Position numbers and translations under genes: made by a program. A DNA stretch of 64,000 nt from Candidatus Staskawiczbacteria bacterium (GTDB taxonomy: Bacteria > Patescibacteriota > Minisyncoccia > Minisyncoccales > Staskawiczbacteraceae). The notes below the pieces were generated by a model. It was not told the origin of the DNA. It saw only the letters and a list, made by a program, of their open reading frames with translations, and did no database searches. Numbering within the stretch: position 1 is the stretch's first letter; each line of letters begins with the position of its first letter. The stretch spans positions 138 through 64,137 of the forward strand of contig JACPYG010000004.1 of assembly GCA_016196125.1 (NCBI GenBank), read 5' to 3'. Positions 1-64,000 of this stretch are shown here, one piece after another.

Positions 1-1121
1 AACTGATCTGCATAGGGTGGTTGGTTTACAACAGGGTCTATTATACACTGGCTGTCGTTTTGGCACAGGTCAGCGCCACTCCCGGCAACGCATATACAAA
101 TATTTCCGCTGCATTCTTTATGATTGCCTATTGGACACGAAGTAATTATACACTGGCTGTCGTCTTGACACTGGTCAGGGGAAGCGCCGCCTACAACCAC
201 GCATTGTTGTTGGGCATTGCATTCGTTATGGAATGGCCAGCAATCAATATCGTTTAGGCACTGGTCATCGCCAAAATTATCTACAACCACGCATTGTTTT
301 TGGGTGTTGCATTCATTATGGGTATTATTTGAGCAATCGGCAGAGCTTTGGCACTGGTCGGGACCAACTCCATCAACAGATATGCATTGTTGCTGGGTAT
401 TACATTCATTATGGCTATTGTTTGCGCAATAATCGCAATCGGTGTCACTTAAACACTGGTCAGGGCCAAGACCGTTTATAACCACGCATTGTTGTTGAGC
501 GTTACACTCATTATGGGCATTGCTTACACAATTATCATCTGTCAGACACTGGTCAGAATCAATGCCGTCAACGATAATACATTGCTGTTGAGCATTGCAC
601 TCGTTGTGGGTATTGTTTGCGCAATCAGTGTCGCTTAGGCATTGGTCGGAGCCGGCTCCAGCAACAGATATGCACTGTTGTTGGTCGTTGCATTCACTAT
701 GGACTGCGCAATCAGTGTCGCTTAGGCATTGGTCGGAGCCGGCTCCGGCAACAGATATGCACTGTTGTTGGTCGTTGCATTCACTATGGACTGCGCAATC
801 AGTGTCGCTTAGGCATTGGTCGGAGCCAACGCCGTCCACAGTAGCGCATTGTTGTTGAGCGTTGCATTCGTTATGGGTGCCGCACGGACCATCGCAAATA
901 GTGGTAACTGTCGGGGGCTCGCATCCATCAACTCCGCATACTCCGGGATAATCTGTTGTAGTAGCGCACATAATATTATCAGAACAAACAGAATCTGAAG
1001 AAGTCCACGGCGGAGCGCAATCAGAATCAACACATTCTTGAGACATAACATTTATGGCTGTAAAAAAAATTGTACCCGCCAAAAATACAAATAAAAAAGC
1101 TGTTAAAGATTTTTTCATCAT
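1..1121 (-). CDS. secreted cysteine-rich tandem-repeat protein (5' part; 3' end lies beyond window start)
   Basis: Absent from the ORF track because no stop lies inside the window. My translation from ATGATG at 1121 gives MMKKSLTAFLFVFLAGTIFFTAINVMSQECVDSDC..., followed by at least 9 modules of type HNECNAQQQC-x10-C-x5-C. The frame stays open to base 1. Paralog of 1139..2899. Confidence 0.75.
   Translation of the reverse strand, partial: MMKKSLTAFLFVFLAGTIFFTAINVMSQECVDSDCAPPWTSSDSVCSDNIMCATTTDYPGVCGVDGCEPPTVTTICDGPCGTHNECNAQQQCATVDGVGSDQCLSDTDCAVHSECNDQQQCISVAGAGSDQCLSDTDCAVHSECNDQQQCISVAGAGSDQCLSDTDCANNTHNECNAQQQCIIVDGIDSDQCLTDDNCVSNAHNECNAQQQCVVINGLGPDQCLSDTDCDYCANNSHNECNTQQQCISVDGVGPDQCQSSADCSNNTHNECNTQKQCVVVDNFGDDQCLNDIDCWPFHNECNAQQQCVVVGGASPDQCQDDSQCIITSCPIGNHKECSGNICICVAGSGADLCQNDSQCIIDPVVNQPPYADQ
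621..830. repeat. 87-bp coding tandem repeat, about 2.4 units (units start at 621, 708, 795)
   Basis: Units 621-707 and 708-794 differ at one base (ggctccAgc vs ggctccGgc). Each encodes a 29-aa module DCAVHSECNDQQQCISVAGAGSDQCLSDT. Confidence 0.9.
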
Positions 1122-1138
1122 AAAATTAAATTTACCTT

Positions 1139-2899
1139 TTATAGCAAAGGACACATTGCGCAATCATTATCGTTTAAACATTGGTCAGGGCCAAGACCGG
1201 AAACTGATACACATTGCTGTTGAGCATTGCACTCGTTGTGGGTATTGTTTGCGCAATCATTATCGTTTAAACATTGGTCAGGGCCAAGACCGGAAACTGA
1301 TACACATTGCTGTTGAGCATTGCACTCGTTGTGGGTATTGTTTGCGCAATCAACATCGCTTGAGCACTGGTCAGAATCAATGCCGTCTACAGCAACACAT
1401 TGTTGTTGGTCGCTGCATTCATTATGGGTGTTATTCGCGCAATTGCTATTGTTTTGGCACTGGTCGGGGCCAGCTCCGGCAACGGATAAACATTGTTGTT
1501 GAGTATTGCATTCATTATGGTTATTGTTTGCGCAATCAGTGTCGTTTTGACATTGGTTGGGACCAGCCCCGGCAACAAACAGACACTGCTGTTGAGTGTT
1601 GCATATGCTATGGGTACTATTATCACAAATTCCCCATTGGCCGATAGCGTCACAAGTTTGAGTGCCACCGTCAGGACAAGGTTGAGCGCTTCCGGGAGCG
1701 CAAATTACCGGAGCGCTGCATGTGCCATCCACACAGACTTGGTCACCAATACAATCTGTACTTATTGTACAGGGACCGCCGCCACCATCGGTACATGCGC
1801 CATCCACACAAACTTGGTTGCCGGTACAATTGGAACTATCGGTACAAGCGCCACCGCCTCCACATGTACCGTTCACACAAACCTGGCCACCGCTACAATT
1901 GGAACTATCGGTACAAGGGCCGCCACCGTCAGTGCATGTGCCATCCACGCAAACCTGGCCACTGGTACAATTGGAACTATCGGTACAAGGGCCGCCGCCG
2001 ACGGTAGTACATGTGCTATCTATACAAACTTGGCCACCGCTACAATTGGAACTATCGGTACAAGGGCCGCCACCTCCGCCGCCTCCGCCGCCATCGGTAC
2101 ACGCTCCGTCGCAAACAAGACTGACCGTCGGAGGCACGCAAGCGCCAGCGGAGCCATCGGGTGCGCTGGAACACATTCCAGGATAATGTACCGTGAGAGT
2201 ACACATAATATTATTAGAACAATAAGAATCTGAAGTGTCTTGTGGCGGACCGCAGTCAAACACACCTTGCCAGTATGAATTTGTTGGTTGACACTGGGCG
2301 CCAGTAAGAATGTCATCAGAACACCCATAACACTGCCATTTTTGTTCTATTATACTGCCGCTACATCTCGTTTCGGCAGTTGGCAAACACCCTCCGCAAT
2401 CTTCAACAAAATCCTGATTTGTTTCTACCGTGCATTCAGGCCGATATTCAGGCCCGGCGCAATTTCCAAATGTTATATCTCTATATATGCTATCGCCAAC
2501 GCAATACCCGGGACCCACATTCGGTGGTTGCGGTGGGCATTGCTCAAGCACAGAATCAACGCCCGGTTTAACATAACAAAAACCGATGCCATTAGCATCT
2601 TCACTGCACGCTTCCTCATAGTAAATTTCTTCAACATTACAAACATAACCAGCGCAAACGCAACTGTAGGCGTATGCATCGGGGCAGGGCGATGCGGATT
2701 CCACAGCAGAACAAAAGCCGCCCACACATTGACCGCTATAAATTATTCGACTCTTTTCGTCAGAACACGCTCCTACGCCATCCATCCACGTACAATCAGA
2801 ATCATTTACACAAGGTTGTTGCGCATCAACATTAGCCGGGAAAAAGATTGTTCCCGCCAAAAGTACAAACAAAAAAATTATTAAAGATTTTTTCACCAT
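1139..2899 (-). CDS. secreted cysteine-rich tandem-repeat protein (586 aa)
   Basis: ORF track. N-terminus MVKKSLIIFLFVLLAGTIFFPANVDAQQ looks like a signal peptide. Six modules of type GGPCTDSSNCSGGQVCVDGTCTD are followed by six 31-aa modules NNTHNECNAQQQCVSVSGLGPDQCLNDNDCA. I recognise no enzymatic motif. Confidence 0.8.
   Translation of the reverse strand: MVKKSLIIFLFVLLAGTIFFPANVDAQQPCVNDSDCTWMDGVGACSDEKSRIIYSGQCVGGFCSAVESASPCPDAYAYSCVCAGYVCNVEEIYYEEACSEDANGIGFCYVKPGVDSVLEQCPPQPPNVGPGYCVGDSIYRDITFGNCAGPEYRPECTVETNQDFVEDCGGCLPTAETRCSGSIIEQKWQCYGCSDDILTGAQCQPTNSYWQGVFDCGPPQDTSDSYCSNNIMCTLTVHYPGMCSSAPDGSAGACVPPTVSLVCDGACTDGGGGGGGGGPCTDSSNCSGGQVCIDSTCTTVGGGPCTDSSNCTSGQVCVDGTCTDGGGPCTDSSNCSGGQVCVNGTCGGGGACTDSSNCTGNQVCVDGACTDGGGGPCTISTDCIGDQVCVDGTCSAPVICAPGSAQPCPDGGTQTCDAIGQWGICDNSTHSICNTQQQCLFVAGAGPNQCQNDTDCANNNHNECNTQQQCLSVAGAGPDQCQNNSNCANNTHNECSDQQQCVAVDGIDSDQCSSDVDCANNTHNECNAQQQCVSVSGLGPDQCLNDNDCANNTHNECNAQQQCVSVSGLGPDQCLNDNDCAMCPLL
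1158..1343. repeat. perfect 93-bp coding tandem duplication (1158-1250 equals 1251-1343)
   Basis: The string gcgcaatcattatcgtttaaacattggtcagggccaagaccggaaactgatacacattgctgttgagcattgcactcgttgtgggtattgttt occurs twice back to back. Confidence 0.9.
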
Positions 2900-2916
2900 A
2901 AAAGGTTTATTATGGC

Positions 2917-3336
2917 CTAAAGATTATTTTTGTTTGACAAAAGAATTAAGGCCGATTGGCCCTGTATTTGGCCGTCCGGCAAAAGTTTTATAGTTATATT
3001 CAAATTATCTCCAATTTTTATTTCTCTTAAGTCAACTTTTTTTTGGACTGGTTTTCCTGCGCTGTCATTGACAAATGAATAAACCGGACTGTTTGCTGCC
3101 ATGCTAATTTTTATACTGTCGCCATTATAAGCCAAAGTAATATCTCTGCCTTCTATTTTAGAAACTTTGCCATAAGCGACAGTTGAAAGCACTGTTTTTG
3201 AACTTAGAGCTTTCATTATTGCCGCTGTTTTTTCTATTTGAGGCGATACTTGCAGTGTTTTATACCAAAAACCTGCGCCTGCGCCCAAAATCAAACAAAG
3301 CAATCCTACTAAAACTATTAAAATTATTTTATTCAC
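2917..3336 (-). CDS. hypothetical membrane-anchored protein (139 aa, GTG start)
   Basis: ORF track. Single N-terminal hydrophobic helix IILIVLVGLLCLILGAGAG. It lies first in the same-strand run with the two Cys-rich genes. Confidence 0.55.
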   Translation of the reverse strand: MNKIILIVLVGLLCLILGAGAGFWYKTLQVSPQIEKTAAIMKALSSKTVLSTVAYGKVSKIEGRDITLAYNGDSIKISMAANSPVYSFVNDSAGKPVQKKVDLREIKIGDNLNITIKLLPDGQIQGQSALILLSNKNNL

Positions 3337-3434
3337 CCCGTTAGAGGTTTGTCTTTATATAACTAAAATAGTCAATTTCAGACAACCACATTATTTTATT
3401 ATAATCCCCCGTTTTTTTAATAGCTCTAACGGGG
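3336..3434. repeat. inverted repeat, CCCCGTTAGA family, copy a (arms 3336-3346 and 3424-3434)
   Basis: ccccgttagag and ctctaacgggg form an 11-bp perfect inverted repeat with a 77-nt spacer. In mRNA sense the 3' arm ends on the G of the GTG start at 3336. Confidence 0.8.
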
Positions 3435-3530
3435 CCCATAATTTTATTATATTTTTATTTATTTAATCTACTATATTTTGTTATTTTACCTTTTCTAAAT
3501 TTCAAAAACAAATGTCAAGCTGTGCATAAC

Positions 3531-4199
3531 TCAAAATAATTTAATCGGGTAAAAACTTTTTCTGTGGATTTTACAATATCCGTATTTTTTTATCATTTTA
3601 AAATGATGATTTGTGCCATATCCTTTATGCTTATCAAAACAGTATTCTGGATATTTTTTATGAAATTTTTGCATTATTTCGTCCCTTGTCACCTTGGCAA
3701 AAATTGAAGCCAAAGCGCAGGAAAAAACTTTTTGATCGGCTTTAATTATTGATTTTTGAACCAAATTAATATTTAACTTCATATTTCCGTCAATAATTAA
3801 AACAAATTGCATGCCTGTTTCCGCTCTGACTAATTTTTTTTCCAGGTCTTTAACGGCTTTTATCATCGCCAATTTTGTTGCTTCCAAAATATTAATTTTA
3901 TCTATTATCTTTTCTGAAACAACGCCTATCCCCCATTCTATATCTGGATTTTTTTTAAAATAATTATAAATTTCTTCTCTTTTTTTTGGCGTTAATTTTT
4001 TTGAATCTTGAACCCCGGAATGTTTAGCTTTGACAAACTTAAACATCACCGCCCCAGCCACGACAGGTCCGGCCAAAGGTCCTCTCCCTGCTTCGTCTAT
4101 TCCTATGACAAGTTTAAGCCCTTTTTTCCAAAATTTTTTTTCTTCGTTAAAATTTGGATAATTTACCCCGTTAGAAATTTTTTTCCGCCTTATATTCAT
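3531..4199 (-). CDS. rnhB: ribonuclease HII
   Basis: GIDEAGRGPLAGPVVAGAV catalytic motif, length 222 aa. Confidence 0.9.
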   Translation of the reverse strand: MNIRRKKISNGVNYPNFNEEKKFWKKGLKLVIGIDEAGRGPLAGPVVAGAVMFKFVKAKHSGVQDSKKLTPKKREEIYNYFKKNPDIEWGIGVVSEKIIDKINILEATKLAMIKAVKDLEKKLVRAETGMQFVLIIDGNMKLNINLVQKSIIKADQKVFSCALASIFAKVTRDEIMQKFHKKYPEYCFDKHKGYGTNHHFKMIKKYGYCKIHRKSFYPIKLF

Positions 4200-4246
4200 A
4201 GTTCAAGCCACCCATTAGCAATTAAAATCTGTATTTCTAACGGGGT
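4165..4246. repeat. inverted repeat, CCCCGTTAGA family, copy b (arms 4165-4178 and 4233-4246)
   Basis: accccgttagaaat and atttctaacggggt form a 14-bp perfect inverted repeat with a 54-nt spacer. One arm is in the rnhB 5' UTR and the other lies in codons 8-13 (KISNGV). The start codon at 4199 sits in the loop. Confidence 0.8.
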
Positions 4247-4302
4247 TCATTGCTTGATTTTACCACCACAAAAGGTAAAATGACATATGATAAAATAACT
4301 AT

Positions 4303-7300
4303 ATGAAGTTTACTCATTTACATGTTCATAGTCATTATAGTTTGCTTGACGGCCTGCCGAAAATAGACGAACTTTTGGATTATGTAAAAGAATTGGGAAT
4401 GGATTCTGTGGCATTAACGGACCATGGTGTGATGTATGGCGCTGTTGAATTTTATAAAAAAGCTTGCGCCCGCGGAATAAAACCAATAATTGGCTGTGAA
4501 GTTTATGTCGCTTTTGAGGGAAGGCAAGACAAGAGAGCAAATATAGATTCAAAAAGCTATCATATGATTTTACTTGTAAAAAACGAAGTGGGGTATAAAA
4601 ATCTTGTAAAACTTGTAACAAAAGCGCAATTGGAAGGATTCTATTACAAAGCAAGAATTGATGAGGAAATCTTGCAACAGCACACAGAAGGCCTTATTGG
4701 CACTTCGGCCTGTTTGAACGGAAAAATTCCAAGAATGCTTTTATCAAATAAAAATGACGAAGCAGAGGAGACAGCAAAAAAATATGAAGGATGGTTTGGG
4801 GAAGGAAACTTTTATTTAGAAATACAAGACCATAAAAATATTCCGGAACAAGCAACTGTAAATAAAAAAATTATTGCCCTGTCAAAAAAAACCGGTATAC
4901 CTCTTGTGGCAACTAACGATGCTCATTATTTGAGGCCTGATGATGCGGAAGCGCAAGATATTTTGATGTTGATAAATACGGGAGCTGACGCCTTGGATCC
5001 GGAAAGGCTTTCTTTAAAATCAGACGATTTTTCAATGAGAAAACCTGAAGAAATGGCAGAACTGTTCAAAGATAATCCGGAAGCCATTGAAAATACGCAA
5101 AAAATTGTTGAGTCATGCAATTTTAATTTTGAATTGGGAAAAATATTATTCCCTAACTTTCCTGTTCCGGCAAATAAAACCGCTGAACAATTTTTAGAGG
5201 ATTTATGCCAACAGGGATTAAAAAATAGATTCGGGGAAAACCCTGACCCAAAAATAATTGAAAGGTTAAAATACGAACTCTCTATTATTAAAAAAACCGA
5301 TTTTGCCGGATATCTTTTAATTGTGCAGGATTTTGTCAATTGGGCAAAACAAAATCGAATAATTGTTGGGCCAGGCAGAGGTTCGGCCGGCGGTTCTTTA
5401 GTGGCATATCTTACGGGAATCACTAATATTGACCCTCTAAAACACGACCTGCTTTTTGAGCGATTTTTAAATCCAGAAAGAATATCAATGCCTGATATTG
5501 ATTTGGATTTTGCAGACAGGCGAAGAGACGAAGTTATAAGATATGTGGCTCAAAAATACGGACAAGATCACGTTGCTCAAATTATCACTTTTGGAACAAT
5601 GGCGGCAAGGGCGGTAATAAGAGACGTGGGCAGGGCTTTGGGATACGCGTATGGCTATTGCGATAAAATGGCAAAAATAATACCTGTTGGAATGGATCTT
5701 GCGGAAACTCTGGAAAAAGTATCAGAATTTAAAGATTTATACGAATCCGATGCGCAAGCAAAAAAACTGATTGATTTGGGAAAAAAACTCGAAGGCGTGG
5801 CTCGCCATGCTTCAACTCACGCCTGCGGTGTTGTGATATCGGCTGATCCGTTAACAGATTCTGTGCCGCTGCAAAGGCCAACTCAAGAAAACGGAAATGT
5901 TATTACTCAATATGAAATGCATAGCATTGAGGATTTGGGCCTTTTAAAAATGGATTTTTTAGGTTTAAAAAACCTGACTATTATTGAAGATACTCTGGCC
6001 AGAATTTATGTTATTCACAATGACTTAAAAATTGACATTGAAAATGTTCCCTTAGACGATAAATTGGCCTACAAACTGCTGCAAAACGCCTTAACAACAT
6101 CTGTATTTCAAATGGAAAGCGACGGTTTTAAAAGATATTTAAAAGAATTAAAACCAACCGTCTTTGAAGATTTAATTGCTATGGTGGCTTTATATAGGCC
6201 TGGTCCAATGCAGTTTATACCTGATTATATTAAAAGAAAACACGGCAAACAAAAAATAGAATATTTGCACCCAAAACTAGAACCAATTTTAAAAGCAACC
6301 CAGGGTATTTGCATTTATCAAGAGCAATTAATGAGAATCGCCCAGGAACTGTGCGGATTCACATTGGGAGAAGCAGATGTTTTGAGAAAAGCTGTCGGTA
6401 AAAAAATAAAAGAACTAATTGATGCCCAAAAGGAAAAATTCATAACGGGAGCCGTAAAAAATGGCGTTGATAAAAAAATAGCGGTAGAAATATGGGAATG
6501 GATTTTGCCTTTTGCCTCGTATGGTTTTAATAGAAGCCACAGCGCCGCTTATGCAATGATATCCTACCAAACTGCTTACTTAAAATCTCACTACCCCGTT
6601 GAGTTTATGGCATCGGTTTTAACTTCCGAAAAAGCCGATGTTGAAAGAATTGCCTTTTTAATTGACGAGTGCAAAAAAATGGATGTTGAAGTTTTGCCGC
6701 CAAACATAAATGAAAGTTTAAAAAACTTTACGGTTGTGCCAAACCAGAAAAAAATCAGATTTGGATTTTTGGCAATTAAAAATGTTGGCACCAATATAAT
6801 AGATGCAATTGTCCAAGAAAGAAAAACCAGCGGTCCGTTTAAATCTATCGGCGACTTTATACATAGGGTGCAATCAAAAGATTTGAATAAAAAATCAATG
6901 GAAGCTTTAATAAAGGCCGGCGCTTTTGACAGTTTGGCCGAAAGAAATCAACTTTTAACCAACTTGGAAAAACTGCTTGAGATTTCAAGAGAAAATAATA
7001 AATCACGCCAAACTAACCAAATGGGCTTGTTCTCGTCAATAAAAATAAGCAATAATGATATAAAACTCCAAGAAACCGCTCCAGCCAGTAATTTTGAAAG
7101 GCTAAACTGGGAAAAAGAGCTTTTGGGCCTTTATGTCAGTTCGCACCCGCTGGACGATTTTCGCAAGATTTTTGAAACGAGAACAACCGCCATAAGTAAA
7201 ATCGACGATACATGGGTTAATAAAAAAGTAACAATTGGAGGAATTATTTCCAGTATCAAAAAAATTATCACTAAAAATGGAAAGCCAATGCTATTTATGA

Positions 7301-7482
7301 AACTCGAAGATTTGACTGCCAAAACAGAAATTGTTGTTTTTACATCATTATTAGAAAGAAACCCGATTGCTTTGCAAGAAAACAAAATTGTTTTTGTGGC
7401 GGGCCGTGTTGACGACCGCAATGGAGAAATAAAAATAGTAGCCGACGATGTAAGAGAAATAATAACGGTAAATCAAGCGTAA
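4303..7482 (+). CDS. dnaE: DNA polymerase III alpha subunit
   Basis: PHP-domain N-terminus MKFTHLHVHSHYSLLDG, GPGRGSAGGSLVAY, FNRSHSAAYA motifs, 1059 aa. Confidence 0.95.
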   Translation: MKFTHLHVHSHYSLLDGLPKIDELLDYVKELGMDSVALTDHGVMYGAVEFYKKACARGIKPIIGCEVYVAFEGRQDKRANIDSKSYHMILLVKNEVGYKNLVKLVTKAQLEGFYYKARIDEEILQQHTEGLIGTSACLNGKIPRMLLSNKNDEAEETAKKYEGWFGEGNFYLEIQDHKNIPEQATVNKKIIALSKKTGIPLVATNDAHYLRPDDAEAQDILMLINTGADALDPERLSLKSDDFSMRKPEEMAELFKDNPEAIENTQKIVESCNFNFELGKILFPNFPVPANKTAEQFLEDLCQQGLKNRFGENPDPKIIERLKYELSIIKKTDFAGYLLIVQDFVNWAKQNRIIVGPGRGSAGGSLVAYLTGITNIDPLKHDLLFERFLNPERISMPDIDLDFADRRRDEVIRYVAQKYGQDHVAQIITFGTMAARAVIRDVGRALGYAYGYCDKMAKIIPVGMDLAETLEKVSEFKDLYESDAQAKKLIDLGKKLEGVARHASTHACGVVISADPLTDSVPLQRPTQENGNVITQYEMHSIEDLGLLKMDFLGLKNLTIIEDTLARIYVIHNDLKIDIENVPLDDKLAYKLLQNALTTSVFQMESDGFKRYLKELKPTVFEDLIAMVALYRPGPMQFIPDYIKRKHGKQKIEYLHPKLEPILKATQGICIYQEQLMRIAQELCGFTLGEADVLRKAVGKKIKELIDAQKEKFITGAVKNGVDKKIAVEIWEWILPFASYGFNRSHSAAYAMISYQTAYLKSHYPVEFMASVLTSEKADVERIAFLIDECKKMDVEVLPPNINESLKNFTVVPNQKKIRFGFLAIKNVGTNIIDAIVQERKTSGPFKSIGDFIHRVQSKDLNKKSMEALIKAGAFDSLAERNQLLTNLEKLLEISRENNKSRQTNQMGLFSSIKISNNDIKLQETAPASNFERLNWEKELLGLYVSSHPLDDFRKIFETRTTAISKIDDTWVNKKVTIGGIISSIKKIITKNGKPMLFMKLEDLTAKTEIVVFTSLLERNPIALQENKIVFVAGRVDDRNGEIKIVADDVREIITVNQA

Positions 7483-7533
7483 TTGCCTTCTTTCATATAT
7501 AAAAGAAGTATAATTATTAAAAATTATAATACT

Positions 7534-9273
7534 ATGGAACAAATAGAAAAAATTAGGCATTCGTTGGCGCATATAATGGCGCAAGCCATTTTGGATTTTT
7601 GGCCTAAAACAAAATTAGGCATTGGCCCTGCAATTGAAAACGGGTTTTATTACGATATGGCTTTGCCCGCCGAAGCCCTTGGCGAAGGCGGGAATGAGGA
7701 ATTTCTCAAAAAAATCGAAGTACGAATGAAAGAACTGATAAAAGAAAATCAAAAATTTATCGGGAAAAAAGTAGCTAAAATTACAGCAAAAAGATTATTT
7801 AAAAATCAGCCATATAAATTAGAATTAATAAAAGAATTGCCGGGAAAAACCGTTGGAACTTACCAAAACGGAAATTTTTTAGATTTATGCAAAGGAGGCC
7901 ATATTTTAAACACAAAAGAAATTAGGCCAAATGCTTTCAAACTTACGAAAATTGCAGGGGCTTATTGGAAAGGCAGTGAAAAGAATAAAATGTTGACCCG
8001 TATTTATGGTTTAGCTTTTCAAACTGAAAAAGAACTGCAAGATTTTATAAAAATGCAAGAAGAGGCAGAAAAAAGAAACCATAGAATATTGGGACAAAAA
8101 TTAGATCTTTTTATTTTTTCTGATTTAGTGGGGCAGGGCTTGCCTTTATTTACTCCCAAGGGCACCATATTAAGAGATTTATTAGATTCTTATGTTTGGG
8201 AACTGCGCCGGGCAAAGGGCTATGAAAAAGTAGACATACCTCATATAACCAAAAAAGAACTTTATGAAACCAGCGGCCACTGGGATAAATTTAAAGACGA
8301 ACTTTTTAAAATAAATACCCGAGAAGGCCATGTTTTTGCCCTAAAGCCGATGAATTGCCCTCATCACATACAGATATTTTCCCGCAAAAAATGGAGCTAT
8401 CGCGAACTTCCGCAAAGATACGCATCTACAACCAAAATTTATAGAGATGAGCAAACAGGAGAACTTTTCGGATTATCAAGAGTGCGCTCTATCACTCAAG
8501 ATGACGCTCATGTATTTTGTAAATTTGAAGATATAGAAAACGAATTTTACAATGTGTGGGATATTATAGATAATTTCTATGGAACATTTGGATTTAAACT
8601 CAAAGTACGATTATCTTTAAGAGATCCTAAAACTCCAGAAAAATATCACAGTCTGCCGGAATATTGGGATCGGGCCGAAGAAATGCTAAGAAACATTATT
8701 AAAAAAAGAGAAATAATAAACAGTGAAGCTAAGGGCGAAGCGGCATTTTATGGCCCCAAAATAGATTTTATTGCCACTGATTCAATAGGACGAGAATGGC
8801 AAGTTGGAACAATTCAGCTGGATTTTGTGCAACCCAAAAAATTTAAACTTTATTATGCTTCAGACAAAGGAGAAGAACCTGTCGTAATTATTCATACCGC
8901 CATTATGGGTTCTATCGAAAGATTTTTGTCTATTTTAATAGAACATTACTCAGGAGCTTTTCCGGTTTGGCTTTCTCCGGTGCAAGTTTGCGTAGTTCCA
9001 ATTTCAGAAAAACATTTAGAATACGCCAATAAAATTAAGAAAGATTTAGAGAATAAAAATATACGCGCAGAATTAAAAAACGAAAATGAAACTTTGGGCA
9101 AAAAAATAAGAGAGGCTGAAATACAGCGCATCCCCTACCTTTTGATTATTGGCGATAAAGAAATACAAGCGCAATCAGTAAGCGTAAGGCAAAGAGACAA
9201 AGGAGACGTTGGAATTATAAATTTAGAAAAATTTATAGAAAAAATCACAGAAGAAATAACAAAAAAAATTTAA
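7534..9273 (+). CDS. thrS: threonyl-tRNA synthetase (no TGS domain)
   Basis: IRHSLAHIMAQA (editing/SAD HxxxH), class II motifs RDEQTGELFGLSRVRSITQDDAHVF and GSIERF. I prefer the ATG at 7534 (MEQIEK) over the TTG at 7483 used by the track. Confidence 0.9.
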   Translation: MEQIEKIRHSLAHIMAQAILDFWPKTKLGIGPAIENGFYYDMALPAEALGEGGNEEFLKKIEVRMKELIKENQKFIGKKVAKITAKRLFKNQPYKLELIKELPGKTVGTYQNGNFLDLCKGGHILNTKEIRPNAFKLTKIAGAYWKGSEKNKMLTRIYGLAFQTEKELQDFIKMQEEAEKRNHRILGQKLDLFIFSDLVGQGLPLFTPKGTILRDLLDSYVWELRRAKGYEKVDIPHITKKELYETSGHWDKFKDELFKINTREGHVFALKPMNCPHHIQIFSRKKWSYRELPQRYASTTKIYRDEQTGELFGLSRVRSITQDDAHVFCKFEDIENEFYNVWDIIDNFYGTFGFKLKVRLSLRDPKTPEKYHSLPEYWDRAEEMLRNIIKKREIINSEAKGEAAFYGPKIDFIATDSIGREWQVGTIQLDFVQPKKFKLYYASDKGEEPVVIIHTAIMGSIERFLSILIEHYSGAFPVWLSPVQVCVVPISEKHLEYANKIKKDLENKNIRAELKNENETLGKKIREAEIQRIPYLLIIGDKEIQAQSVSVRQRDKGDVGIINLEKFIEKITEEITKKI

Positions 9274-9281
9274 AACTATAA

Positions 9282-9419
9282 AGGCGGAAATAAGATATTT
9301 TTCAATTCGGGCTCGGGTCGCGAGAGTTTCCCGCTTTGCGGGAGCTCCCGACCTAGGCCGTGGGTTTGCCTGCCGGCAGGCAGGCAGGGCGGACGTTGAA
9401 AAATATCTTATTTCCGCCT
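9282..9419. mobile_element. MITE-like element with 24-bp terminal inverted repeats around a GC-rich palindromic core
   Basis: aggcggaaataagatatttttcaa (9282-9305) is the exact reverse complement of ttgaaaaatatcttatttccgcct (9396-9419). The core contains tcccgctttgcggga, cgggagctcccg and gcctgccggcaggc. Flanking direct repeat aaaactat occurs at 9272-9279 and 9420-9427. Confidence 0.6.
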
Positions 9420-9429
9420 AAAACTATCT

Positions 9430-11052
9430 ATGGCACAACTTTCCGAAGCCACGCAAAGGTTAATTGCAAAATACAATCTTTGGCAACAATCTCAAAAACC
9501 GAAAGAAGGCGTATCAACAATACATGTTGATGAAGTAGTCTCAAGGGTTGCCGCTTTTTACGAATACATAAGAACAATTGTTGACTGGAAAGAAGAACAC
9601 TTGATGCGCAGGTCTGCCATCATCAGAAAACTAAAAAGAAGATTTTTAAACTTAGAATTAAATAATTTTTCTGAAAAAGAAGAAATTGCAGAACCTTTAA
9701 TATTAGAATTAATTAGAGGAGGACACTTCCCCAACGATAATATTGAAGAATCAAAAATAGCAGATGTCAAAAAAGTAATAGACAAGTATATTTTTATTTT
9801 AAAAAACAGCATTGAGAATAAAAAAGGCAGAGCCGGACTGCAATTTTACAACTGGCTTTTGGAAATTGCCGCCTGTGAAATAGAAGAAACTTTAGCCACA
9901 TACACAAAAGAAACCGCCCTGATAGATTATATGTTTGATTTGATGAAAGAAAGAATAAGAGTCGGCGAAGATGTTTTTAAAAGAAAGTTATTAAAAGAAG
10001 AAGAAAAAGACATACAAATATATATTGCCGTACAACAATCCTTGTTTAAATTCGATAAGCCGATTATCAGCTATAATCTTATTAAATATAAATACCCTCA
10101 ATGGAAAAATACCGATGAGGATTTGATTTTAAAAATATCTCAAAATATCCACAAAATATGGAAAAGAATTGAAAAAGATTTATTGCATCCCCTAAATAAA
10201 AAGTTTTACGCAATCTGCGAAAAATATGATACTCCTTATTTGCTTTTAGGAGATATCTTATCTCAAAAAAGCGCCATAGAGACCGGCAGAGAAATCCAGA
10301 AACCGCCTGTTTTAGAGCAACTGTTAAGATCGTCTTATTCTAAAAGATTATCAACTCTCAAAGCAAGGCTTTCTCGGGCAGCCGTTTATTCTACTATATC
10401 AATTTTTATCACAAAAGTTCTTTCTCTGTTAATTTTAGAAATAATTTTATTTAAAGTTTTTGAGGAAAATTTCAATATAATAATTTTAGCAACAGATGTT
10501 TTGTTGCCTACTATCTTAATGTTTATTTTAGTGGCGACAATCAAGCTTCCTTCAGATAAAAATTTAAGTCTGGTAATAGTGGAAACAATGAAAATTGTTT
10601 ATCAAAATGAAAAAACAGATATTTATGATATAAAAATCCTCAAAAAAAGAGGAGTTATTACCAGAATGATCATTTCTTTTGTTTATCTTTTGGGAGCTTG
10701 TGTTTCTTTTGGTTTTATCTTTTGGATTTTTTATTTGTTCAAATTCTCTACCACTTCCATTATCATAAACTTTATATTTATTGCCTTAATTATTTTTGCC
10801 GGAATGGCAATAAGAAAAAGAGCAGAAGAACTTACTGTAGAAAACGACTATGACGGTTTTTTAAGTTTTTTATCCGATATATTATTTTTACCTGTTGCCG
10901 GAGTAGGACGATGGCTATCAAATAAATGGAAAAGGTATAATGCGGTTTCCGCTTTTTTTAATGCTTTAATTGACATGCCATTTTCTGTTTTTGTGGAGTT
11001 TTTAGAAAGATGGCGATATTTCATAAAAGAAAGAAAAGAAGAAATCCGTTAA
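9430..11052 (+). CDS. hypothetical multi-pass membrane protein (540 aa)
   Basis: ORF track. Soluble charged N-terminal half and several hydrophobic helices in the C-terminal half. No motif recognised. Confidence 0.6.
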   Translation: MAQLSEATQRLIAKYNLWQQSQKPKEGVSTIHVDEVVSRVAAFYEYIRTIVDWKEEHLMRRSAIIRKLKRRFLNLELNNFSEKEEIAEPLILELIRGGHFPNDNIEESKIADVKKVIDKYIFILKNSIENKKGRAGLQFYNWLLEIAACEIEETLATYTKETALIDYMFDLMKERIRVGEDVFKRKLLKEEEKDIQIYIAVQQSLFKFDKPIISYNLIKYKYPQWKNTDEDLILKISQNIHKIWKRIEKDLLHPLNKKFYAICEKYDTPYLLLGDILSQKSAIETGREIQKPPVLEQLLRSSYSKRLSTLKARLSRAAVYSTISIFITKVLSLLILEIILFKVFEENFNIIILATDVLLPTILMFILVATIKLPSDKNLSLVIVETMKIVYQNEKTDIYDIKILKKRGVITRMIISFVYLLGACVSFGFIFWIFYLFKFSTTSIIINFIFIALIIFAGMAIRKRAEELTVENDYDGFLSFLSDILFLPVAGVGRWLSNKWKRYNAVSAFFNALIDMPFSVFVEFLERWRYFIKERKEEIR

Positions 11053-11055
11053 AAA

Positions 11056-11967
11056 ATGAAGCCATCAGACAAGCTTATCGTAATTTTAGGACCGACAGCA
11101 TCCGGGAAAACACAACTGGCAATCAAACTTGCCAAAAAATTTAATGGTGAAATTATTTCAGCTGATTCAAGGCAGGTTTATAAAGGAATGGATATCGGTT
11201 CCGGCAAAGTAACAAAAAAAGAAATGCAGGGAATTCCCCACTATCTTTTGGACGTAGCTAATCCCAAAAATAAATTTACCGTAAGCCAATACCAAAAATT
11301 GGTTCAAGTCGCAATAAAAAAAATACGCAAAAAAGATAAAATTCCATTTTTGGTTGGCGGCAGCGGTTTTTATATACAATCAATAGTTGACGAAATTATT
11401 ATTCCCGAGGTTAAACCGGATTGGAAATTAAGAAAAGAACTTAGAAAAAAATCCGCAAAAGAACTTTTCTTGATGTTAAAAAATTTAGACCCGGAGAGGA
11501 CGAAAACAATTGATGAAAATAATCCCCGCAGGTTAATACGCGCGCTTGAAATTGTTATAAAAACCGGCGCAGAGGTACCGGCACTAAATAAATTAAAAAA
11601 ACCGGCATTCAATGTTTTAGAAATTGGCATCGCCAAATCCAAAGATGAGATAAAAAAACTAATCAATAAGAGATTATTAAAAAGATTAAATCAGCCAAAT
11701 GGCGGAAAAATGGTTTTGGAGGTTAAAAATCTTAAAACCTCTGGCCTTTCGTTTAAACGTTTAGAAGAATTTGGATTAGAATACCGCTTTGTCGCGCAAT
11801 ATTTACAAAATAAAATAACTTATCAAGAAATGGTTGATAAGTTAAAAAAAGAAATAGAAAATTTTGCCAAGCGCCAAATGACTTGGTTTAAAAGAGATAA
11901 AAGAGTCCACTGGATAAAAAACTACAAAGAAGCGGAAGAATTAGTTAAAAGCTTTTTGAGAAGTTGA
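11056..11967 (+). CDS. miaA: tRNA dimethylallyltransferase
   Basis: GPTASGKT P-loop, SADSRQVYKGMDIGSGK, ends in TGA. Confidence 0.9.
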   Translation: MKPSDKLIVILGPTASGKTQLAIKLAKKFNGEIISADSRQVYKGMDIGSGKVTKKEMQGIPHYLLDVANPKNKFTVSQYQKLVQVAIKKIRKKDKIPFLVGGSGFYIQSIVDEIIIPEVKPDWKLRKELRKKSAKELFLMLKNLDPERTKTIDENNPRRLIRALEIVIKTGAEVPALNKLKKPAFNVLEIGIAKSKDEIKKLINKRLLKRLNQPNGGKMVLEVKNLKTSGLSFKRLEEFGLEYRFVAQYLQNKITYQEMVDKLKKEIENFAKRQMTWFKRDKRVHWIKNYKEAEELVKSFLRS

Positions 11968-13457
11968 CCGATTTTTTCCGGATTTGCTGTTCCGCGAGTT
12001 GCTGACATTACTTGTCCCGACAAGAATTGCAAAGCATTTTGCTTGCCGTTTTTATAATCTTTGACTGCTTTTGGATTTTTAAAAATTACTTCTTTTACAA
12101 TTTTTTCCATTTCGCCCTCGTCTTTCATTTGCATCCAATTATTACTATCAATAACCGATGACGGATCAGATCCGGTATTAAACATATCGCTTAAGACCAT
12201 TTTGGCAATTTTGCTTGATATTTCTTCTGAATAAATCATTTTAATAAATTCAGCAAAGTTTTCTGGCGTAATTTTAAATTCAGTTTCTATAAATTGACTG
12301 TTTTGCAACAGTCCCTGAACATCAGAAATAAGATAATTTGAAGTAATCTTAATTATTTTTTTAAATTCACTATCCGTATTTTGCTCAATCCATTCATCGA
12401 GCTCCGATATTACCTTTTCAAAATACTCACTTAGGTCTTTATTTGCAACAAATATCTCAATCGTATTTTGGTCCAAGCCATATTCTTTGATAAATCTTGC
12501 TCTTTTTTGTTCTGGCAATTCCGGAATTTCGCTTTTTATTTTTTCAATAAATTTTTCATCAAAATGCAGGGGCGGCAAATCCGGTTCTGGAAAATACCTG
12601 TAATCATGAGCCGATTCTTTTTCTCTTTGAGAAAAAGTTATTTCTTTTTTATCGTGCCAACCTCGGGTTTCCTGCACAACCTTACCGCCCGATTCTAAAA
12701 TTTCTTGCTGGCGCAAAATTTCAAAATCAATTGACTTTTCAACAACTTTAAATGAGTTCAAATTTTTAATTTCAACTTTAGTGCCAAAACTCTTATTTTT
12801 ACTAAGGCTTATGTTAACTTCTATCCTCATTTGCCCCTTTTCCATATCGGCATCAGAAACTCCCAAATACTTTAAAATTACCTGAAAATCTTGGGCAAAT
12901 TCCCTGGCTTCACTTCCCGAAATTATATCCGGATCGGTTACCAACTCCATTAAAGGAACACCGGCCCTATTTAAATCAATCAATGAATAATCAACCCCTT
13001 CCGGATGTATTAATTTACCGGTATCTTCTTCCAAATGTATTCTTGTTATGCCTATTTTTCTTCGCCCTTCCGAAGCTTTACTGTGTCCGTCCGAAGTCTT
13101 TGACGAAGAAGGATGCGAAGGAGGGTTGTCTCCAACTTTTAAATAACCTTTTTGGCACAAGGGCTGGTCATATTGTGAAATCTGATATCCTTTTGGCAAA
13201 TCCGGATAAAAATAATTTTTCCTGTCGAACTTTGAATCTTTGGCAATTTGGCAATTTAAAGCCAATCCGGTTTTAATAACCTTTTTTATTGCTTCTTCAT
13301 TGGCAACCGGCAAAGCGCCCGGCTGGGCGGTGCAAACCTCGCAAATATTATAATTTGGCCGTTTTTCATCGGGATCATTTTTACACGAGCAAAACATCTT
13401 TGAATTTGTTTTAAGCTCTGCATGTATTTCCAAACCAATAGTGGGCTTATATTTCAT
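11922..13457 (-). CDS. gatB: Asp/Glu-tRNA amidotransferase subunit B, with a GC-rich insertion of about 20 aa
   Basis: PTIGLEIHAEL, IGITRIHLEEDTGK, C-terminal YqeY-like tail. ATG at 13457 (MKYKPTIGLEIH) is preferred over the TTG at 13475. Confidence 0.9.
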   Translation of the reverse strand: MKYKPTIGLEIHAELKTNSKMFCSCKNDPDEKRPNYNICEVCTAQPGALPVANEEAIKKVIKTGLALNCQIAKDSKFDRKNYFYPDLPKGYQISQYDQPLCQKGYLKVGDNPPSHPSSSKTSDGHSKASEGRRKIGITRIHLEEDTGKLIHPEGVDYSLIDLNRAGVPLMELVTDPDIISGSEAREFAQDFQVILKYLGVSDADMEKGQMRIEVNISLSKNKSFGTKVEIKNLNSFKVVEKSIDFEILRQQEILESGGKVVQETRGWHDKKEITFSQREKESAHDYRYFPEPDLPPLHFDEKFIEKIKSEIPELPEQKRARFIKEYGLDQNTIEIFVANKDLSEYFEKVISELDEWIEQNTDSEFKKIIKITSNYLISDVQGLLQNSQFIETEFKITPENFAEFIKMIYSEEISSKIAKMVLSDMFNTGSDPSSVIDSNNWMQMKDEGEMEKIVKEVIFKNPKAVKDYKNGKQNALQFLSGQVMSATRGTANPEKIGQLLKKLLTNSSASL

Positions 13458-13494
13458 ATTATGTGAATATATCAAAATTCAATTAAATTTACAA

Positions 13495-13524
13495 CAAAAA
13501 AGGGTTTGGAAAAATCCGAACCCC
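13495..13524 (-). terminator. rho-independent terminator after 13543..13989
   Basis: In minus sense GGGUUCGG-AUUUUU-CCAAACCC is followed by UUUUUUG. Confidence 0.55.
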
Positions 13525-13542
13525 TAACTAAATAATTTTTAT

Positions 13543-13989
13543 TCACAAAGGACTTCTTTGTATGCGCCTATTAATTCTTTTAATTCCAAAAGCGCTTCGT
13601 ATTGGCTTCGGTATTCTATTATTTTTTTTTACTGCAGGATTTCCTTTCAATAGGCGGGAAATTTTTCTGCCTTTTTCACAAATAATTACCACTGGCACAC
13701 CGCTTTGACGAGCCATTTCCACTTCAATGCCGCCGCCCCAAGAAGGCGCAATTGGCGCCACAATCAATACAGATGTTTTATTGCAAACCTGATCTCTCTC
13801 TGCCTCATCAACTTGTTGAGGCGTAAAATCAGGATGTTTTAATGGATCGTAATGCTCATGGGGAACAAAGGCCCTTATGCCTGTAATTTCTTGGCAGACA
13901 TCGCCGATTCTTTCGTAAAAACTTTTTGCTTCCTGCGCAGTTTCGGGGCTCAACTCTGTAAGGGGTCCGCAAACGTAGGCAGTTTTCAT
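13543..13989 (-). CDS. nucleoside 2-deoxyribosyltransferase-like protein
   Basis: MKTAYVCGPL N-terminus and SWGGGIEVEMA motif resemble the PF05014-like fold. Sits next to folA/thyA. Confidence 0.45.
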   Translation of the reverse strand: MKTAYVCGPLTELSPETAQEAKSFYERIGDVCQEITGIRAFVPHEHYDPLKHPDFTPQQVDEAERDQVCNKTSVLIVAPIAPSWGGGIEVEMARQSGVPVVIICEKGRKISRLLKGNPAVKKNNRIPKPIRSAFGIKRINRRIQRSPL

Positions 13990-14041
13990 TTTATACTCTC
14001 CTTTGCTTTGGGTTGTAAAAGAGCTGGCAAAAAACCAAAAT

Positions 14042-14560
14042 TTACTTTTTTCTTTCTAAAACTACAAATGAATATGAATATAAATTTTTTGCTTGCCCTG
14101 GGTTTATCGAAGGGTCGTCTGGTTCGTGATCAATTCTGCTTATTTCTTTCCAATCTGAAATATCAAATTCAGGAAAAAATGTGTCGCCTTCAAAATTATG
14201 ATGGATATAAGTTAAATATAATTTATTTGCCAAAGGCAAAAATTGCTTGTAAACCGATGCGCCGCCGCAAACCATAACTTCGTCTTCATTTTTTATCATT
14301 TCTAAAGATTCATTTATAGAATGGGCCACAAAACAGCCGTCTGGAGGAACATAGTTCAAGTCATCATTTAAAATAATATGCTTTCTATTGGGCAAAGGTT
14401 TTGAACCAATAGATTTAAATGTATTCAAGCCAAGTATAATTGTTTTATTTAAAGTTTTTTCCTTAAAATATTTAAAATCGGCCGGTAAATGCCAAGGCAA
14501 AGCATTTTTGTTTCCGATTACTCTGTTTTCTGCCACCGCAGATATAATTGAAATCATCAT
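14042..14560 (-). CDS. folA: dihydrofolate reductase
   Basis: ISIISAVAENRVIGNKNALPWHLPADFKYFKEKT, 172 aa. Confidence 0.9.
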   Translation of the reverse strand: MMISIISAVAENRVIGNKNALPWHLPADFKYFKEKTLNKTIILGLNTFKSIGSKPLPNRKHIILNDDLNYVPPDGCFVAHSINESLEMIKNEDEVMVCGGASVYKQFLPLANKLYLTYIHHNFEGDTFFPEFDISDWKEISRIDHEPDDPSINPGQAKNLYSYSFVVLERKK

Positions 14561-14562
14561 AT

Positions 14563-15387
14563 CTAAACCGCCATTGGAGCTTTAATACTCGGATGATATT
14601 TATAATCAACCAATTTTATATCTTCCATTTTAAAGTCGCCAATATTTTTTATTTCCGGATTTAGCCATAATTTTGGCAAAACATAAATTTCCCGGGCTAA
14701 TTGCTCCTTTACCTGTTCAAAATGATTCAAATAAATATGGGCATCTGCCAAAATAATTACGCATTCATATGGTTCCAAACCAACAGCTTGCGACACCATG
14801 TGTAATAATAAAGAATAAGAAGCAATATTAAACGGCACTCCCAAAAATGTGTCGCAGCTTCTTTGATACATCATTAAGGATAATTTCTTGTCAACGCAAA
14901 AAAATTGAAAAAGCAAGTGGCAAGGCGGCAAAGCCATCATGTCTAACTCGGCCGGATTCCAAGCCGAAACGATTATTCTCCTGTCGTTCGGGTTTTCTTT
15001 TAATTTTTTTATGACATTTTCAATTTGGTCAATCGGCGTATCGTTATAAGGGGACTTCCAGCTGCGCCACTGCGCTCCATAAACCCTGCCCAAATCGCCG
15101 TCAAACTTTGCTTTTGGCTTCCAATAAGGGGCTTCTGCATTTCCATCCCAAATATGGCAGCCCAACTTTTGCAATTCTTTTACATCTTGGCTACCTGATA
15201 GAAACCAAATCAGTTCCGCTTTTACGGCTTCAAAAGCTAATTTCTTTGTTGTAACTGCCGGAAAACCGTCTGCCATTTTAAAGCGCATTGGCAAGCCAAA
15301 CAAAGCGCGCGAACCGACACCGGTCCTGTCGGGCCTGTCTGTCCCCTCTTCCATTATTTTTTTTAAAACATCCAAATACTGCTTCAC
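14563..15387 (-). CDS. thyA: thymidylate synthase (ThyA type, GTG start)
   Basis: MKQYLDVLKKIMEEGTDRPDRTGVG, PPCHLLFQF, 274 aa. Confidence 0.95.
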   Translation of the reverse strand: MKQYLDVLKKIMEEGTDRPDRTGVGSRALFGLPMRFKMADGFPAVTTKKLAFEAVKAELIWFLSGSQDVKELQKLGCHIWDGNAEAPYWKPKAKFDGDLGRVYGAQWRSWKSPYNDTPIDQIENVIKKLKENPNDRRIIVSAWNPAELDMMALPPCHLLFQFFCVDKKLSLMMYQRSCDTFLGVPFNIASYSLLLHMVSQAVGLEPYECVIILADAHIYLNHFEQVKEQLAREIYVLPKLWLNPEIKNIGDFKMEDIKLVDYKYHPSIKAPMAV

Positions 15388-15518
15388 CCCGTTAGAAGTT
15401 AGGGCAAAAAATAATTTTATTAAAAATTATTTTTTGCTTGCACTTTTTAATTATATTATCTTAAAATATTCAACCCCTATTGAAGTTTTTTATTGTTTTA
15501 TTCCAACTTCTAACTGGG
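15387..15518. repeat. inverted repeat, CCCCGTTAGA family, copy c (arms 15387-15400 and 15505-15518)
   Basis: ccccgttagaagtt pairs with aacttctaactggg at 13 of 14 positions, with a 104-nt spacer. The 3' arm in mRNA sense ends on the G of the thyA GTG start, the same geometry as copy a. Confidence 0.7.
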
Positions 15519-15520
15519 CT

Positions 15521-16141
15521 TCACAATATTTTTTTAATTATTTTTTTAATATCTTTAAAAACTTCCGGAATAGCCTTTTCGCCATTAACCATGATAACAT
15601 TTTTGAACATTTCGGGCATTTTTTTATAAAACTCACTCACTTTTACAAGTTTTTCTTTTTTCTCAAAAAGCTCTTTTGGCTCTCCCCTGCCTTCAATTCT
15701 TTCCATGCAGGATTCCGGCAAAACATCAATTATGATAGTCAAATCTGGCAATAGAAATTGTTCATTCATTTTTATTAATAATTGTAAATCCAAACCATCC
15801 GAAGCGCCATAGGCAAAAGTTGAAAAAGCATAGCGGTTAGAAAGCACAAATTTGCCTTTTTTTAAAGCGGGAATAACCTTGTTGTCCAAATGTTCTTTTC
15901 TGTCTTGCACATACAAACTTTGCAATTCTAATGGCGTAAGTTTAATTTCTTCCCTTAATGCCTGCTTAATTTTCCTGCCAGCTTCCGACTCCATTGTCGG
16001 TTCTTTTGTTGCAATAACTTGCTTGCCTCTTAAATAATCCAATAAAAGCTCAATTTGGGCGTTTTTACCGGAACCGTCCAATCCTTCAATAACAATAAAC
16101 CCCCCACCTTTTTGTTTTTTAAAAAGAACTTTGCCGTTCAT
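15521..16141 (-). CDS. tmk: thymidylate kinase
   Basis: FIVIEGLDGSGKNAQ P-loop. ATG at 16141 (MNGKVLFKKQKGGGFIVIEG) is preferred. The track ORF extends to 16210. Confidence 0.85.
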   Translation of the reverse strand: MNGKVLFKKQKGGGFIVIEGLDGSGKNAQIELLLDYLRGKQVIATKEPTMESEAGRKIKQALREEIKLTPLELQSLYVQDRKEHLDNKVIPALKKGKFVLSNRYAFSTFAYGASDGLDLQLLIKMNEQFLLPDLTIIIDVLPESCMERIEGRGEPKELFEKKEKLVKVSEFYKKMPEMFKNVIMVNGEKAIPEVFKDIKKIIKKIL

Positions 16142-16180
16142 GGAATAATACCAATCATTTCTTGAAAAAAGGTGGGGGGT
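16099..16180. repeat. inverted repeat, GTGGGGGG family, spanning the tmk start (arms 16099-16113 and 16166-16180)
   Basis: accccccaccttttt and aaaaaggtggggggt form a 15-bp perfect inverted repeat. The ATG at 16141 sits in the 52-nt loop. Confidence 0.8.
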
Positions 16181-16206
16181 AAATTTGCCCTGGTAATTGC
16201 CTTTAA

Positions 16207-16818
16207 TCATTTTATAAGTTTTGATAAATACTCTTTATAAACAACCTGAACCCAAGCGCCTGGAGTTCCTTTTATATGCCCTTCAATATCTTTTAAGCCA
16301 ACCAATTCCCCTTTCATTTTATCTGTTTCTTTTATAGAAATTTCAGGGCTATTGCCGACGAAGTTATAAACCAAACCCAAATGAACCGACTCAACCGGCC
16401 TTGAGTCGTCATTTAAAATTCCAATTAACTTTTTTTCCAAAAAATTTCCCTTAAAATCCACTTCTTCCGACCATTCTCGCATCATTCCGGCTTCCAAAAT
16501 ATTTTGGCCGCCATTTACATCAACCGGATTTATATGTCCGCCAACTCCTACTTGATAGCTGTCAACCAATCTTTTCTCTCCCGCCGATTCTAAATATTTA
16601 TAAATAAAGTACTTGTCTTTAAAATTAAAAACAATATAAGGTATTATTTGCTGAAAAGACGGGTCTTCTTCAACATTTCCTCTTCTTTTAAATTGATAAT
16701 TATTATTTATTATGTCCAAATAATAATCCAAATTATCTGTTTTTAAGCCTTGCCACCTGCCTTTTTCAAAAATTATATCAGCCGGCACTACCAAAACTAA
16801 TTCATCGTCTTTTGACAT
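16207..16818 (-). CDS. Nudix-fold protein, YmaB-like (putative nucleotide pyrophosphohydrolase)
   Basis: Divergent Nudix box GGQNILEAGMMREWSEEV. The overall layout resembles the YmaB proteins found in ribonucleotide reductase operons. Embedded in the dTTP cluster. Confidence 0.45.
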   Translation of the reverse strand: MSKDDELVLVVPADIIFEKGRWQGLKTDNLDYYLDIINNNYQFKRRGNVEEDPSFQQIIPYIVFNFKDKYFIYKYLESAGEKRLVDSYQVGVGGHINPVDVNGGQNILEAGMMREWSEEVDFKGNFLEKKLIGILNDDSRPVESVHLGLVYNFVGNSPEISIKETDKMKGELVGLKDIEGHIKGTPGAWVQVVYKEYLSKLIK

Positions 16819-16819
16819 A

Positions 16820-17380
16820 TTATTGATTTTTATATTCTTCTACTGAATTATCAACAACAAAAACTTTTACACCGGCCTTTTCAAATAATTCCATAGACTG
16901 CTTGTCTGCATGATATCTTTTTTGGGCCACAACTCTTTTAATGCCAACGCGCACTATTCTCATGGCGCAATTATAACAAGAAACCATTTTGCAGTAGATA
17001 GTGCCACCTTGGAGCTTTATTCCATCTTTTGCCGCCTGTAAAATCGCATTCTCTTCCGCATGCAAAGTTCTCATGCAATGCTGGGATTGATGTCCGTCTT
17101 CATGGGTTACCGTTTTCATTAAATGACCCACATCATCACAATGAGGCTGCCCCGGAGGAGAGCCAACATAACCAGTGGCCAAAATTGTATTATTTTCGCT
17201 GACTATCACAGAACCGCTTCTGCCCCTGTCGCAAGTTGCGCGTTTGCCTATTGGATCCAATAATCCTAAAAAATATTCATCCCATGTCGGACGCGCGTAT
17301 TTTGTTTTTTCTTCCATATTTTTTAAATAATACTCCTTAAATTGTTCAGCCATTCTATCATTATTATTTTTGTAATACAA
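16820..17380 (-). CDS. deoxycytidylate (dCMP) deaminase
   Basis: Zinc motifs HAEENAI and CYNCAM. An alternative start MAEQF lies at 17353. Confidence 0.85.
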   Translation of the reverse strand: MYYKNNNDRMAEQFKEYYLKNMEEKTKYARPTWDEYFLGLLDPIGKRATCDRGRSGSVIVSENNTILATGYVGSPPGQPHCDDVGHLMKTVTHEDGHQSQHCMRTLHAEENAILQAAKDGIKLQGGTIYCKMVSCYNCAMRIVRVGIKRVVAQKRYHADKQSMELFEKAGVKVFVVDNSVEEYKNQ

Positions 17381-17425
17381 ATAAAGTAAAGATTGCCATA
17401 AATTATAATGGTTAGCAAAGAATGA

Positions 17426-18139
17426 TTAATTTTTACATTTATTAAATCTACTTAATTGTTTAATTATATAATCCATTTCTTTTTCTGTTTCATCGGGCGA
17501 TATTACGCTTTCAATTATAATGGGACATAAGGGATTTTGAATAGACTTGATTATAATATTTTGTTTTGTTTTATATAAAGCGTCGTGATGGTCTTCGTAT
17601 CCACTTAAATGTGTTTGAACAATTTTATTACCTAATTTTTCATAAAAATAAGAAGCAAGTCTCATTGTATTATCATTTGTATAAACATGATTAACATCTA
17701 ATATTATTTTAAACTTTTCATCAGACAACACAGAAATAATTTCTTCAGGTATTTTAAAATACTTTTTACGGCAATCCATATTTTCAAAAGCTACTGGAAA
17801 AGGGGTATTTTTAAATACATTAAAATCTTGTACGGTATTCGGATGAAAAATTACAATATCAAGCTCGCGTATTTTATTTAGTTTTTGGATTTTATCAAAT
17901 ATAAATTCTGTATCTTTAGTTCTCCCATACGGGAAAACTGGGGCGTGTAAACTAACATATTCAAAATTTTCAATATCACCTTTTGTGATTTCATCAAGTA
18001 ATCCTTTTTTAATATTTTCAATATTAATAAAATTAAGTTCAACAACTCTATATTCTGATTTTTGTAAAAAGTTAAGAGATTCTTTTACGGTAAAATACTT
18101 ATATAATGCTCCTGTTGAAAACCCTATTTTAAAATTCAT
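17426..18139 (-). CDS. xylose-isomerase-like TIM-barrel protein (sugar phosphate isomerase/epimerase family)
   Basis: MNFKIGFSTGAL, SLHAP, FENMD and ILDVNH strand-end motifs are typical of the AP-endonuclease-2/TIM family. Confidence 0.4.
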   Translation of the reverse strand: MNFKIGFSTGALYKYFTVKESLNFLQKSEYRVVELNFINIENIKKGLLDEITKGDIENFEYVSLHAPVFPYGRTKDTEFIFDKIQKLNKIRELDIVIFHPNTVQDFNVFKNTPFPVAFENMDCRKKYFKIPEEIISVLSDEKFKIILDVNHVYTNDNTMRLASYFYEKLGNKIVQTHLSGYEDHHDALYKTKQNIIIKSIQNPLCPIIIESVISPDETEKEMDYIIKQLSRFNKCKN

Positions 18140-18213
18140 ATATTGGTATTATAGATTATTTTAAATAATTAAAAAACCCCATGAAATTATATTATCAAAG
18201 GGTTATAACCATA

Positions 18214-18561
18214 TTAATTAATATTAATACCAAAGTGTTTTTTTAATTCTTTAGCAAAATTTGATAGCGTTTTTAATTCTTGGGGGTAGTGAAATTCGTG
18301 CGGGAAATTGGCGATATAGCCATCTATAGGATGACCACTTTCAAGCCAATCTCTGATAACTTCATGACAACGAATACTCCTATCTTGCAAGTGATTAATA
18401 AATTCTTCAGATAGAAGATACGGTGGGTCAATATAGTGTTGTATATTTTTTAATACTGTTTTATCATCACCACTAAATATTTTTACAACCATTTTGATCT
18501 TTTTAACATTGGCTACGGCACATGGATTATTTGATGTTGTTTTATATAAACTAACTGCCAC
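18214..18561 (-). CDS. C-terminal half of a split nucleotidyltransferase-like gene (115 aa, GTG start)
   Basis: Same reading frame as 18565..18954, separated only by TAA plus one codon. Confidence 0.35.
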   Translation of the reverse strand: MAVSLYKTTSNNPCAVANVKKIKMVVKIFSGDDKTVLKNIQHYIDPPYLLSEEFINHLQDRSIRCHEVIRDWLESGHPIDGYIANFPHEFHYPQELKTLSNFAKELKKHFGININ

Positions 18562-18564
18562 TTT

Positions 18565-18954
18565 TTAAGTGCTTCCATCTAAAATTATGTTCAAATGATT
18601 GGGATGAATAAGATGGTGGCCATAAAGTACAAGAACATTTTTTGTCCTAATTCTGTCCCTTAATTTATAAACACCATGCATAGTGCCTCTTATAGACGCA
18701 TTAAAATATATTTTTACTCCTTTTTGATTAAATTTATTAATTTGCTCAGAGATTGGCTTTATTAGCTCGCTTCGCTCGATACAAAGAAAAATTCTACCTT
18801 CAATGGCTTCTCTAACTGCTCTTAAAACATATTCTATAGTTGGTATGCCTAAAATTGGAATCAATGATTTGCATCCATATTTTGTGATGAGTTGACCAAA
18901 TCTTGCGCCTCTCCCTCCACTCATGATAATGGCATCAACCTTTTGTCTAGACAT
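18565..18954 (-). CDS. N-terminal half of a nucleotidyltransferase (NTP_transferase-like, 129 aa)
   Basis: AIIMSGGRGARFG matches the GGxGxR nucleotide-binding signature. Too short for a complete enzyme. Confidence 0.5.
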   Translation of the reverse strand: MSRQKVDAIIMSGGRGARFGQLITKYGCKSLIPILGIPTIEYVLRAVREAIEGRIFLCIERSELIKPISEQINKFNQKGVKIYFNASIRGTMHGVYKLRDRIRTKNVLVLYGHHLIHPNHLNIILDGST

Positions 18955-19020
18955 TATAAACTCCTTTGTTTGTTAAAGAACTGGACTGTAATGGACGATA
19001 ATACTTTTATTGTTATTTGT

Positions 19021-19066
19021 CAAAAATAAACACCATTACGGTTACTGTGACGGTGTTTGTTTTTTA
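19021..19066 (-). terminator. possible terminator after rplK
   Basis: In minus sense AAACACC-N17-GGUGUUU is followed by AUUUUUG. The stem is imperfect. Confidence 0.35.
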
Positions 19067-19068
19067 AA

Positions 19069-19494
19069 TTATTCTTTTATTTCTATGCCCATATTTTTTG
19101 CTGTTCCGGCAATTATTTTCATTGCCTGCTCAATATCTTTGGTGTTTAGGTCTTCTATTTTTTTCTGGGCAATTTCTTTTATCTGAGATTTCGTTACTGT
19201 GCCCACTTTCTTTTTATTGGGGGTACCAGAACCTTTTTCAATGCCAGCCGCCTTTTTTAATAATTCTGAAGCCAGGGGTGATTTAAGCCTATAAGTATAG
19301 GTTCTATCAGCATATATGGTTACCGAAGTCGGAACTATAAAACCCGACATTTCTTTTGTCGCATCATTAAATTTCTGGCAGAATTCTCCCATATTTAATC
19401 CGTATTTAGCCAAAGCTGGCCCAATCGGAGGAGCCGGAGTCGCCTTGCCTGCCGGAATTTGTATGTCTACTACTGCTTTTATTTCTTTTGCCAT
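19069..19494 (-). CDS. rplK: ribosomal protein L11
   Basis: MAKEIKAVVDIQIPAGKATPAPPIGPALA. Start taken at 19494 rather than 19554. Confidence 0.95.
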   Translation of the reverse strand: MAKEIKAVVDIQIPAGKATPAPPIGPALAKYGLNMGEFCQKFNDATKEMSGFIVPTSVTIYADRTYTYRLKSPLASELLKKAAGIEKGSGTPNKKKVGTVTKSQIKEIAQKKIEDLNTKDIEQAMKIIAGTAKNMGIEIKE

Positions 19495-19501
19495 AACTTT
19501 T

Positions 19502-20050
19502 TTATAATTTTTTAATTTGCAATGAATCAAGCTCAACCGGCGTATCCCTGCCAAACATATTAATTAATACCTTAATTTTGCCCTTTTCCTGGTCTATTTC
19601 CGAAACTCTCCCTTCAAAACCTTTAAATGGCCCGTCTGTAATTTTAACATTGGCGCCAATCTCAACATCAATTGTAAATTGCGGTTCTGTTCCAACTTCC
19701 ATTCTTTTCATTAAGTCGTCAATATCACGTTTTGAAACTGGGATTGGGGTGGTTTCAGCCCCTAAAAATCCTGTTACCCTTGGAGTATTTCTAACCACAT
19801 ACCACGAAGCGTCGTCTACTATCATTTCCACCAGCACATAACCGGGGTAAATTTTTTCTTCAATTGTTTTTCTTTTTCCGTTTTTAATTTTTATCTTTCT
19901 TTCTTTGGGAACAATAACATTAAAAATTTTATCTTCCATGCCCAAACTATCAATCCTTTGTTTAAGGTTTTTGGCAACCGCATCCTCGTATCCGGAATAA
20001 GTATGTATCACATACCAATTTTTTTCTTGCTCTATTACTTGTTTTGGCAT
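19502..20050 (-). CDS. nusG: transcription antitermination factor NusG
   Basis: KNWYVIHTYSGYEDAVAKNL, C-terminal KOW (VKITDGPFKGFEGRV). Confidence 0.95.
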   Translation of the reverse strand: MPKQVIEQEKNWYVIHTYSGYEDAVAKNLKQRIDSLGMEDKIFNVIVPKERKIKIKNGKRKTIEEKIYPGYVLVEMIVDDASWYVVRNTPRVTGFLGAETTPIPVSKRDIDDLMKRMEVGTEPQFTIDVEIGANVKITDGPFKGFEGRVSEIDQEKGKIKVLINMFGRDTPVELDSLQIKKL

Positions 20051-20064
20051 AAAATTTTTAAATT

Positions 20065-20259
20065 TTACTTAACAATAAATCTTTTTAGAAGTTCTGCAAA
20101 AAAATAATCCAGCCCGCCCAAAAAAGCAGATACAACTATAATGACTGCCACTATGATTATTGTGTATCGCAAAGCCTCTTTACTCGAAAGCCAGCTTACT
20201 CTTTTTAACTCAACATAAACTTCTTTTAAAAAATGTTTAACTTTTTCTATTATATTCAT
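20065..20259 (-). CDS. secE: preprotein translocase subunit SecE
   Basis: 64 aa with a single C-terminal TM helix. Conserved position upstream of nusG. Confidence 0.8.
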   Translation of the reverse strand: MNIIEKVKHFLKEVYVELKRVSWLSSKEALRYTIIIVAVIIVVSAFLGGLDYFFAELLKRFIVK

Positions 20260-20290
20260 GTCTTAATTATATCTGATTTTTTCAGTTTTT

Positions 20291-20314
20291 AAAACGGCCT
20301 TTTCGGCCGCTTTT
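20291..20314. terminator. weak bidirectional hairpin between GIY-YIG and secE
   Basis: cggcc-ttttc-ggccg flanked by aaaa and tttt. Confidence 0.3.
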
Positions 20315-20354
20315 ATATTTACCCTTATATTAGCCGATGCAAATTAACAAGTCA

Positions 20355-20665
20355 ACCCTTCACCCTCCCCTCAATCTGTTTATCAAAGCAACATGAGCAT
20401 TGCCACCTTTCAGTTGCCTTTCTCTTTTTTGAGCAATTTTTCTATCTTTGTAAGATTCATAATAAATTAATTCCAATGGTCTTCTATAAAAAGTGGCTCT
20501 AACATTACCTAAAACATGTTCTTTAAATCTATTTTTTAAATCTTTTGTAAAACCAATATAATGTCTTTTATCCTTTTTACTTTGTAAAACGTAAACATAG
20601 AACATGTTTTAATGGTTGATTATATAAAAATTGTTCAAAAAAATTTATACCTTAGGGTGAAGGGT
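20355..20665. mobile_element. inverted-repeat-flanked GIY-YIG mini-cassette
   Basis: acccttcaccct (20355-20366) and agggtgaagggt (20654-20665) form a perfect 12-bp GC-rich inverted repeat. They bracket only the 81-aa ORF. Confidence 0.5.
20360..20605 (-). CDS. GIY-YIG nuclease family protein (81 aa)
   Basis: MFYVYVLQSKKDKRHYIGFTKDLKNRFKEH carries the GIY...YIG signature. Confidence 0.85.
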   Translation of the reverse strand: MFYVYVLQSKKDKRHYIGFTKDLKNRFKEHVLGNVRATFYRRPLELIYYESYKDRKIAQKRERQLKGGNAHVALINRLRGG

Positions 20666-20671
20666 CAAGAC

Positions 20672-21913
20672 CTATTTAGGCCTGTAAAATCTTCTTGTGT
20701 GTCCTTGAAAATGATGTTTTTCCCTGCTGTCTTGCTGTATAGATTGAATTGGCCGTGGAGCCGGGAGTTCGGGCAATTGTGAAATCTTCAACATAGATTG
20801 TATTAATCTTTCTATTTCCATAATTTTATTTCTCTGTTCTATCATCACAAAAGAAATGGCGCGACCAGCCATGCCGGCCCTGCCTGTGCGCCCTATTCTG
20901 TGCACATAATCGCCAGCTGATTCCGGAAGGTCGTAATTAATAACCAACTCAATGCCCTTTACATCAATGCCGCGGGAAGCGATGTCGGTTGCAACAAGAA
21001 CCCTGTATTTTCCTAACTTAAAACCGTCTAAGGCTTCCCTCCTCTGGGCAAGCGATCTGTTGGAATGTATTTCGGCAGTGGCTATTCCCATATTTCTAAC
21101 GTCCCTGCATATTTTTTTTGCCCCGAATTTAGTGCGACAAAAAACCAAAACACTTCCTTTATATTCTAAAAGCAATTTATCCAAAAGCCTGTTTTTTTGG
21201 TCTTTTTTCACAATAAAAAGCTCGTGTTCAACTTTTTTTGCCGCAGTCCCCTGGCGGTCTATTTCTACTCTCACTGGAAGTTTCATATGGCTGGTGGCAA
21301 TTTTAACAATGTTTTCGGGCATTGTTGCCGAAAACAGCATAGTTTGCCTGTCTTTTGATGTGGCTTGCAATATCTGTTTTATTTGCGCAGCAAAACCCAT
21401 ATCAAACATGCAATCGGCTTCATCTAAAACCAAAACCGTAACATCGTGAAAACTTAATGTTTTTTGCTGTAAGTGGTCAATAATTCTTCCGGGAGTGCCG
21501 ATTATAATATGGGGCTTATTTCTAATAGCCTGCAACTGTTGGCTCATTGAACTTCCGCCAATCAGCACAGCCGTTTTCAAGCCAAAAGGACGCCCTATTT
21601 TTTGCAGCATTTCGTTGCTTTGCAGAGCCAACTCGCGAGTTGGCAAAATGATCAATCCCTTTCCCCTATTTGCCTGTAAAATGCGCTGAATCATTGGAAT
21701 GCCAAGCGCCAAGGTCTTGCCAGTTCCTGTTTGGGCAATGCCTACAATATCTTTTCCTTGTATAGCCACAGGAATTGCTTTTCGCTGAATAGGAGTTGGA
21801 GTTTTAAAATTTAATTGGTCTAAAACAGCAAGCATTTTGGGAGCTATGCCAAGACCGCCAAAACCATGTTCCGGATTATCGCTTAGAGAGTGCTCTGTTT
21901 TCGTATTTATCAT
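20672..21913 (-). CDS. DEAD-box ATP-dependent RNA helicase
   Basis: AQTGTGKT, DEAD (VLDEADCM), SAT, HRIGRTGRAG. Confidence 0.95.
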   Translation of the reverse strand: MINTKTEHSLSDNPEHGFGGLGIAPKMLAVLDQLNFKTPTPIQRKAIPVAIQGKDIVGIAQTGTGKTLALGIPMIQRILQANRGKGLIILPTRELALQSNEMLQKIGRPFGLKTAVLIGGSSMSQQLQAIRNKPHIIIGTPGRIIDHLQQKTLSFHDVTVLVLDEADCMFDMGFAAQIKQILQATSKDRQTMLFSATMPENIVKIATSHMKLPVRVEIDRQGTAAKKVEHELFIVKKDQKNRLLDKLLLEYKGSVLVFCRTKFGAKKICRDVRNMGIATAEIHSNRSLAQRREALDGFKLGKYRVLVATDIASRGIDVKGIELVINYDLPESAGDYVHRIGRTGRAGMAGRAISFVMIEQRNKIMEIERLIQSMLKISQLPELPAPRPIQSIQQDSREKHHFQGHTRRFYRPK

Positions 21914-21991
21914 ATACCTTGATTATACACCCGTTGGCAGTGTTTGTCAAGTTGAATAGGGCGAAAATAAGGATATTTTCTCTTAAATAAT

Positions 21992-22246
21992 TTAGAAGCC
22001 AAGTCTGGAGTTCATTAAACTTTTTGCCAAAGTTTTCTGTATATTTTCCCTCGCCTCATTTAGCGCCTCTTTTAAGGCATCTTGCTGATTTTCTAAACTT
22101 AACTCTGTGTTTAACTTTATATTTTCAACTTCAAAGTTGCCATTCATCGTAACTGCCACTCCCCTTTTTTCAACAGTCAAGCGCTCCTTTTTGAAGTCTT
22201 CTTGAATCTTCTTTAACTTATGTAAATTTCTAAGATTGTCGAACAT
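21992..22246 (-). CDS. ybaB: YbaB/EbfC family nucleoid-associated protein
   Basis: 84 aa. Pattern KKIQEDFKKERLTVEKRGVAVTMNGNFEVENIKL is typical of the family. Confidence 0.7.
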   Translation of the reverse strand: MFDNLRNLHKLKKIQEDFKKERLTVEKRGVAVTMNGNFEVENIKLNTELSLENQQDALKEALNEARENIQKTLAKSLMNSRLGF

Positions 22247-22249
22247 AAT

Positions 22250-22957
22250 TTATTTTTTCTTATTGTTTAATCTATTTATTTCTTCTTGAATTTCTTTTAT
22301 AACTTCCTTATTACCAATTTCTCCATCTAAGCTAAAGATTATAAATACTTTTCCTTTATATTTTTTCTCAAAATCAATAAAATTTTTCTTCATCCTTTCT
22401 GATATAGAATAATTACCGAAATTTGCTTTAGCTGTAATTGGTTTAATTTGTATACCAAAAGCATACTTACCGACAAATCCTAAGTAATCTATATCGCCAG
22501 CATGGTCTAAATCGGTTTCACTTTCAACAAAATTTACGTCTGGAAAATATTTTGACAATTCATCATTTACTACTGATTTTTCACGAATAAAACCATCGTA
22601 AGTACGATTTATTGTTAAATTATAAATATAATCTATACAGTCCTGTAGTGATAATTCGCTAAATGCTGATTGCCATTCGGGAATCACAACTTCTGTAATT
22701 TTTTCATGCAAACGTTCGCCCAATTCTTTCAAAACGTCTGTGGTTATTTTTACTGGTTCTTTATTTTCAGTATAAGCCTTTTCGAAGTACCATTTTTCCC
22801 ATTCATCTATTATTTTAGGTTGACATTCTCTTATAAGCGCCATAACCGCGCCAACTTTATTTGGTCGCGATAATTGGTAAGTCTGGCAGGCATAATTTAA
22901 AACTTTTTCTTTTTTACCAAATTCCATAGAAAACTTTTTAGAAGTTTTATTTGACAT
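22250..22957 (-). CDS. putative type II restriction endonuclease (PD-(D/E)xK-like)
   Basis: Overlaps the methyltransferase by 11 nt. Candidate catalytic DHAGDIDYLG...FGIQIKP. Possibly MjaI-like, which I cannot verify. Confidence 0.5.
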   Translation of the reverse strand: MSNKTSKKFSMEFGKKEKVLNYACQTYQLSRPNKVGAVMALIRECQPKIIDEWEKWYFEKAYTENKEPVKITTDVLKELGERLHEKITEVVIPEWQSAFSELSLQDCIDYIYNLTINRTYDGFIREKSVVNDELSKYFPDVNFVESETDLDHAGDIDYLGFVGKYAFGIQIKPITAKANFGNYSISERMKKNFIDFEKKYKGKVFIIFSLDGEIGNKEVIKEIQEEINRLNNKKK

Positions 22958-24236
22958 AATTATATTTTAGTAAACTATTAAATTTATTCTTATACTTGTA
23001 TTCCATTTCTGTATTAGGCAAAGCAAATCCATCTTTAATCATATGTGCGTTAATAAAAGTTTTATTTTGTAAATAAAGATAACATAACAAATTATTATAT
23101 TTATCGTATTTTAAAGCATCAAATTTCATAAAAACCCTCTGTCCCTTAGTTTTATTAATTAAATACTCCACTGCTTCACCATTAATTTTTGGATTTTCTT
23201 TTATTCCGAGTAAACGAATTATTAAACCATTATTTAAGAGTATTTTTTCTGGGTCTAATATTTCTTTAACAGTATAAAATTCATCTTTTATATCATAGCT
23301 GTTTTTATCTATTTTTGATCCAAATTGTAATTTTTTGAGATCTATCTTTTTATCTAATTTGTGGGGGTCTTTAAATATGTAAGGTAATTGATTTATTCTT
23401 TCATCAAAGTTAATATTTTTTGGCGCGTCGACAAATTCTAATGAATCGTTCTTAGAATTAATAACACCTATTTTATTTTTTATAATTGTTAGGAATTCTT
23501 GGTTAATTTCGTATCCAACTGAGTTTCTGCTAAGATTTTTTGAAACCAAAGAAGTTGTTCCACTCCCCAAGAATGGATCCAATACTGTATCGCCAACAAA
23601 TGAAAACATTTTTATTAGTCTTCTTGGTAATTCTTCTGGAAATACTGCTATATGCCCATCCTGTCTCGCCCCTCCAAAATTCCAATGACCTTGAAAATAT
23701 TGATTCCACTCCTCTTTAGTTAGTTTAGATTCTTCTTTTATTATTCTATCAACTTTTGGTCCATCGCTTTGTTTTTTAAATATTAGAATAAATTCATAAT
23801 CTAATTTTATAATTCCATTTCTTGGATAAGGGAAACTACCCATTATTGTAGCTCCTCCGGTAGTATTCATAGTAGTAGTTTTTTGCCAAATGATTGAACC
23901 CATATAATCAAATCCTATTGTTTCGCAGAACTTAATTATCTCTGTTCTTATTGGAATAACCTTATAGCGACCATAATAAACAGCACGAGCAAATTGATCG
24001 CCAATATTTATGCAAAGACGACAACCATTTTCTAAAACTCGATGACATTCATTCCAAACTAAGTTTAAATAGTTAATATATTTTTCGTAACTATCATTAA
24101 AACCAATCTGATTATCTGAGCCATAATCTTTTAGTTGCCAATATGGAGGTGATGTAATAATAAGTTGAATAGAGTTATCTTTTAACTCTTTCATATCCCT
24201 TGAGTCACTTATTATAATTTTATGATTGGTTTTCAT
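22947..24236 (-). CDS. beta-class N4-C/N6-A DNA methyltransferase with C-terminal SNase-like domain
   Basis: Motif IV ITSPPYW lies near the N-terminus and motif I DPFLGSGTT lies later. The last 90 aa or so (GEAVEYLINKTKGQRVFMKFD...NNLLCYLYL...NAHMIKDGFALP) resemble a thermonuclease fold. Confidence 0.8.
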   Translation of the reverse strand: MKTNHKIIISDSRDMKELKDNSIQLIITSPPYWQLKDYGSDNQIGFNDSYEKYINYLNLVWNECHRVLENGCRLCINIGDQFARAVYYGRYKVIPIRTEIIKFCETIGFDYMGSIIWQKTTTMNTTGGATIMGSFPYPRNGIIKLDYEFILIFKKQSDGPKVDRIIKEESKLTKEEWNQYFQGHWNFGGARQDGHIAVFPEELPRRLIKMFSFVGDTVLDPFLGSGTTSLVSKNLSRNSVGYEINQEFLTIIKNKIGVINSKNDSLEFVDAPKNINFDERINQLPYIFKDPHKLDKKIDLKKLQFGSKIDKNSYDIKDEFYTVKEILDPEKILLNNGLIIRLLGIKENPKINGEAVEYLINKTKGQRVFMKFDALKYDKYNNLLCYLYLQNKTFINAHMIKDGFALPNTEMEYKYKNKFNSLLKYNYVK

Positions 24237-24298
24237 TTCTTTTTTTCTTATATAATTTTACCTTTTACTAATAGAAAATTCAATGCAATACTCGAATT

Positions 24299-24323
24299 AA
24301 AAAAACAAGGACAAATGCCTTGT
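24299..24323 (-). terminator. rho-independent terminator after gyrB
   Basis: In minus sense ACAAGG-CAUUUGU-CCUUGU is followed by U7. Confidence 0.6.
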
Positions 24324-24353
24324 TTTTAGATCATAAAATTTTGTTTTATAAAA

Positions 24354-26477
24354 TTAAATATCCAAATTCTTCACGCTCTTTGCGTGCGTCTGGATGAACT
24401 TCTTTCTTGGACCTACTTCCTCGCCCATTAGAATATCAAATATTTTATCGGCTTCTCTGGCTTCCTCAACTTTCACCTGCAATAACAATCTGTTTTCCGG
24501 ATTCATTGTTGTTTCCCAAAGCTGTTCGGCATTCATTTCTCCCAAACCCTTATACCTTTGAATTGATATATTTTTATCTTTACCAATTTCTTTTACAAGT
24601 TTGTCTTTTTGCTCGTCATTGTAAGCATAACTTATGCTTTTTCCTGATTGAATTTTGTAAAGCGGCGGCTGGGCTATGTAAATATAACCCGCCTCAACTA
24701 TTGATTTAAAGTATCTGTAAAACAATGTCAAAAGCAAAGTTCTAATATGAGCTCCGTCAACATCGGCATCGGTCATGATTACTATGCGGTGATATCTTAA
24801 TTTTTCTATGTCAAAATCTTCGGCTACTGCGGTACCCAAGGCAATAATCAAAGATTTAATTTCTTTTGAAGCCAGCATTTTGTCTAATCTGGCTCTTTCC
24901 ACATTTAATATTTTACCCCTTAAAGGCAATATTGCCTGAAATCCCCTGTCTCTGGCTTGCTTGGCCGAACCTCCGGCCGAATCTCCCTCAACTATGTAAA
25001 GTTCTGAATCTTCCGGCTTTTTTGACAAGCAATCAGCCAATTTTCCCGGCAAAGCCAAACCCTCTAAAATTCCCTTTCTCAAAACTGTCTGGCGGGCCGC
25101 TTTGGCCGCCAATCTTGCTTTTGTGGCCAAAAGGCAGTTTTCAACAACAGCTCTGGCATCTTGGGGATATCTTTCTAAATAATCGGCCAATCCTTCCGAA
25201 ACTGCCGTTTCTACAGCGTTTTTAGCTTCTGGATTGCCTAATTTTGCTTTTGTTTGGCCTTCAAACTGCGGAGTTCTTATTTTTACAGAAACAACGGCCG
25301 TTAAGCCTTCTCTTACGTCGTCACCGGTAAAATTTTCATCTTTTTCTTTTAAAAATCCTTCCCGCCTTGCATAGTCATTTAAGCATCTTGTTAATGCAGT
25401 GCGAAAACCGGAAATATGAGTTCCGCCGTCAATGGTGTAAATGTTATTGGCAAAAGATTCTTCGGCGCATTCCATTTCTTGGGTATATTGGAAAGCGGCC
25501 TCTACATAAACATCATTTTTTGACACAGCAACCGAAAACACGTTTGGGTGGCGCGGCGTATTGCTTTGGACCAAGTATTTCACATAAGAAGAAACTCCTC
25601 CTTCAAAATAAAAAGTGTAGCTTGATTCTTTGCCTTTTATTCTTTCATCAGCCAAAGAAATTTTTACCCCTTTTGTTAAATATGCCTGCTGGCGCAAATG
25701 GTTCATAATTCTTTTTGCGTCGTATTTTATTTCTGGAAAAATTTGCGGGTCTGCGTCAAAGGCAACAGAAGTTCCTGTTTTTTTGCTGTCGCCTGCTTTT
25801 TTAACCGGCGACTTGGGTATTCCCCTGAAATATTCTTGAACATATTTTCCGCCGTCTCTTTGAACCTCGGCTTCCATAAAGGTAGACAAAGCGCAAACAA
25901 CCGAAACTCCAACGCCGTGCAATCCGCCCGAAACTTTATAGGCATCTCCGCCAAACTTGCCTCCTGCGTGCAGGGTTGTCATAACCGTTTCTAAAGCCGA
26001 CTTTTTTGTATCTGCGTGTTTTTCTACCGGAATGCCTCTGCCGTCGTCGGAAATTTTTACTCTGTTGTTTGGCAACAAAACAACCTCAATGCTTTTGGCA
26101 TATCCTGCCATTGCTTCGTCGAGTGAATTATCTACCACTTCCCAAATTAAGTGATGAAGCCCGTCTATGCCAGTTGAACCAATATACATTCCCGGCCTTT
26201 TTCTTACGGGTTCCAAACCCTTTAAAACATAAATGTCTTTAGCGGTGTATTCATCGTCTTTTTTGATTTTCTTTGGTTCCGGAGGCGCATATGCGACTGT
26301 TGATTCTTGCTTAACCTCGGCCTTTTCCGCCTTGGGTGGAATCCCGCCAGAGGCGGCGGTCTTTTCCCATGGCTTTGCCTTTGGGCTTTTATCCTTATCT
26401 TTTTTTATTTTCTTTCCTCGCCCTTCCGAAGCCTTGGCGAATGAGGGTTCTTCTGCGTCTTTTATATTTATTTTCAT
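24354..26477 (-). CDS. gyrB: DNA gyrase subunit B with a Lys/Pro/Ala-rich N-terminal extension of about 75 aa
   Basis: VLKGLEPVRKRPGMYIG, GGLHGVG, EGDSAGG, PLRGKILNV, 707 aa. Confidence 0.95.
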   Translation of the reverse strand: MKINIKDAEEPSFAKASEGRGKKIKKDKDKSPKAKPWEKTAASGGIPPKAEKAEVKQESTVAYAPPEPKKIKKDDEYTAKDIYVLKGLEPVRKRPGMYIGSTGIDGLHHLIWEVVDNSLDEAMAGYAKSIEVVLLPNNRVKISDDGRGIPVEKHADTKKSALETVMTTLHAGGKFGGDAYKVSGGLHGVGVSVVCALSTFMEAEVQRDGGKYVQEYFRGIPKSPVKKAGDSKKTGTSVAFDADPQIFPEIKYDAKRIMNHLRQQAYLTKGVKISLADERIKGKESSYTFYFEGGVSSYVKYLVQSNTPRHPNVFSVAVSKNDVYVEAAFQYTQEMECAEESFANNIYTIDGGTHISGFRTALTRCLNDYARREGFLKEKDENFTGDDVREGLTAVVSVKIRTPQFEGQTKAKLGNPEAKNAVETAVSEGLADYLERYPQDARAVVENCLLATKARLAAKAARQTVLRKGILEGLALPGKLADCLSKKPEDSELYIVEGDSAGGSAKQARDRGFQAILPLRGKILNVERARLDKMLASKEIKSLIIALGTAVAEDFDIEKLRYHRIVIMTDADVDGAHIRTLLLTLFYRYFKSIVEAGYIYIAQPPLYKIQSGKSISYAYNDEQKDKLVKEIGKDKNISIQRYKGLGEMNAEQLWETTMNPENRLLLQVKVEEAREADKIFDILMGEEVGPRKKFIQTHAKSVKNLDI

Positions 26478-26550
26478 TATTTTATTTTTAATTAACGAAT
26501 AATAATCCTGACAGCTTTGCTATCGAGGATCCGCGATAATTAATTCTTTT

Positions 26551-27690
26551 TTATCTTATTATTGCGTCAAGCTCCTGTTTAGTCTTATCTATAATTTTGT
26601 CATGAATTTTGTTAACTTCTTGGTCTGTTAAAGTTTTTTCTAACGACCTGTAAACTATGTGAAAAGTGTAAGATTTTTTATCTTTTCCGAATTTTTCTTC
26701 ATTTTCATAGCTATCCATAAGCTTTACCTCTTCAATTAAATTCTCATCCAAGTCGCGCACCAGCTCGTAATAATTATTCAAATTTATATTTTTATCAATA
26801 ATAAATGAAATATCTCTTGAAATTTCCGGATATTTACTGACTTCTTTATATTTGTTATTTATATTCTTCAGTTGGTTGGTTATTCTTGCGTCATTTGACC
26901 AAAAAATTCTAATATCCGGAATTTCCATTTTGGCAATGGCTAATCTTTCCAAACCAAATCCATAAGCCCAACCGTTGTAATATTCCAAACCGAAATTTTT
27001 CAGCACGCTTTTTTTGGGCATTCCTCCACCCAAAAGTTCCAGCCATTTTCCATTAAATTCTATTTCCACTTCTAGTGAAGGGTCGGTATACGGAAAAATA
27101 TCCTCATTAAACCTGAATTTTACATTTGGGCCGAAGATGCTTTTTACAATAAGCGACAAGGCATTTTTTAAGTCGTCTAAAACAAGGATTTTTTGGCTGT
27201 CTGGCACAAGATATAAACCCCCCATTTGATGAAATACATTCATATGGTGCCTGTCTATTTCATCTTTACGGTACACTTTTCCGTAGCAGAAAACTCCGAG
27301 TGATGCATTTTTATTTATTCTATCTTTTATTTCTGGTTCATTTAGATAATAGTGCCACATGACGGTATCATGAGTTCTCAAAACATTGTTGCTATCTACA
27401 TAATACGTATCCGATTCACTACGGGCGGGATGGTCTTTTGCAAAATCAAAAAGATCAAAAAGAATGTTAGTGGGTATTATTTCTGGTATTTGGATTACGT
27501 CAAAGTCTTTGAATTCTTCAATATTTATTACCGCATCAATTAAAGATTTTAAAGGGCTGCCATTTGTGCGTGACAAATCTGGTAGAGCCATTAATCTCTT
27601 AATTCTTTCTGATTTAACATCTGTTCTTTTGTTTAATTCTTTAATTAAATCGCTCTCTTTTGCGTCATTTATTATAATATTTTTGCGCAT
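26551..27690 (-). CDS. pheS: phenylalanyl-tRNA synthetase, single-chain mitochondrial type (catalytic core plus FDX-ACB domain)
   Basis: Motif 2 YRKDEIDRHHMNVFHQMGG, motif 3 GWAYGFGLERLAI. The C-terminus SKYPEISRDISF...LIEEVKLMDSYENEEKFGKDKKSYTFHIVYRSLEKTLTDQEV parallels the C-terminal anticodon-binding domain of human FARS2. ATG at 27690. Confidence 0.8.
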   Translation of the reverse strand: MRKNIIINDAKESDLIKELNKRTDVKSERIKRLMALPDLSRTNGSPLKSLIDAVINIEEFKDFDVIQIPEIIPTNILFDLFDFAKDHPARSESDTYYVDSNNVLRTHDTVMWHYYLNEPEIKDRINKNASLGVFCYGKVYRKDEIDRHHMNVFHQMGGLYLVPDSQKILVLDDLKNALSLIVKSIFGPNVKFRFNEDIFPYTDPSLEVEIEFNGKWLELLGGGMPKKSVLKNFGLEYYNGWAYGFGLERLAIAKMEIPDIRIFWSNDARITNQLKNINNKYKEVSKYPEISRDISFIIDKNINLNNYYELVRDLDENLIEEVKLMDSYENEEKFGKDKKSYTFHIVYRSLEKTLTDQEVNKIHDKIIDKTKQELDAIIR

Positions 27691-27820
27691 ATATTTTGAC
27701 TTATTACCCCATTTTACCTCAAAAATATGATAAAAGCAACCTCTCAAAACACAACATTAAATTCGATTTATTGATTACCCCACTTCCAGCTCACTATTAT
27801 TTTGAATTAAAAAAAATCAA

Positions 27821-28600
27821 TCAAATTAAAAACCAACCATTTTCTTTCGCCTTGGCAGCTAAAGCATTGCTCCTGTCAACAACTACTTTTATTTTACAGT
27901 ATTCCAGCATGGCTAAATCATATATGCTATCTCCCGCTCCAAATAGCGGTTTTTTTTCGGGGTCTATAAATTTTTTAATACATTCCACTTTTCCTTCAAA
28001 CATTGATAATGGTTTTTCTAACTCGGCAGTAAATTTACCATCAATCATAGTATTTCGGACGCCTATAACTTTAGTCTTAATATCAAAACGTTTTATGACT
28101 TCCTTTACTAAAACCTCAATGGAAGCGGTAATAATCCAAACTTCAATGCCACTGTTTTTAAGCAGGTCAATAAGCCCAATAATATGCTCTCTTGGTTTAA
28201 TTCCTTTGGCAACTTCTCTGCCAAATAAATTGTATTTAGTTATGTCTTTGCCTTCAAAATCTATAACTTTACTGACGAGTAAGCTAATTTCATTGACGTT
28301 AAATCCGCTTAAAATTTTTGATATAAATTGGTAGGCTTCTTTAACTTGATTTTCTTTTAATAAATGATAATAGTTATCAAAAACGGCTTTGGAATACATT
28401 TCACTCCCCGCATCTTCAAAATTAACTTCCAGAAGATTTTTATCTCTGAATAAATTATTGCTTGCCATATAAGCTAAAGTTGCTTCAGTGATATCATTTG
28501 CGATGCAAGTATTATCAAAATCAAACACCGCAAAAGCAGGCAATGTTGATTGCTTAATGATGGTAATGATTTTTTGATAGAATAAATTTACATCTGTCAT
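27821..28600 (-). CDS. HAD-superfamily hydrolase (subfamily IB-like)
   Basis: FAVFDFDNTCI (DxDxT) and C-terminal GAGDSIYD. Confidence 0.7.
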   Translation of the reverse strand: MTDVNLFYQKIITIIKQSTLPAFAVFDFDNTCIANDITEATLAYMASNNLFRDKNLLEVNFEDAGSEMYSKAVFDNYYHLLKENQVKEAYQFISKILSGFNVNEISLLVSKVIDFEGKDITKYNLFGREVAKGIKPREHIIGLIDLLKNSGIEVWIITASIEVLVKEVIKRFDIKTKVIGVRNTMIDGKFTAELEKPLSMFEGKVECIKKFIDPEKKPLFGAGDSIYDLAMLEYCKIKVVVDRSNALAAKAKENGWFLI

Positions 28601-28640
28601 TTCTTAATTATTACACGAATTAGAGAAGCAGAACAAGAAT

Positions 28641-28676
28641 AAAAAAATAAGCCCAGGCTCAAAGAACCAAGGCTTT
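28641..28676 (-). terminator. terminator-like hairpin after the small ORF
   Basis: In minus sense AAGCC-N17-GGCUU is followed by AUUUUUUU. Confidence 0.35.
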
Positions 28677-28684
28677 GTTGTTTT

Positions 28685-28813
28685 TCAGCTTTTTTTCACC
28701 TCTTGCATGATGTTCACGGTCAGGTTGAAAAAGTCAGCAACCCAGATTTCTTCTTCTGGGTAACCCACGCTCAACAACCTTTCCGAGAACTGACGAACAA
28801 GGTAGCCGAACAT
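28685..28813 (-). CDS. small GC-rich ORF (42 aa), below the track threshold
   Basis: My translation: MFGYLVRQFSERLLSVGYPEEEIWVADFFNLTVNIMQEVKKS. An AGGGG sits 8 nt upstream. Locally far more GC-rich than its flanks. Confidence 0.3.
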   Translation of the reverse strand: MFGYLVRQFSERLLSVGYPEEEIWVADFFNLTVNIMQEVKKS

Positions 28814-28886
28814 GAATAGCCCCTAATTATTGTTAAAATTTATTAAAAAGGTATAATAAACAAAAAATTATAAATAGACAATCCAT

Positions 28887-29855
28887 ATGAAAGAAGCAAT
28901 TAAAAATTTAAAAAACCAGTTAAAGTTTGAGCCAATAATTGAAAATAAAGAAGAATTGATTTTGACCAAAAATTTTGTTGTCTGTGGAATGGGCGGCTCG
29001 CACTTGGCCGCCGACTTGCTAAAAACATGGAATCCATCGCTTAATTTAACCGTGCACCACGATTATGGGCTTCCATCTTTGGCTGAATTGAATAATTACC
29101 TGATAATCATCAGTTCTTATTCCGGCGACACCGAAGAAGCAATCGACGGTTTTAATGAGTCAATTGCCAAAAACCTTCCCTTGGCTTGCGTTTCTACCGG
29201 AGGCAAATTATTGGAATTGGCAATTGAGCATAAAAAACCATATATAAAAATACCCGATACCGGCATTGAGCCGAGGTCTGCCGTCGGTTTTAGCATCACT
29301 TCCCTGCTGGCTCTTATGAGAGAAGAAAAGGCGCTATTAGAAATTAAAGAAACAGCTGATATTATAGATGTTAATAAAGCCGAAAAAGAAGGCAAACTGC
29401 TTGCTGAAAAGCTAAAAAACTATATACCTTTGATATACTCTTCCACCAAGAATAAGGCAATCGCCAACAACTGGAAAATAAGATTTAACGAAACCGGTAA
29501 AATACCTTCGTTTTATAATACTCTTCCCGAACTAAATCATAATGAAATGGTTGGTTTTGACGGGGGGAAAAAGACCAAAAAACTTTTAGAACATTTTTAT
29601 TTTATATTTTTGCAAGATGATACGGATAATCAAAGAATTTCACTTAGAATAGAAACTCTAAAGGAAATGCTTTCAAAGAGAGGTTTTTTGACGGAAACAT
29701 CATACCTCTCGGGCAATAGCATCTGGGAAAAAATATTTACATCTTTACTGATAGCCGACTGGACATCTTATTACACAGCGGAACAATATGGATTAGAAGC
29801 CCAGGAAACAAAAATTGTAAGCGAATTTAAAAGCATAATAAAAGAGGTTCGTTGA
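28887..29855 (+). CDS. bifunctional phosphoglucose/phosphomannose isomerase (SIS domain)
   Basis: CGMGGSHLAADLL, SYSGDTEE, NHNEMVGF. Ends in TGA. Confidence 0.8.
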   Translation: MKEAIKNLKNQLKFEPIIENKEELILTKNFVVCGMGGSHLAADLLKTWNPSLNLTVHHDYGLPSLAELNNYLIIISSYSGDTEEAIDGFNESIAKNLPLACVSTGGKLLELAIEHKKPYIKIPDTGIEPRSAVGFSITSLLALMREEKALLEIKETADIIDVNKAEKEGKLLAEKLKNYIPLIYSSTKNKAIANNWKIRFNETGKIPSFYNTLPELNHNEMVGFDGGKKTKKLLEHFYFIFLQDDTDNQRISLRIETLKEMLSKRGFLTETSYLSGNSIWEKIFTSLLIADWTSYYTAEQYGLEAQETKIVSEFKSIIKEVR

Positions 29856-30236
29856 TTATTTTATGCTTAACTTTTCTTTTACAAGAGAAACAATCTGGTT
29901 AATATTAACATCAGATTTAACGATATAATCTGTTCCGCTTACGGCTTCAATGGCTTGGCTAATATGTTCCGGGTCATCAAAACCAGTTAAAAACACCATT
30001 TTGGAATTAATGCCTTTTTCTTTTATTTTTTTAGCCATTTCTATGCCATTCATTTGCGGCAACTTGATATCTATAAGTATCAAGTCTGGCTTCTCTTTCC
30101 CCGCTAAAACTAAGCCATCTTCTGCATTTAAAGCATGGATTGTGGAAAATCCATTTGAATTAAAGCCTTGTTCAAGAATCCACAAAAAATTTTTATCATC
30201 TTCCACCAATAAAATTTTTTTGTTTATTTTATCCAT
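29856..30236 (-). CDS. single-domain response regulator (CheY-like receiver)
   Basis: KILLVEDD, DLILIDIKLPQMNG, conserved K (IVKS). Confidence 0.85.
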   Translation of the reverse strand: MDKINKKILLVEDDKNFLWILEQGFNSNGFSTIHALNAEDGLVLAGKEKPDLILIDIKLPQMNGIEMAKKIKEKGINSKMVFLTGFDDPEHISQAIEAVSGTDYIVKSDVNINQIVSLVKEKLSIK

Positions 30237-30245
30237 ATATTTTTT

Positions 30246-30272
30246 CCGCCTTCGCCGGTTGGCGAATGGCGG
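30246..30272. repeat. GC-rich hairpin between the two receiver genes
   Basis: ccgccttcgcc-ggtt-ggcgaatggcgg. It shares the 11-mer ccgccttcgcc with the reverse complement of the thrS GC patch at 7665-7692. Confidence 0.6.
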
Positions 30273-30313
30273 ATTTTAATTTAAGATAAATACTCTTTTA
30301 GGAGTATTTATTT

Positions 30314-30706
30314 TTAAGATAAATACTCTTTTATAAGTTCCAATAACTGCGTTGGGCTTATGTTTGCCTTAATAATGAATTTATCCGGCTTTGCATTACC
30401 TAATTGTTGCATTTGCACATCTTGCTGATTTGTTAAAATAAAAACCTTAATATCTTTGGTTTTTTCATTTTCTTTTATTTGTTTGAAAATCTCTATTCCG
30501 CTGATGTCCGGCAGTATTAAATCTAAAAGCACAATATCTGGCTTTGATTCCGTGTCATCTTCTATATTTTTTATCATGCTCATAACTTCTTGGCCCGAAC
30601 CAAAAACTTTAACATCAAAATTGGCTTTTTTCATTAATGTTTCGTAAATATCAACAATCGCAGGATCGTCCTCCACAAGAATTATTTTTTTTACTTTATT
30701 TGCCAT
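30314..30706 (-). CDS. single-domain response regulator (CheY-like receiver)
   Basis: KIILVEDD, DIVLLDLILPDISG, IIKA. Confidence 0.85.
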   Translation of the reverse strand: MANKVKKIILVEDDPAIVDIYETLMKKANFDVKVFGSGQEVMSMIKNIEDDTESKPDIVLLDLILPDISGIEIFKQIKENEKTKDIKVFILTNQQDVQMQQLGNAKPDKFIIKANISPTQLLELIKEYLS

Positions 30707-30744
30707 ATGGTTTTAGGATACCTTTATTCTAACCCATTTCAATC

Positions 30745-31065
30745 TTACTTGAAAGGATCTGTATAATTTTTATCCAAAGATAATAAATTTTTAAAAATAT
30801 TCTCTCTGTTTTGCCACTCTTCTGCAACCGACCTGTATATGTTTTCTTGAAATTTACTATAAACAGAAGAAATTTCCGGTTCCTGCGCGTCTATTAGCAA
30901 TACATACTTATAAAACAGGAGTCCGCCAATTAATATATCTATTAAAATAAAAACTAAAATGCACAAAAACGCATTTTTTCCCAAAATCCATGGAATCTTT
31001 TTTATATATAAACCTGACGATTCTTTAAAATTATAAAAATGTTTTTTAAAAAATTTTTTCATCAA
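30745..31065 (-). CDS. small membrane protein, unknown function
   Basis: One TM helix (AFLCILVFILIDILIGGLLF). Abuts the pilO stop. Confidence 0.5.
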   Translation of the reverse strand: MMKKFFKKHFYNFKESSGLYIKKIPWILGKNAFLCILVFILIDILIGGLLFYKYVLLIDAQEPEISSVYSKFQENIYRSVAEEWQNRENIFKNLLSLDKNYTDPFK

Positions 31066-31548
31066 TTATTTGGTAACAGCTTCTACTAAAAAATTAAAAT
31101 CAACTGTCGGCTCTTGCGGCGACTTTTTAATTGTTAAGTCCTTTATTCTCATCAAATACGGACTTGCGTCCAATTTTTCAGAAAATTTCAATATATTTAA
31201 AAACTGTCCGGTGCCGTAGATGCTGGATATGGCAACCGGCAAGTTGTTAAAACCTTCTTTCGATAAAGAAATATCCAATTTGACATCTGTGCCAATCCCC
31301 GAATCATTGGCGGTCTTTTCTAAAAATTCAATGAAGTTGACCGGATCTTTAGAATCAACAAATAATTGATCAACTTTTTCTAAATTATAACTATAATTAT
31401 TGTATTTTTTTTTGAAATTATTCAATTCCATATTTTGCTCATTAAGGGAAATTACCTTGCTCTTGCTCAAAAAGATTTCTTTGGAAATATTTTTAACATC
31501 TCTTAGAGCCGGATATATCAAAAACACAATTATAAACAAAGATATCAA
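31066..31548 (-). CDS. pilO: type IV pilus assembly protein PilO-like
   Basis: N-terminal TM helix, coiled region and C-terminal ferredoxin-like part, positioned after pilN. Confidence 0.6.
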   Translation of the reverse strand: MISLFIIVFLIYPALRDVKNISKEIFLSKSKVISLNEQNMELNNFKKKYNNYSYNLEKVDQLFVDSKDPVNFIEFLEKTANDSGIGTDVKLDISLSKEGFNNLPVAISSIYGTGQFLNILKFSEKLDASPYLMRIKDLTIKKSPQEPTVDFNFLVEAVTK

Positions 31549-31581
31549 TGAAAAATGGCAATTATTATGTAAATTTTTGTT

Positions 31582-32139
31582 TTATTTTTCGTCATATAAA
31601 AATTCGAATGTTACATAAAAATTTATGTCTGCTGATTTTATCCAGCTATTGGGCGGAAAATAAACATCTTTTATTTTATTATTGCTTTCAATATTATCTT
31701 TAAAGATTAATAAATTATCCCTTGTGTCGCTTTGACCAGAAATATTGACTTTTATTTTATTATCTTTTTCATCAACATTTATGGAAACATCATTAAAAAA
31801 CAATCCATCCGGCCTTTGAATATCTAAAATAGTTTTTATCACATTGCTAAAATATACTTCTTTTTTGTAAAAAGTGTCAGCTTTGATTAACCCCTCGTTA
31901 TATTTTTTAACAATACTGCCATAGGATAAAAAGTCAGAAGTTTCATATTTTGCTTCGACGCTACCTAAAACACTTTTTTGATAGCTCATCTGCCCTAAAA
32001 TATAAAACTTTAATGAAAATAAAACCAAGGCCAAATAAACCAAAGGAATTATTATTATGTATCCTAAAATTATAGTCAGCTTTTTATTTCTTTCCAATGA
32101 CAATTTTTCTTTTTCTTTTGGCGGTAAAAGATTAATCAT
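31582..32139 (-). CDS. pilN: type IV pilus assembly protein PilN
   Basis: MINLLPPKEKEK N-terminus followed by a TM helix. Confidence 0.7.
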   Translation of the reverse strand: MINLLPPKEKEKLSLERNKKLTIILGYIIIIPLVYLALVLFSLKFYILGQMSYQKSVLGSVEAKYETSDFLSYGSIVKKYNEGLIKADTFYKKEVYFSNVIKTILDIQRPDGLFFNDVSINVDEKDNKIKVNISGQSDTRDNLLIFKDNIESNNKIKDVYFPPNSWIKSADINFYVTFEFLYDEK

Positions 32140-32140
32140 A

Positions 32141-33223
32141 TTAATTATCTATTTGCTCGCTAGCCCCGCGCAATGCCAATCCCAAAGCGGCGGTAAACGA
32201 AAGTATATTTTCGGGCGGAAAAAATTTCTTTTTCGGCTGGATAATATTGGAAAACGGATTTCCAAGTTCTACTTTAATTTTTAATTCTTCGGAAAGAAAA
32301 TCTGATATATTTTTTAAATTTGCCCCGCCGCCCGATAAAATAATTTTTTCTATTTTGCCGTCGTATGGAAAATATTCATGATTTGAATGTCCATGATAAA
32401 AATCTATATATTTTTTAATTTGGCTTGCCAAGTCAAGTAAAATCGGCTCTATGATTTTATCAATACTATGATGTTTTTTATCCAAACCATGTTTGACTTT
32501 TAATATTTCGGCATCATGCAAATTAATGCCTAAACTGTCAGAAATAGCATTTGTCAGCTGTTGGGAAGAAATGGGAATTGAACATGTAAAACGTATGGAG
32601 CCGTCGGAAAAAATAATAAAACCGGTGCTGTCGTACCCTAAATCAATAAGAATTACGGAAGAAGCAGTTTTTTCGTTTTTCAACAAAGCTCTGGCAATGG
32701 CCTGTGATTCTACTTCTAAAACGCAAGGTATGAGACCCGCATTCTTAAAAGACAAAACATAAGAATCAATTATGGATTTTGGCATTACGTTAACTAATAA
32801 ACCCAAGTGCTTTGAATCTTTTTTATGGGCGTCGATAATTTGAAAATCTAAGTATGACTTGTCGATAGCCAGAGGTATGTAGTTTTCCGCCTCAAAAGGC
32901 AAAGCTAATCTTAATTCTTCTTCCGTCATTTTTGGCATCTGGATTAATTGTGAAAAAGATTTTTCTTCCGGCAAAGAAACAATGACATATTTTGTGCCCA
33001 ATTTTTTGCCTTTGACCGTATTACAAGCCATTTTTATAATATTTGCCAAAGATTCTTTATCCTGTATTACCCCCTCTTTTATAACGCCCGGTTTTATCTT
33101 TGCCTCATTAAAAGAAACCAAACTAAAACCTTTTCGCTTTTTTATAAGTTTTATAATTTTTAAAGATGAATCATTGATATCAACTCCGAATATTTCCGGT
33201 TCTAAGTTTAAAAATTTTAGCAT
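32141..33223 (-). CDS. pilM: type IV pilus assembly ATPase-fold protein PilM
   Basis: FGVDINDSSLKIIKL, actin-like fold length (360 aa), C-terminal SGGGANL. Confidence 0.8.
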   Translation of the reverse strand: MLKFLNLEPEIFGVDINDSSLKIIKLIKKRKGFSLVSFNEAKIKPGVIKEGVIQDKESLANIIKMACNTVKGKKLGTKYVIVSLPEEKSFSQLIQMPKMTEEELRLALPFEAENYIPLAIDKSYLDFQIIDAHKKDSKHLGLLVNVMPKSIIDSYVLSFKNAGLIPCVLEVESQAIARALLKNEKTASSVILIDLGYDSTGFIIFSDGSIRFTCSIPISSQQLTNAISDSLGINLHDAEILKVKHGLDKKHHSIDKIIEPILLDLASQIKKYIDFYHGHSNHEYFPYDGKIEKIILSGGGANLKNISDFLSEELKIKVELGNPFSNIIQPKKKFFPPENILSFTAALGLALRGASEQIDN

Positions 33224-33260
33224 TTTGTAATTATAACATTTTTAACAATAAATAATGCTA

Positions 33261-34508
33261 TTATTGTTCTCCCCAGCTTACCACTTTCCATCCGCCAGAC
33301 GGTCCGCTGGAAAAAAATGCGCTTGCCAATCCGCTTTCATAAGTAATTACTGCATTATTGTTCATTATTAATTTATATCCGGTCACCTCACGGGCGGCAA
33401 AAATATTGGAAACTGTAACACCTCCGGCGCTTGTGTAAAAAATTGCTCCAGTTGCGCTATTGCTTACAGTAATGGCAGAATTTGAAGCGTTGGTCGAAAG
33501 AACTAAAAGATAGCTTCCCGCCTGTCCAGACCCTTGCAAAGCGGAGGAATTGCTGGGAGTGATGGTCCCATCAGACAATATGACTCCGCTCAACGAACCA
33601 TAACCGCTGGCAAGTTTTATTTTGGCGCTGTTGCTTACGGTAATATTGCCTGTTACATAAACGGTTCCGGTCAAAGTGAGAATGGCGCTGTTGCTGACAG
33701 ATAAGTTTCCATTAATTTTTTTTGGGCCTAATGACATCGTTTGGGTACCAGAAAGGGTAACACTGCCGATGATTCCTCCGTCTTCTGCATCGTTTTTCCA
33801 GCCATCAATCTGGCTTTGGGAAATAGGCAAAGGTTGCGACGGTATCTCGGCGGATTGGATAGAAGTTGTGCCGCCAACCGTACAGGTATTAGTACCGCCT
33901 GTAACATAAGTTAAATTTCCGTCAATTGTGGAATTTATGCAGCTATATACAAGGGCATTTCCTTTTACATGCATACCGATAATGCTATGGCCATTGCCAG
34001 AAATTATGACATCATTGTCGATTGTTGCGCTGTTTGAGCCTGTAATATTTCCATTAGAAAAAACATTGCCTATTATTCTGCTGCTATTTGACATTTGCAG
34101 CCCTCCCTGCCCTACTTGGGCTCCGTAGAAAAAAGAAACTCCTTGGCCGTCTATGGCATAAACAACCTGTGTTGTTTTAACGACACCGGTATTATTTCCC
34201 TGCGAGCTGATAGACCTTGAACCGCCGATAGTCGCAGGTATGACCACATTGGCTGTAGAATTGTTGATATTTAAATTGTAAGAAATCGGTGACATTTGAG
34301 GATTATTGTTCAAGCGCAATAATGAATCCTCTATTCCCGATTCGGCGGTATAATAAGCCTGAGTTGATTTCACGGCATTAGCGGCGATTTTTTGCCTGTA
34401 AAAAATCAACGAACTCATAGAAATCGCAATGCTTAACATTATTAATAAAATAAAAAATACAATTAAGGTAACAATAAATCCTTTTTGCTTGTTATTTAAG
34501 TTCTTCAT
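33261..34508 (-). CDS. large PilX-like pilin-like protein with beta-helix-like Gly/Ser/Asn repeats
   Basis: N-terminus KQKGFIVTLIVFFILLIMLSIAI (pilin-like helix, no Glu5), then AQAYYTAESG (PilX_N-like). Confidence 0.6.
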   Translation of the reverse strand: MKNLNNKQKGFIVTLIVFFILLIMLSIAISMSSLIFYRQKIAANAVKSTQAYYTAESGIEDSLLRLNNNPQMSPISYNLNINNSTANVVIPATIGGSRSISSQGNNTGVVKTTQVVYAIDGQGVSFFYGAQVGQGGLQMSNSSRIIGNVFSNGNITGSNSATIDNDVIISGNGHSIIGMHVKGNALVYSCINSTIDGNLTYVTGGTNTCTVGGTTSIQSAEIPSQPLPISQSQIDGWKNDAEDGGIIGSVTLSGTQTMSLGPKKINGNLSVSNSAILTLTGTVYVTGNITVSNSAKIKLASGYGSLSGVILSDGTITPSNSSALQGSGQAGSYLLVLSTNASNSAITVSNSATGAIFYTSAGGVTVSNIFAAREVTGYKLIMNNNAVITYESGLASAFFSSGPSGGWKVVSWGEQ

Positions 34509-34517
34509 ATAATTTTT

Positions 34518-34590
34518 ACCCCGTTAGAAGTCTTATTATATTTTCAACACGATAAATTTTTTCTTATTTTATACAGACTTCTAACGGGGT
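34518..34590. repeat. inverted repeat, CCCCGTTAGA family, copy d (arms 34518-34533 and 34575-34590)
   Basis: accccgttagaagtct and agacttctaacggggt form a 16-bp perfect inverted repeat with a 41-nt spacer. It fills the gap between the pilin stop (34590) and the PilX-like start (34508). Confidence 0.85.
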
Positions 34591-35117
34591 TAATAACTTC
34601 TTAAAGAAGCCGTTGAAGTTAAAGTTGTTGATGTATTTGAATGATTTACCGTCAAACTTATTTTAATAGAAGCCGTATCGCCATTTAAAATCTGTGAAAA
34701 TTGCAAATCAGCAACCTGCACTCCGTCTGAAGTTAAAGATACGGGACTTTGAGATTCTTTTTTTAAGCATATAGCCGAACCGCAAAGAAAAAAATCAATA
34801 AAAGTGTTATTTTCACCGTCTGGCAAATACCTCAATGTTTCCAATGAAAGCTGGTTTAACGTGGTCGTAGGGCTATAAACGCTTTTGGCGCCTCTTATTT
34901 CGTAAGTTATTATTTCCAAAGCTCTTCTTGCGTTTTCTCCGGATTCTCTGGCGGCCTTTGTCTTAGAATTAGAATTATTCATCCAAAACAAAGAAGAAAT
35001 AACAGCTAATGAAATAATAGAAAATACTGCAACAAAAACAACAACTTCCACAAGAGTGAGCCCCCCACTCTCTTTTATGTTATTTTGAATTTTTTTTTCG
35101 GAGATATAATAACCCAT
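34590..35117 (-). CDS. type IV pilin / pseudopilin
   Basis: Prepilin signature KESGG-LTLVEVVVFVAV. Confidence 0.8.
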   Translation of the reverse strand: MGYYISEKKIQNNIKESGGLTLVEVVVFVAVFSIISLAVISSLFWMNNSNSKTKAARESGENARRALEIITYEIRGAKSVYSPTTTLNQLSLETLRYLPDGENNTFIDFFLCGSAICLKKESQSPVSLTSDGVQVADLQFSQILNGDTASIKISLTVNHSNTSTTLTSTASLRSY

Positions 35118-35143
35118 GTTTATAATGTTTAGAAAGTGGGGGG
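35061..35143. repeat. inverted repeat, GTGGGGGG family, spanning the pilin start (arms 35061-35073 and 35131-35143)
   Basis: ccccccactctct pairs with agaaagtgggggg at 12 of 13 positions. The ATG at 35117 sits in the 57-nt loop. The downstream arm encodes the SGG-L cleavage motif. Confidence 0.7.
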
Positions 35144-35156
35144 TAAACCCCGCTTT

Positions 35157-35708
35157 TTATTCATGCCAATTAGTAAGATACATAATTACTTTAGATGTTT
35201 TATTTGGCCATGCAACGGTCACGGTAACTTTTATGGTATCTGGGTCATTATGTGATTGGTTGTAATTATCTTCTATATTATTTGTTGCAGGGTCTCTTGA
35301 AACATTATCAAAAACAATTTGTCTCGTAAAAATACCTGTTGTTTCTGTTCCTTGGGCTAAATTCCATTTATTAGGATTTGAACTTGTATCCAAAAAAATA
35401 TGATACGGATTATTGATTCCTTTATTGACCGTGCCCAAACCGTTTACAAACCAATCCGTGCCGTCGCGAAAACTTCTTAGTGATTCAATTTCTTCTTTTA
35501 TTAAAGAATCTGCCTGGTTTGTATTTGTTATTAAAGAAGAAATATTCAACGACATAGTTCCTATGGACACAATGGTAATAAAAACAATGCTGATAATTGC
35601 AATTGATATTAAAATATCCAAAAGAACAAACCCCCTTTTTTTATGGAATATGGAATATAGAAAATAGAAAATAGAATAACAACTGTGATTTTTTGTTATG
35701 TGTTTCAT
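35157..35708 (-). CDS. pseudopilin with an unusually long 25-aa leader
   Basis: KKRG-FVLLDILISIAIISIVFI. The leader is encoded by low-complexity ttctattttctattttctat sequence. Confidence 0.65.
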   Translation of the reverse strand: MKHITKNHSCYSIFYFLYSIFHKKRGFVLLDILISIAIISIVFITIVSIGTMSLNISSLITNTNQADSLIKEEIESLRSFRDGTDWFVNGLGTVNKGINNPYHIFLDTSSNPNKWNLAQGTETTGIFTRQIVFDNVSRDPATNNIEDNYNQSHNDPDTIKVTVTVAWPNKTSKVIMYLTNWHE

Positions 35709-35726
35709 GTTATGTGTTATGTGATA

Positions 35727-36647
35727 TTATTGCCAGACAAAATTTGAAACATAAATAGACGAATTAGCAGTTGTCAGTCCGTCTGCTGAATATTGCGCAA
35801 GATACCCGGAACTGTCTGCAGAAATTGTAATTGTGAGGCTTTTGTCGTTAAATCTCCTGTCTCTGTGAATGCTAAATTGCGTGTCCGGGTTGTTTAATCT
35901 ATTGGTGTGAATTCTTATTGTTTGATTTGCGCCTCCAACATTGATGATTCCCGACCAATCAATCTGTCCCGCAAATAAACTTTGGCTTATTGGAATTGAT
36001 TGTATTGCCTGGCCGCTATTAAAATTCAATACTATATTTTCATTATTAACATCAATTAATCTGCTGTAATCAAATTGCAAGTGCCTTGAATCTTTGACTC
36101 TGTCATCGTCTGACAAAGCCGCAGGAACGTTAAAACTGATTGTGCCGGCATTTGATATATAGGCAGTTTTGATTTGGCTTGTATCTGACTTTAATCTTAA
36201 AGAAACACTGCCTGCCGCTTGGGTCGCGCCGGTCAGCTTATCAAAAACTATTTCATTTGGACCGCCCAGGTCAATCGCAAAAAACTCCACTTTTTCAGAT
36301 AAAAAATAAGTTTGGTCTGCCAAAATATCTCGCAAAGCATAATCAGACCCTTTAAATAATATGTATTTATTAGGTGAAACTGATTGGTCTAAATAAACTC
36401 CGTATTGGCTGTTGTTTTCAGAAGACAAAGTTCTGCTTTGGGCAAGCTTTAAAATATTTGTAAATTCTTGAATTCCATTGTCTAAATCAGATTTATTTTT
36501 AATGTAATAAAAAGAAACGATTGGCGCTGCAATCAAAACAGTTAAAATCAAAATAACAACAATTACTTCAATAAGGGTAAACCCCCCACCACTTTCACTT
36601 GATAATCGAAATTTGTTTTTTTGTTTATTTTCAATTTTAAAAATCAT
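35727..36647 (-). CDS. type IV pilin (major-pilin-sized, 306 aa from ATG 36647)
   Basis: MIFKIENKQKNKFRLSSESGGG-FTLIEVIVVILILTVL. The track ORF extends to 36722. Confidence 0.8.
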   Translation of the reverse strand: MIFKIENKQKNKFRLSSESGGGFTLIEVIVVILILTVLIAAPIVSFYYIKNKSDLDNGIQEFTNILKLAQSRTLSSENNSQYGVYLDQSVSPNKYILFKGSDYALRDILADQTYFLSEKVEFFAIDLGGPNEIVFDKLTGATQAAGSVSLRLKSDTSQIKTAYISNAGTISFNVPAALSDDDRVKDSRHLQFDYSRLIDVNNENIVLNFNSGQAIQSIPISQSLFAGQIDWSGIINVGGANQTIRIHTNRLNNPDTQFSIHRDRRFNDKSLTITISADSSGYLAQYSADGLTTANSSIYVSNFVWQ

Positions 36648-36692
36648 AAATAATTTAACAATTATAGCGTGAAAGTGGTGGGGGGTAAACCC
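36575..36692. repeat. inverted repeat, GTGGGGGG family, spanning the pilin start (arms 36575-36598 and 36669-36692)
   Basis: gggtaaaccccccaccactttcac pairs with gtgaaagtggtggggggtaaaccc at 22 of 24 positions (18 contiguous). The 70-nt spacer holds tataat and the ATG at 36647. Confidence 0.85.
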
Positions 36693-36726
36693 ATTATTCT
36701 TAAGAGAAGAAAAATTCATCATAAAA

Positions 36727-37932
36727 TTATTGAATTGAATTCAATGAAGAATATATTGGCACAATTACCGAAAAAGCAAAAAAACCAACCGCAAGACCCA
36801 GTAAAATTATCAAAGCCGGTTCTATTACAATAGATACTTTTTCAACGGCATCAATAGCCTCTTTCTCGTAAAAATCCGCTAATTTCTTCAAAATATCAGA
36901 TGTCTTTCCTGTTTCTTCGCCAACTTCAATCATTTCCATTACGCCAATAGGAAAAATATCCTGATGATATCTGAGTGAATTAGACAATTTTTCCCCTTTG
37001 GTAACTTTTTTTGAGGCCTCAATTACAGCTTTTCTAAAATAATAATTACCGACAGTTTCAGAAGTAATTTCCAGGGACCTTACGATTGAAACTCCAGATA
37101 TAAGAAGCGAACTTAACGAACGAATTAAAAATGCAGCATTATCTTTTTTAATAATCTGGGAAATAAAAGGCATTCTTATCAGAAAAGTATCCAATAACCA
37201 CTTTCCTTTTTTGGTTCTCAATGAAAGCCCTGCGATAATAATTAAAAGTAAAAATATCAAAGCCACTACATACCATTTTGTTGAAATAAAATCCCCGACA
37301 TCAAAGAAAATTTTTGTATATATGGGAATGTCAACATTCAAATCGGTAAAAAATGACTTTAAATCAGGCATAACGAAAACAATGACTATTACGGCAACAA
37401 TCAGCATAGTCGCCAAAACCACAGCCGGATAAATCATTGCATTATTTATTTTAGATTTTAATTCATGCTCTTTGCCAAGCTGTAAAGATAAAATCTGAAA
37501 AACTTCTTCCAAGGTTCCCGATTCTTCTCCGACTTTTACCATATTTTGAAAAAAATTAGAAAAAATATCGCCATGCGCGCTCATGGCAGAAGAAAGGTTT
37601 TCTCCCTTGCTAATTCTTTCTTTTATATCCAGCAGGGCGTTTTTTAACTTTTTATTTTTTGTTTGGGCGGACAAAATGCCAAAACTTTTCACCAAAGGAA
37701 GACCCGTGGAAAACATTACCCCCAAATTTCTTATCATTATTATTTTTTCAGTAAAAGAAACTTTGGAAAAGCTAAATCTGCGTTTAATTTTTTTACTTTC
37801 AGAATCCGTCCTAATCAAAACCATGCCTTGGCTTTTAAGTTTTTGGGCGAGTTGGCTTTCATTTTTTGCCTCCAAACTTCCCCTTTGGGTTTGGCCATCA
37901 AGAGATTTAGCTGTATAAAAATAAACTGGCAT
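36727..37932 (-). CDS. pilC: type IV pilus platform protein PilC (GspF family)
   Basis: Duplicated GspF domains, three TM segments, 401 aa. Confidence 0.9.
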   Translation of the reverse strand: MPVYFYTAKSLDGQTQRGSLEAKNESQLAQKLKSQGMVLIRTDSESKKIKRRFSFSKVSFTEKIIMIRNLGVMFSTGLPLVKSFGILSAQTKNKKLKNALLDIKERISKGENLSSAMSAHGDIFSNFFQNMVKVGEESGTLEEVFQILSLQLGKEHELKSKINNAMIYPAVVLATMLIVAVIVIVFVMPDLKSFFTDLNVDIPIYTKIFFDVGDFISTKWYVVALIFLLLIIIAGLSLRTKKGKWLLDTFLIRMPFISQIIKKDNAAFLIRSLSSLLISGVSIVRSLEITSETVGNYYFRKAVIEASKKVTKGEKLSNSLRYHQDIFPIGVMEMIEVGEETGKTSDILKKLADFYEKEAIDAVEKVSIVIEPALIILLGLAVGFFAFSVIVPIYSSLNSIQ

Positions 37933-37934
37933 AA

Positions 37935-38355
37935 CTTTAGAAAATAGAACTTAGAAAATAGAAAATAGAATATCTATTTAATTAAGAAATTATTAAGGAT
38001 TTTCATTACTTCTAAAATATCATCTTCGATATTTTTAAAATCTATTAAAGGATATAAAATTTTGGCAATCTCTATTTGGCTTTCCAGTTCCGAACCGGAG
38101 CCAAAGGCAATAGCTAAAAATTGTTGTTTTTCCTTATTGTGAAATCTATGATAGCTTTCTGCGATATTAGAAGAAATTGAAATAACTGCGCGTCTCATTT
38201 GGCTCGTTAATCCATATAATTCTGAACGAGGAAAACCGTCAGTTATCTTGTAAATTTTTACCGCTAAATCTCTTGACTTCTGCAGACAATTAAATCTTTA
38301 AATGATTTTGTAGCCATTTTTTAATTCTATTTTCTACTTTCTATTTTCTAGATTC
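37935..38355. mobile_element. inverted-repeat-flanked four-helix-bundle cassette between pilB and pilC
   Basis: Left end tagaaaatagaacttagaaaatagaaaatagaat (37939-37971). Right end attctattttctactttctattttctagattc (38324-38355) is its imperfect reverse complement, with 13 terminal bases perfect. Confidence 0.6.
37974..38317 (-). pseudogene. four-helix-bundle protein (23S rRNA IVS protein / Avd-like family) with a 1-nt frameshift
   Basis: Frame 1 from ATG 38317 reads MATKSFKDLIVCRSQEI-stop. The other frame continues QKSRDLAVKIYKITDGFPRSELYGLTSQMRRAVISISSNIAES. Restoring one G (gtc tgG cag) yields the canonical LIVWQKS. Confidence 0.7.
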
Positions 38356-40151
38356 TACTCTATGATAACCCTTAAAACTTCTTCTATTGAAGTTAATCCT
38401 TTCACGGCTTTAACAAAACCGTCTTCAATCATTGTTCTCATTCCGTCTTTTTTTGCCTGAATTGTAATTTCTCTTGTGGAAGTTTTTTGGACAATTAATT
38501 TTTTTATTTTTTCGTTCACTGTCAGAACCTCAACAATTCCAATTCTGCCTTTATAGCCGTCGGGCGAGTCTTTAGACGGTTTTGGCCTGTAAAGTATGAC
38601 ATCTTCTAATGTATCGCCGTTTTTTACTAATTTTTCTTCTTTTAATATCTGTAAAACTCTGTCTAAATCGCAATATCTTGCCAGATTTTTCAAATGTTCT
38701 GGCTTTAATTTATATTTTTCTTTATCGCCATGGAATTTTCTGACTAATCTTTGGGCTATAATCACATTTAAGGTAGACGAAATTAAAAAAGGTTCGGCTC
38801 CCATGTCAATCAATCTCGGTATCGCTCCTGCCGCCTCTGTGGTGTGGAGAGTTGATAAAACCAAATGCCCGGTTAAGGCGGCATTAATAGCCAATCCTGC
38901 CGTTTCGCTGTCTCTGATTTCTCCAACCATAATAATATTGGGGTCTTGCCTGACTAAAGCCCTTAAACCAGATGCAAAAGTCAGCCCTATTGCAGTATTA
39001 ACTTGAGTTTGATTGATTCTTGGCATCCTATATTCAATAGGGTCTTCTACGGTGGAAATATTAACATCAGGGGTATTAATAATATCCATCATTGCGTAAA
39101 GGGTGGTTGTTTTACCGGAACCAGTGGGTCCTGTAATCAATATCATTCCTGTTGGCCTAATCAGGTTATTGCGTATTTGTTCAAGGGCCGCTCCTGTAAA
39201 ACCTAATTTTTCTAAATTTTGGACTATTGCATTTTCGGCTAACAGCCTCATTACAACTTTTTCACCGTTAAAAACAGGCAGAACAGACACCCTTACGGAA
39301 TATTTATAGTCATCTGTTTCAATTTTAAACCTGCCGTCTTGGGGCAGCCTGTGTTCGTCAAGTTTTAAATTTGAGAGAACTTTAATTCTGGCAACGATTA
39401 TATAAGAGCTTGTTATCGGCAAAGCCATAACTTTACGGAGCATGCCGTCAATCCTAAAACGCACTGAAATTTCTTTTTCCAATGGTTCAATATGAATATC
39501 AGATGCTCCCTGTAAAATTGCATGTTTTAACAAAGCATCAACAATCCTTATAATCGGCAGTTCTTGAGTGGCCTTCATTAAATCCCCACTTTTCCCGACA
39601 TCAATTTTTTCCTGCCTGCCGGCTCCTGCCTGCCGGTAGGCATGGGGCAGGCTCCCTCCAATATAATCAATCAACTTTGGGTCTGCTTCCATAATATCCA
39701 TAAATTCCACATCCAATGGCTTTTGATATTGGTTCAAAACGCTTTTTATTCCTTCCGGAGTGGTAAGCCTCGGCAAAATTTTTAAAAGCGGGTCTGTTTT
39801 TTTAATAAACTCAACAGTTATTAAATCTTCCGGGTCGAGCATGGCAACTTCAAGATTATTGCCCAGTTTTCTGAAAGCAATTATATTATGGACTCTTGCA
39901 ATTTGCTCTGGAATAATATTCAGTATTTCTGGCGGAATGGTTTCTTTTCCCACATCCACAAAAGGAATACCCAAAAGATATGCCTGGAATTTTGTCAGTT
40001 TTTCCTGGCCAATAAGCTTCTCTGAAACCAAAACTTCTCCAATATTTTTATTGAGTTTCTTTGCTTTATCTAACGCTTTGTTAAAATTTTCTTCCGTTAT
40101 CAGCTCCGCATCCAAAAGAAATTTTTTAAGCCGCTGTGGTTCAACATCCAT
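38355..40151 (-). CDS. pilB: type IV pilus assembly ATPase PilB (GspE family)
   Basis: Walker A GPTGSGKTTT, Asp box, VGEIRD, His box, tetracysteine region replaced. 598 aa. Confidence 0.95.
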   Translation of the reverse strand: MDVEPQRLKKFLLDAELITEENFNKALDKAKKLNKNIGEVLVSEKLIGQEKLTKFQAYLLGIPFVDVGKETIPPEILNIIPEQIARVHNIIAFRKLGNNLEVAMLDPEDLITVEFIKKTDPLLKILPRLTTPEGIKSVLNQYQKPLDVEFMDIMEADPKLIDYIGGSLPHAYRQAGAGRQEKIDVGKSGDLMKATQELPIIRIVDALLKHAILQGASDIHIEPLEKEISVRFRIDGMLRKVMALPITSSYIIVARIKVLSNLKLDEHRLPQDGRFKIETDDYKYSVRVSVLPVFNGEKVVMRLLAENAIVQNLEKLGFTGAALEQIRNNLIRPTGMILITGPTGSGKTTTLYAMMDIINTPDVNISTVEDPIEYRMPRINQTQVNTAIGLTFASGLRALVRQDPNIIMVGEIRDSETAGLAINAALTGHLVLSTLHTTEAAGAIPRLIDMGAEPFLISSTLNVIIAQRLVRKFHGDKEKYKLKPEHLKNLARYCDLDRVLQILKEEKLVKNGDTLEDVILYRPKPSKDSPDGYKGRIGIVEVLTVNEKIKKLIVQKTSTREITIQAKKDGMRTMIEDGFVKAVKGLTSIEEVLRVIIE

Positions 40152-40206
40152 AGTAATAATTTAAAATTCAAATTTTAAATTTCAAAATGCAATGTAAAGT
40201 ATAAAA

Positions 40207-40578
40207 TTATTTCTTACCTTTCATTGTTAAAACACCTGCTCCTATAATCCTTGCTATTTCGTCTGCCTCCTTAAGGAGTTTTTCAGAATTATATTTTAAA
40301 TTGGGGCAACTCTCAATAACCAAAACCAACCAATATTTAGTTTCATTAGCGCTTTTAAGAGTAATTTGAAAAAACTTTAAATAATCTAATTTAGAACTCG
40401 AGGCTTTTGCTTCAGTTATGTTTGCTCCTATGGAATTTGCGGAACGAATTAACTGGTCAGCTATAGCCCATAAATTTCTATCTTTTCTAATTTCATTGCA
40501 TAATTTAATTATTTCTAAAGAAAAGTTAATCAATCTTCTATTGAATTCCATTTTGAATTTTGAACTTTCATTTTGCAT
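40207..40578 (-). CDS. four-helix-bundle protein (23S rRNA IVS protein family)
   Basis: LIRSANSIGANITEAKASSSKLDYLKFFQITLKSANETKYWL is characteristic of the family. Flanked by an imperfect ttcaaaat-rich inverted repeat (40161-40200 vs 40568-40605). Confidence 0.8.
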   Translation of the reverse strand: MQNESSKFKMEFNRRLINFSLEIIKLCNEIRKDRNLWAIADQLIRSANSIGANITEAKASSSKLDYLKFFQITLKSANETKYWLVLVIESCPNLKYNSEKLLKEADEIARIIGAGVLTMKGKK

Positions 40579-40754
40579 CTTGAGATTTGGATTTTGAACT
40601 TACGCTATTTATTATACTACATACAAAAAAAATGAGCTGTGTATAACACAGGCTCACATCCCGATAATTCTAATTGACAAAAAGTTTTATTGTATTAATG
40701 TTATAGTAGCTCATTGACTTGTGTAACTAACCCAAACCAAGGAGAAAGTTGGAT

Positions 40755-40931
40755 ATGGCCACCAATCAAGACGTTGTTAAAAGGATTTGCCCTCTTTGCA
40801 AGAAAGAATTACCATTTTTAAAAGAAGATGGTCATCATAATTTTTGTCCTCATAGTTTAGAAGATGGTAAAATAATAGATATTTTCATTACTTGTAAAAT
40901 GATGTCAATCGACGGTAGATGGCAGATTTAG
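40755..40931 (+). CDS. small Cys/His-containing hypothetical protein
   Basis: AAGGAG lies 10 nt upstream of ATG 40755. CPLCKK...CPH suggests a zinc ribbon. Confidence 0.35.
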   Translation: MATNQDVVKRICPLCKKELPFLKEDGHHNFCPHSLEDGKIIDIFITCKMMSIDGRWQI

Positions 40932-40958
40932 TATAAAAAAACAAGTTTCTTTACAAAT

Positions 40959-41031
40959 GCGGACGTAGCTCAATTGGCAGAGCGTTGGTCTCCAAAACCA
41001 ATGGTTGTGGGTTCGAGTCCCTCCGTCCGTG
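40959..41031 (+). tRNA. trnW: tRNA-Trp (anticodon CCA), discriminator G73, CCA not encoded
   Basis: Hand fold: acceptor GCGGACG/CGTCCGT, D arm gctc-aattggca-gagc, anticodon arm ttggt-ctCCAaa-accaa, variable loop tggtt, T arm gtggg-ttcgagt-ccctc (one U-U mismatch). Confidence 0.85.
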
Positions 41032-41052
41032 TTCCGCTGGCTTTTCTGGCAC

Positions 41053-41080
41053 AAAAACTCTTCACGCGAAGAGTTTTTTT
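41053..41080. terminator. bidirectional rho-independent terminator
   Basis: aaaaactcttc-acgc-gaagagttttttt sits between the tRNA (plus strand) and the end of 41079..41831 (minus strand). Confidence 0.75.
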
Positions 41081-41831
41081 ATTTTAAAACTATTTTTTTA
41101 CCTTTAAATCCAAATATATCATTATAGTTTTTTTGGCCAAAAAGAATCGGATAAAAATCTTCATCAGCTATTAATAGGTTTTTTCCTTTTCGTGCATATA
41201 TATAATTTTTTTTAACTAATTTATAATTTTTAATATTATTAATAAGCTTATAGCCTTCTAGTTTAGGAACTACCGAGACAACATTAAAGTAACTTATTGT
41301 CGCATTATTTACAGGAACTATAAAATTAATAATACATAGATACTTTAAAAGCTTCTTAATTCCTAAAACAGTATTTCTTAATGTTGATAAATCTTTATCT
41401 TTTCCGTATTCAAAAGCAATACCAACTTTTGCTTGAGAAATAAGAGCATTATTTTTTGTTGGATTCATAATTAGTACATATTTTGGCTGAATTATTTCTA
41501 CATATTCCCTAGTTTTCTTATTAAGATTGGTAATAATTAAAGTATCTTTTAAGTTGCTGGTAGTTGAATGGATATCTATAACAATATCAGCTGATTTAAT
41601 TATTGGTGAAATTTTATAAGCAATCTTTTCCTCATAATTGCCATGTTTTTTACCTGGAAAAGAACGATTAAGGTCTTGGTCAATATATCTTTTATTTAAA
41701 TCAAAAGCCTTCTTATTAGCTATTTGAACAACGAGAATGTTTTTATTAATATTTAATTTCTCTATTTCTTTGGCAACCTCAAAACCTATTTTTTCATTTC
41801 CATGTGTTGCAATATTCAATATAATTTTCAT
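41079..41831 (-). CDS. succinylglutamate desuccinylase/aspartoacylase (AstE/AspA) family zinc hydrolase
   Basis: ATHGNEKIG, DLNRSFPG...G.YEE, IDIHST motifs. Confidence 0.65.
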   Translation of the reverse strand: MKIILNIATHGNEKIGFEVAKEIEKLNINKNILVVQIANKKAFDLNKRYIDQDLNRSFPGKKHGNYEEKIAYKISPIIKSADIVIDIHSTTSNLKDTLIITNLNKKTREYVEIIQPKYVLIMNPTKNNALISQAKVGIAFEYGKDKDLSTLRNTVLGIKKLLKYLCIINFIVPVNNATISYFNVVSVVPKLEGYKLINNIKNYKLVKKNYIYARKGKNLLIADEDFYPILFGQKNYNDIFGFKGKKIVLK

Positions 41832-41891
41832 TTTTATATTTAACTTTTAATTAGTAAAATAAAAAGGCTTGTTTTTGCAAGCCTCCTTATG

Positions 41892-42638
41892 TTAAGAAAA
41901 TTTCACAATTTCGAGGCAGGCTTTCGCATATTCAATAATTTCTTCAATAGATTCAGTTGTACCAAACATTCTAAATTCAATTGTTCTTGTGCTGGGTTTG
42001 AAACGAACCAAATCCCAAACATTTTTTTCACCACCTTTGACATTAATATATTCTAACACTTCTTTAAAATTAGAAAATAGCGGTGGTACTCCGTCGGTCT
42101 TTGCCATTATGGTATAAGCATTAATCCTTTTACCGTCTGAATGGTCTCCGATCTTTGTTAATTTACCAATAACTTTCCTTCTACAAATATTTAATATTTT
42201 AACAACATGACTCTCAGGTATGGCCAAGTGGACATGTACTGCTGCAACTACGGAAGCAGCCAATCTCCTTTCAGGAGATATAGAATACCAAAGATTTTGG
42301 TGACGCTTGCTAAAAGGATTTACCTCTAAAGATGATATTCGATTTTCTTCTACCAATTCTGAAAAATCGAAACCTAAGCCATGTTTACTTGCTACTTTAC
42401 GCATTATTTGATCATTAGTAATCAGTGCATCTTTTAATGATAATAATGAATTGCAAGGTAATGTTTTATCTTCTATTTGTCCCGCAAAAAGTTCATAAGT
42501 GAATAACTCTTCGGACAAACTTATTCTTTTTGCTTCTTCATGAACTTTAGGAAGTAAGATACCAATAGCAGGAACAATTTTATTACTTATACTATTAATA
42601 ATAAAACGTTCTCTCTCTATACCCAATGTTGTGATCAT
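41892..42638 (-). CDS. short glutamate-cysteine-ligase family 2 (YbdK/GCS2-like) carboxylate-amine ligase
   Basis: LGIERERFII, AAVHVHLAI, VWDLVRFKPSTRTIEFRMFGT follow the GCS2 pattern. Only 248 aa. Confidence 0.5.
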   Translation of the reverse strand: MITTLGIERERFIINSISNKIVPAIGILLPKVHEEAKRISLSEELFTYELFAGQIEDKTLPCNSLLSLKDALITNDQIMRKVASKHGLGFDFSELVEENRISSLEVNPFSKRHQNLWYSISPERRLAASVVAAVHVHLAIPESHVVKILNICRRKVIGKLTKIGDHSDGKRINAYTIMAKTDGVPPLFSNFKEVLEYINVKGGEKNVWDLVRFKPSTRTIEFRMFGTTESIEEIIEYAKACLEIVKFS

Positions 42639-42700
42639 TTTCTTTTCTCCTTAAATTATGAAAGTGCTATTTGAGAAGCTACCCACAGATTTTGTGGAAT

Positions 42701-42990
42701 AAAAAACTTCTCGTCTCTGGGGCATAGCAAAACTATGCAACAGGGACGAGAAGTGTTCTCATGGTGCCACCCTATTTTTCAATTAATAAATTAATTGAAC
42801 TCATCAACTCAACCATTACTGATTTCATTGATTATCCTATGATTACGGAGGAAACCGAACTTCCACTTACGCAGAAGTCATCATGCCCTTCGATAAACTC
42901 GGGGCGAATCGGGCCCAATCTCCTAAGCTTTCGGCCGGAGACCCGACTCATTGATTTTATAATTATCAATATTTCCTACTATATTACTAT
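42701..42990 (-). promoter_or_regulatory. T-box riboswitch leader (transcription-attenuation type), probable Trp specificity
   Basis: AAUAGGGUGGCACCAUGAGAAC with a 7-nt UGGCACC bulge between helices AGGG/CCCU and AUGAGAA/UUCUCGU. Competing terminator ACUUCUCGUC-N29-GACGAGAAGU plus U6. Stem III UUCAAUUAA...UUAAUUGAA lies just upstream, with a CCGUAA F-box-like element. Confidence 0.8.
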
Positions 42991-42996
42991 ATTTTG

Positions 42997-43025
42997 ACTC
43001 TATCAAATTAAAAAATTCTTGTCAA
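42997..43025 (-). promoter_or_regulatory. sigma70-like promoter for the T-box leader
   Basis: TTGACA (43025-43020), 17 nt, TAGAGT (43002-42997). Confidence 0.5.
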
Positions 43026-43034
43026 GTGTTTTAA

Positions 43035-43066
43035 TAAAAAAGGGTAAGAACATAATATTCTAACCC
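43035..43066 (-). terminator. rho-independent terminator after trpS
   Basis: In minus sense GGGUUAGAA-UAUUAUG-UUCUUACCC is followed by U6. Confidence 0.6.
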
Positions 43067-43090
43067 ATTTACCTTTTATAATCTATGCCA

Positions 43091-44074
43091 TTATTTTTTA
43101 AGACCTATCGCACTGCGCATATCTGCAAGGACAGACGAAGCTATTAATCGAACCTTATTGGCACCCTGCGCAAGAATTTCACGAACAGTATTATTGCTCA
43201 GTAATTCGTATCTTTGCTGAATAGGTTTAAGAAGAGTAGTAATATCTTCAGCGAGCCGCTGTTTCATTTCACCAAAAAACTTGCCTTCGCAATTAACGTA
43301 GCGACGCAGATATTCGGTGTGAATATCAGGCGGACTACATAATTCCATAAGAGTATATAGCGCCTTTGTACCTGACTGCATTTCGCCGCCGGGTTCTGAT
43401 TGAGTGGGAATGCCACGAACCTTCTTTATAACAGAAGATATGTCTTCGAGCAAAGCAATAGTATTGCCATCGCTTTTACCCATTTTGTCTGCTCCATCGA
43501 TTCCTGGTACCCGTAAAGGGTTATTAACATTTAATTCTGGAATAATAAAAATATCCTTTTCAAACATGTGATTAAATGCTCTCGCAAAGTCGCGAGTCAT
43601 TTCAACGTGCTGGGTTTGATCCTGACCAACAGGCACTCGTTGTGCACGAACACAGAGAATATCCGAAGCCATCAGAACTGGATAACCTAGTAAGCCGTAG
43701 CTGACTTCGCCCTCTGGGACACCCTTATTATTAACGCGATCCTTGAATGTTGTACAAGTTTGAAGCCGACCAAGTTTAACGACATTGCCCAAAAGAAGAG
43801 CGATTTCACTCACTTCCGGCACATCACTTTGGCAGTATAGCGTTGATCACATAGAATCGATTCCGCAGGCCAAGTAATTCTTGGCCACTTCGACTGACAT
43901 TTCTTCAATATTTGTGGGACCTGTAACTTCGGTCAGAGCATGAATGTCTGCCACGAAGAAAAAGCATTCTTCTCCAGCAGTCTGAAGATCCAAGAACTGC
44001 TTAATAGCGCCAAAATAATTACCAAGGTGCAAATTACCAGTAGGTCTCATACCAGATAAAACTCGACTGCTCAT
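43091..44074 (-). pseudogene. trpS: tryptophanyl-tRNA synthetase interrupted by a single in-frame TGA (43847-43849)
   Basis: N-terminal ORF has the HIGH motif (TGNLHLGNY). C-terminal ORF has KMSKS (KMGKSDGN). Both are in the same frame, and the junction reads ACGIDSM-TGA-STLYCQSDVPEV, matching conserved ACGID...ST.F.QS.VPE. About 43% GC. Confidence 0.75.
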
Positions 44075-44279
44075 GGACTATTTCCTCCGAATTGTAAAAG
44101 GGCTAACCGAAACATATCGGTTTTGTATATGTAAACTACATTATATAAATGAATATGTCAATGATTTGTAAACAGTAACTATATTATAAATTTATCTTCA
44201 AAACTATATGTGTCAAAAATAAAGTGTTCGTTTAATAAATAACTTGTTTGCAATCTAATTTTAGTTTTTATAAAAGTTT

Positions 44280-44900
44280 CTAAAAATAATCAAGAAATCT
44301 TTTTTTAATATCCGATAATCTTTGTTTTTTAAAATTAAATCTAAAACCTGGCCTATTATTTAAATCTTCTAATAATTTACGGAGACCTTTATCATTAAAA
44401 ACATTAAGATTAAGCTCTTTACATATTAACATAATTTTTTTGTCTGCACTTTTGATTGAATCTAAATCAGTAACAATTTCTGCCTCAAAATAATAACCGA
44501 ATTTAGGAACTTCAACCAACACAATCTCAATACCCTTGTATTTATAAAGATATGATTTAGTAACTTGTAATACTCCATAATAAAATCCTAATATAAAAAG
44601 AAATTCTATCATTTCTTCAAATTTTTTTGAATCTATGGGAAATGAAAACTCTTTTCTAGCGTCATTTCCGCTCCATTTACCGTATTTTAAAACCAACTCT
44701 GTTTTTTTATTTGTAATTCTCAGTTTTAAATCTATTTTACTCCTACCTAATTTAAATGTTTCTTTGCCTCTGGATGAATAAATAATAGAAAATCTGTTTT
44801 TTTCTTCAAGGAATTTACCATTTTTATTAAAAAATTTATTCAACGCTATAAATTGTTCTTTAGTTAAAGAACCACGATGCTCAACTTCAATTTTTGCCAT
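44280..44900 (-). CDS. CYTH-domain protein (CyaB/triphosphate tunnel metalloenzyme-like)
   Basis: N-terminus MAKIEVEHRG (ExExK-like) with alternating beta-strand pattern, 206 aa. Confidence 0.45.
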   Translation of the reverse strand: MAKIEVEHRGSLTKEQFIALNKFFNKNGKFLEEKNRFSIIYSSRGKETFKLGRSKIDLKLRITNKKTELVLKYGKWSGNDARKEFSFPIDSKKFEEMIEFLFILGFYYGVLQVTKSYLYKYKGIEIVLVEVPKFGYYFEAEIVTDLDSIKSADKKIMLICKELNLNVFNDKGLRKLLEDLNNRPGFRFNFKKQRLSDIKKRFLDYF

Positions 44901-44937
44901 ATCTTTATTGTATTGATTAAACTTTTAAATTCTGTCC

Positions 44938-44968
44938 AATCGGCAGCTCAATATAAAAGGTAGAACCC
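44938..44968. repeat. 31-bp direct repeat, copy 1 (relic histidine-kinase 3' end, att-like)
   Basis: aatcggcagctcaatataaaaggtagaaccc. The reverse complement encodes GSTFYIELPI. Identical copies lie at 45514 and 47967. Confidence 0.9.
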
Positions 44969-44974
44969 TTGCTT

Positions 44975-45238
44975 CTACTTATAAATATCATGAGGACCTA
45001 TATCTAAAAAAATTACATTATTGTCATTAAAAACAAAAATAATCCTATACTGACCCTTTACGGTAAAACTCCAATGCTTTTTTAATTTTCCAAAAAGTTT
45101 GTGCGTTTTAAGAGAAGGGGTAAACGGATTGTTTTTAAATAAGATAATTTTTATTTTTGCTACTTTTTGAATTTCTTTTGATAAATCAAAAAATGATTTT
45201 CTAAATTGAGGATGATAATAAATACGAGAAATTTCCAT
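44975..45238 (-). CDS. RelE/ParE-superfamily type II toxin
   Basis: KTHKLFGKLKKHWSFTVKGQYRIIFVFNDNNVIFLDIGPHDIYK. Confidence 0.75.
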   Translation of the reverse strand: MEISRIYYHPQFRKSFFDLSKEIQKVAKIKIILFKNNPFTPSLKTHKLFGKLKKHWSFTVKGQYRIIFVFNDNNVIFLDIGPHDIYK

Positions 45239-45251
45239 TAACTGAATTTAA

Positions 45252-45434
45252 CTAAAAATTAAATTCCGGTAACTTTCCGATTCGCTTCATAACTTTTGCT
45301 TCGCGCGTCCAACGCAACACATCTTCTGCTGTAATTTTTTGTTTTCTTAATAATGCCTCGTATTCTTTTTTAGGAATAATAACAAGTTCTCCTTTTTTTG
45401 CCAATTTTTGAGGGATAGTAATAATTTTGTCCAT
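45252..45434 (-). CDS. putative cognate antitoxin (60 aa)
   Basis: Position 13 nt upstream of the toxin, small size. Confidence 0.5.
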   Translation of the reverse strand: MDKIITIPQKLAKKGELVIIPKKEYEALLRKQKITAEDVLRWTREAKVMKRIGKLPEFNF

Positions 45435-45513
45435 AATATTTTCAATTGAATAGTGATTATACCTTTAACCTACTATGTTTTAAAATATAAGTCAAACTCA
45501 ATTTTTAATCACC

Positions 45514-45735
45514 AATCGGCAGCTCAATATAAAAGGTAGAACCCGTCGTCGCTCCGTTCCTCTTTCAAAACCCTCGGTTTGAATAATTTCCTACACGGAA
45601 GGAAATGCTTTCTTTCCGACCCATCCTTTGGGTTCTCTGTTTTTTAAGTTTAGCCTAATGGTAATTCAATGTAAAATATCGAACCCTTACCCTCGCCTTC
45701 CGATTCTACCCAAACTTTGCCGTTATGATATTTTA
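45514..45735. repeat. 222-bp direct repeat, copy A (includes a duplicated HK C-terminus IIKYHNGKVWVESEGEGKGSIFYIELPLG-stop)
   Basis: Near-identical to 47967-48188, with a handful of substitutions by eye. Confidence 0.9.
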
Positions 45736-45789
45736 TGATTTTTATAGTGTTGCTATTTTTTATCTCGGTTTTTAACATATTGAAAATCT

Positions 45790-45826
45790 AAAAAAAATAA
45801 AAAAAGACGCTATATAAGTATAGCGT
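45790..45826 (-). terminator. rho-independent terminator after 45912..46586
   Basis: In minus sense ACGCUAUA-CUUA-UAUAGCGU is followed by a long U run. Confidence 0.6.
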
Positions 45827-45911
45827 ATGAGGTTATTATTAAAAAAGAATATCCTTAATCAAACCTTTGCTCAAATTTATCCAAAATTTGGATTAACATT
45901 TTTATTGTTGC

Positions 45912-46586
45912 TTATCCTATGTCCAGATTAGATGTGTCTATTATTACTACTGGTGTGCCTTGATTTTTAAAATAATTATAGCCAGTCATAAACGCAGAAT
46001 ACAATTCTGCGATAGTTTTGGAGTCAGTTCGAACGCCTGCCTTTTTTGTTAGAAAAGCATCTTTTCTATTACGGTCGGCAGCTACTTTAGGGTCACACAT
46101 TACAAAGAAACAAATATCAATATTTTTTAGCCACCCTTCATGCGTGAAGAAAGACTTGAAACACTTAGACTCCTCTTTCTTTAATCTTCTTTTTTGATGA
46201 AGCCACTCTATAAAGCACCATGCGTCATAGAGACCTCTATCAAAAAAAAGTAAATCATAATCTATACTGTAAGAGTGTTGAAGTAAGATTTGAAGTGCAT
46301 AGTTGCTTGCTGCAACGCTGTGTTGAAACGCGGTACGCGGTATATTACGAACTGACTTGGTTCCTTCTTGAGGAATTAAAATTTTGCATTCTTGTTCATC
46401 GTTCCTTTGGCGGCGTAAGAATACATCAATTCTTTTTAGAATAGTGCTTTTTCCGGAATCCGGCAATCCTGTTACCTCTACTATGAACGGCCTTGATAAT
46501 TTTTCTCTTCTGAATTCAGAAGAACGTAAGTGTCTCAGCATTGTCATGGTTCGTTTTTCAATGTTCGTTTCATGCGGGATTTTCAT
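45912..46586 (-). CDS. P-loop kinase-like protein (deoxynucleoside/nucleotide-kinase-like)
   Basis: Walker A VTGLPDSGKST. FFDRGLYDAWCF resembles the dNK ERS/DRx motif. The ATG at 46586 forms an ATGA overlap with the upstream stop. Confidence 0.5.
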   Translation of the reverse strand: MKIPHETNIEKRTMTMLRHLRSSEFRREKLSRPFIVEVTGLPDSGKSTILKRIDVFLRRQRNDEQECKILIPQEGTKSVRNIPRTAFQHSVAASNYALQILLQHSYSIDYDLLFFDRGLYDAWCFIEWLHQKRRLKKEESKCFKSFFTHEGWLKNIDICFFVMCDPKVAADRNRKDAFLTKKAGVRTDSKTIAELYSAFMTGYNYFKNQGTPVVIIDTSNLDIG

Positions 46587-47326
46587 AACAACTCCTCGGG
46601 TTTCGTTACGGAACGAGGACGAAGATGGTCGCATTGATCACGAGAACCACACCAACAAACATAAATCATTAGAGCACCGGAGCGGAAGCATACACGAGGT
46701 ACATTACCACACTTATGGCGTGAACCTGCGCACAGAGTTACACTCTCAACATCTAAGTGTTGACCTGTAGATGTAAAATAGCCCAACTCCAAAAGCAGTC
46801 GTTCTAATAAAGTAATTCCCTTGGCACCTCTCTTTTTTATGTCGTCGGCAGACAAATTCCTGTTTTCTTCATCTGATTCAATAGTTCGCCTGAAATTGAT
46901 ACTATACGAACTGTCTTTATTAGGATCGCGGTCGTTTTTACTAACTTCGGTATCTGGGTTGTTAATATACTTTTTAATATTAACACCCAATTTCTTCAAA
47001 CACGAAATCACCTTTTTACATGTTAGTCCCATAAGGACTGGAATGGTCCACATCTTAGTGTTTATAGTAAGTTCCAAATTGGCAATTGTAGATTCATAAT
47101 CCGTCTGCATACCGAGAAGTTCGTATACTATCCTCCAATTAATTTCCGCAATTTCCTGATTATCGCCTTTGTTCAAAAGTATCTTCCTTATCGCTTGCTC
47201 TAAGTCTCTTTTATTGTCAATCAATTTTCGAGCAAGTTCCGAGGGAAGATCTGATGGAATCGCCTCCGTTAGCGTAGAAACCAGTTTCTTCATCTGTCTG
47301 GCAGTTATTCGCTTGGGGATATTCAT
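46583..47326 (-). CDS. hypothetical protein (247 aa), translationally coupled to the P-loop gene
   Basis: ORF track. No motif recognised. GC clearly above background. Confidence 0.5.
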   Translation of the reverse strand: MNIPKRITARQMKKLVSTLTEAIPSDLPSELARKLIDNKRDLEQAIRKILLNKGDNQEIAEINWRIVYELLGMQTDYESTIANLELTINTKMWTIPVLMGLTCKKVISCLKKLGVNIKKYINNPDTEVSKNDRDPNKDSSYSINFRRTIESDEENRNLSADDIKKRGAKGITLLERLLLELGYFTSTGQHLDVESVTLCAGSRHKCGNVPRVCFRSGALMIYVCWCGSRDQCDHLRPRSVTKPEELL

Positions 47327-47485
47327 AGCTGTCTCCTCAATTTTTAAAAGAACAATTCTCTAATAAAGATGCACACCTTATTCTATTTCCACCCTATCAT
47401 TATTAAACATTTTGTCAATCACTCTTAGCATTTGTATCGCTTGTTTCAGAATGACATAGATGATAAAATTAAAAAATCAAATTTT

Positions 47486-47956
47486 ATGAAATCAAATATA
47501 GTTAAAAAAACAATTCAAAGATTACTTAAACAAGCTAAGAAAGATAGAGTTCGAAAAATTGTAGTAAGGGCAGTTATCAAACGCAATAATAAATTTTTGC
47601 TCTTAGAGAGGGCTTTATCTGATTTTTTAGGCGGACTTGTGATACTACCTGGCGGCACCGTAGATACAGATGAAGATTTATTGCAAGCTTTGGTTAGAGA
47701 AGTGAAAGAAGAAACTAATCTTGTAATTACTGAAATTATTTCTTATATTGGTTCATTTGATTACGCTTCTAGTTCGGGAAAAAAGACAAGACAATTCAAT
47801 TTCTTTATTGAAACTGAACCAGGTAATATTAGAATAAACCAATCTGAACACAGTAATTATTATTTATTAAATCCATCGGACGAAGAGTTTTCTAAATTAA
47901 ATATTTCTGATAGCACAAAAACAATTTTATCAACTGTTCAAAAAAAGTATTCGTAA
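47486..47956 (+). CDS. NUDIX hydrolase
   Basis: Nudix box GGTVDTDEDLLQALVREVKEETNL. ATG at 47486. Confidence 0.8.
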   Translation: MKSNIVKKTIQRLLKQAKKDRVRKIVVRAVIKRNNKFLLLERALSDFLGGLVILPGGTVDTDEDLLQALVREVKEETNLVITEIISYIGSFDYASSSGKKTRQFNFFIETEPGNIRINQSEHSNYYLLNPSDEEFSKLNISDSTKTILSTVQKKYS

Positions 47957-47966
47957 ACTAACCAAT

Positions 47967-48188
47967 AATCGGCAGCTCAATATAAAAGGTAGAACCCGTC
48001 GTCGCTCCGTTCCTCTTTCAAAACCCTCGGTTTGAATAATTTCCTACACGGAAGGAAATGCTTTCCTTCCGACCCATCCTTTGGGTTCTCTGTTTTTTAA
48101 GTTTAGCCTAATGGTAATTCAATGTAAAATATCGAACCCTTACCTTCGCCTTCCGACTCCGCCCAAACTTTGCCATTATGGTACTTAA
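47967..48188. repeat. 222-bp direct repeat, copy B (covers the true 3' end of the HK gene)
   Basis: See copy A. Confidence 0.9.
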
Positions 48189-49800
48189 TAATTTGAGTGG
48201 ATAAATAAAGTCCGATGCCGCTGCCTGTGGCGGTCTGCTGGGCTTGTTCTGTTCTTTCAAATTGAGTTTCAAACATTGTTTTAATTTTTTCTTTTGGAAT
48301 GCCGATTCCAGTGTCTTGAACCTTAACCAGCACCTTGCCGTTTTCGCTACTTTTAACACTTACTGAAACTCTCCCCTTTGTGGTGAATTTTATGGAATTA
48401 TCAATAATATTAAACAAAGCTCCTTTTAGCCTTTCCCTATCGGCATTTATTTCAATAATTTGCTCTGATTTTTCCAGTTTTAAGTAAATATTTTTTGATG
48501 ATGCCTTAAATTCAAGCTCGCTGACTATTTCTTCCAAAATAGAATTAATCTTAACGCCCGGTTTTAACGATACCGGATTTTTGCCTAATTGAATCGCGCT
48601 GGTATCCAAAAAATCATTTATCTTCCTGACCATGTTTTTGGACACATCGCTTATTTTTTTAATAACTTCCACGGTTTTTTTGCTCTGCTTGCCAAAAGTT
48701 CCGTTTAACAACAAATCCAAATACCCCATAATTGATGTCAAAGGAGTCCGTAAATCATGCTGTGTTTGAGCTAAAAACTGGTCTTTAACTTTGTCTAATT
48801 TTTCCAATTCTTCTTTCGCTCTTCTTTCAATTATATAAGCCCTATTAATGTCCTCTTTAGCCTTTTTTTCAATAGCATAGGCCTGCCTTATATCTTCTGC
48901 CATTTTTGCTATTTCTTCTCTTTGTTTGACTTCTTTTATAACGCCGCGTATCAATAAAATCCCGAAAACGAGGATAAAAAATAAAACACTGCTACGGTAA
49001 ATAATTAATACAATATCGTTGGTCTGTGTTACTTCAATAAAACTCACTATTGAAAGAGAAAAAACCAACAAAGAAGAACCAATGACTCGGATATTGAATA
49101 GCTTATGCCTGACAATTGCGTATGAAGCAAGTATAACAAATGGCATTAAGAATATTGCTCCAAATGATATAAAGTTTGAATTATTAAAAAATCCAACTTG
49201 GATAGGAATAAAGACTATTATTAAAGCAAAGGTTATTATTGAACCTGTTAACAATAAATAGAATTTATTTTTTTCTTCTTTCTGTGCCTTTCTTATTTTT
49301 ATAAAAAATAGCGAGAAACTTATAATTAAAATTACAACTATTGTTAATAAAAAAATAAAAAATGCTGGCTCTGTTTCTAGTGTATTTATTACACCATCCG
49401 AAGTTATAGAGGAAACTCCGGAAAAAACAAACGGAGTTAAAGTTAGCAAAGATACAATAATAACTATTGGAATTAATAGAGTTTTATACCACCATCCAGA
49501 TGTTACTAACTTTTCCAATGGAAATACATAAAATAAACGAAAAATTGAAAATACATACCAAACAGCTAAAAATAATTCTATTTTAATAAATAAGAAAGCC
49601 AGTTCTATATTGTTCGTAATCCGATAACTCATTAAATTAAAAAATCCCCATGTAGTTCCCACTATAACAAAATAAAAAAAGGTTCTATTAGTTATACTTT
49701 TATAGTTGTTAAATAGAACACTAAACCCCATTACAACCATGGCAGCAATTGCAATACCTACCGAAAGAAAATCTATGTTGCCTGATAAATTTAAACTCAT
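48103..49800 (-). CDS. sensor histidine kinase with multi-TM N-terminal domain
   Basis: H-box FLAQTQHDLRTPLTSIMGY, N/G boxes NIIDNSIKFT, QDTGIGIP, GSGIGL. Confidence 0.9.
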   Translation of the reverse strand: MSLNLSGNIDFLSVGIAIAAMVVMGFSVLFNNYKSITNRTFFYFVIVGTTWGFFNLMSYRITNNIELAFLFIKIELFLAVWYVFSIFRLFYVFPLEKLVTSGWWYKTLLIPIVIIVSLLTLTPFVFSGVSSITSDGVINTLETEPAFFIFLLTIVVILIISFSLFFIKIRKAQKEEKNKFYLLLTGSIITFALIIVFIPIQVGFFNNSNFISFGAIFLMPFVILASYAIVRHKLFNIRVIGSSLLVFSLSIVSFIEVTQTNDIVLIIYRSSVLFFILVFGILLIRGVIKEVKQREEIAKMAEDIRQAYAIEKKAKEDINRAYIIERRAKEELEKLDKVKDQFLAQTQHDLRTPLTSIMGYLDLLLNGTFGKQSKKTVEVIKKISDVSKNMVRKINDFLDTSAIQLGKNPVSLKPGVKINSILEEIVSELEFKASSKNIYLKLEKSEQIIEINADRERLKGALFNIIDNSIKFTTKGRVSVSVKSSENGKVLVKVQDTGIGIPKEKIKTMFETQFERTEQAQQTATGSGIGLYLSTQIIKYHNGKVWAESEGEGKGSIFYIELPLG

Positions 49801-49829
49801 AAATTATCTTTAAAACTATTTTTTATTAT

Positions 49830-50921
49830 TTACTTTTCTGTGCGAATAAAATCATCAAATACAACACGTGTTCGGCCGCTTAACACTACATCTCCTAAAG
49901 CAATTTTCCGAGCTATAAAAGAAGCTATACCAGATGCTATGGTTACTGTACTCATTAACTGTGGCCTACCCACTAAAGTTTTACCAATTTGTTTCATTGA
50001 ATCCATTACTCTTGGGGGAATATTTTCAATTCCAACAATCTGTACAACATATTTATTTACCTCTTCTTTAGGAATTTTACCTTTTAATAAATCTTCTATT
50101 ACTTTTTCTTCTACTATTCCACTAAAAATTTTAGTTTCAGAATCTTGATCGTATCGTTCTAAATCTATTAAAATAGTGTCTCCGATACTCGTAAGCATTA
50201 CTACAGGGATTCTGTATTTTTTTGCTTCCTTTCTAATTAAAATTTTCAACTCTAAGTCATCAATAATCTCAAAGATTAAATTTGTCTTAGGATTTTTTAT
50301 AAAGAAGTCCTCAACATTTTCTTTATTAAGACCCTTCTCAAAATTAACTATTCTAATGTAAGGGTCTACTTCGTAAAGTTGTCGACTGATAATATTAAAT
50401 TTTAATTCTCCCACATCAGATAATTTGCCCTTGACACGGTTTAAATTAGAAGTTTCTAATCTGTCGAAATCTGCAAGTTTTATATTTTTAGAAAAACCAT
50501 TATAAGCTAAGGTAGTAGCAATATTCCCTCCAACCGAAAGACCAGCTATGGCAATGGTAAAATTTGCAAGTTTTTCCTGTTCCTGCACAGTAATAATGTT
50601 TTTATTTCTATTTGTCCTTAAAAGATCATTCTCAACTTCTCCAAGGGCATGTAAAAGAATATTGCTCCAACTATAATATATCCAATCACCAGATAATTCT
50701 TGATCTTTTTGAGTTTTCTCTTTTTCAAATTTTAAGAATTCCTTACTAAATTCTCCTTTTGCCACAAGTTGTGGGTTTTTTATTTCGAAAAATTCTTTCA
50801 ACTGTTGTAAATAAATATCAACTATCTTAGGTTGATATTTATCTTTAAGATTAATAATTTCTTTTTCAGTATATTCACCTTCTTTTAAAATGATCGGCTG
50901 ATTTAAGTTATTTTTTTCCAT
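49830..50921 (-). CDS. ThiF/MoeB/HesA-family E1-like adenylyltransferase
   Basis: IAIAGLSVGGNIATTLA...LADFDRLETSNLNRV. Confidence 0.7.
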   Translation of the reverse strand: MEKNNLNQPIILKEGEYTEKEIINLKDKYQPKIVDIYLQQLKEFFEIKNPQLVAKGEFSKEFLKFEKEKTQKDQELSGDWIYYSWSNILLHALGEVENDLLRTNRNKNIITVQEQEKLANFTIAIAGLSVGGNIATTLAYNGFSKNIKLADFDRLETSNLNRVKGKLSDVGELKFNIISRQLYEVDPYIRIVNFEKGLNKENVEDFFIKNPKTNLIFEIIDDLELKILIRKEAKKYRIPVVMLTSIGDTILIDLERYDQDSETKIFSGIVEEKVIEDLLKGKIPKEEVNKYVVQIVGIENIPPRVMDSMKQIGKTLVGRPQLMSTVTIASGIASFIARKIALGDVVLSGRTRVVFDDFIRTEK

Positions 50922-50932
50922 TTTAATTAGGT

Positions 50933-51964
50933 CTAAATTATTTTTTCCTCTAATTCATGTCTTGGAGTTGGCTTATGCAGTGAATCAACTTTTCCAACAA
51001 CAAATAAAAATTGAGGTTTTTTATTGTTACCAATAATTTTTTGAACCTCTTTATCACGACCCATTTCTATAGCTGCTACAAAAATAGAAGTTTGCCAACC
51101 ATAACCGTTAAATTCTAAAAAAAGCCTTTCTGCTAATTGACCAACTTTAAGCCAAACACTTGGATTTTCATTTTCAGCTGTAATAACTACTACTAAAGGA
51201 GCTGAGCTTATACTTGAATAATTTTTTTTAGACAAGAAATTACCTATGTTATACCATCTCACCAAAATTGGCAAAATAAAAGATAGAACGGGAGGCATCT
51301 TTAACGCATAACCTGGTATGCCTTCTTTGGTTTTAGTAAAGCTATTGCGCATCCAATAAGACATTTCTTTTCGAAAAGATGTTTTATGATAAGCGATTTT
51401 TAATCCATCCGCTGTTAAGTGAGATAAATCTAGTATTTTATTTTTTTCCGTAATCCAGTTAATATGTATTTCATCTACTAAATAATCTTTTACTATGAAA
51501 GATATATTATTCAACACATCTTCGGGCACAGATTCTGGATAAAAAATACCGCGGGCATTGATCCTTTTGGGAATAGTATTAATCATTTTTTCGTAAGCAC
51601 TATTCTTCTCGCCGGTATATTTTTTAAAATGTACTACGGCTAATTGCTCCTTATTGCTAAATGGTCCATAACCAATAGAATTAAAAATATTAAAATATTT
51701 AGCGGCTAAAATTAAGTTTTCTATGCAACAACCCATACTTATATGTAAATCCCTGGTTTTAGAATCAGCTTCTGGCAATACTAATTTCGGATTATAGTAT
51801 ACTTCACATTCTGGTTCTTTTATTTTAAATAACCAAGGTTGGGTATTATGAGTAGATGGCGCCAAAATTGCGTACCGCAAAATAAATTTTATTTGAGAAT
51901 TAAAATTCTCTTTCTCGGGAAAATCATCTATATTAACCTCCCATGGCTGATAGTTTGATTTCAT
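50933..51964 (-). CDS. nitroreductase-fold protein (Acg/Rv2032-like)
   Basis: ILAPSTHNTQPWLFKI. About 343 aa from ATG 51964. Confidence 0.6.
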   Translation of the reverse strand: MKSNYQPWEVNIDDFPEKENFNSQIKFILRYAILAPSTHNTQPWLFKIKEPECEVYYNPKLVLPEADSKTRDLHISMGCCIENLILAAKYFNIFNSIGYGPFSNKEQLAVVHFKKYTGEKNSAYEKMINTIPKRINARGIFYPESVPEDVLNNISFIVKDYLVDEIHINWITEKNKILDLSHLTADGLKIAYHKTSFRKEMSYWMRNSFTKTKEGIPGYALKMPPVLSFILPILVRWYNIGNFLSKKNYSSISSAPLVVVITAENENPSVWLKVGQLAERLFLEFNGYGWQTSIFVAAIEMGRDKEVQKIIGNNKKPQFLFVVGKVDSLHKPTPRHELEEKII

Positions 51965-52019
51965 GGTTATTAAACAAATTATACCACAAAAATATAAAAA
52001 AACAGGCACTTAGTGTCTG

Positions 52020-52547
52020 TTAAAGACTGGAAAGAATTTCCCTTAGAGATTCTTTCTTTGTTTTTCCAGAGGTATCAATCACGATTGCATTGGCTGGAAT
52101 CATTAACCTTGATTCATCAAGTATTTCCCTTTGCGACATAATTTCTTTGTCGCCATCATCTTTGGAACGCCTGTCAAAACGTTCCTTTTTGTTAGCCGTG
52201 ATATAGAATTTAAAGTCTGCATCGGGATAGATTTCAGTTCCACAAGTTCGGCCGTCACAAATAAAGTCCGTGTGCCTTATTAATGAAATCTCTAAATCTT
52301 TTAAACGATGCGCCATTCTTGTTGCGAGCAAACCAACTTCTTCTGTTTTAATAGCTTCCGTCAAATCACAACCTTTAAAAAAGATTTTCCCATTTTTAAC
52401 TTCAATGAAGTGAATTTGGAAATTTGAGTAAGCAATTGCCCGAAACATCAGACCGAAGTCATAGTGAGGCAAGTTAAGATGACTTGCCAACATCCTTGCC
52501 AGTGTTCCTTTACCGGAAGCTGCTGGACCAGATAATGCAATAATCAT
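52020..52547 (-). CDS. (d)CMP-kinase-like P-loop kinase
   Basis: MIIALSGPAASGKGTLARMLA. 175 aa. Confidence 0.55.
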   Translation of the reverse strand: MIIALSGPAASGKGTLARMLASHLNLPHYDFGLMFRAIAYSNFQIHFIEVKNGKIFFKGCDLTEAIKTEEVGLLATRMAHRLKDLEISLIRHTDFICDGRTCGTEIYPDADFKFYITANKKERFDRRSKDDGDKEIMSQREILDESRLMIPANAIVIDTSGKTKKESLREILSSL

Positions 52548-52867
52548 TTTTTCTCCTTGTGTTTTGTGAAAGAGCCATAAATTAACCTAAAAGCCAAACG
52601 GCCTTCACGATGCAACATCGGAATACCAATATAGTTTCTACATTCGCATTTTAAAAGTTGCATTTGCTTTACACTTTCAGTAGTGTCTTGCAGTAAAGCA
52701 AGATTTTCAGGTGCGAGAATTCGATTAAGGTACAACCTTTTTAAACCACCCCTGCCATCCTTTTGATAGAGCAAAACTTCTTTTCCGCATTTTGCACATG
52801 ATATTTGAAGAATCTTAAACACTCTGCCCCTGTCTCTAAAGTATTTATCTTTTTTAATTTGTCGCAT
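52544..52867 (-). CDS. small Cys-containing (zinc-ribbon-like) hypothetical protein
   Basis: SCAKCGK...CECRN. The stop overlaps the kinase start (ATGA). Confidence 0.4.
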   Translation of the reverse strand: MRQIKKDKYFRDRGRVFKILQISCAKCGKEVLLYQKDGRGGLKRLYLNRILAPENLALLQDTTESVKQMQLLKCECRNYIGIPMLHREGRLAFRLIYGSFTKHKEKK

Positions 52868-52929
52868 AATTTTTCTCCTTTTTGAATCAAAAACTGTAAG
52901 CAAAAACAGTTCTTACTTAGTCTATTGTT

Positions 52930-53385
52930 TTATTTTCTAGATAAATCTTTACTATTACTGAATCGAGATTTAAATTTAATCTTCAACTTTTTAATATTCA
53001 TAAGAAGAAGAATTATCAATGAGATTAAAATAAAACCAATTGAAAACCACATATTTGGTAACTGTAAATCCTTAAAAATAAAAGACATAAAAAGAAGGTA
53101 AAAAATAGAGCCTATCACAAACCGCCGATTTAAAACTCTTTTATCCAATAAAGAAAGTATACTTAAAATCATCGTATAGAAAAACCCGTATATTAAACAG
53201 ACCGGCACCATTAATATTGGAGAGAAAATTACAGCGGAAGAAAAAAGATTAAAGCTTAGATTACTGTTTTCATTAATGATAATACCTTTAACCAAAGACA
53301 CACCTATTACTATAATATATGTAAAATAAAATACTATGAAGCTCGTTACAAAGGTTTTAATTATTGTTTTTGTTATTATTCCCAT
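52930..53385 (-). CDS. multi-pass membrane protein, putative immunity protein for the RHS-tip toxin
   Basis: Four hydrophobic helices. Starts 3 nt after the toxin stop. Confidence 0.45.
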   Translation of the reverse strand: MGIITKTIIKTFVTSFIVFYFTYIIVIGVSLVKGIIINENSNLSFNLFSSAVIFSPILMVPVCLIYGFFYTMILSILSLLDKRVLNRRFVIGSIFYLLFMSFIFKDLQLPNMWFSIGFILISLIILLLMNIKKLKIKFKSRFSNSKDLSRK

Positions 53386-53387
53386 AT

Positions 53388-54350
53388 CTAATTACCATTT
53401 GCTTTTTTGAGTACTTGGTTTAGTTGAGAAAACGTCGAAGAAACACTATTTAATGTTGATTGTATTTTGTTGTCTATATAGTTTCTCGTAGCTGTATAAA
53501 GTTGCTGTCCAAACCATGGAGTCCCTATATGTTTTCCTGAGCCAAGAGGAAAATAAGGGTATGGAAGATTGTGTAACGGACCTGGTAGAGGGCTTGGGCC
53601 GATATATATATTTTGTATCGCAGGCACAGCTCCTCCCGCATCAATAATAACTTGCGTCGCAGTATTTCCAGAATTAGGAAAAGGACTAATCGGTTGACCT
53701 GTAAATACATACATACCCAAGTCACTTTTAGCACGGTTAGACGCTGATTCAAGGAGCTCTTGGTCATATTGAGCAGGAGTCATGCCCTCTGGTGGAATAA
53801 GAGGATATGTAGCTAAATATTTTGATTTAGGAAAATTAAGGTCTCCCGACTCATTAATTTTAACTTGCAACTTACCACCCCACCAGTTACTGGGATAACC
53901 TCCTATACTAAAACGACTGCCTTCTCCATATTGGCTAAGGTCCGCTCCCGATTCTGTATTAATAATAATATTTGGATGTGCTCCAGGGATAGGTGTTAAT
54001 GGCCTGATATTTAGTTCTGCACTTTCTCCGCTCGGATCGCTCCCCACTATCGGATTATTCCTGGCATAGCTATAACTGTTCCATTGTTGGGGATCTGATA
54101 AATAATCTTCGCTAAAATCCCAGAACATCGGGTCTTGTGAAATGAATCTTCCTGTGTTTGGGTTGTAGTATCTGGCATTTAGATAATCTAATCCTGTGTC
54201 GTCATCGTGTTCCTGGCCTATGAATTTTCTTTGCTCGGAAAAGGCAAGAACGGAAAAAAGAGGAATTACAAGTAGTAAAAAAACCAATAATAAAAATACT
54301 GGCTTCTTAAAGCTTTTTTTATTAAAGAATATTTTTAATATCTCGAACAT
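53388..54350 (-). CDS. orphan RHS-core-tip polymorphic toxin (signal-anchor, RHS-associated core end, then an unknown C-terminal domain of about 215 aa)
   Basis: GLDYLNARYYNPNTGRFISQDP...WNSYSYARNNPIVGSDPSGE is the RHS repeat-associated core terminus. Start uncertain: candidate ATGs at 54350, 54458 and 54497, and the track ORF runs to 54644. Confidence 0.65.
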   Translation of the reverse strand: MFEILKIFFNKKSFKKPVFLLLVFLLLVIPLFSVLAFSEQRKFIGQEHDDDTGLDYLNARYYNPNTGRFISQDPMFWDFSEDYLSDPQQWNSYSYARNNPIVGSDPSGESAELNIRPLTPIPGAHPNIIINTESGADLSQYGEGSRFSIGGYPSNWWGGKLQVKINESGDLNFPKSKYLATYPLIPPEGMTPAQYDQELLESASNRAKSDLGMYVFTGQPISPFPNSGNTATQVIIDAGGAVPAIQNIYIGPSPLPGPLHNLPYPYFPLGSGKHIGTPWFGQQLYTATRNYIDNKIQSTLNSVSSTFSQLNQVLKKANGN

Positions 54351-54499
54351 GCTTGATATTATATTTAATATTGGAAACTTTTTTTTAAGACCGTCAGTCG
54401 GCAGATGAAACCTATCGCTTAATAACCAACCTATTTGTAATCTAATTTTAGTTTTCATAATTATTTTATTATAAAACGATTGGGGGAATTTTTCCATAA

Positions 54500-54644
54500 A
54501 TTCCCCCGCCCTCGAGTCTTCTCCTCCCTGCTCGAGTGACAGGCAAAGTTTGAACTTAACCATTCGTAAGTCAATTTGGTCAATCTCCTTAATTGAGGAC
54601 TCTAAGGTGACGTTGTTCCGACCGTTAAAGGTAGCGTTAATCAT
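54500..54644 (-). pseudogene. 5' fragment of a third GRDP-like paralog fused in frame to the RHS-tip ORF
   Basis: SIKEIDQIDLRMVKFKLCLSLEQGG parallels SIKKIDDLDLSMVKMKLCLPLEKEG of 61927..62466. The upstream DNA is also similar (taatcc..gtc.cccata..tgtcaata). Confidence 0.55.
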
Positions 54645-54859
54645 AGTAAACTCCTACTAAAGAGCATAGAATTTTGTTGGCGAAGTGCCAACTTAATCCC
54701 TACTTCCTATATTAGTCTCCCATAACTTGTTGTCAATAACTAACAACATTAAAATAGTAAGATTCTATTAAATTCAGCTTTAATACGCGAATCCCGGCAT
54801 ATTGCATTTTTATATTTGTTGTTGTACTATAACAATATATTATTAAATAGTATTTAAAT

Positions 54860-55678
54860 ATGTCATTATCTGCCAATAATTTACTAATTAAGCAATTAAC
54901 CGAATTTGGACTAAGTGAAAAAGAAGCCAAAGTGTATTTAGCTTTACTTGAATTAGAGGTAGCGACAGTAAATGAGACAGCAAAAAGCGCAAATATTAAT
55001 CGCAGTTCAACTTATGTGGTTATAGAATCTTTAAAAAAGAAAGGTTTAGTGAGTACTTCGGAAGATAAAAAAATACAAAGATATATTGCTGTTTCTCCAG
55101 AGATGTTATTAAGAGAAGCGGAAGATAAAGCTAAAAAAACAGAAGATATAAAAAATAAAATAAGCAATATTATCCCTGAGTTAAAAGCATTACATAAAGA
55201 TACAAAACATAAACCGCGAGTGGTAGTATATGAAGGAAAACAGGGTTTAATTAATGCTTTTGAAAATACGTTAAATAATAAAGAAAAGATGATGCGAGTG
55301 TCTTCTTCGCCTGGTAATTTAGAAAAAATTATATCTGATTATCTTATTCAGTATGTTAACAAACGAATTAATTTAGGTATAAAAATGCATGGAATTCATC
55401 CTAATGACAAGATTCATAGGGGATATATTATAAATAGTCCTCGTAACTTTGATACATATATTCTTGTACCAAAGAAAAAATATCAATTTCCGACAGATCT
55501 CGCAATTTGGGATGACAAAATTGGATTTATGTCTGATCAGAATGGAGGAATATCAATTACAATACAAAACGATATTATAGCAGAAGCAATGAAAAATATT
55601 TTTGATTTAGCTTGGGAACGTGCAAAGTTTATAGGGGAAGAAGCAAAAGGTTACCGAACGAAAAAGAAAAATGGTTAA
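54860..55678 (+). CDS. TrmB-family HTH transcriptional regulator
   Basis: LTEFGLSEKEAKVYLALLELEVATVNETAKSANINRSSTYVVIESLKKKGLV. Confidence 0.75.
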   Translation: MSLSANNLLIKQLTEFGLSEKEAKVYLALLELEVATVNETAKSANINRSSTYVVIESLKKKGLVSTSEDKKIQRYIAVSPEMLLREAEDKAKKTEDIKNKISNIIPELKALHKDTKHKPRVVVYEGKQGLINAFENTLNNKEKMMRVSSSPGNLEKIISDYLIQYVNKRINLGIKMHGIHPNDKIHRGYIINSPRNFDTYILVPKKKYQFPTDLAIWDDKIGFMSDQNGGISITIQNDIIAEAMKNIFDLAWERAKFIGEEAKGYRTKKKNG

Positions 55679-55681
55679 TAT

Positions 55682-57217
55682 TCATTTCTTCACCCATTTT
55701 TGTTTATTACCAACTGCAAAAAATTCTTGCGACCCGTTTTTCCAAAATACTATCTTTGGATGAACTCTTGATTTAAGGTAATCAGAAAGTTCTCTAAATT
55801 CTGAGTTTTTGTGACGTAAATTATCTAATATTTTTTCAGATAGATGTTTCTTTAACATTCTTGGAGCATCAACATATTTTTTTAATTCGATATTTATTTC
55901 TAAATATTGATTTTGTTTTTTGTTGAATTTTGTAAGCATAGTGAACTTACTGCTTAAAAATTTATCGAATGGTTTCTCTAAAATAGTTTCTCTTATTGGT
56001 TCTGGGTAAATTTGCAGACCATATAAAGTTAACGAAAAATCATTTCGTTCAAAAACAAAGACGAACGGTAATTCACTGGAAACATTCTCTATTCCAACTT
56101 TTTTTGTTTCTTGATTAATATCAATATTATTTCTTTTCAATATTTCAGTCATTTCATCATAAGAATATACACCCCCATGGTCGCCTACACTGTAACGAAC
56201 TAAGGGAATTTCATTATTTCCTGTCAAAAAAATATTACCATCCACGCATTCAAAATTTATAAATAACGGGTTAAATTGGGCAAGTGTTGGAGTTTTATTG
56301 ATTGATCCAAAAATATCTTTAAATAAATTTGGTTTTTTTGAAGCGATTCTTCTAATTAAAATACTAAGCGGGGTTTCATAAGCCATGGCGCCAATGTCAG
56401 CAGTGCCATAAATATTCATAGTATCTACATATGGATTTTTAATACCCGTTTTCTCTACCAAGTAATCTCGGAATTTTTCAGTAAATGCCTCAGCGGCAAA
56501 TATTAACTTCAAATTTAACTTTTTAAGATTAATTTCGTTTGAAGATGACTCATCAACAATGTCTTTAATGAATGGCGGATACCCCACCAAAATAGCGTTT
56601 TCAAAATGAGGCAATAGGTTTTTTAAAGCATTAAAAATTTCTTTTTTATTAATACCCGGCGTAATGATTGATACGGGAATATCAACTCTTTGAGTAGCCA
56701 TTTCAAAAGCCTTATAGGTAATCAACCCCCCAATCCAAACTCCCATGCCAAAGCAAATGATTACCAGAGTAGGCCCATTACTTTTCTTTAAACTGTTTTT
56801 TAAAAATTCCTCAATTAATAAAGAATACTGCCAATCAAGATCTCTCCCCCTGGGAAAATAAAACGGCTCACCCGTAGAACCAGAGGTTGAAGTGAAAACC
56901 AGTGGTTTTTTGAGGTGGCCGTTCCAACATAGATTTTTTAGTAAATATTGTTTGAGATATTCTTTTTTACTGACTATAGGAACTTTTTGAAACTCTTCCC
57001 ATGTTTTTATTTTTTCAGGATTAAGATGGTTTTTCTTTAAAAAATCCCTATAAGCAGGCACATATTCTGATGCTTTATGGAAAAGAGTAAGAGATCTTTT
57101 TTTCTGTTCTGATGACCAATAGTTTGAATCTCTTTTCTCTAAATCCCAAAACTCAGAACCATTGTGCCTGATCAGTTTGATAATAGTTGATGTATTAGTG
57201 TTGCTTTGAGATTTCAT
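55682..57217 (-). CDS. adenylate-forming enzyme, PaaK/coenzyme-F390-synthetase-like
   Basis: TSTSGSTGEPFYFPRG AMP-binding motif. ATG at 57217 preferred. Confidence 0.65.
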   Translation of the reverse strand: MKSQSNTNTSTIIKLIRHNGSEFWDLEKRDSNYWSSEQKKRSLTLFHKASEYVPAYRDFLKKNHLNPEKIKTWEEFQKVPIVSKKEYLKQYLLKNLCWNGHLKKPLVFTSTSGSTGEPFYFPRGRDLDWQYSLLIEEFLKNSLKKSNGPTLVIICFGMGVWIGGLITYKAFEMATQRVDIPVSIITPGINKKEIFNALKNLLPHFENAILVGYPPFIKDIVDESSSNEINLKKLNLKLIFAAEAFTEKFRDYLVEKTGIKNPYVDTMNIYGTADIGAMAYETPLSILIRRIASKKPNLFKDIFGSINKTPTLAQFNPLFINFECVDGNIFLTGNNEIPLVRYSVGDHGGVYSYDEMTEILKRNNIDINQETKKVGIENVSSELPFVFVFERNDFSLTLYGLQIYPEPIRETILEKPFDKFLSSKFTMLTKFNKKQNQYLEINIELKKYVDAPRMLKKHLSEKILDNLRHKNSEFRELSDYLKSRVHPKIVFWKNGSQEFFAVGNKQKWVKK

Positions 57218-57221
57218 AAAA

Positions 57222-58271
57222 TTATCTCTTGAAATAATTTTCTGCAATTTCGTCTGAAACACGATGCGGCGATTTATTATTTTTAAATGAAAGATTTAAA
57301 ATTTTTGTTACGGTATTTTTTACTCCGTCGATTCTTTCTAAAACCCGTTCTTTTTTATATCCGTCTTTTTCTAATTCATCCACCACATCTATAAGCCCGC
57401 CGGAATTAGCAACATAATCGGGAATATATATGATATTATGTTCAAAAAGCCAATCACCCACTTTGTCGTCTGCAAGCTGATTATTGGCAGATCCGCAGAT
57501 TATCTTCGCTTTTATTTCAGCAACATTCCCTATTGAAAACTCATCCCCGAGAGCGCAAGGCGAATAAACATCAACATCCAGCGCATGAATTTTTTTATTA
57601 TCTGCAACATTTATTTTGGGAAATTTACTTTTGATTTCAGCAATGGCTGTTTGGTCAACATCGAAAGCAAATACAACGGCATTAGCATCCAATAAAAGTT
57701 TGACTAATTCTTTGCCGGTCTTACCTACTCCTTTTACGGCAACTTTAACTCCTTGCAAGGAATCTTTTTTATAAACAAAATATACGGAACTTTGGATTGA
57801 GTAAAAAGCGCTTAATGCGGCATAGGGAGAAGGGTCTCCTGCAAGATCGGGTTTTCCGATGAAGCAATTTGAAACACCAAGCATAACATTGACATCATCT
57901 TGAGTAATGCCCACATCTTCCCCTGTATAGAATTTTCCCTTCAATGAATTTACTTTTTTTGCGTACGCTTTTAGCAGTTCTTCCGTCTTATCTTTTTTGG
58001 AGTCGCCTATTATGACGCCCTTCGCGCCGCCATGTGGAACTTTTGCCATGGCGCATTTATAAGTCATTGCGCGAGAGAGCTTCAACACATCTATTAAAGC
58101 ATCTTTTTCAGAGGCGTAGGGAAGCATTCGAGTTCCGCCAACTGCCGGCAACCCCAAATTATCATTATGAATAGCCATAAAACCTTTTAAACCAGCGCTC
58201 TTATCTTCAATTTTTATAACTAATTTATGATTATCAAATTCACGAAGTTTCCTAAAATCAAGTTTGTTCAT
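57222..58271 (-). CDS. Glu/Leu/Phe/Val-family amino-acid dehydrogenase (Leu/Phe-DH-like)
   Basis: MTYKCAMAKVPHGGAKGVIIGD and Rossmann VKGVGKTG. Confidence 0.8.
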   Translation of the reverse strand: MNKLDFRKLREFDNHKLVIKIEDKSAGLKGFMAIHNDNLGLPAVGGTRMLPYASEKDALIDVLKLSRAMTYKCAMAKVPHGGAKGVIIGDSKKDKTEELLKAYAKKVNSLKGKFYTGEDVGITQDDVNVMLGVSNCFIGKPDLAGDPSPYAALSAFYSIQSSVYFVYKKDSLQGVKVAVKGVGKTGKELVKLLLDANAVVFAFDVDQTAIAEIKSKFPKINVADNKKIHALDVDVYSPCALGDEFSIGNVAEIKAKIICGSANNQLADDKVGDWLFEHNIIYIPDYVANSGGLIDVVDELEKDGYKKERVLERIDGVKNTVTKILNLSFKNNKSPHRVSDEIAENYFKR

Positions 58272-58390
58272 ATTTTCTTTAAAACTACATCATCTATACC
58301 ATACCATAATTTTTTAGATTTTGGAAGGGCCCATCCTTTTTCTGCAAATTTTAAAACAACAGTAGTAGACCAGAACTCACTACACGGCAA
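58191..58390. repeat. direct repeat of about 200 bp, copy 1 (dehydrogenase 5' end plus its upstream region)
   Basis: Near-identical to 61071-61270, with two or three differences by eye. Confidence 0.9.
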
Positions 58391-58443
58391 GAAGCTCACT
58401 ACATTGTAAACAAAAAAACCCTTTTTTGGGGCTCTTTTGTATA

Positions 58444-58746
58444 TTATTTATTATAAAGTTCGTACACTTTTTCAATCGGCCCAATATATTCCAAACATTC
58501 TTTTTTCGTTTCTTTGTGTTTTTGATTAAGTTCTCTGTCCATGTTTGTTGGCTTTTCTTCGCCTTCAATCATAGAAATCGTATAATATTCTTCCTCTATT
58601 TTAAAAACACAAAAAGCCTCATAATTTAAACCTTCTTCTTTTAAAGTTTCAATAGCTTCCTCTCTGTATTTGGTAGTTAAAAGTTTACCCCATTCAAACC
58701 ACTTATCCAGCTTTCCCTCTTTGATTTTAAATAAGTTTGATTTCAT
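58444..58746 (-). CDS. hypothetical protein (100 aa from ATG 58746)
   Basis: ORF track. MKSNLFKIKEGKLDKWFEW... No motif recognised. Confidence 0.45.
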   Translation of the reverse strand: MKSNLFKIKEGKLDKWFEWGKLLTTKYREEAIETLKEEGLNYEAFCVFKIEEEYYTISMIEGEEKPTNMDRELNQKHKETKKECLEYIGPIEKVYELYNK

Positions 58747-58805
58747 AGTGGTGAAGGGGTGGATTTCTCTTAAAAAAAAGAAATCCACCCCTTTTTGTTT
58801 GTCGC

Positions 58806-59354
58806 TTATGCGACCAAGATTCCGCGTTCGACTGCGGGAAACAGACCGAGGCGATTGACTTCCTCATACGATGATGCGTGTCCGCAACAAAGACGAAAGT
58901 TCACTCCTTCTGTCGCCCAGTTTTCCTCATCCACTTCACCAAAGAGCTGTTCCAGCACTTCGATTGTGTAGCCGTAGAGAACACCGATGTTTTCCACCCG
59001 TTCGACATCGTCGGGATCCAAGGGCACATGGTGCATGTACCTTCCCACCACTCTCTCCGAGAAGTCCATGTACTTGTGAGTATGGAGAATGTGGGCGTGC
59101 CAAAACGGATCCAGCTTTGCCGAGACCGAGTGAGCGTTGAGTGGGTCGAGTAATGCCACGGCATAGTACTGCTTCAAGCCGTACACGCCGGAGTCAAGGT
59201 AGTCATGAGTGGGTTCATGTCCGTGTTCTGCGACGTAGAACTCGCGAACTTTGCGAACAACACCAGAGTAGTCCTCGTTGTCGATGATCCTCAACCGACG
59301 TTTGTGCTCCTCACAAACATCAACGACTAACTCATCCAACAGTTTTCTGGTCAT
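58806..59354 (-). CDS. GRDP-like (DUF1399-like) protein, GC-rich
   Basis: LDPFWHAHILHTHKYMDFSERVVGRYMHHVPL matches the D..WH.HIL.T..Y...C....G.YLHH.P signature. Confidence 0.6.
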   Translation of the reverse strand: MTRKLLDELVVDVCEEHKRRLRIIDNEDYSGVVRKVREFYVAEHGHEPTHDYLDSGVYGLKQYYAVALLDPLNAHSVSAKLDPFWHAHILHTHKYMDFSERVVGRYMHHVPLDPDDVERVENIGVLYGYTIEVLEQLFGEVDEENWATEGVNFRLCCGHASSYEEVNRLGLFPAVERGILVA

Positions 59355-59454
59355 TGCTAACCACCCTTTCTGAAAGAACTGTAGGAATCATAAGCTTTAC
59401 GAAATGCAAAACTCTATAATCCCCTTATCCTCAATATTATACACTTAAAATATT

Positions 59455-59890
59455 TTGTCAAATGAATGTAATGGTTCAGCACCTTAGCAACACCCTGCGG
59501 TATAATGGTATGTATATGTCATACACAAACAATCCAAATATGCCTAAGGTAAGAATGCAAGCAGTCATGCTGGTAAAACAGGGCTGGTCGATACGGAAGA
59601 CTGCCAGGTATGTCGGGGTTTATCCGAGTACTGTGCTACGATGGGTAGAAAAAAGAATTTTAGGAAACAATTTTTCAATCCCGACACTCTCATCCGCTCC
59701 GCATAGTCACCCTAATGCGATGCCCGAAGAAATGGTCAGAAAAATTATTGAGTACCGCCAAAGGTACCACCGATGCGCGCAGGTTCTGCATTACCTTTTA
59801 AATCGTGATGGGATTGTTGTCAGTTTGTCGTCGGTAAAAAGAACATTGAGAAGAAATAATCTTGTTAATCACTCAAAATGGAAAAAGCGT
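59455..59890 (+). mobile_element. IS481/IS3-like transposase fragment (N-terminal HTH region only, no DDE domain)
   Basis: WSIRKTARYVGVYPSTVLRWVEK, ...PHSHPNAMPEEMVRKIIEYRQRY.RCAQVLHYLLNRDGIVVSLSSVKRTLRRNNL. Beyond about 59890 the ORF is merely antisense to tyrS. Confidence 0.6.
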
Positions 59891-60544
59891 AAGGATCACT
59901 TGCGGAGTCTGCCCGAACCGCTCTTGGTAGAAACGGCCCATCATCTCATTGAAAAGTTGATCGGAACCGATTATCGTGACGTCGGACTGTAGCGCGAACG
60001 AGTCATATCCCTGCAAAAGTGGGTAGACCATTTCGTGCATGTAGATGTCGTCCTCATCAGTGAGGCGCTTCTGGAACATGTCCCGAGAGATCAGCCGAGC
60101 ATGAGTGACCATAGAAAGAAGCTTCAGGAACTCTCCTATCGCCATATTACCAAACCACTCCGAGTTTCGCCTGACCTCAAGCAATTCAGGATTATCGAAG
60201 CGAAGGACCATCTTGGCCTGCTCGATGAATTCCAGAGTGTTGCGCTCGATTTCTTCCTGCAGGATCACTGGCCTGGTCCTACTCTTGCCGGTAGGATCAC
60301 CAATTTGCGTGGTGAAATCGCCGATTAAGAAGATGACCTTGTGACCGTGGTCTTGGAGTAGTCGCATCATCCACAGATTGGCCGCGTGGCCAATGTGGAG
60401 GTACGGGGCCGTGACATCGACGCCGTATTTGATCCGCAGACGCTTGCCGCTACAGAGGAGATTATTCCATTCACTCATAGAAAAGACCTCTGCAGTTGTG
60501 CGACTGAACTTCATATGCAGATCTTCAATCTGCTGTGCGTTCAT
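59873..60544 (-). pseudogene. tyrS: tyrosyl-tRNA synthetase, truncated after the catalytic core
   Basis: HIGH (PYLHIGHAA), GDFTTQIGDPTGKS, YPLLQGYDS, IGSDQ. No KMSKS motif or C-terminal domain. About 50% GC. Confidence 0.7.
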
Positions 60545-60684
60545 TTTAATCTTCTCCTTTCTGGTCGTTGATTTAGGACACTATTTCTTCTGACTTTAAG
60601 CCTCTTTTTTTAGTGGACTATGGAATTTTCAAGTCTAAGAACAACCTTAGCGAACTGAACTTATATTAACATAACATGTTTAAT

Positions 60685-60822
60685 TTATCAATGAATTGTA
60701 ATGGTTCAATAGCTTTGCATCACCCTGTTGGTCTACAATGATATGTATATGCCATACACAACCAATCTGAATATGACCAGGGTAAGAATGCAAGCGGTAA
60801 TGCTTGTAAAACAAGGCTATCC
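60685..60822 (+). mobile_element. second, shorter copy of the IS left end
   Basis: caatgaattgtaatggttcaat...atgccatacacaacc...agggtaagaatgcaagcggtaatgcttgtaaaacaagg aligns to 59458-59590. Confidence 0.6.
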
Positions 60823-61028
60823 CGAAGTTTGATGAGCCAATTCTTATACCTCCAAAAAAATACAAATTTGCTACAGACATAGTAATTTACGACAACAAAA
60901 TTGCTTACATGTCTCTAGAAAAGGGTGGGATAGCTATTATTATAGAAAGCAAAGAAATAGCAGATGTGATGAAAAGTGTTTTTGACTTAGCTTACGAAGA
61001 AGCAAAGAGGCTTAACAAAAAACTATAA
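60822..61028 (+). pseudogene. C-terminal fragment of a TrmB-family paralog
   Basis: My translation PKFDEPILIPPKKYKFATDIVIYDNKIAYMSLEKGGIAIIIESKEIADVMKSVFDLAYEEAKRL aligns to the C-terminus of 54860..55678. Confidence 0.65.
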
Positions 61029-61151
61029 TTTAAACATTTTCTTAAAGTTTTCAGCTATCTCCTGTCTTTTACCAGCCTCTTTATCTTCAATTTTTATAAC
61101 TAATTTATGATTATCAAATTCACGAAGTTTCCTAAAATCAAGTTTGTTCAT
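61023..61151 (-). pseudogene. internally deleted paralog of the amino-acid dehydrogenase (42 codons)
   Basis: MNKLDFRKLREFDNHKLVIKIEDK (identical to the start of 57222..58271) is joined to ..EIAENFKKMFKL. Confidence 0.65.
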
Positions 61152-61270
61152 ATTTTCTTTAAATCTACATCATCTATACCATACCATAATTTTTTAGATT
61201 TTGGAAGGGCCCATCCTTTTTCTGCAAATTTTAAAACAACAGTAGTAGACCAGAACTCACTACATGGCAA
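61071..61270. repeat. direct repeat of about 200 bp, copy 2
   Basis: See 58191-58390. Confidence 0.9.
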
Positions 61271-61271
61271 A

Positions 61272-61297
61272 CAAAAAAGCGGTTTTACAGCCGCTCA
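61272..61297 (-). terminator. terminator, member of a repeated terminator-plus-box unit
   Basis: In minus sense GAGCGGCUGUAAAACCGCUUUUUUG. Confidence 0.55.
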
Positions 61298-61325
61298 ATT
61301 GTTTCATTAAAACGTCAAAGAACAA

Positions 61326-61823
61326 TTATTTATAAGATTTTAACTTTGCAATAATATTTTTATATCCTTCTTTTTTCACAATTTCCCACGCTTGGTTGTA
61401 TGCATTCTTACTACGAGCAGCAATTTCTTTATCTTCCGAAAGCATTTTAACTAAACTGGCATCAAGACAAATTTGTTCCAAAATAGCATGCACTACAACA
61501 TGATGAGCTACTAGGTGCTCTTCTTTTTTCCATATCTTCCACGCACTTTTATGCCAGTCTACTTTCTTGGTATTATCAAACATGAGACGATGGACTAATT
61601 CATGTGCTAGTACACATATAAAACGTTGCGGTGTCATGCCACCGCCAATAATTAGAGGGTCAGATAATCCTCCTATCATATCCGGATTAACTACATAAAC
61701 ATCAATAATGTTTTGCGCAAAGTATAAGCCAGTGACATTTTGCATAGCTAAAAGTAAAACAGCCTCGTGCTTTTTCCAAGCAACAGTATATTCCTTGATT
61801 TCCTTTTTAGTTATGGGACGCAT
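61326..61823 (-). CDS. HExxH-motif protein (putative small metallopeptidase), 165 aa
   Basis: VLAHELVHRL. GAGGAG lies 8 nt upstream of ATG 61823. AT-rich, unlike the gene upstream. Confidence 0.55.
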   Translation of the reverse strand: MRPITKKEIKEYTVAWKKHEAVLLLAMQNVTGLYFAQNIIDVYVVNPDMIGGLSDPLIIGGGMTPQRFICVLAHELVHRLMFDNTKKVDWHKSAWKIWKKEEHLVAHHVVVHAILEQICLDASLVKMLSEDKEIAARSKNAYNQAWEIVKKEGYKNIIAKLKSYK

Positions 61824-61926
61824 ATTAAAACGCTCCTCAAAGAGGTAACTAGATTGAATGCGAATTGTAGGTAATGTATTCATAAAGAGAAAAAGAGGGG
61901 AATCAATCCGTGATCCCCCATGAGAA

Positions 61927-62466
61927 CTACTTGCGACTACAACCAGTGCCACCGCCGTCCTGCTGCCCGCATTTGGATGCATGGATTTTGCGACTGCATC
62001 CCGTACCACCGCCATCGCTCTGACCGCATTTGGAAGCGACAGTGACAAGAGGAGACTCGCCGAAGTGCCGAATGAACCGTTCACAGGTGATCTGGAAAGA
62101 GTCAGCCAGATCTTGCGCATCCTGCTCATCACGCAACCCGAAGTACGGAAAGTGATGCAGGTAGCCACCGAAGATCTCCTGGCAGTCAGCGATGTAGGCA
62201 CGAGTGTCCAGGATGTGCGCATGCCAGATGGCATCGATCTGGTGCGTGGGCACGATGTCTTCGTGGGGGTAGATCGCGCAGAGAGTAAGGAAACGTTTGT
62301 ACCACAGTTCAGCTGTGACAGCTTCTTCCTGCGTCCAACCCTTACCTTCCTTCTCAAGAGGGAGACAGAGCTTCATCTTGACCATCGAAAGGTCAAGATC
62401 ATCAATCTTCTTGATCGATGCCTCGTGCTCAGCACGAGATTCGTCTAAGGGGAGAGTGTTTTGCAC
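61927..62466 (-). CDS. GRDP-like (DUF1399-like) protein with duplicated Cys/Gly-rich C-terminal tail
   Basis: IDAIWHAHILDTRAYIADCQEIFGGYLHHFPYFG. Tail ASKCGQSDGGGTGCSRK-IH-ASKCGQQDGGGTGCSRK. About 55% GC. GTG start. Confidence 0.65.
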   Translation of the reverse strand: MQNTLPLDESRAEHEASIKKIDDLDLSMVKMKLCLPLEKEGKGWTQEEAVTAELWYKRFLTLCAIYPHEDIVPTHQIDAIWHAHILDTRAYIADCQEIFGGYLHHFPYFGLRDEQDAQDLADSFQITCERFIRHFGESPLVTVASKCGQSDGGGTGCSRKIHASKCGQQDGGGTGCSRK

Positions 62467-62546
62467 GACTCACTGCCTTTCTTCAAGAACAACGAGGATT
62501 ATCAAGGGCCATACAACATGTAAAGCTCTTTAATCCTTTAGTCCCC

Positions 62547-62575
62547 ATACTACACTAACTAAAAAGTGCTGTCAA
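62547..62575 (-). promoter_or_regulatory. sigma70-like promoter for 61927..62466
   Basis: TTGACA (62575-62570), 17 nt, TAGTAT (62552-62547). Confidence 0.45.
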
Positions 62576-62611
62576 TATTTACTTTTTAACCATTTCCTGC
62601 AAATTTTAAAT

Positions 62612-62637
62612 CAAAAAAGCGGCTGTAAAGCCGCTTA
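62612..62637 (-). terminator. rho-independent terminator after the M48 peptidase gene
   Basis: In minus sense AAGCGGC-UUUACA-GCCGCUU is followed by UUUUG. Confidence 0.65.
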
Positions 62638-62643
62638 ATTGTT

Positions 62644-63777
62644 TTATGCCTCTTTTTCGCTCCACATTTTTAATTTATGCATACGTTTTACCAAGTGAGG
62701 GTGGGTTGAAAATACTTCTGATAGCCATGCAAAAAATCCTTTTTCTTCTTTTCCCTGCTTAATAAAAATATCCACATTTGCCATATTCCCCCACATCTTG
62801 CCTCCAGCAAGTTTTATTAAAGCCTTTTGGCCAACTTTTAATTCGGGCACTAATGCCAGCATAACTCTATCGGCCGAATATTCTCGGGCTCGAGATAGCG
62901 CTTTTCCTAAAAAAGGCGCGAATTGAGCCGGTAAAATTAATAAATTAATCCATCTTGTATGGCCCAATACATGATGTCCGATTTCGTGAGCCATTACTGC
63001 TTCTACCTGCTTAGTATCGCCAGATTCCATTAATGCTTCTGCCAAATCAGAATATATTACAATTACCCTTTTAAATATTAGTTTCGTGGCAAACGCGTTT
63101 AATATGCCATTTCCATTAATCACATATATATTGGGCGGAGTTCTCATGCCAATACTTTTTGAAAGCTTATTGGCCGCTTCCCACAAATTAGTAAATTGAT
63201 TATGCCCGATTTTAATTCCATTCATTCTGATATGCCCAAGCGATAAAAAGTGCGAAAAAAGAATAAATAATATTATCGCCAAAATGTATATTACAAAACC
63301 CAATGATGTCAAAATATTTAAAGCGATATTGTATGCCCGCCTTTCCGAAGGCATAAAACCTTCTTTTTCGTTCTCATTCAAATCCTCCCATCTAAGACAT
63401 GTTTCACCCTCTAAAAGTAATTCCGGGTTTAAAGCAATTACTCCATTTACTTCTTCATATCTGTAAAAACAAACTGGCTCAGAAAAACTTGCTTTTTCAG
63501 ATATAGTCAACTCATTCCAACCAAAACAACTTTGGCTTAAAAATCCATCAAATTCCTGCAATTTTGACCTATCTACCGCAAATACGCTGTTTAATTGATA
63601 GTCCGCTACAAAACAACTGGACATCAGATTTGGTTTTAAACTGTTATTGACTGTATAAACAATAAAAAACGCCAATCCGATAAAAATTAACCCGGAGGCC
63701 AAAATAGAAAGCATTAAATATACTTTTTCTTTTTTGGTTCTAAATTCCCCTGCTTTTATTGATTGTGTATCTTCCAT
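62644..63777 (-). CDS. M48-family (HtpX/Ste24-like) zinc metallopeptidase, membrane-bound
   Basis: VMAHEIGHHVLGHT, a downstream E in SRAREYSADR, and TM helices. Confidence 0.8.
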   Translation of the reverse strand: MEDTQSIKAGEFRTKKEKVYLMLSILASGLIFIGLAFFIVYTVNNSLKPNLMSSCFVADYQLNSVFAVDRSKLQEFDGFLSQSCFGWNELTISEKASFSEPVCFYRYEEVNGVIALNPELLLEGETCLRWEDLNENEKEGFMPSERRAYNIALNILTSLGFVIYILAIILFILFSHFLSLGHIRMNGIKIGHNQFTNLWEAANKLSKSIGMRTPPNIYVINGNGILNAFATKLIFKRVIVIYSDLAEALMESGDTKQVEAVMAHEIGHHVLGHTRWINLLILPAQFAPFLGKALSRAREYSADRVMLALVPELKVGQKALIKLAGGKMWGNMANVDIFIKQGKEEKGFFAWLSEVFSTHPHLVKRMHKLKMWSEKEA

Positions 63778-63896
63778 ATTTTAATAATTGATTGTTCATT
63801 GTACCACTTTCTGCAATTTGTTGAAAGTTTAGGAACAAAAAAGCGGTGTTACAGCCGATTATTAATTGTTTTTAATTATTATCTTTTGAATTCTGA

Positions 63897-64000
63897 CTAG
63901 AACATATATCCTACTGTTATACGAATTGAAGCCAATATTCCTAATCCTATTAAAAATATAGTAAGCGGAATCAATAATATATTCCAATAACCGAAACTTG
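63897..64000 (-). CDS. 3' end of a membrane-protein gene running off the window
   Basis: My translation ...FGYWNILLIPLTIFLIGLGILASIRITVGYMF-stop (TAG at 63897-63899). Confidence 0.4.
   Translation of the reverse strand, partial: SFGYWNILLIPLTIFLIGLGILASIRITVGYMF

Follow-up and report, generated by a model that had tools for sequence, protein, structure and literature searches.

The locus examined here raises the question of which enzyme charges tRNA-Phe in a small groundwater bacterium of the Patescibacteria. The window, by which we mean the whole 64,000-nucleotide stretch analysed, carries a gene that a first-pass annotation had interpreted as a single-chain, mitochondrial-type phenylalanyl-tRNA synthetase (PheRS). 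In PMC3275996 the bacterial enzyme is an (alpha-beta)2 PheRS. Mitochondrial PheRS is described there as a chimera that joins the catalytic module of the alpha subunit to domain B8 of the beta subunit and is active as a monomer, no other class II synthetase being known to be monomeric, and as a branch that left a bacterial ancestor late. We consider it very probable that the window gene encodes the organism's only PheRS, in which a PheS-type class II module is fused in one chain to the anticodon-binding domain found at the end of PheT; tRNA-Phe in this bacterium appears to be charged by a single chain, in place of the usual two-subunit bacterial enzyme.

The open reading frame had been placed correctly on the minus strand, running from an ATG at 27690 to a TAA at 26551–26553 (Table 1). 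An alternative TTG start would extend the frame to 27747; we prefer the 379-residue form since the alignments to its relatives begin at residues 1–4 of that form, and they continue through residue 379. All protein strings quoted earlier from the translation, including YRKDEIDRHHMNVFHQMGG, GFGLERLAI, SKYPEISRDISF and the C-terminal stretch, are present in it, and pheT is indeed not adjacent, the neighbours being a HAD-family hydrolase gene and gyrB. A promoter and terminator scan around the gene counted 10 promoter-like sites (6.2 +/- 2.5 in shuffles) and found no terminator on the gene's strand.

Table 1. Features of the single-chain PheRS locus, in window coordinates; residue numbers are those of the 379-residue protein.
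Feature	Position	Strand	Basis or remark
Single-chain PheRS CDS, protein P0001	26551..27690	-	379 aa + TAA stop; ORF and translation
N-terminal helical segment, residues 1-43	27562..27690	-	AF2 helices 10-21 and 25-35; Pfam core starts at 44
Class II catalytic core tRNA-synt_2d, residues 44-273	26872..27561	-	PF01409, E 4.7e-53
Imported catalytic module of 'type B', residues about 46-240	26971..27555, approximate	-	Sliding-window identities, partition trees
Motif 2 region YRKDEIDRHHMNVFHQMGG, residues 140-158	27217..27273	-	Translation; R141, D146, H149 and Q155 invariant in the 62-row alignment
FPYTDPS, residues 199-205	27076..27096	-	Corresponds to FPFT(E)PS; Y201 in place of F
Motif 3 GFGLERLAI, residues 244-252	26935..26961	-	Preceded by W241-A242-Y243
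FDX-ACB ferredoxin-fold anticodon-binding domain, residues 285-379	26554..26838	-	PF03147, E 4.9e-27
gyrB	24354..26477	-	Directly downstream, same strand; Pfam DNA_gyraseB, Toprim, HATPase_c
HAD-family hydrolase gene, not pheT	27821..28600	-	Upstream, same strand; Pfam HAD, E 7.5e-15

We confirmed the single-chain PheRS architecture, a PheRS core followed by an FDX-ACB domain, by Pfam, by sequence comparison with solved structures and by the predicted fold. The core scored 180.6 bits, and the FDX-ACB domain 94.6 bits against a cut-off of 31.1, far past chance. Canonical PheS begins with a longer N-terminal region, in whose place the window protein has a short segment; the match to the canonical pheS model (TIGR00468) begins at model position 45 of 324, leaving the PheS N-terminal part unmatched, and the C-terminal domain matches positions 676–798 of 798 in the pheT_bact model (TIGR00472, E 1.7e-25). 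The core is thus homologous to canonical PheS and the C-terminal domain to the last domain of PheT, the canonical (alpha-beta)2 enzyme being encoded by two genes and the window enzyme by one. In the motif 3 region A242, G244, G246 and R249 are conserved across all groups compared.

The closest solved relative of the window protein by sequence is human mitochondrial PheRS, FARS2 (E about 1e-52; PDB 3CMQ closed and 3TUP with tRNA, family model TIGR00469 pheS_mito, 'PheRS-M' in AARS Online), residues 202–404 of which align to residues 169–369 of the window protein, including the stretches SKYP..DISF and YRI.YR..ERTL. The parallel with FARS2 is therefore real, although to call it nearly residue for residue, as had been done, overstates a 30% identity over 386 aligned columns. 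An AF2 model of the window protein (pLDDT 95.5, pTM 0.90) has as its best solved fold matches the closed human mitochondrial structures 5mgv, 3cmq and 5mgu (TMq 0.80–0.81, rmsd 2.6–2.8 over 386–388 columns, for a predicted fold), whereas bacterial alpha chains reach a TM of just 0.52–0.55. The two proteins have in common the PheS-type core and FDX-ACB chain, the predicted closed domain arrangement, and the absence, apparent for the window protein, of a beta subunit and an editing domain. They differ in that the human enzyme is organellar and the window protein bacterial and apparently the sole cellular PheRS, in an insertion of about 36 residues after motif 2 that only the human protein has, and at positions 201 and 157 (Y and G in the window protein, F and E in the human one). 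The interpretation as a single-chain, mitochondrial-type PheRS is accordingly supported, with 'mitochondrial-type' holding for architecture and fold and not for family membership, as the protein lacks the motif 2 insertion and falls below the pheS_mito cut-off.

In fact the window protein scored under every curated NCBIfam cut-off compared, which counts against the PheRS reading: 223.7 bits on pheS_mito (cut-off 258.35), 161.7 bits on canonical pheS (E 2.5e-47, cut-off 237.45) and 226.4 bits on SrmL (NF051887, cut-off 300), while P0121, a representative of the same clade with 53% identity, scored 264.3 on pheS_mito. SrmL, the 'PheS-related mystery ligase', is a bacterial protein of similar length with the same PF01409 and PF03147 domains, its substrate is unknown, and it is among the nearest bacterial kin of the window protein in our trees, which we also count against the PheRS reading. 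The window gene might on these grounds encode an accessory SrmL-like ligase with a non-Phe substrate or a function outside translation, in which case the draft would simply lack the true PheRS genes; the model match, the shared bacterial single-chain clade, a Y201 common to both proteins and a host genome that is not closed would all fit. Against this, true SrmL members score 415–420 on their model, and SrmL is altered at eight PheRS-conserved positions (H87, D94, F153, F199, S205, G221, W241 and F243) that the window clade keeps; the SrmL-specific Y94, H199, G205, E221 and L241 are absent from the window protein, which has D94, F199, S205, G221 and W241. More broadly, at all 20 compared positions where PheS and the PheRS of mitochondria and giant viruses have a single residue, among them H87, R90, D94, R141, H149, F153, F199, P200, T202, S205, G221, A242 and R249, the PheRS residue is kept in 134–140 of the 140 bacterial clade members (all 140 for F199, P200, T202 and S205), and the window protein also keeps H154, Q155, E218, G223, G244 and G246. 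Several of the residues compared are ones that we take to belong to the Phe pocket. Position 201 is Y in 134/140 clade members and 27/27 SrmL proteins and F in 21/21 PheS, and position 157 is G in the window protein as opposed to E or D in the PheRS compared, which again counts against the PheRS reading. T202 and A242 probably correspond to T275 and A322 of Schaalia PheS, for which a counter-selection allele, T275A/A322G, is reported to relax specificity. The SrmL sequences were named from ordinary bacteria (Dyella, Bacteroidota, Alphaproteobacteria and Actinomycetota MAGs), in whose phyla canonical PheRS is the rule, whereas the window protein stands alone in its own genome.

That last point comes from a search for a pheS/pheT pair in the whole host genome, a 646,940 bp draft of 17 contigs (94.96% complete, 0% contamination), for which the public sequencing runs listed are four DNA runs from groundwater, all from one study, and no RNA runs. 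No such pair was found, an absence that holds just short of strictly since the genome is a 17-contig draft. B3_4, which marks pheT, had no match in a search that was positive in 14/14 control genomes, the sole match to the pheT_bact profile was the C-terminus of the window gene itself, and no second FDX-ACB domain was found; the enzyme may work without a beta subunit. The one other tRNA-synt_2d match (22 bits) is a class IIb synthetase of the Asp/Lys/Asn type. The window gene is thus the sole PheRS candidate in this 95%-complete genome, which also has five tRNA-synt_2b and four tRNA-synt_1b matches among its other synthetases and a tRNA-Phe(GAA) of the ordinary type. As a candidate, a difference in tRNA-Phe between single-chain and PheST genomes was dropped: all 18 genes compared (from 11 genomes of family f1, G002 and G005 among them having no detected PheRS gene, from G015 and from six canonical genomes) share G1-C72, A73, the GAA anticodon and the D-loop, and the window organism's tRNA-Phe does not differ in type from that of relatives keeping PheST.

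Among 40 relatives from the same order the single-chain gene is present in 23, and B3_4 in 14 of the remaining 17. The gene is concentrated in the window organism's own family (21/24 genomes, as against 2/16 in other families); in the other families B3_4 is found in exactly the 14 genomes without the gene, and in the same family only in G015 and G018. G015 (4% contamination) has both the single-chain gene and pheT, which counts against the PheRS reading, while the match in G018 is to B3_4 only, in an open frame of 252 aa. In a sample of 300 genomes across the phylum the single-chain gene was found in 19, 18 of them without B3_4 and one with a weak match (E 1e-8), and B3_4 in 272 of the other 281; as nine of these 281 have neither (four of the nine at 91–99% completeness), the absence calls are imperfect. 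The single-chain gene and pheT are nevertheless almost mutually exclusive, and with pheT absent in 21/23 of the relatives carrying the gene and in 18/19 of the phylum carriers, many of them 97–100% complete, chance assembly gaps are no explanation. This distribution also bears on the SrmL-like ligase, which for its part requires PheRS genes lost from the draft, and which we regard as very improbable. In sister families the canonical pair consists of a pheS of 338–348 aa (one ORF is of 259 aa) and a pheT of 671–702 aa, about 1,030–1,050 aa in total, and we propose that in several lineages of the Patescibacteria an enzyme of roughly 380 aa took over from it. When a profile of short pheS_mito-like proteins was searched against genome contigs, only canonical PheS appeared among the at least 600 matches listed (best E 6e-40).

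As human mitochondrial PheRS is the best solved relative of the window protein, and contigs of giant viruses hold full-length relatives with 37–50% identity to the scan query P0137, one might suspect that eukaryotic or giant-virus DNA was mis-binned or, very recently, transferred to the bacterium. The gene however lies mid-contig among bacterial genes (gyrB, the HAD hydrolase and a DNA methylase) with similar G+C around it (0.29–0.38 over the interval from 22 to 30 kb), gyrB is downstream of it in 7/9 of the relatives' loci, and the human post-motif 2 insertion is missing from its product. The phylogeny decides the same way. We built a first tree of 74 rows, with the window protein, 15 of the 23 fetched single-chain genes of Patescibacteria and 10 of 14 viral sequences, and two further trees with 44 of those rows. 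All single-chain forms split from bacterial PheS with a support of 100/100; the bacterial single-chain clade that includes the window protein had supports of 95, 82 and 90/95 in the three trees, and its sister, a clade of mitochondrial and giant-virus PheRS, excludes all bacterial forms (99 and 99 SH-aLRT, and 100/99). This sister relationship marks the window protein as no eukaryotic contaminant and places it outside the organellar family; a recent foreign origin has in our view a negligible probability. The placement of the single-chain clade within bacterial PheS received supports of just 57–65 in the third tree, drawn without an archaeal outgroup or alphaproteobacterial PheS. Giant-virus (Nucleocytoviricota) PheRS resembles the window protein in being a compact chain of about 340–400 aa with the same two domains, without the insertion and with pocket positions conserved as in PheRS; it differs in passing the pheS_mito cut-off (260–308 bits) and in grouping with organellar PheRS, as PMC11304981 also reports, whereas the window protein falls in the bacterial sister clade.

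Within that clade the window gene is a mosaic in which native ends flank a foreign catalytic core of 'type B'; sliding-window identities and partition trees assign the remainder of the gene to 'type A'.

By analogy with human mitochondrial PheRS, the enzyme would be a catalytically active monomer that has a hinge motion and lacks proofreading. The core would activate Phe with ATP, FDX-ACB would recognise the tRNA-Phe, which is of ordinary bacterial type, by its GAA anticodon, tRNA binding would swing the modules from the modelled closed arrangement to an open one, and Phe would then be passed to A76. Domains B1–B7 of canonical PheT are absent, and as the B3/B4 editing site is lost with them, fidelity against Tyr would depend on the synthetic site alone. 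Class II synthetase cores usually dimerise, and the B3_4-only matches in G018 and, weakly, in G331 could represent a free-standing editing factor, so that a housekeeping PheRS might instead act as a homodimer, or with a tRNA-binding or editing partner. We think this unlikely, given that the host genome has no match to B3_4 or to D-Tyr deacylase and that PMC3275996 describes mitochondrial PheRS, structurally the nearest relative, as active in monomeric form; a predicted complex of two copies (score 0.00, mark 0.42) weighs neither for nor against a homodimer.

For a lone-chain PheRS in Patescibacteria we found no paper: our full-text searches, with subscription journals and supplements outside their scope, returned nothing on SrmL and no literature in which PheRS or pheT is connected to Patescibacteria, CPR or Parcubacteria. 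We tentatively put forward, as a reading whose parts are taken jointly and to which we give somewhat less than even weight, that the one-chain design of PheRS may not be a eukaryotic invention for mitochondria: a single fusion, in a bacterium, would have joined the catalytic module to the anticodon-binding domain; its two surviving branches would be, on one side, the PheRS of Patescibacteria with SrmL and, on the other, the enzymes of mitochondria and giant viruses; FARS2 would derive from an already fused bacterial gene; and Patescibacteria would be living bacteria that translate with a minimal, proofreading-free enzyme and swap its modules among lineages. The origin of FARS2 is now testable using real bacterial relatives, and a natural minimal bacterial PheRS offers a model for how fidelity persists without proofreading. 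The gene also accounts for the missing pheT in some genomes of the Patescibacteria, where the replacement has gone under the label 'hypothetical protein' in NCBI records. Its catalytic module can pass between lineages, with the tRNA-reading domain staying native, and whole bacterial lineages appear to depend on a one-chain PheRS without an editing domain that is sister to the enzymes of mitochondria and giant viruses.

The single-chain phenylalanyl-tRNA synthetase (PheRS) first noticed in the first-pass annotation was confirmed by our analyses, and the strings quoted there were all found in the translation of the gene. A TTG-started alternative frame extends to 27747, and the alignments of relatives begin at residues 1–4 of the 379-aa form. 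The proposed union of a PheRS core and a C-terminal FDX-ACB domain on one chain was borne out by Pfam, by matches to solved structures and by an AlphaFold2 model. In sequence comparison the best solved-structure match was human mitochondrial PheRS (FARS2; E about 1e-52), followed by bacterial alpha chains (about 1e-33), with beta chains aligning at the C-terminal domain only; the C-terminal part of the protein also aligns with the bacterial PheT model, at its last 123 positions. The AlphaFold2 model (62-row alignment) is confident (pLDDT 95.5, pTM 0.90) and superposes over its full length on the closed form of the human mitochondrial enzyme (TMq 0.80–0.81, rmsd 2.6–2.8, 30% identity), compared with 0.61 for the tRNA-bound open form and 0.52–0.55 for bacterial alpha chains.

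Features of the window, with residue numbers for the single-chain PheRS
Feature	Window position	Strand	Residues	Evidence
Single-chain PheRS ORF	ATG 27690 to TAA 26551-26553	minus	379 codons	ORF and translation
tRNA-synt_2d, PheRS class II core			44-273	Pfam E 4.7e-53
FDX-ACB, ferredoxin-fold anticodon-binding domain			285-379	Pfam E 4.9e-27
Catalytic core of the mosaic gene	26971-27555		about 46-240	78% identity to nearest, G107 (locus L177), other family
DNA methylase (N6_N4_Mtase), C-terminal staphylococcal-nuclease-like domain	22947-24236	minus		just downstream of gyrB
Second tRNA-Trp(CCA) gene	40958-41032	plus
Second trpS-like gene	43091-44074	minus		one in-frame TGA near 43847-43849
223-aa TyrRS-like ORF	59873-60544	minus		TIGR00234 6-220 of 406, 177.8 bits
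Raised G+C	1-2000			0.47 vs 0.28-0.42 in remainder

The absence of a neighboring pheT had been noted at first pass, with a genome-wide search as the check. In the whole genome (646,940 bp on 17 contigs, the window lying on contig 17; 94.96% complete, 0% contaminated) no pheT was found, the pheT_bact model matching only the C-terminus of the window gene, and the PheT editing domain B3_4 gave zero matches, the identical search being positive in 14/14 control genomes. FDX-ACB was likewise found in the window gene only, and the one other tRNA-synt_2d match, a weak one, was rejected as a PheRS candidate, being a synthetase of class IIb (Asp/Lys/Asn type); this leaves the window gene as the sole PheRS candidate. 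The 34 tRNAs include a tRNA-Phe(GAA) of ordinary type, with A73, no different from that of relatives bearing the canonical two-subunit enzyme (PheST). The genome further has five tRNA-synt_2b and four tRNA-synt_1b matches; a D-Tyr-tRNA deacylase search gave no match in it. As to other synthetases, the 243-aa piece downstream of the TGA in the second trpS-like gene scored 174 bits on TIGR00233 (cut-off 176.75), and the TGA may mark a pseudogene, result from a sequencing error or be a recoding site; intact tRNA-synt_1b genes are on contigs 10 and 12. Some 2 kb away from it is the second tRNA-Trp(CCA) gene, the remaining tRNA-Trp gene being on contig 14. The 223-aa ORF, which matches the N-terminal half of TyrRS only, is either an extra tyrS copy that is truncated or a fragment.

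Scoring genomes for the single-chain gene and for B3_4 revealed a complementary distribution. Among 40 relatives, which are not independent of one another, 23 carried the single-chain gene, and B3_4 was found in 2 of these 23 versus 14 of the other 17. Across a phylum sample of 300 genomes (counts that take in an unpublished genome of canonical type, G192) the gene was present in 19, full-length in 17 and cut by contig ends in two, and B3_4 in 272 of the 281 non-holders, the other nine being 77–99% complete; among the 19 holders there was no strong B3_4 match and one weak one (G331, E 1e-8). These holders span at least nine families, one of which has the gene in 10/10 genomes, and congeners can be of opposite type (G294 canonical, G322 single-chain). 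Within the window gene's own family 21 of 24 genomes have the gene, the three without any match being 79–92% complete; in other families of the order it occurs in 2/16 (G029 and G035), and B3_4 in exactly the remaining 14, where it adjoins pheS. Four loci that we read have pheS ORFs of 338–348 aa (259 aa in one) and then pheT ORFs of 671–702 aa. Such complementarity, recurring across many families, is expected if the single-chain enzyme replaced PheST. B3_4 within the window gene's family was confined to two genomes: G015 (4% contamination) has the single-chain gene (C7:57767-58906) and a full pheS-pheT pair (C11:34506-37215), its PheS grouping with other Parcubacteria PheS, and G018 has a 252-aa frame with B3_4 alone (match at C6:167242-167619), which, like the B3_4-only match in G331, could be a free-standing editing domain. 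Separately, genomes of family f35 in the phylum sample (e.g., G047, G075, G099, G123, G205) gave PheS-like matches that were weak only (E 1e-11 to 1e-22), with B3_4 matches also weak (E 1e-8 to 1e-21), which suggests that this family has a different, divergent type of PheRS.

Searching 1.84 billion representatives, we obtained 218 proteins at E<=1e-30. The close homologues, from sources named Candidatus Staskawiczbacteria or Parcubacteria (Patescibacteria, Minisyncoccota), are "hypothetical protein" at NCBI and "phenylalanyl-tRNA synthetase alpha chain" at JGI. A mitochondrial group comprised long proteins in which motif 2 is followed by an insertion (384–446 bits on pheS_mito, TIGR00469), one of which, with its homologues, carries the name fungal mitochondrial PheRS, and a giant-virus group comprised short forms of about 340–370 aa that pass pheS_mito at 260–308 bits. 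Scanning IMG/VR with the short-form alignment (first sequence P0137) gave 43 full-length matches (37–50% identity to P0137) on contigs as long as 1.47 Mb, several of which carry the label GVMAG; this is consistent with a report, in its accessible portion, that nucleocytovirus PheRS group with organellar PheRS, Patescibacteria not being mentioned in that portion (PMC11304981). Two representatives, P0230 and P0235, are true members of the "PheS-related mystery ligase" SrmL (NF051887; 415–420 bits), with homologues from sources named Dyella, Bacteroidota, Alphaproteobacteria and Actinomycetota MAGs.

We built trees of 74 rows (LG+G4, SH-aLRT) and of 44 rows (LG+C20 PMSF, run twice, with SH-aLRT and with ultrafast bootstrap/SH-aLRT). 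PheS separated from all single-chain forms (support 100, 100 and 100/100, respectively), mitochondrial and giant-virus forms grouped together (99, 99 and 100/99), and so did the bacterial single-chain forms, comprising Patescibacteria, SrmL and unlabelled representatives (95, 82 and 90/95); an initial FastTree agreed with these three main splits. Because they place the gene in the bacterial clade, apart from the mitochondrial and giant-virus forms, we rejected the alternatives of a eukaryotic contaminant, for which a phylogeny had been the proposed check, and of a viral one. Neither branch is nested within the other, and the best reading of the fused forms is a single family that split into two branches long ago; in the second 44-row tree the point at which they attach within bacterial PheS had supports of 57–65. 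As the window protein scores below the curated thresholds for pheS_mito, SrmL and pheS and lies outside the organellar clade, we do not assign it to the FARS2 family.

For the active site we aligned 140 Patescibacteria-clade proteins with 27 SrmL, 14 giant-virus, 37 mitochondrial and 21 PheS sequences; the clade keeps the positions uniform in true PheRS: H87, R90, D94, R141, D146, H149, F153, H154, Q155, F199, P200, T202, S205, E218, G221, G223, A242, G244, G246 and R249. Assignment of individual residues to the Phe pocket is in part presumed from bacterial PheRS structures. SrmL is altered at H87, D94 (Y), F153, F199 (H), S205 (G), G221 (E), W241 (L) and F243 (L), which fits the "mystery ligase" name. 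Two positions mark the clade: 201, which is Y in 134/140 (also in 27/27 SrmL; F in PheS), and 157, which is G in 124/140 (E or D in other groups). T275A/A322G of a Schaalia pheS is reported to relax specificity (PMC13622651). These residues would correspond to T202 and A242 here.

The gene is flanked by a HAD hydrolase gene and gyrB, all on the same strand, and gyrB follows it in 7/9 relatives' loci. Relative to the congener G003 (locus L009), gyrB is 93% identical and PheRS just 60%, a discrepancy explained by a core of one type between ends of another: in sliding windows residues 1–40 and 241–360 are similar to the "type A" genes native to the family (mean 66–84%), and residues about 41–240 to "type B" genes from other families (best 70–90%). 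A tree of the core grouped the window gene with its counterpart in G107, a genome from another family, with support of 93 (within a clade supported at 99), and one of the N-terminus plus FDX-ACB placed it with G003 (99). These comparisons indicate that the PheRS genes of the window and of genome G001 are recombinants in which native ends, in the native locus, flank a catalytic module of foreign origin, and point to a module swap via recombination at that locus.

Mitochondrial and giant-virus enzymes are already known to have this single-chain architecture, and "phenylalanine--tRNA ligase" is already proposed by automatic annotation; our literature search found no description of a bacterial lineage with a single-chain enzyme as its only PheRS. 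By analogy with the mitochondrial enzyme, as described in a review (PMC3275996), the window enzyme would be active as a monomer, would lack post-transfer editing, and would undergo a large opening motion upon tRNA binding, with FDX-ACB reading the anticodon.

Follow-up and report, generated by a model that had tools for sequence, protein, structure and literature searches.

Why does a single pilus operon carry two small genes of the same protein family, one on either side of pilB, each enclosed by inverted repeats? The window, by which we mean the whole 64,000-nt stretch of DNA analyzed here (G+C = 35%), contains a type IV pilus (pil) operon whose parts all lie on the minus strand in the order -10 element, cassette 2, pilB, cassette 1 and pilC (Table 1). 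The host gene pilB separates the two cassettes, and a second host gene, pilC, follows cassette 1. Our best reading is that each cassette, at ~420-445 nt, is the same module as the ORF-bearing intervening sequence (IVS) of 23S rRNA, lodged in junctions of protein-coding operons.

Two cassettes around pilB

Both genes belong to the four-helix-bundle family of IVS proteins, as the first-pass annotation had proposed, with scores above the cut-offs of PF05635 and TIGR02436. The cassette 1 ORF, once its frame was repaired, matched PF05635 over positions 1-106 of 106 (E=3.7e-33, 114.4 bits, cut-off 33.8) and TIGR02436 with 109.2 bits (cut-off 24), and the cassette 2 ORF matched PF05635 with E=1.3e-19 (70.8 bits) and TIGR02436 with 83 bits. 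The cassette 2 protein, annotated with 123 aa, or 114 aa if the internal Met at 40551 is the start, is identical to the NCBI entry "four helix bundle protein [Candidatus Staskawiczbacteria]" and has 1992 homologues. The core motif of S23p has been published as GxxRxxxSxxxNxxE (PMC3936711); cassette 1 carries it as R43-S47-N51-E54 (MRRAVISISSNIAE), with Q replacing the published leading G, and the translation of cassette 2 carries LIRSANSIGANITE. A relative with a solved structure, XCC0516 (2GSC; E=1.2e-17, residues 6-88), has five chains in its entry and has been described as a homopentamer (PMC4990558). No further family members were found in the 64 kb by tblastn, and no PADLOC anti-phage defence model was matched at E<=0.01. 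The sole Rfam match in the window was a tRNA-Trp.

Cassette 1 (38357-37938, minus strand, ~422 nt) lies between pilB and pilC, and its ORF lacks one G of the W12 codon (38283/38282), reading ATT GTC TG- CAG AAG where the orthologues L027 and L036 read ATT GTT TGG CAA AAA. This frameshift had been noticed at first pass, and the same deletion is present in the separately assembled Logan contig L124 (run SRR12113387), which speaks against an artefact confined to one assembly, with the proviso that the two assemblies may share reads. The orthologues in L027, L036 and L037 are intact, and dN/dS among cassette 1 orthologues was 0.04-0.12, with synonymous divergence already saturated (dS about 1-1.7). 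In relatives, purifying selection acts on the four-helix-bundle protein; the cassette 1 copy of the window was inactivated recently and has retained its arms.

Cassette 2 (about 40599-40158, minus strand, ~445 nt) is intact and occupies the 5' leader of pilB, downstream of the conserved -10 element and ahead of the start codon. A terminator-like hairpin with a T-run closes the preceding transcription unit ahead of the pilB promoter, and the same order of hairpin, T-run and -10 motif recurs in the relatives L004 (82% identical to the window in pilB), L006, L027 and L028. The promoter scan skipped the TATAAT because a -35 match is absent; its conservation nonetheless points to a -10 element, the motif (GTAGTATAAT-like) being kept in at least nine relatives. 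In relatives just 6-12 nt separate the motif from the pilB ATG; in the window, cassette 2 is inserted between them.

Table 1. Features of the pil locus, listed from high to low coordinates.
Feature	Position	Strand	Basis
Terminator-like hairpin, then T-run	40637..40651	-	Scan; conservation in relatives
Putative TATAAT -10 element of the pil operon	40611..40616	-	Sequence reading and conservation
Cassette 2 5' arm	40545..40599	-	Inverted-repeat arms; TRF 7.1-copy period-7 array 40550-40598
Cassette 2 intact four-helix-bundle ORF	40207..40578	-	PF05635, TIGR02436
Cassette 2 3' arm	40158..40193	-	Inverted-repeat arms; TRF period-7 array 40158-40186
pilB (type IV pilus / T2SS ATPase)	38355..40151	-	PF05157 and PF00437 (T2SSE)
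Cassette 1 5' arm	38321..38357	-	Inverted-repeat arms; TRF period-7 array 38325-38359
Cassette 1 four-helix-bundle ORF, 1-nt deletion	37974..38317	-	PF05635; orthologue comparison
Cassette 1 3' arm	37938..37971	-	Inverted-repeat arms; TRF period-7 array 37937-37970
pilC (T2SSF platform protein)	36727..37932	-	PF00482 E=1e-55
Two adjacent non-complementary arrays (CACATAA x5, then TTCTATT x5)	35642..35727	-	TRF

Inverted arms built of heptamers

Each cassette arm is a tandem array of 4-7 degenerate heptamers. The 5' arm of cassette 1 (TAG AATC TAGAAAA TAGAAAG TAGAAAA TAGAA) starts at the pilB stop codon and places a TAG in all three reading frames, and its 3' arm (TTCTATT TTCTATT TTCTAAG TTCTATT TTCTA) ends 5 nt short of the pilC ATG. 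In cassette 2, the 5' arm comprises ~7 degenerate heptamers (GTTCAAA ATCCAAA TCTCAAG ATGCAAA ATGAAAG TTCAAAA TTCAAAA) and overlaps the annotated N-terminus of the ORF (MQNESSKFK), while the complementary heptamers of the 3' arm end ~7 nt ahead of the pilB ATG. Neither this periodicity nor the position of cassette 2 between -10 element and ATG was mentioned in the first-pass annotation.

The arms form an inverted repeat of 26 nt at 92% complementarity (or 34 nt at 85%) in cassette 1 and of 30 nt at 80% (or 33 nt at 76%) in cassette 2. Under a common scoring scheme, the inverted-repeat (IR) score of 21.5 for cassette 1 was reached by none of the 61 window genes and by none of 2000 shuffles, and the 15.0 of cassette 2 by no gene and by 2 of 2000 shuffles. 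Both scores exceed those of all 61 genes. The cassettes are discrete units bounded by inverted repeats, in agreement with the initial description. Minimum free energy and centroid RNA folds of both cassettes closed the terminal stem around the ORF; the whole fold was more stable than shuffles for cassette 1 (z=-3.8) and not better than shuffles for cassette 2 (z=-0.9).

Period-7 arrays of at least four copies were confined in the window to the four cassette arms and two arrays at 35642-35727 (TRF). The latter sit between two pseudopilin genes, one of them repeating the unit of the cassette 1 3' arm, TTCTATT, and may represent a remnant or a solitary array. Across 563 kb of CPR loci, period 7 was the commonest class of tandem array, with 31 cases against at most 10 for each other period, and several solitary period-7 arrays lay directly upstream of genes.

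Flanking repeats were present in most of the other family copies that we checked. The median IR score of the flanks was 15 in 76 relatives compared with 6.5 in 194 neighbouring genes (Mann-Whitney p=2e-21), and about 85% of 77 metagenomic relatives had period-7 flanks: a trinucleotide occurred three times at lag 7 in 65 of the 77 upstream and 67 of the 77 downstream flanks, whereas lags 5, 6, 8 and 9 gave counts of 1-13. The heptamer itself varies with the cassette lineage, and the arms are nonetheless complementary within each cassette, as in the pairs TAGAAAA/TTTTCTA, TAGCGTA/TACGCTA, TAGGGTT/AACCCTA, AGCTTTT/AAAGCTA, TCAGGAG/CTCCTGA and GGTTTAA/TTAAACC. The 13 cassettes compared for a terminal helix of 21 bp came, with few exceptions, from separate junction contexts (pilB-pilC supplied three). 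This helix was 94.8% paired and included five pairs changed on both sides; column shuffles gave 90.1% (0 of 500 reached 94.8%) and slid registers 38-57%. Mismatches of G-U-compatible types on the sense strand were not in excess (40 vs 42), and arm complementarity could therefore be kept at the DNA level.

Placement, gain and loss

Cassettes that lie between two genes follow the orientation of their hosts strictly: 53 were co-directional with both neighbours, and none was antisense between co-oriented genes. The 53 represent 45 distinct junction contexts (at least 45 overall), with median gaps of 2 nt from the upstream stop to the 5' arm and 4.5 nt from the 3' arm to the downstream ATG. The arms move with the ORF, c2-type ORFs elsewhere in genomes coming with the same arm sequence; c2-type cassettes of 63-86% identity with the same arms occupy S7/EF-G, NTP-transferase/Sua5 and DegT/epimerase junctions, among others. 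Other host junctions include pabB/pabC-like, cas10/cmr3, cas6/cas4, trbI and 23S rRNA. Two cyanobacterial plasmid copies in cas loci both have heptamer flanks, and clearly inverted arms are seen only at cas10/cmr3.

The cassettes are not fixed at the pilus locus of relatives. Neither of the two outcomes named at first pass as counting against the idea, repeats missing from other copies or cassettes fixed in all relatives, was observed. The pilB-pilC junction is empty (2-30 nt) in most of about 25 PilB relatives, and an orthologous cassette is present in L027, L036 and L037. L011 retains both arms and the ATG with the ORF gone (71 nt), L021 carries a 154-nt heptamer hairpin without an ORF, and the cassette of L014 is an unrelated one, its arms having the unit TTAACAT and its ORF an in-frame stop. 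The hairpins of ORF-less elements folded with z=-5.4, -7.0 and -4.7. Neither target-site duplications nor a mobility enzyme were found at the cassettes compared, and there is no sign of recent movement, because dS between orthologous cassettes is saturated. The pattern at pilB-pilC could largely reflect one old insertion followed by later losses.

Interpretation and comparison with known systems

With moderate confidence, we interpret both loci as IVS-type cassettes that are co-transcribed with the pil operon, the stem of the arms looping out the ORF. The cassette, which has no evident promoter of its own, would be transcribed as part of the operon, and the two arrays would pair in the transcript to form a stem of ~26-34 bp from which the ORF is extruded as a loop. 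Such a stem would bring the downstream start codon to within a few nucleotides of the preceding stop codon in cassette 1 and of the mRNA 5' end in cassette 2, a geometry that may allow the insertion to be tolerated, in the way that in rRNA this stem does no more than lengthen helix 45. It would also be a canonical double-stranded substrate for RNase III, whose cleavage would free the cassette RNA, and the stem may have an insulating or a coupling role. On this reading, operon junctions have acquired and lost cassettes in the course of evolution. The 64-kb window holds no RNase III gene (rnc homologue), a result that is uninformative for the whole genome. The stem by itself does not account for the heptamer periodicity of the arms. 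The earlier suggestion of self-contained insertions whose stems could be processed out of the pilus transcript is partly supported as an interpretation, and the observation beneath it is confirmed.

A different use of the arrays would be as binding sites, mainly, for the encoded pentameric protein, serving autoregulation or RNA/DNA chaperoning, with inversion secondary and the same family also acting on solitary arrays upstream of many start codons. The association of arrays with the ORF extends across phyla, the 4-7 units per array recall the five chains of XCC0516, period-7 arrays are the leading class in CPR loci with several solitary ones abutting genes, and taxa with published repeats (cyanobacteria, Xanthomonas and, for the Bacteroidota, one species of Riemerella) also carry family genes, although this taxonomic co-occurrence is anecdotal. 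We regard this explanation as unlikely, since the heptamer varies widely while the conserved RxxxSxxxNxxE surface motif shows no obvious co-variation, and both the frameshifted cassette 1 and hairpins devoid of an ORF have survived with no protein encoded in cis. Also quite unlikely is a non-autonomous MITE-like element for which the arms would serve, at the DNA level, as terminal inverted repeats, with a transposase encoded elsewhere and the four-helix-bundle gene as passenger. Terminal inverted repeats bounding a unit, presence/absence polymorphism, MITE-resembling ORF-less derivatives at the same junctions, related cassettes in at least 45 contexts and arms that lack an RNA-specific G-U signature would all fit such an element, as would the fact that public assemblies break within cassette arms, which are therefore repeated in the genome. 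However, the arm sequence differs wholly between lineages while period 7 stays constant, so a single transposase would not recognise all arms; boundaries lack target-site duplications and no copy has a linked transposase; the host-operon orientation (53 vs 0) is not needed by a DNA transposon; and the same module occurs exactly at helix loop positions of rRNA.

That the genes are dedicated accessories of the pilus operon and the repeats ordinary pilB/pilC punctuation appears very improbable. Every family gene found in 570 kb of PilB-centred loci adjoins pilB (the window, L007, L014 and L027), a distant cassette (L096) lies at a PilB-like/PilC-like junction, and L054 lies between pilM and pilN; yet most close PilB relatives lack family genes, the cassette 1 copy is a pseudogene, and near-identical cassette types sit in unrelated junctions (S7/EF-G, sugar-nucleotide enzymes, cas, trbI and 23S rRNA). 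We give almost no credence to chance low-complexity sequence or slippage in AT-rich intergenic DNA, unrelated to the ORFs. The low G+C of the window, the cassette 2 arms that are just 76-80% complementary and a general over-representation of heptamer SSRs in bacteria (PMC4692102) would favour it, but it is contradicted by the IR scores of window and relatives (at most 2 of 2000 shuffles in the window), by the lag-7 counts, by the 13-cassette helix, by the confinement of window arrays to the cassette arms and one other locus, and by the same architecture in GC-rich Azospirillum and cyanobacteria.

Beyond the IVS-type interpretation, one may speculate that gene and heptamer arms together form a previously unrecognised, phylum-spanning, self-insulating element whose pentameric protein recognises heptamer arrays and is the missing partner of bacterial heptanucleotide repeats (STRR, TAACTGA, GGGAATC), a proposal that we consider conceivable and offer tentatively. 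If true, the stem would permit insertion at any tight transcribed junction, from rRNA helices to ribosomal-protein, cas and pilus operons. The IVS-type interpretation itself would make the classical ORF-bearing rRNA IVS one case of a far wider cassette that also colonises protein-coding operons. The large and functionally uncharacterised TIGR02436/PF05635 family would gain a defining genomic signature, its members reported as CRISPR-associated would have a non-functional explanation, and the abundance of bacterial heptanucleotide repeats would be tied to a specific gene family. For annotation, the arms lead to assembly breaks and spurious N-terminal ORF extensions.

Among known systems, Avd of diversity-generating retroelements had been placed in the same fold family at first pass. 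A distant four-helix-bundle relationship stands, but the matches are below threshold (20.8 bits against a cut-off of 80 for the equivalog NF033474, and 24.5 against 40 for PF22296, bAvd). The neighbours examined were pilB, pilC, pseudopilins, PilM, tRNA-Trp and metabolic genes; neither a reverse transcriptase nor a template/variable repeat pair was among them. Heptamer arrays around Avd genes are not known. The cassettes resemble MITEs and REP-type elements in being small, inverted-repeat-bounded and polymorphic between genes, with ORF-less hairpin forms; they differ from MITEs in lacking target-site duplications and a terminal sequence common to subfamilies, in having a conserved ORF under purifying selection, and in always taking the orientation of host transcription.

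Heptanucleotide repeats were reportedly described in cyanobacteria as STRR by Mazel et al. in 1990. Unexplained heptamers are also on record as TAACTGA in Beggiatoaceae, cyanobacteria and Bacteroidetes (PMC4679880), and as GGGAATC/GGGGATT, with 70 pairs in convergent arrangement, in Xanthomonas and Nostoc (PMC4692102). Like our arms, these are intergenic 7-nt tandems of 2-14 or more copies between co-oriented genes, often abutting start codons without a Shine-Dalgarno sequence and placing stops in all frames, and sometimes forming inverted pairs. The published reports contain no enclosed gene and no tie to the four-helix-bundle family, whereas our arrays form both arms of a cassette that encloses a gene, with a unit specific to each cassette.

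The closest likeness is to the rRNA IVSs, whose usual sites are helix 9, 25 or 45 of the 16S or 23S gene. Their RNase III excision has been demonstrated, and it is predicted here for the pil cassettes; the cassettes differ in occupying an mRNA-operon junction or 5' leader rather than an rRNA helix loop, and in having arms that abut stop and start codons, where effects on translation are possible. The IVS of Coxiella has 428-444 nt, a 28-bp terminal stem and an S23p ORF; its 5' arm carries 2-3 repeats of the heptamer GACAGAT, the first of which is cut by RNase III, and S23p is, according to the authors, probably not made from the IVS (PMC4990558). In Azospirillum lipoferum, the 23S helix-45 IVS (L122, identified by an Rfam LSU match) contains a family ORF between inverted, heptamer-periodic arms (CAGAGGA CGGATGA ... 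/ ... ATCCGTC CTCTGTC). The kinship with ORF-bearing rRNA IVSs suggested by the first-pass annotation is thus borne out by both examples, and the design is identical: a protein of the S23p/PF05635 family (as in Coxiella burnetii, Leptospira and Azospirillum lipoferum), the size class of the Coxiella IVS, inverted repeats at the two ends whose ~26-30-bp stem encloses the ORF, arms of tandem heptamers as in Coxiella and Azospirillum, and a sporadic distribution in which some copies have a decayed ORF.

The two cassettes and their heptamer arms

Both cassettes lie in a pil operon of the window (see table), which has a G+C content of 35%. The PilB encoded there shares 82% identity with PilB of uncultured Patescibacteria, several relatives are labelled Candidatus Staskawiczbacteria, and the cassette-2 protein is attributed in NCBI to a Candidatus Staskawiczbacteria MAG. 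The first TAG of the cassette-1 5' arm is the pilB stop codon, and the pilC ATG lies 5 nt past the 3' arm.

Positions of the pil operon features in the window
Feature	Position	Strand	Pfam
Terminator-like hairpin	40651-40637	minus	
TATAAT element	40616-40611	minus	
Cassette 2	about 40599-40158	minus	
pilB	40151-38355	minus	PF00437
Cassette 1	38357-37938	minus	
pilC	37932-36727	minus	PF00482
Pseudopilin genes and pilM	downstream of pilC	minus	

The inverted repeats that the first-pass annotation had described around both cassettes are present where it placed them, spanning 26 nt with 92% complementarity in cassette 1 and 30-33 nt with 76-80% complementarity in cassette 2. Under one common scoring scheme for inverted repeats flanking a gene (IR score), cassette 1 scored 21.5, a value matched by 0 of 2000 shuffles, and cassette 2 scored 15.0 (2 of 2000); neither score was attained by any other of 61 window genes. 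The repeats of both cassettes exceed chance. The terminal stem encloses the ORF in the MFE and centroid RNA folds of both cassettes, and the whole-molecule fold z-score was significant for cassette 1 (-3.8) and not significant for cassette 2 (-0.9).

Every arm consists of degenerate heptamers in tandem, a feature absent from the first-pass annotation. In cassette 1, TAGAAAA TAGAAAG TAGAAAA TAGAA pairs with TTCTATT TTCTATT TTCTAAG TTCTATT TTCTA; the 5' arm of cassette 2 reads GTTCAAA ATCCAAA TCTCAAG ATGCAAA ATGAAAG TTCAAAA TTCAAAA, and its 3' arm is a complementary array. No RNA family covered the arms in an Rfam search. Period-7 arrays with at least four copies were confined, in the 64 kb, to these arms and to 35642-35727 (minus strand), where two arrays, five copies of CACATAA followed by five of TTCTATT, adjoin without complementarity between two pseudopilin genes. 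Translation of the N-terminal part of ORF 35157-35708 (MKHITKNHSCYSIFYFLYSIFHKKRGF...) runs straight through both of the latter arrays and continues into a prepilin-like KRGF|VLLDIL motif.

Both ORFs had been called four-helix-bundle (4HB), IVS-protein genes, and HMM and PDB sequence matches make this family assignment unambiguous. With one G restored, the cassette-1 ORF matches PF05635 positions 1-106 (E=3.7e-33) and TIGR02436 with 109 bits (cut-off 24), and the cassette-2 ORF matches the same models with E=1.3e-19 and 83 bits; the nearest solved structure is XCC0516 (2GSC). A PADLOC search gave no defence-system match for the cassette proteins. The proposed loss of one G in cassette 1 was also borne out, the window reading ATT GTC TG- CAG against ATT GTT TGG CAA in two intact orthologues (L027, a PilB-relative locus, and L036, a metagenomic locus). 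A Logan contig of run SRR12113387, itself a separate assembly, has an identical deletion; at the level of sequence the frameshift is genuine. Run SRR12113387, together with SRR12113388 and SRR12113416, represents a groundwater CPR community.

Two further features of the window were observed. A promoter-like match, TTGAGA-17-TATAAT (11/12), lies at 40288-40316 on the minus strand in the 3' part of the cassette-2 ORF and faces pilB; it could be a cassette-borne outward-reading promoter or a chance match. Long repeats arranged in tandem, with units of 87, 93 and 75 nt present in 3-5 copies at 77-91% matches, occupy 618-2092, mostly within the large minus-strand ORF 1139-2899, which probably encodes a repeat-domain surface protein; the 87-nt array at 618-876 lies outside this ORF.

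Filled and empty junctions around pilB

Comparing the pil operons of relatives had been suggested as a check on the cassettes, which proved polymorphic: they are present in some and absent from most of 32 fetched loci encoding PilB relatives. In most of these loci, among them the three relatives nearest by PilB identity (78-82%), the pilB-pilC junction spans 2-30 nt. In L027 and in the metagenomic loci L036-L038, this junction is filled by the orthologue of cassette 1, which has TAGAAAA arms and an uninterrupted ORF. In other PilB relatives, the junction holds 71 nt comprising both arms and the ATG of a lost ORF (L011), a 154-nt pair of heptamer arrays without an ORF (L021), a different cassette, whose arms are built of TTAACAT and whose cassette-2-like ORF is interrupted by an in-frame stop (L014), or an unrelated 1.2-kb insertion of apparently two ORFs without heptamer arms (L013 11753-12977). 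Folding of the ORF-less elements gave long hairpins (z-scores -5.4, -7.0 and -4.7). Upstream of pilB, relatives show a terminator hairpin and, after it, a GTAGTATAAT-like -10 element that is conserved and is separated from the ATG by just 6-12 nt; cassette 2 of the window occupies exactly this gap, which in L007 contains a different cassette (AGTAAAT arms) and in L027 an ORF-less hairpin. Since different cassettes and hairpins are found at both pilB junctions, these sites have been occupied repeatedly by non-orthologous elements.

The history of the TAGAAAA-type cassette can be approached through its pilB-pilC orthologues, in which dN/dS is 0.04-0.12 at a saturated dS of about 1-1.7. Such low ratios over a long divergence indicate that the 4HB protein is maintained by purifying selection. 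The 4HB protein is also better conserved (85-89% identity) than the C-terminus of PilB (65-72%) or the N-terminus of PilC (about 61%), a pattern for which recent horizontal transfer into the junction was considered; it was rejected because dS is saturated and strong purifying selection accounts for the high 4HB conservation. One old insertion followed by several losses would explain much of the TAGAAAA-type pattern, and the non-orthologous cassettes at the same junctions require independent events.

Other arrays and cassettes were noted around these loci. At L096 3001-3351, PilB/GspE-like and PilC-like genes flank a distant family member that is 49% identical, has TAGCGTA arms and is richer in G+C, which hints that the pilB-pilC junction may be a recurrent landing or retention site. 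In the pil operons of relatives, solitary heptamer arrays lie directly 5' of pseudopilin-like genes with a GFTxLE motif (L010 14758-14824, L027 15288-15320, L014 5469-5499, L022 15052-15085), and no Shine-Dalgarno sequence is obvious at these four arrays. A 4.4-copy AAGCATC array sits within a histidine-kinase coding region upstream of pilB (L005 9662-9692). Across 563 kb of PilB-relative loci, period 7 was the commonest tandem-array period: 31 arrays had it, and no other period accounted for more than 10. Assemblies are interrupted in heptamer arms in L001, which ends 31 nt after the pilB stop, and in L124, the contig from run SRR12113387, which ends in the 3' arm; a run of N falls in the 5' arm at L014 1724-1823. 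This suggests that heptamer arrays are repeated elsewhere in these genomes, hampering assembly.

Arms and placement across the family

The cassette architecture generalises well beyond the window. Aligned together, the cassette-1 and cassette-2 subtypes diverged too far for the alignment to serve as the seed of a locus search. Cassette-1-type proteins, scanned against metagenomes, recovered 80 loci at 49-90% identity. In nearly all of them the ORF lies between an upstream heptamer array and a downstream reverse-complement array, so that the flanking repeats that were to be sought in other family copies are present almost everywhere among the scanned relatives. The unit depends on lineage (TAGAAAA, TAGAATC, TAGTAAG, TAGCGTA, TAGGGTT, AGCTTTT). 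Typing by dominant heptamer, a crude measure, gave 12 exact and 32 near matches among 51, exact matches being few because units degenerate within arrays. The median IR score was 15 for cassettes compared with 6.5 for 194 neighbouring genes (p=2e-21). A trinucleotide recurred three times at lag 7 in 65/77 upstream and 67/77 downstream flanks, against counts of 1-13 at lags 5, 6, 8 and 9.

The arms pair over a median of 29 positions, 4 of them mismatched. For 13 cassettes, nearly all of them in junction contexts of their own (three share pilB-pilC), RNAalifold predicted a 21-bp terminal helix that is 94.8% paired, compared with 90.1% in column shuffles (0/500 attained the observed value) and 38-57% in slid registers; five of its pairs vary on both sides. 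The G-U asymmetry of arm mismatches (40 vs 42) did not separate RNA-level from DNA-level maintenance.

Cassettes follow the direction of their host operons. Among those with two called neighbours, 53 lie between two genes both co-directional with the cassette, none is antisense between co-oriented genes, and five are at convergent or divergent junctions. The 77 cassettes occupy 45 distinct junction contexts, with medians of 2 nt from the upstream stop to the 5' arm and 4.5 nt from the 3' arm to the next start codon. In 18 related loci within L039-L063 (metagenomic CPR), the cassette is preceded by a gene ending ...DFSIMAYYWTG* and followed by an ORF whose hydrophobic N-terminus (ILFSIFYFLFS) is the translated (TTCTATT)n 3' arm; in most of them the start codon of this ORF shares bases with the stop codon of the 4HB gene (ATGA).

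For cassette-2-type proteins, 1992 relatives were found, and the MQN[DE]NxKFK start of many of these gene calls is the 5' arm in translation. Copies at 63-86% identity lie in various junctions (ribosomal protein S7/EF-G, NTP-transferase/Sua5, DegT/epimerase and several others) and have kept both the ...AATCCAAATCTCAAAATGCAAAATGAAA... arm and its complement; arms and ORF therefore travel as one unit. One such cassette lies between the S7 and EF-G genes of a str operon on a 517-kb contig (L137 2493-3045), its 3' arm about 100 nt beyond the stop codon.

As to why the period is seven, the sense strand of the 5' arm contains stops in all three frames in 60% of cassettes compared with 17% of shuffles, in a sample dominated by two lineages. 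Three-frame stops were rejected as the reason on account of this sampling and of Nostoc-type arms (TCAGGAG), which break the rule. Candidate reasons for the periodicity are slippage-prone units with a register-tolerant stem, stops in all frames, or protein binding.

Relation to rRNA intervening sequences

The first-pass observation is confirmed as a whole, and its interpretation is supported for the cassette/IVS architecture. The best-supported reading of the sequences is an IVS-type cassette that would be co-transcribed with its host operon, its arms pairing into an RNA stem from which the ORF is looped out. The base of the helix would then bring the upstream stop and downstream start together; in cassette 2, it would set the mRNA 5' end beside the pilB ATG, mimicking the near-leaderless arrangement of relatives. 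The stem is a plausible RNase III substrate; its pairing at the RNA level, its cleavage and an insulating or coupling role are putative.

The family and the rRNA IVS are already known, as are cas loci that contain family genes (PMC3936711, PMC10910872). Intergenic heptamer repeats have been described without explanation in Beggiatoaceae, cyanobacteria and Bacteroidetes (PMC4679880) and, including convergent pairs, in Xanthomonas and Nostoc (PMC4692102). A literature search with many older papers outside its coverage returned no report of heptamer-periodic inverted arms as a family-wide signature, or of the IVS module populating mRNA operon junctions.

Beyond CPR, tblastn against plasmids found family genes chiefly in cyanobacteria, and in Riemerella and Azospirillum. 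The gene lies between cas10 and cmr3 with GGAGATA arms in Picosynechococcus (L118), between cas6 and cas4 in Pseudanabaena (L117), and in conjugation gene clusters with TCAGGAG/CTCCTGA arms on conjugative plasmids of Trichormus (L119, two genes upstream of trbI) and Nostoc (L120); the Riemerella gene has GGTTTAA/TTAAACC arms. Nostoc punctiforme, Trichormus variabilis and Riemerella are cultivable carriers of cassettes. Pseudanabaena is an exception, its long arrays (AAAGCTA x15 and AAAGCCA xn) on both sides being direct, not inverted. These tight cas and conjugation operon junctions in cultured cyanobacteria offer a non-functional explanation for reports of a 'CRISPR-associated 23S_rRNA_IVP'.

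The Azospirillum lipoferum match (L122) is a classical IVS, located at the helix-45 position within a 23S rRNA gene (Rfam LSU, 2529 bits). Both of its arms show heptamer periodicity, and they are inverted relative to each other, CAGAGGA CGGATGA CAGAGGA CGGAGGA with ATCCGTC CTCTGTC TTCTGTC ATCCGTC. Heptamers have already been noted in the Coxiella IVS, which is 428-444 nt long, contains an S23p ORF and has a terminal stem of 28 bp; ahead of the ORF's start codon, GACAGAT is repeated in tandem two or three times, and RNase III cuts at the first of these repeats (PMC4990558). Both true IVSs share heptamer arms, a terminal inverted repeat and a family ORF with the window cassettes, whereas the host site differs, being rRNA for the former and a pil operon junction or leader for the latter. 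The window cassettes are thus identical in design to true IVSs and represent the same module in a different kind of host site.
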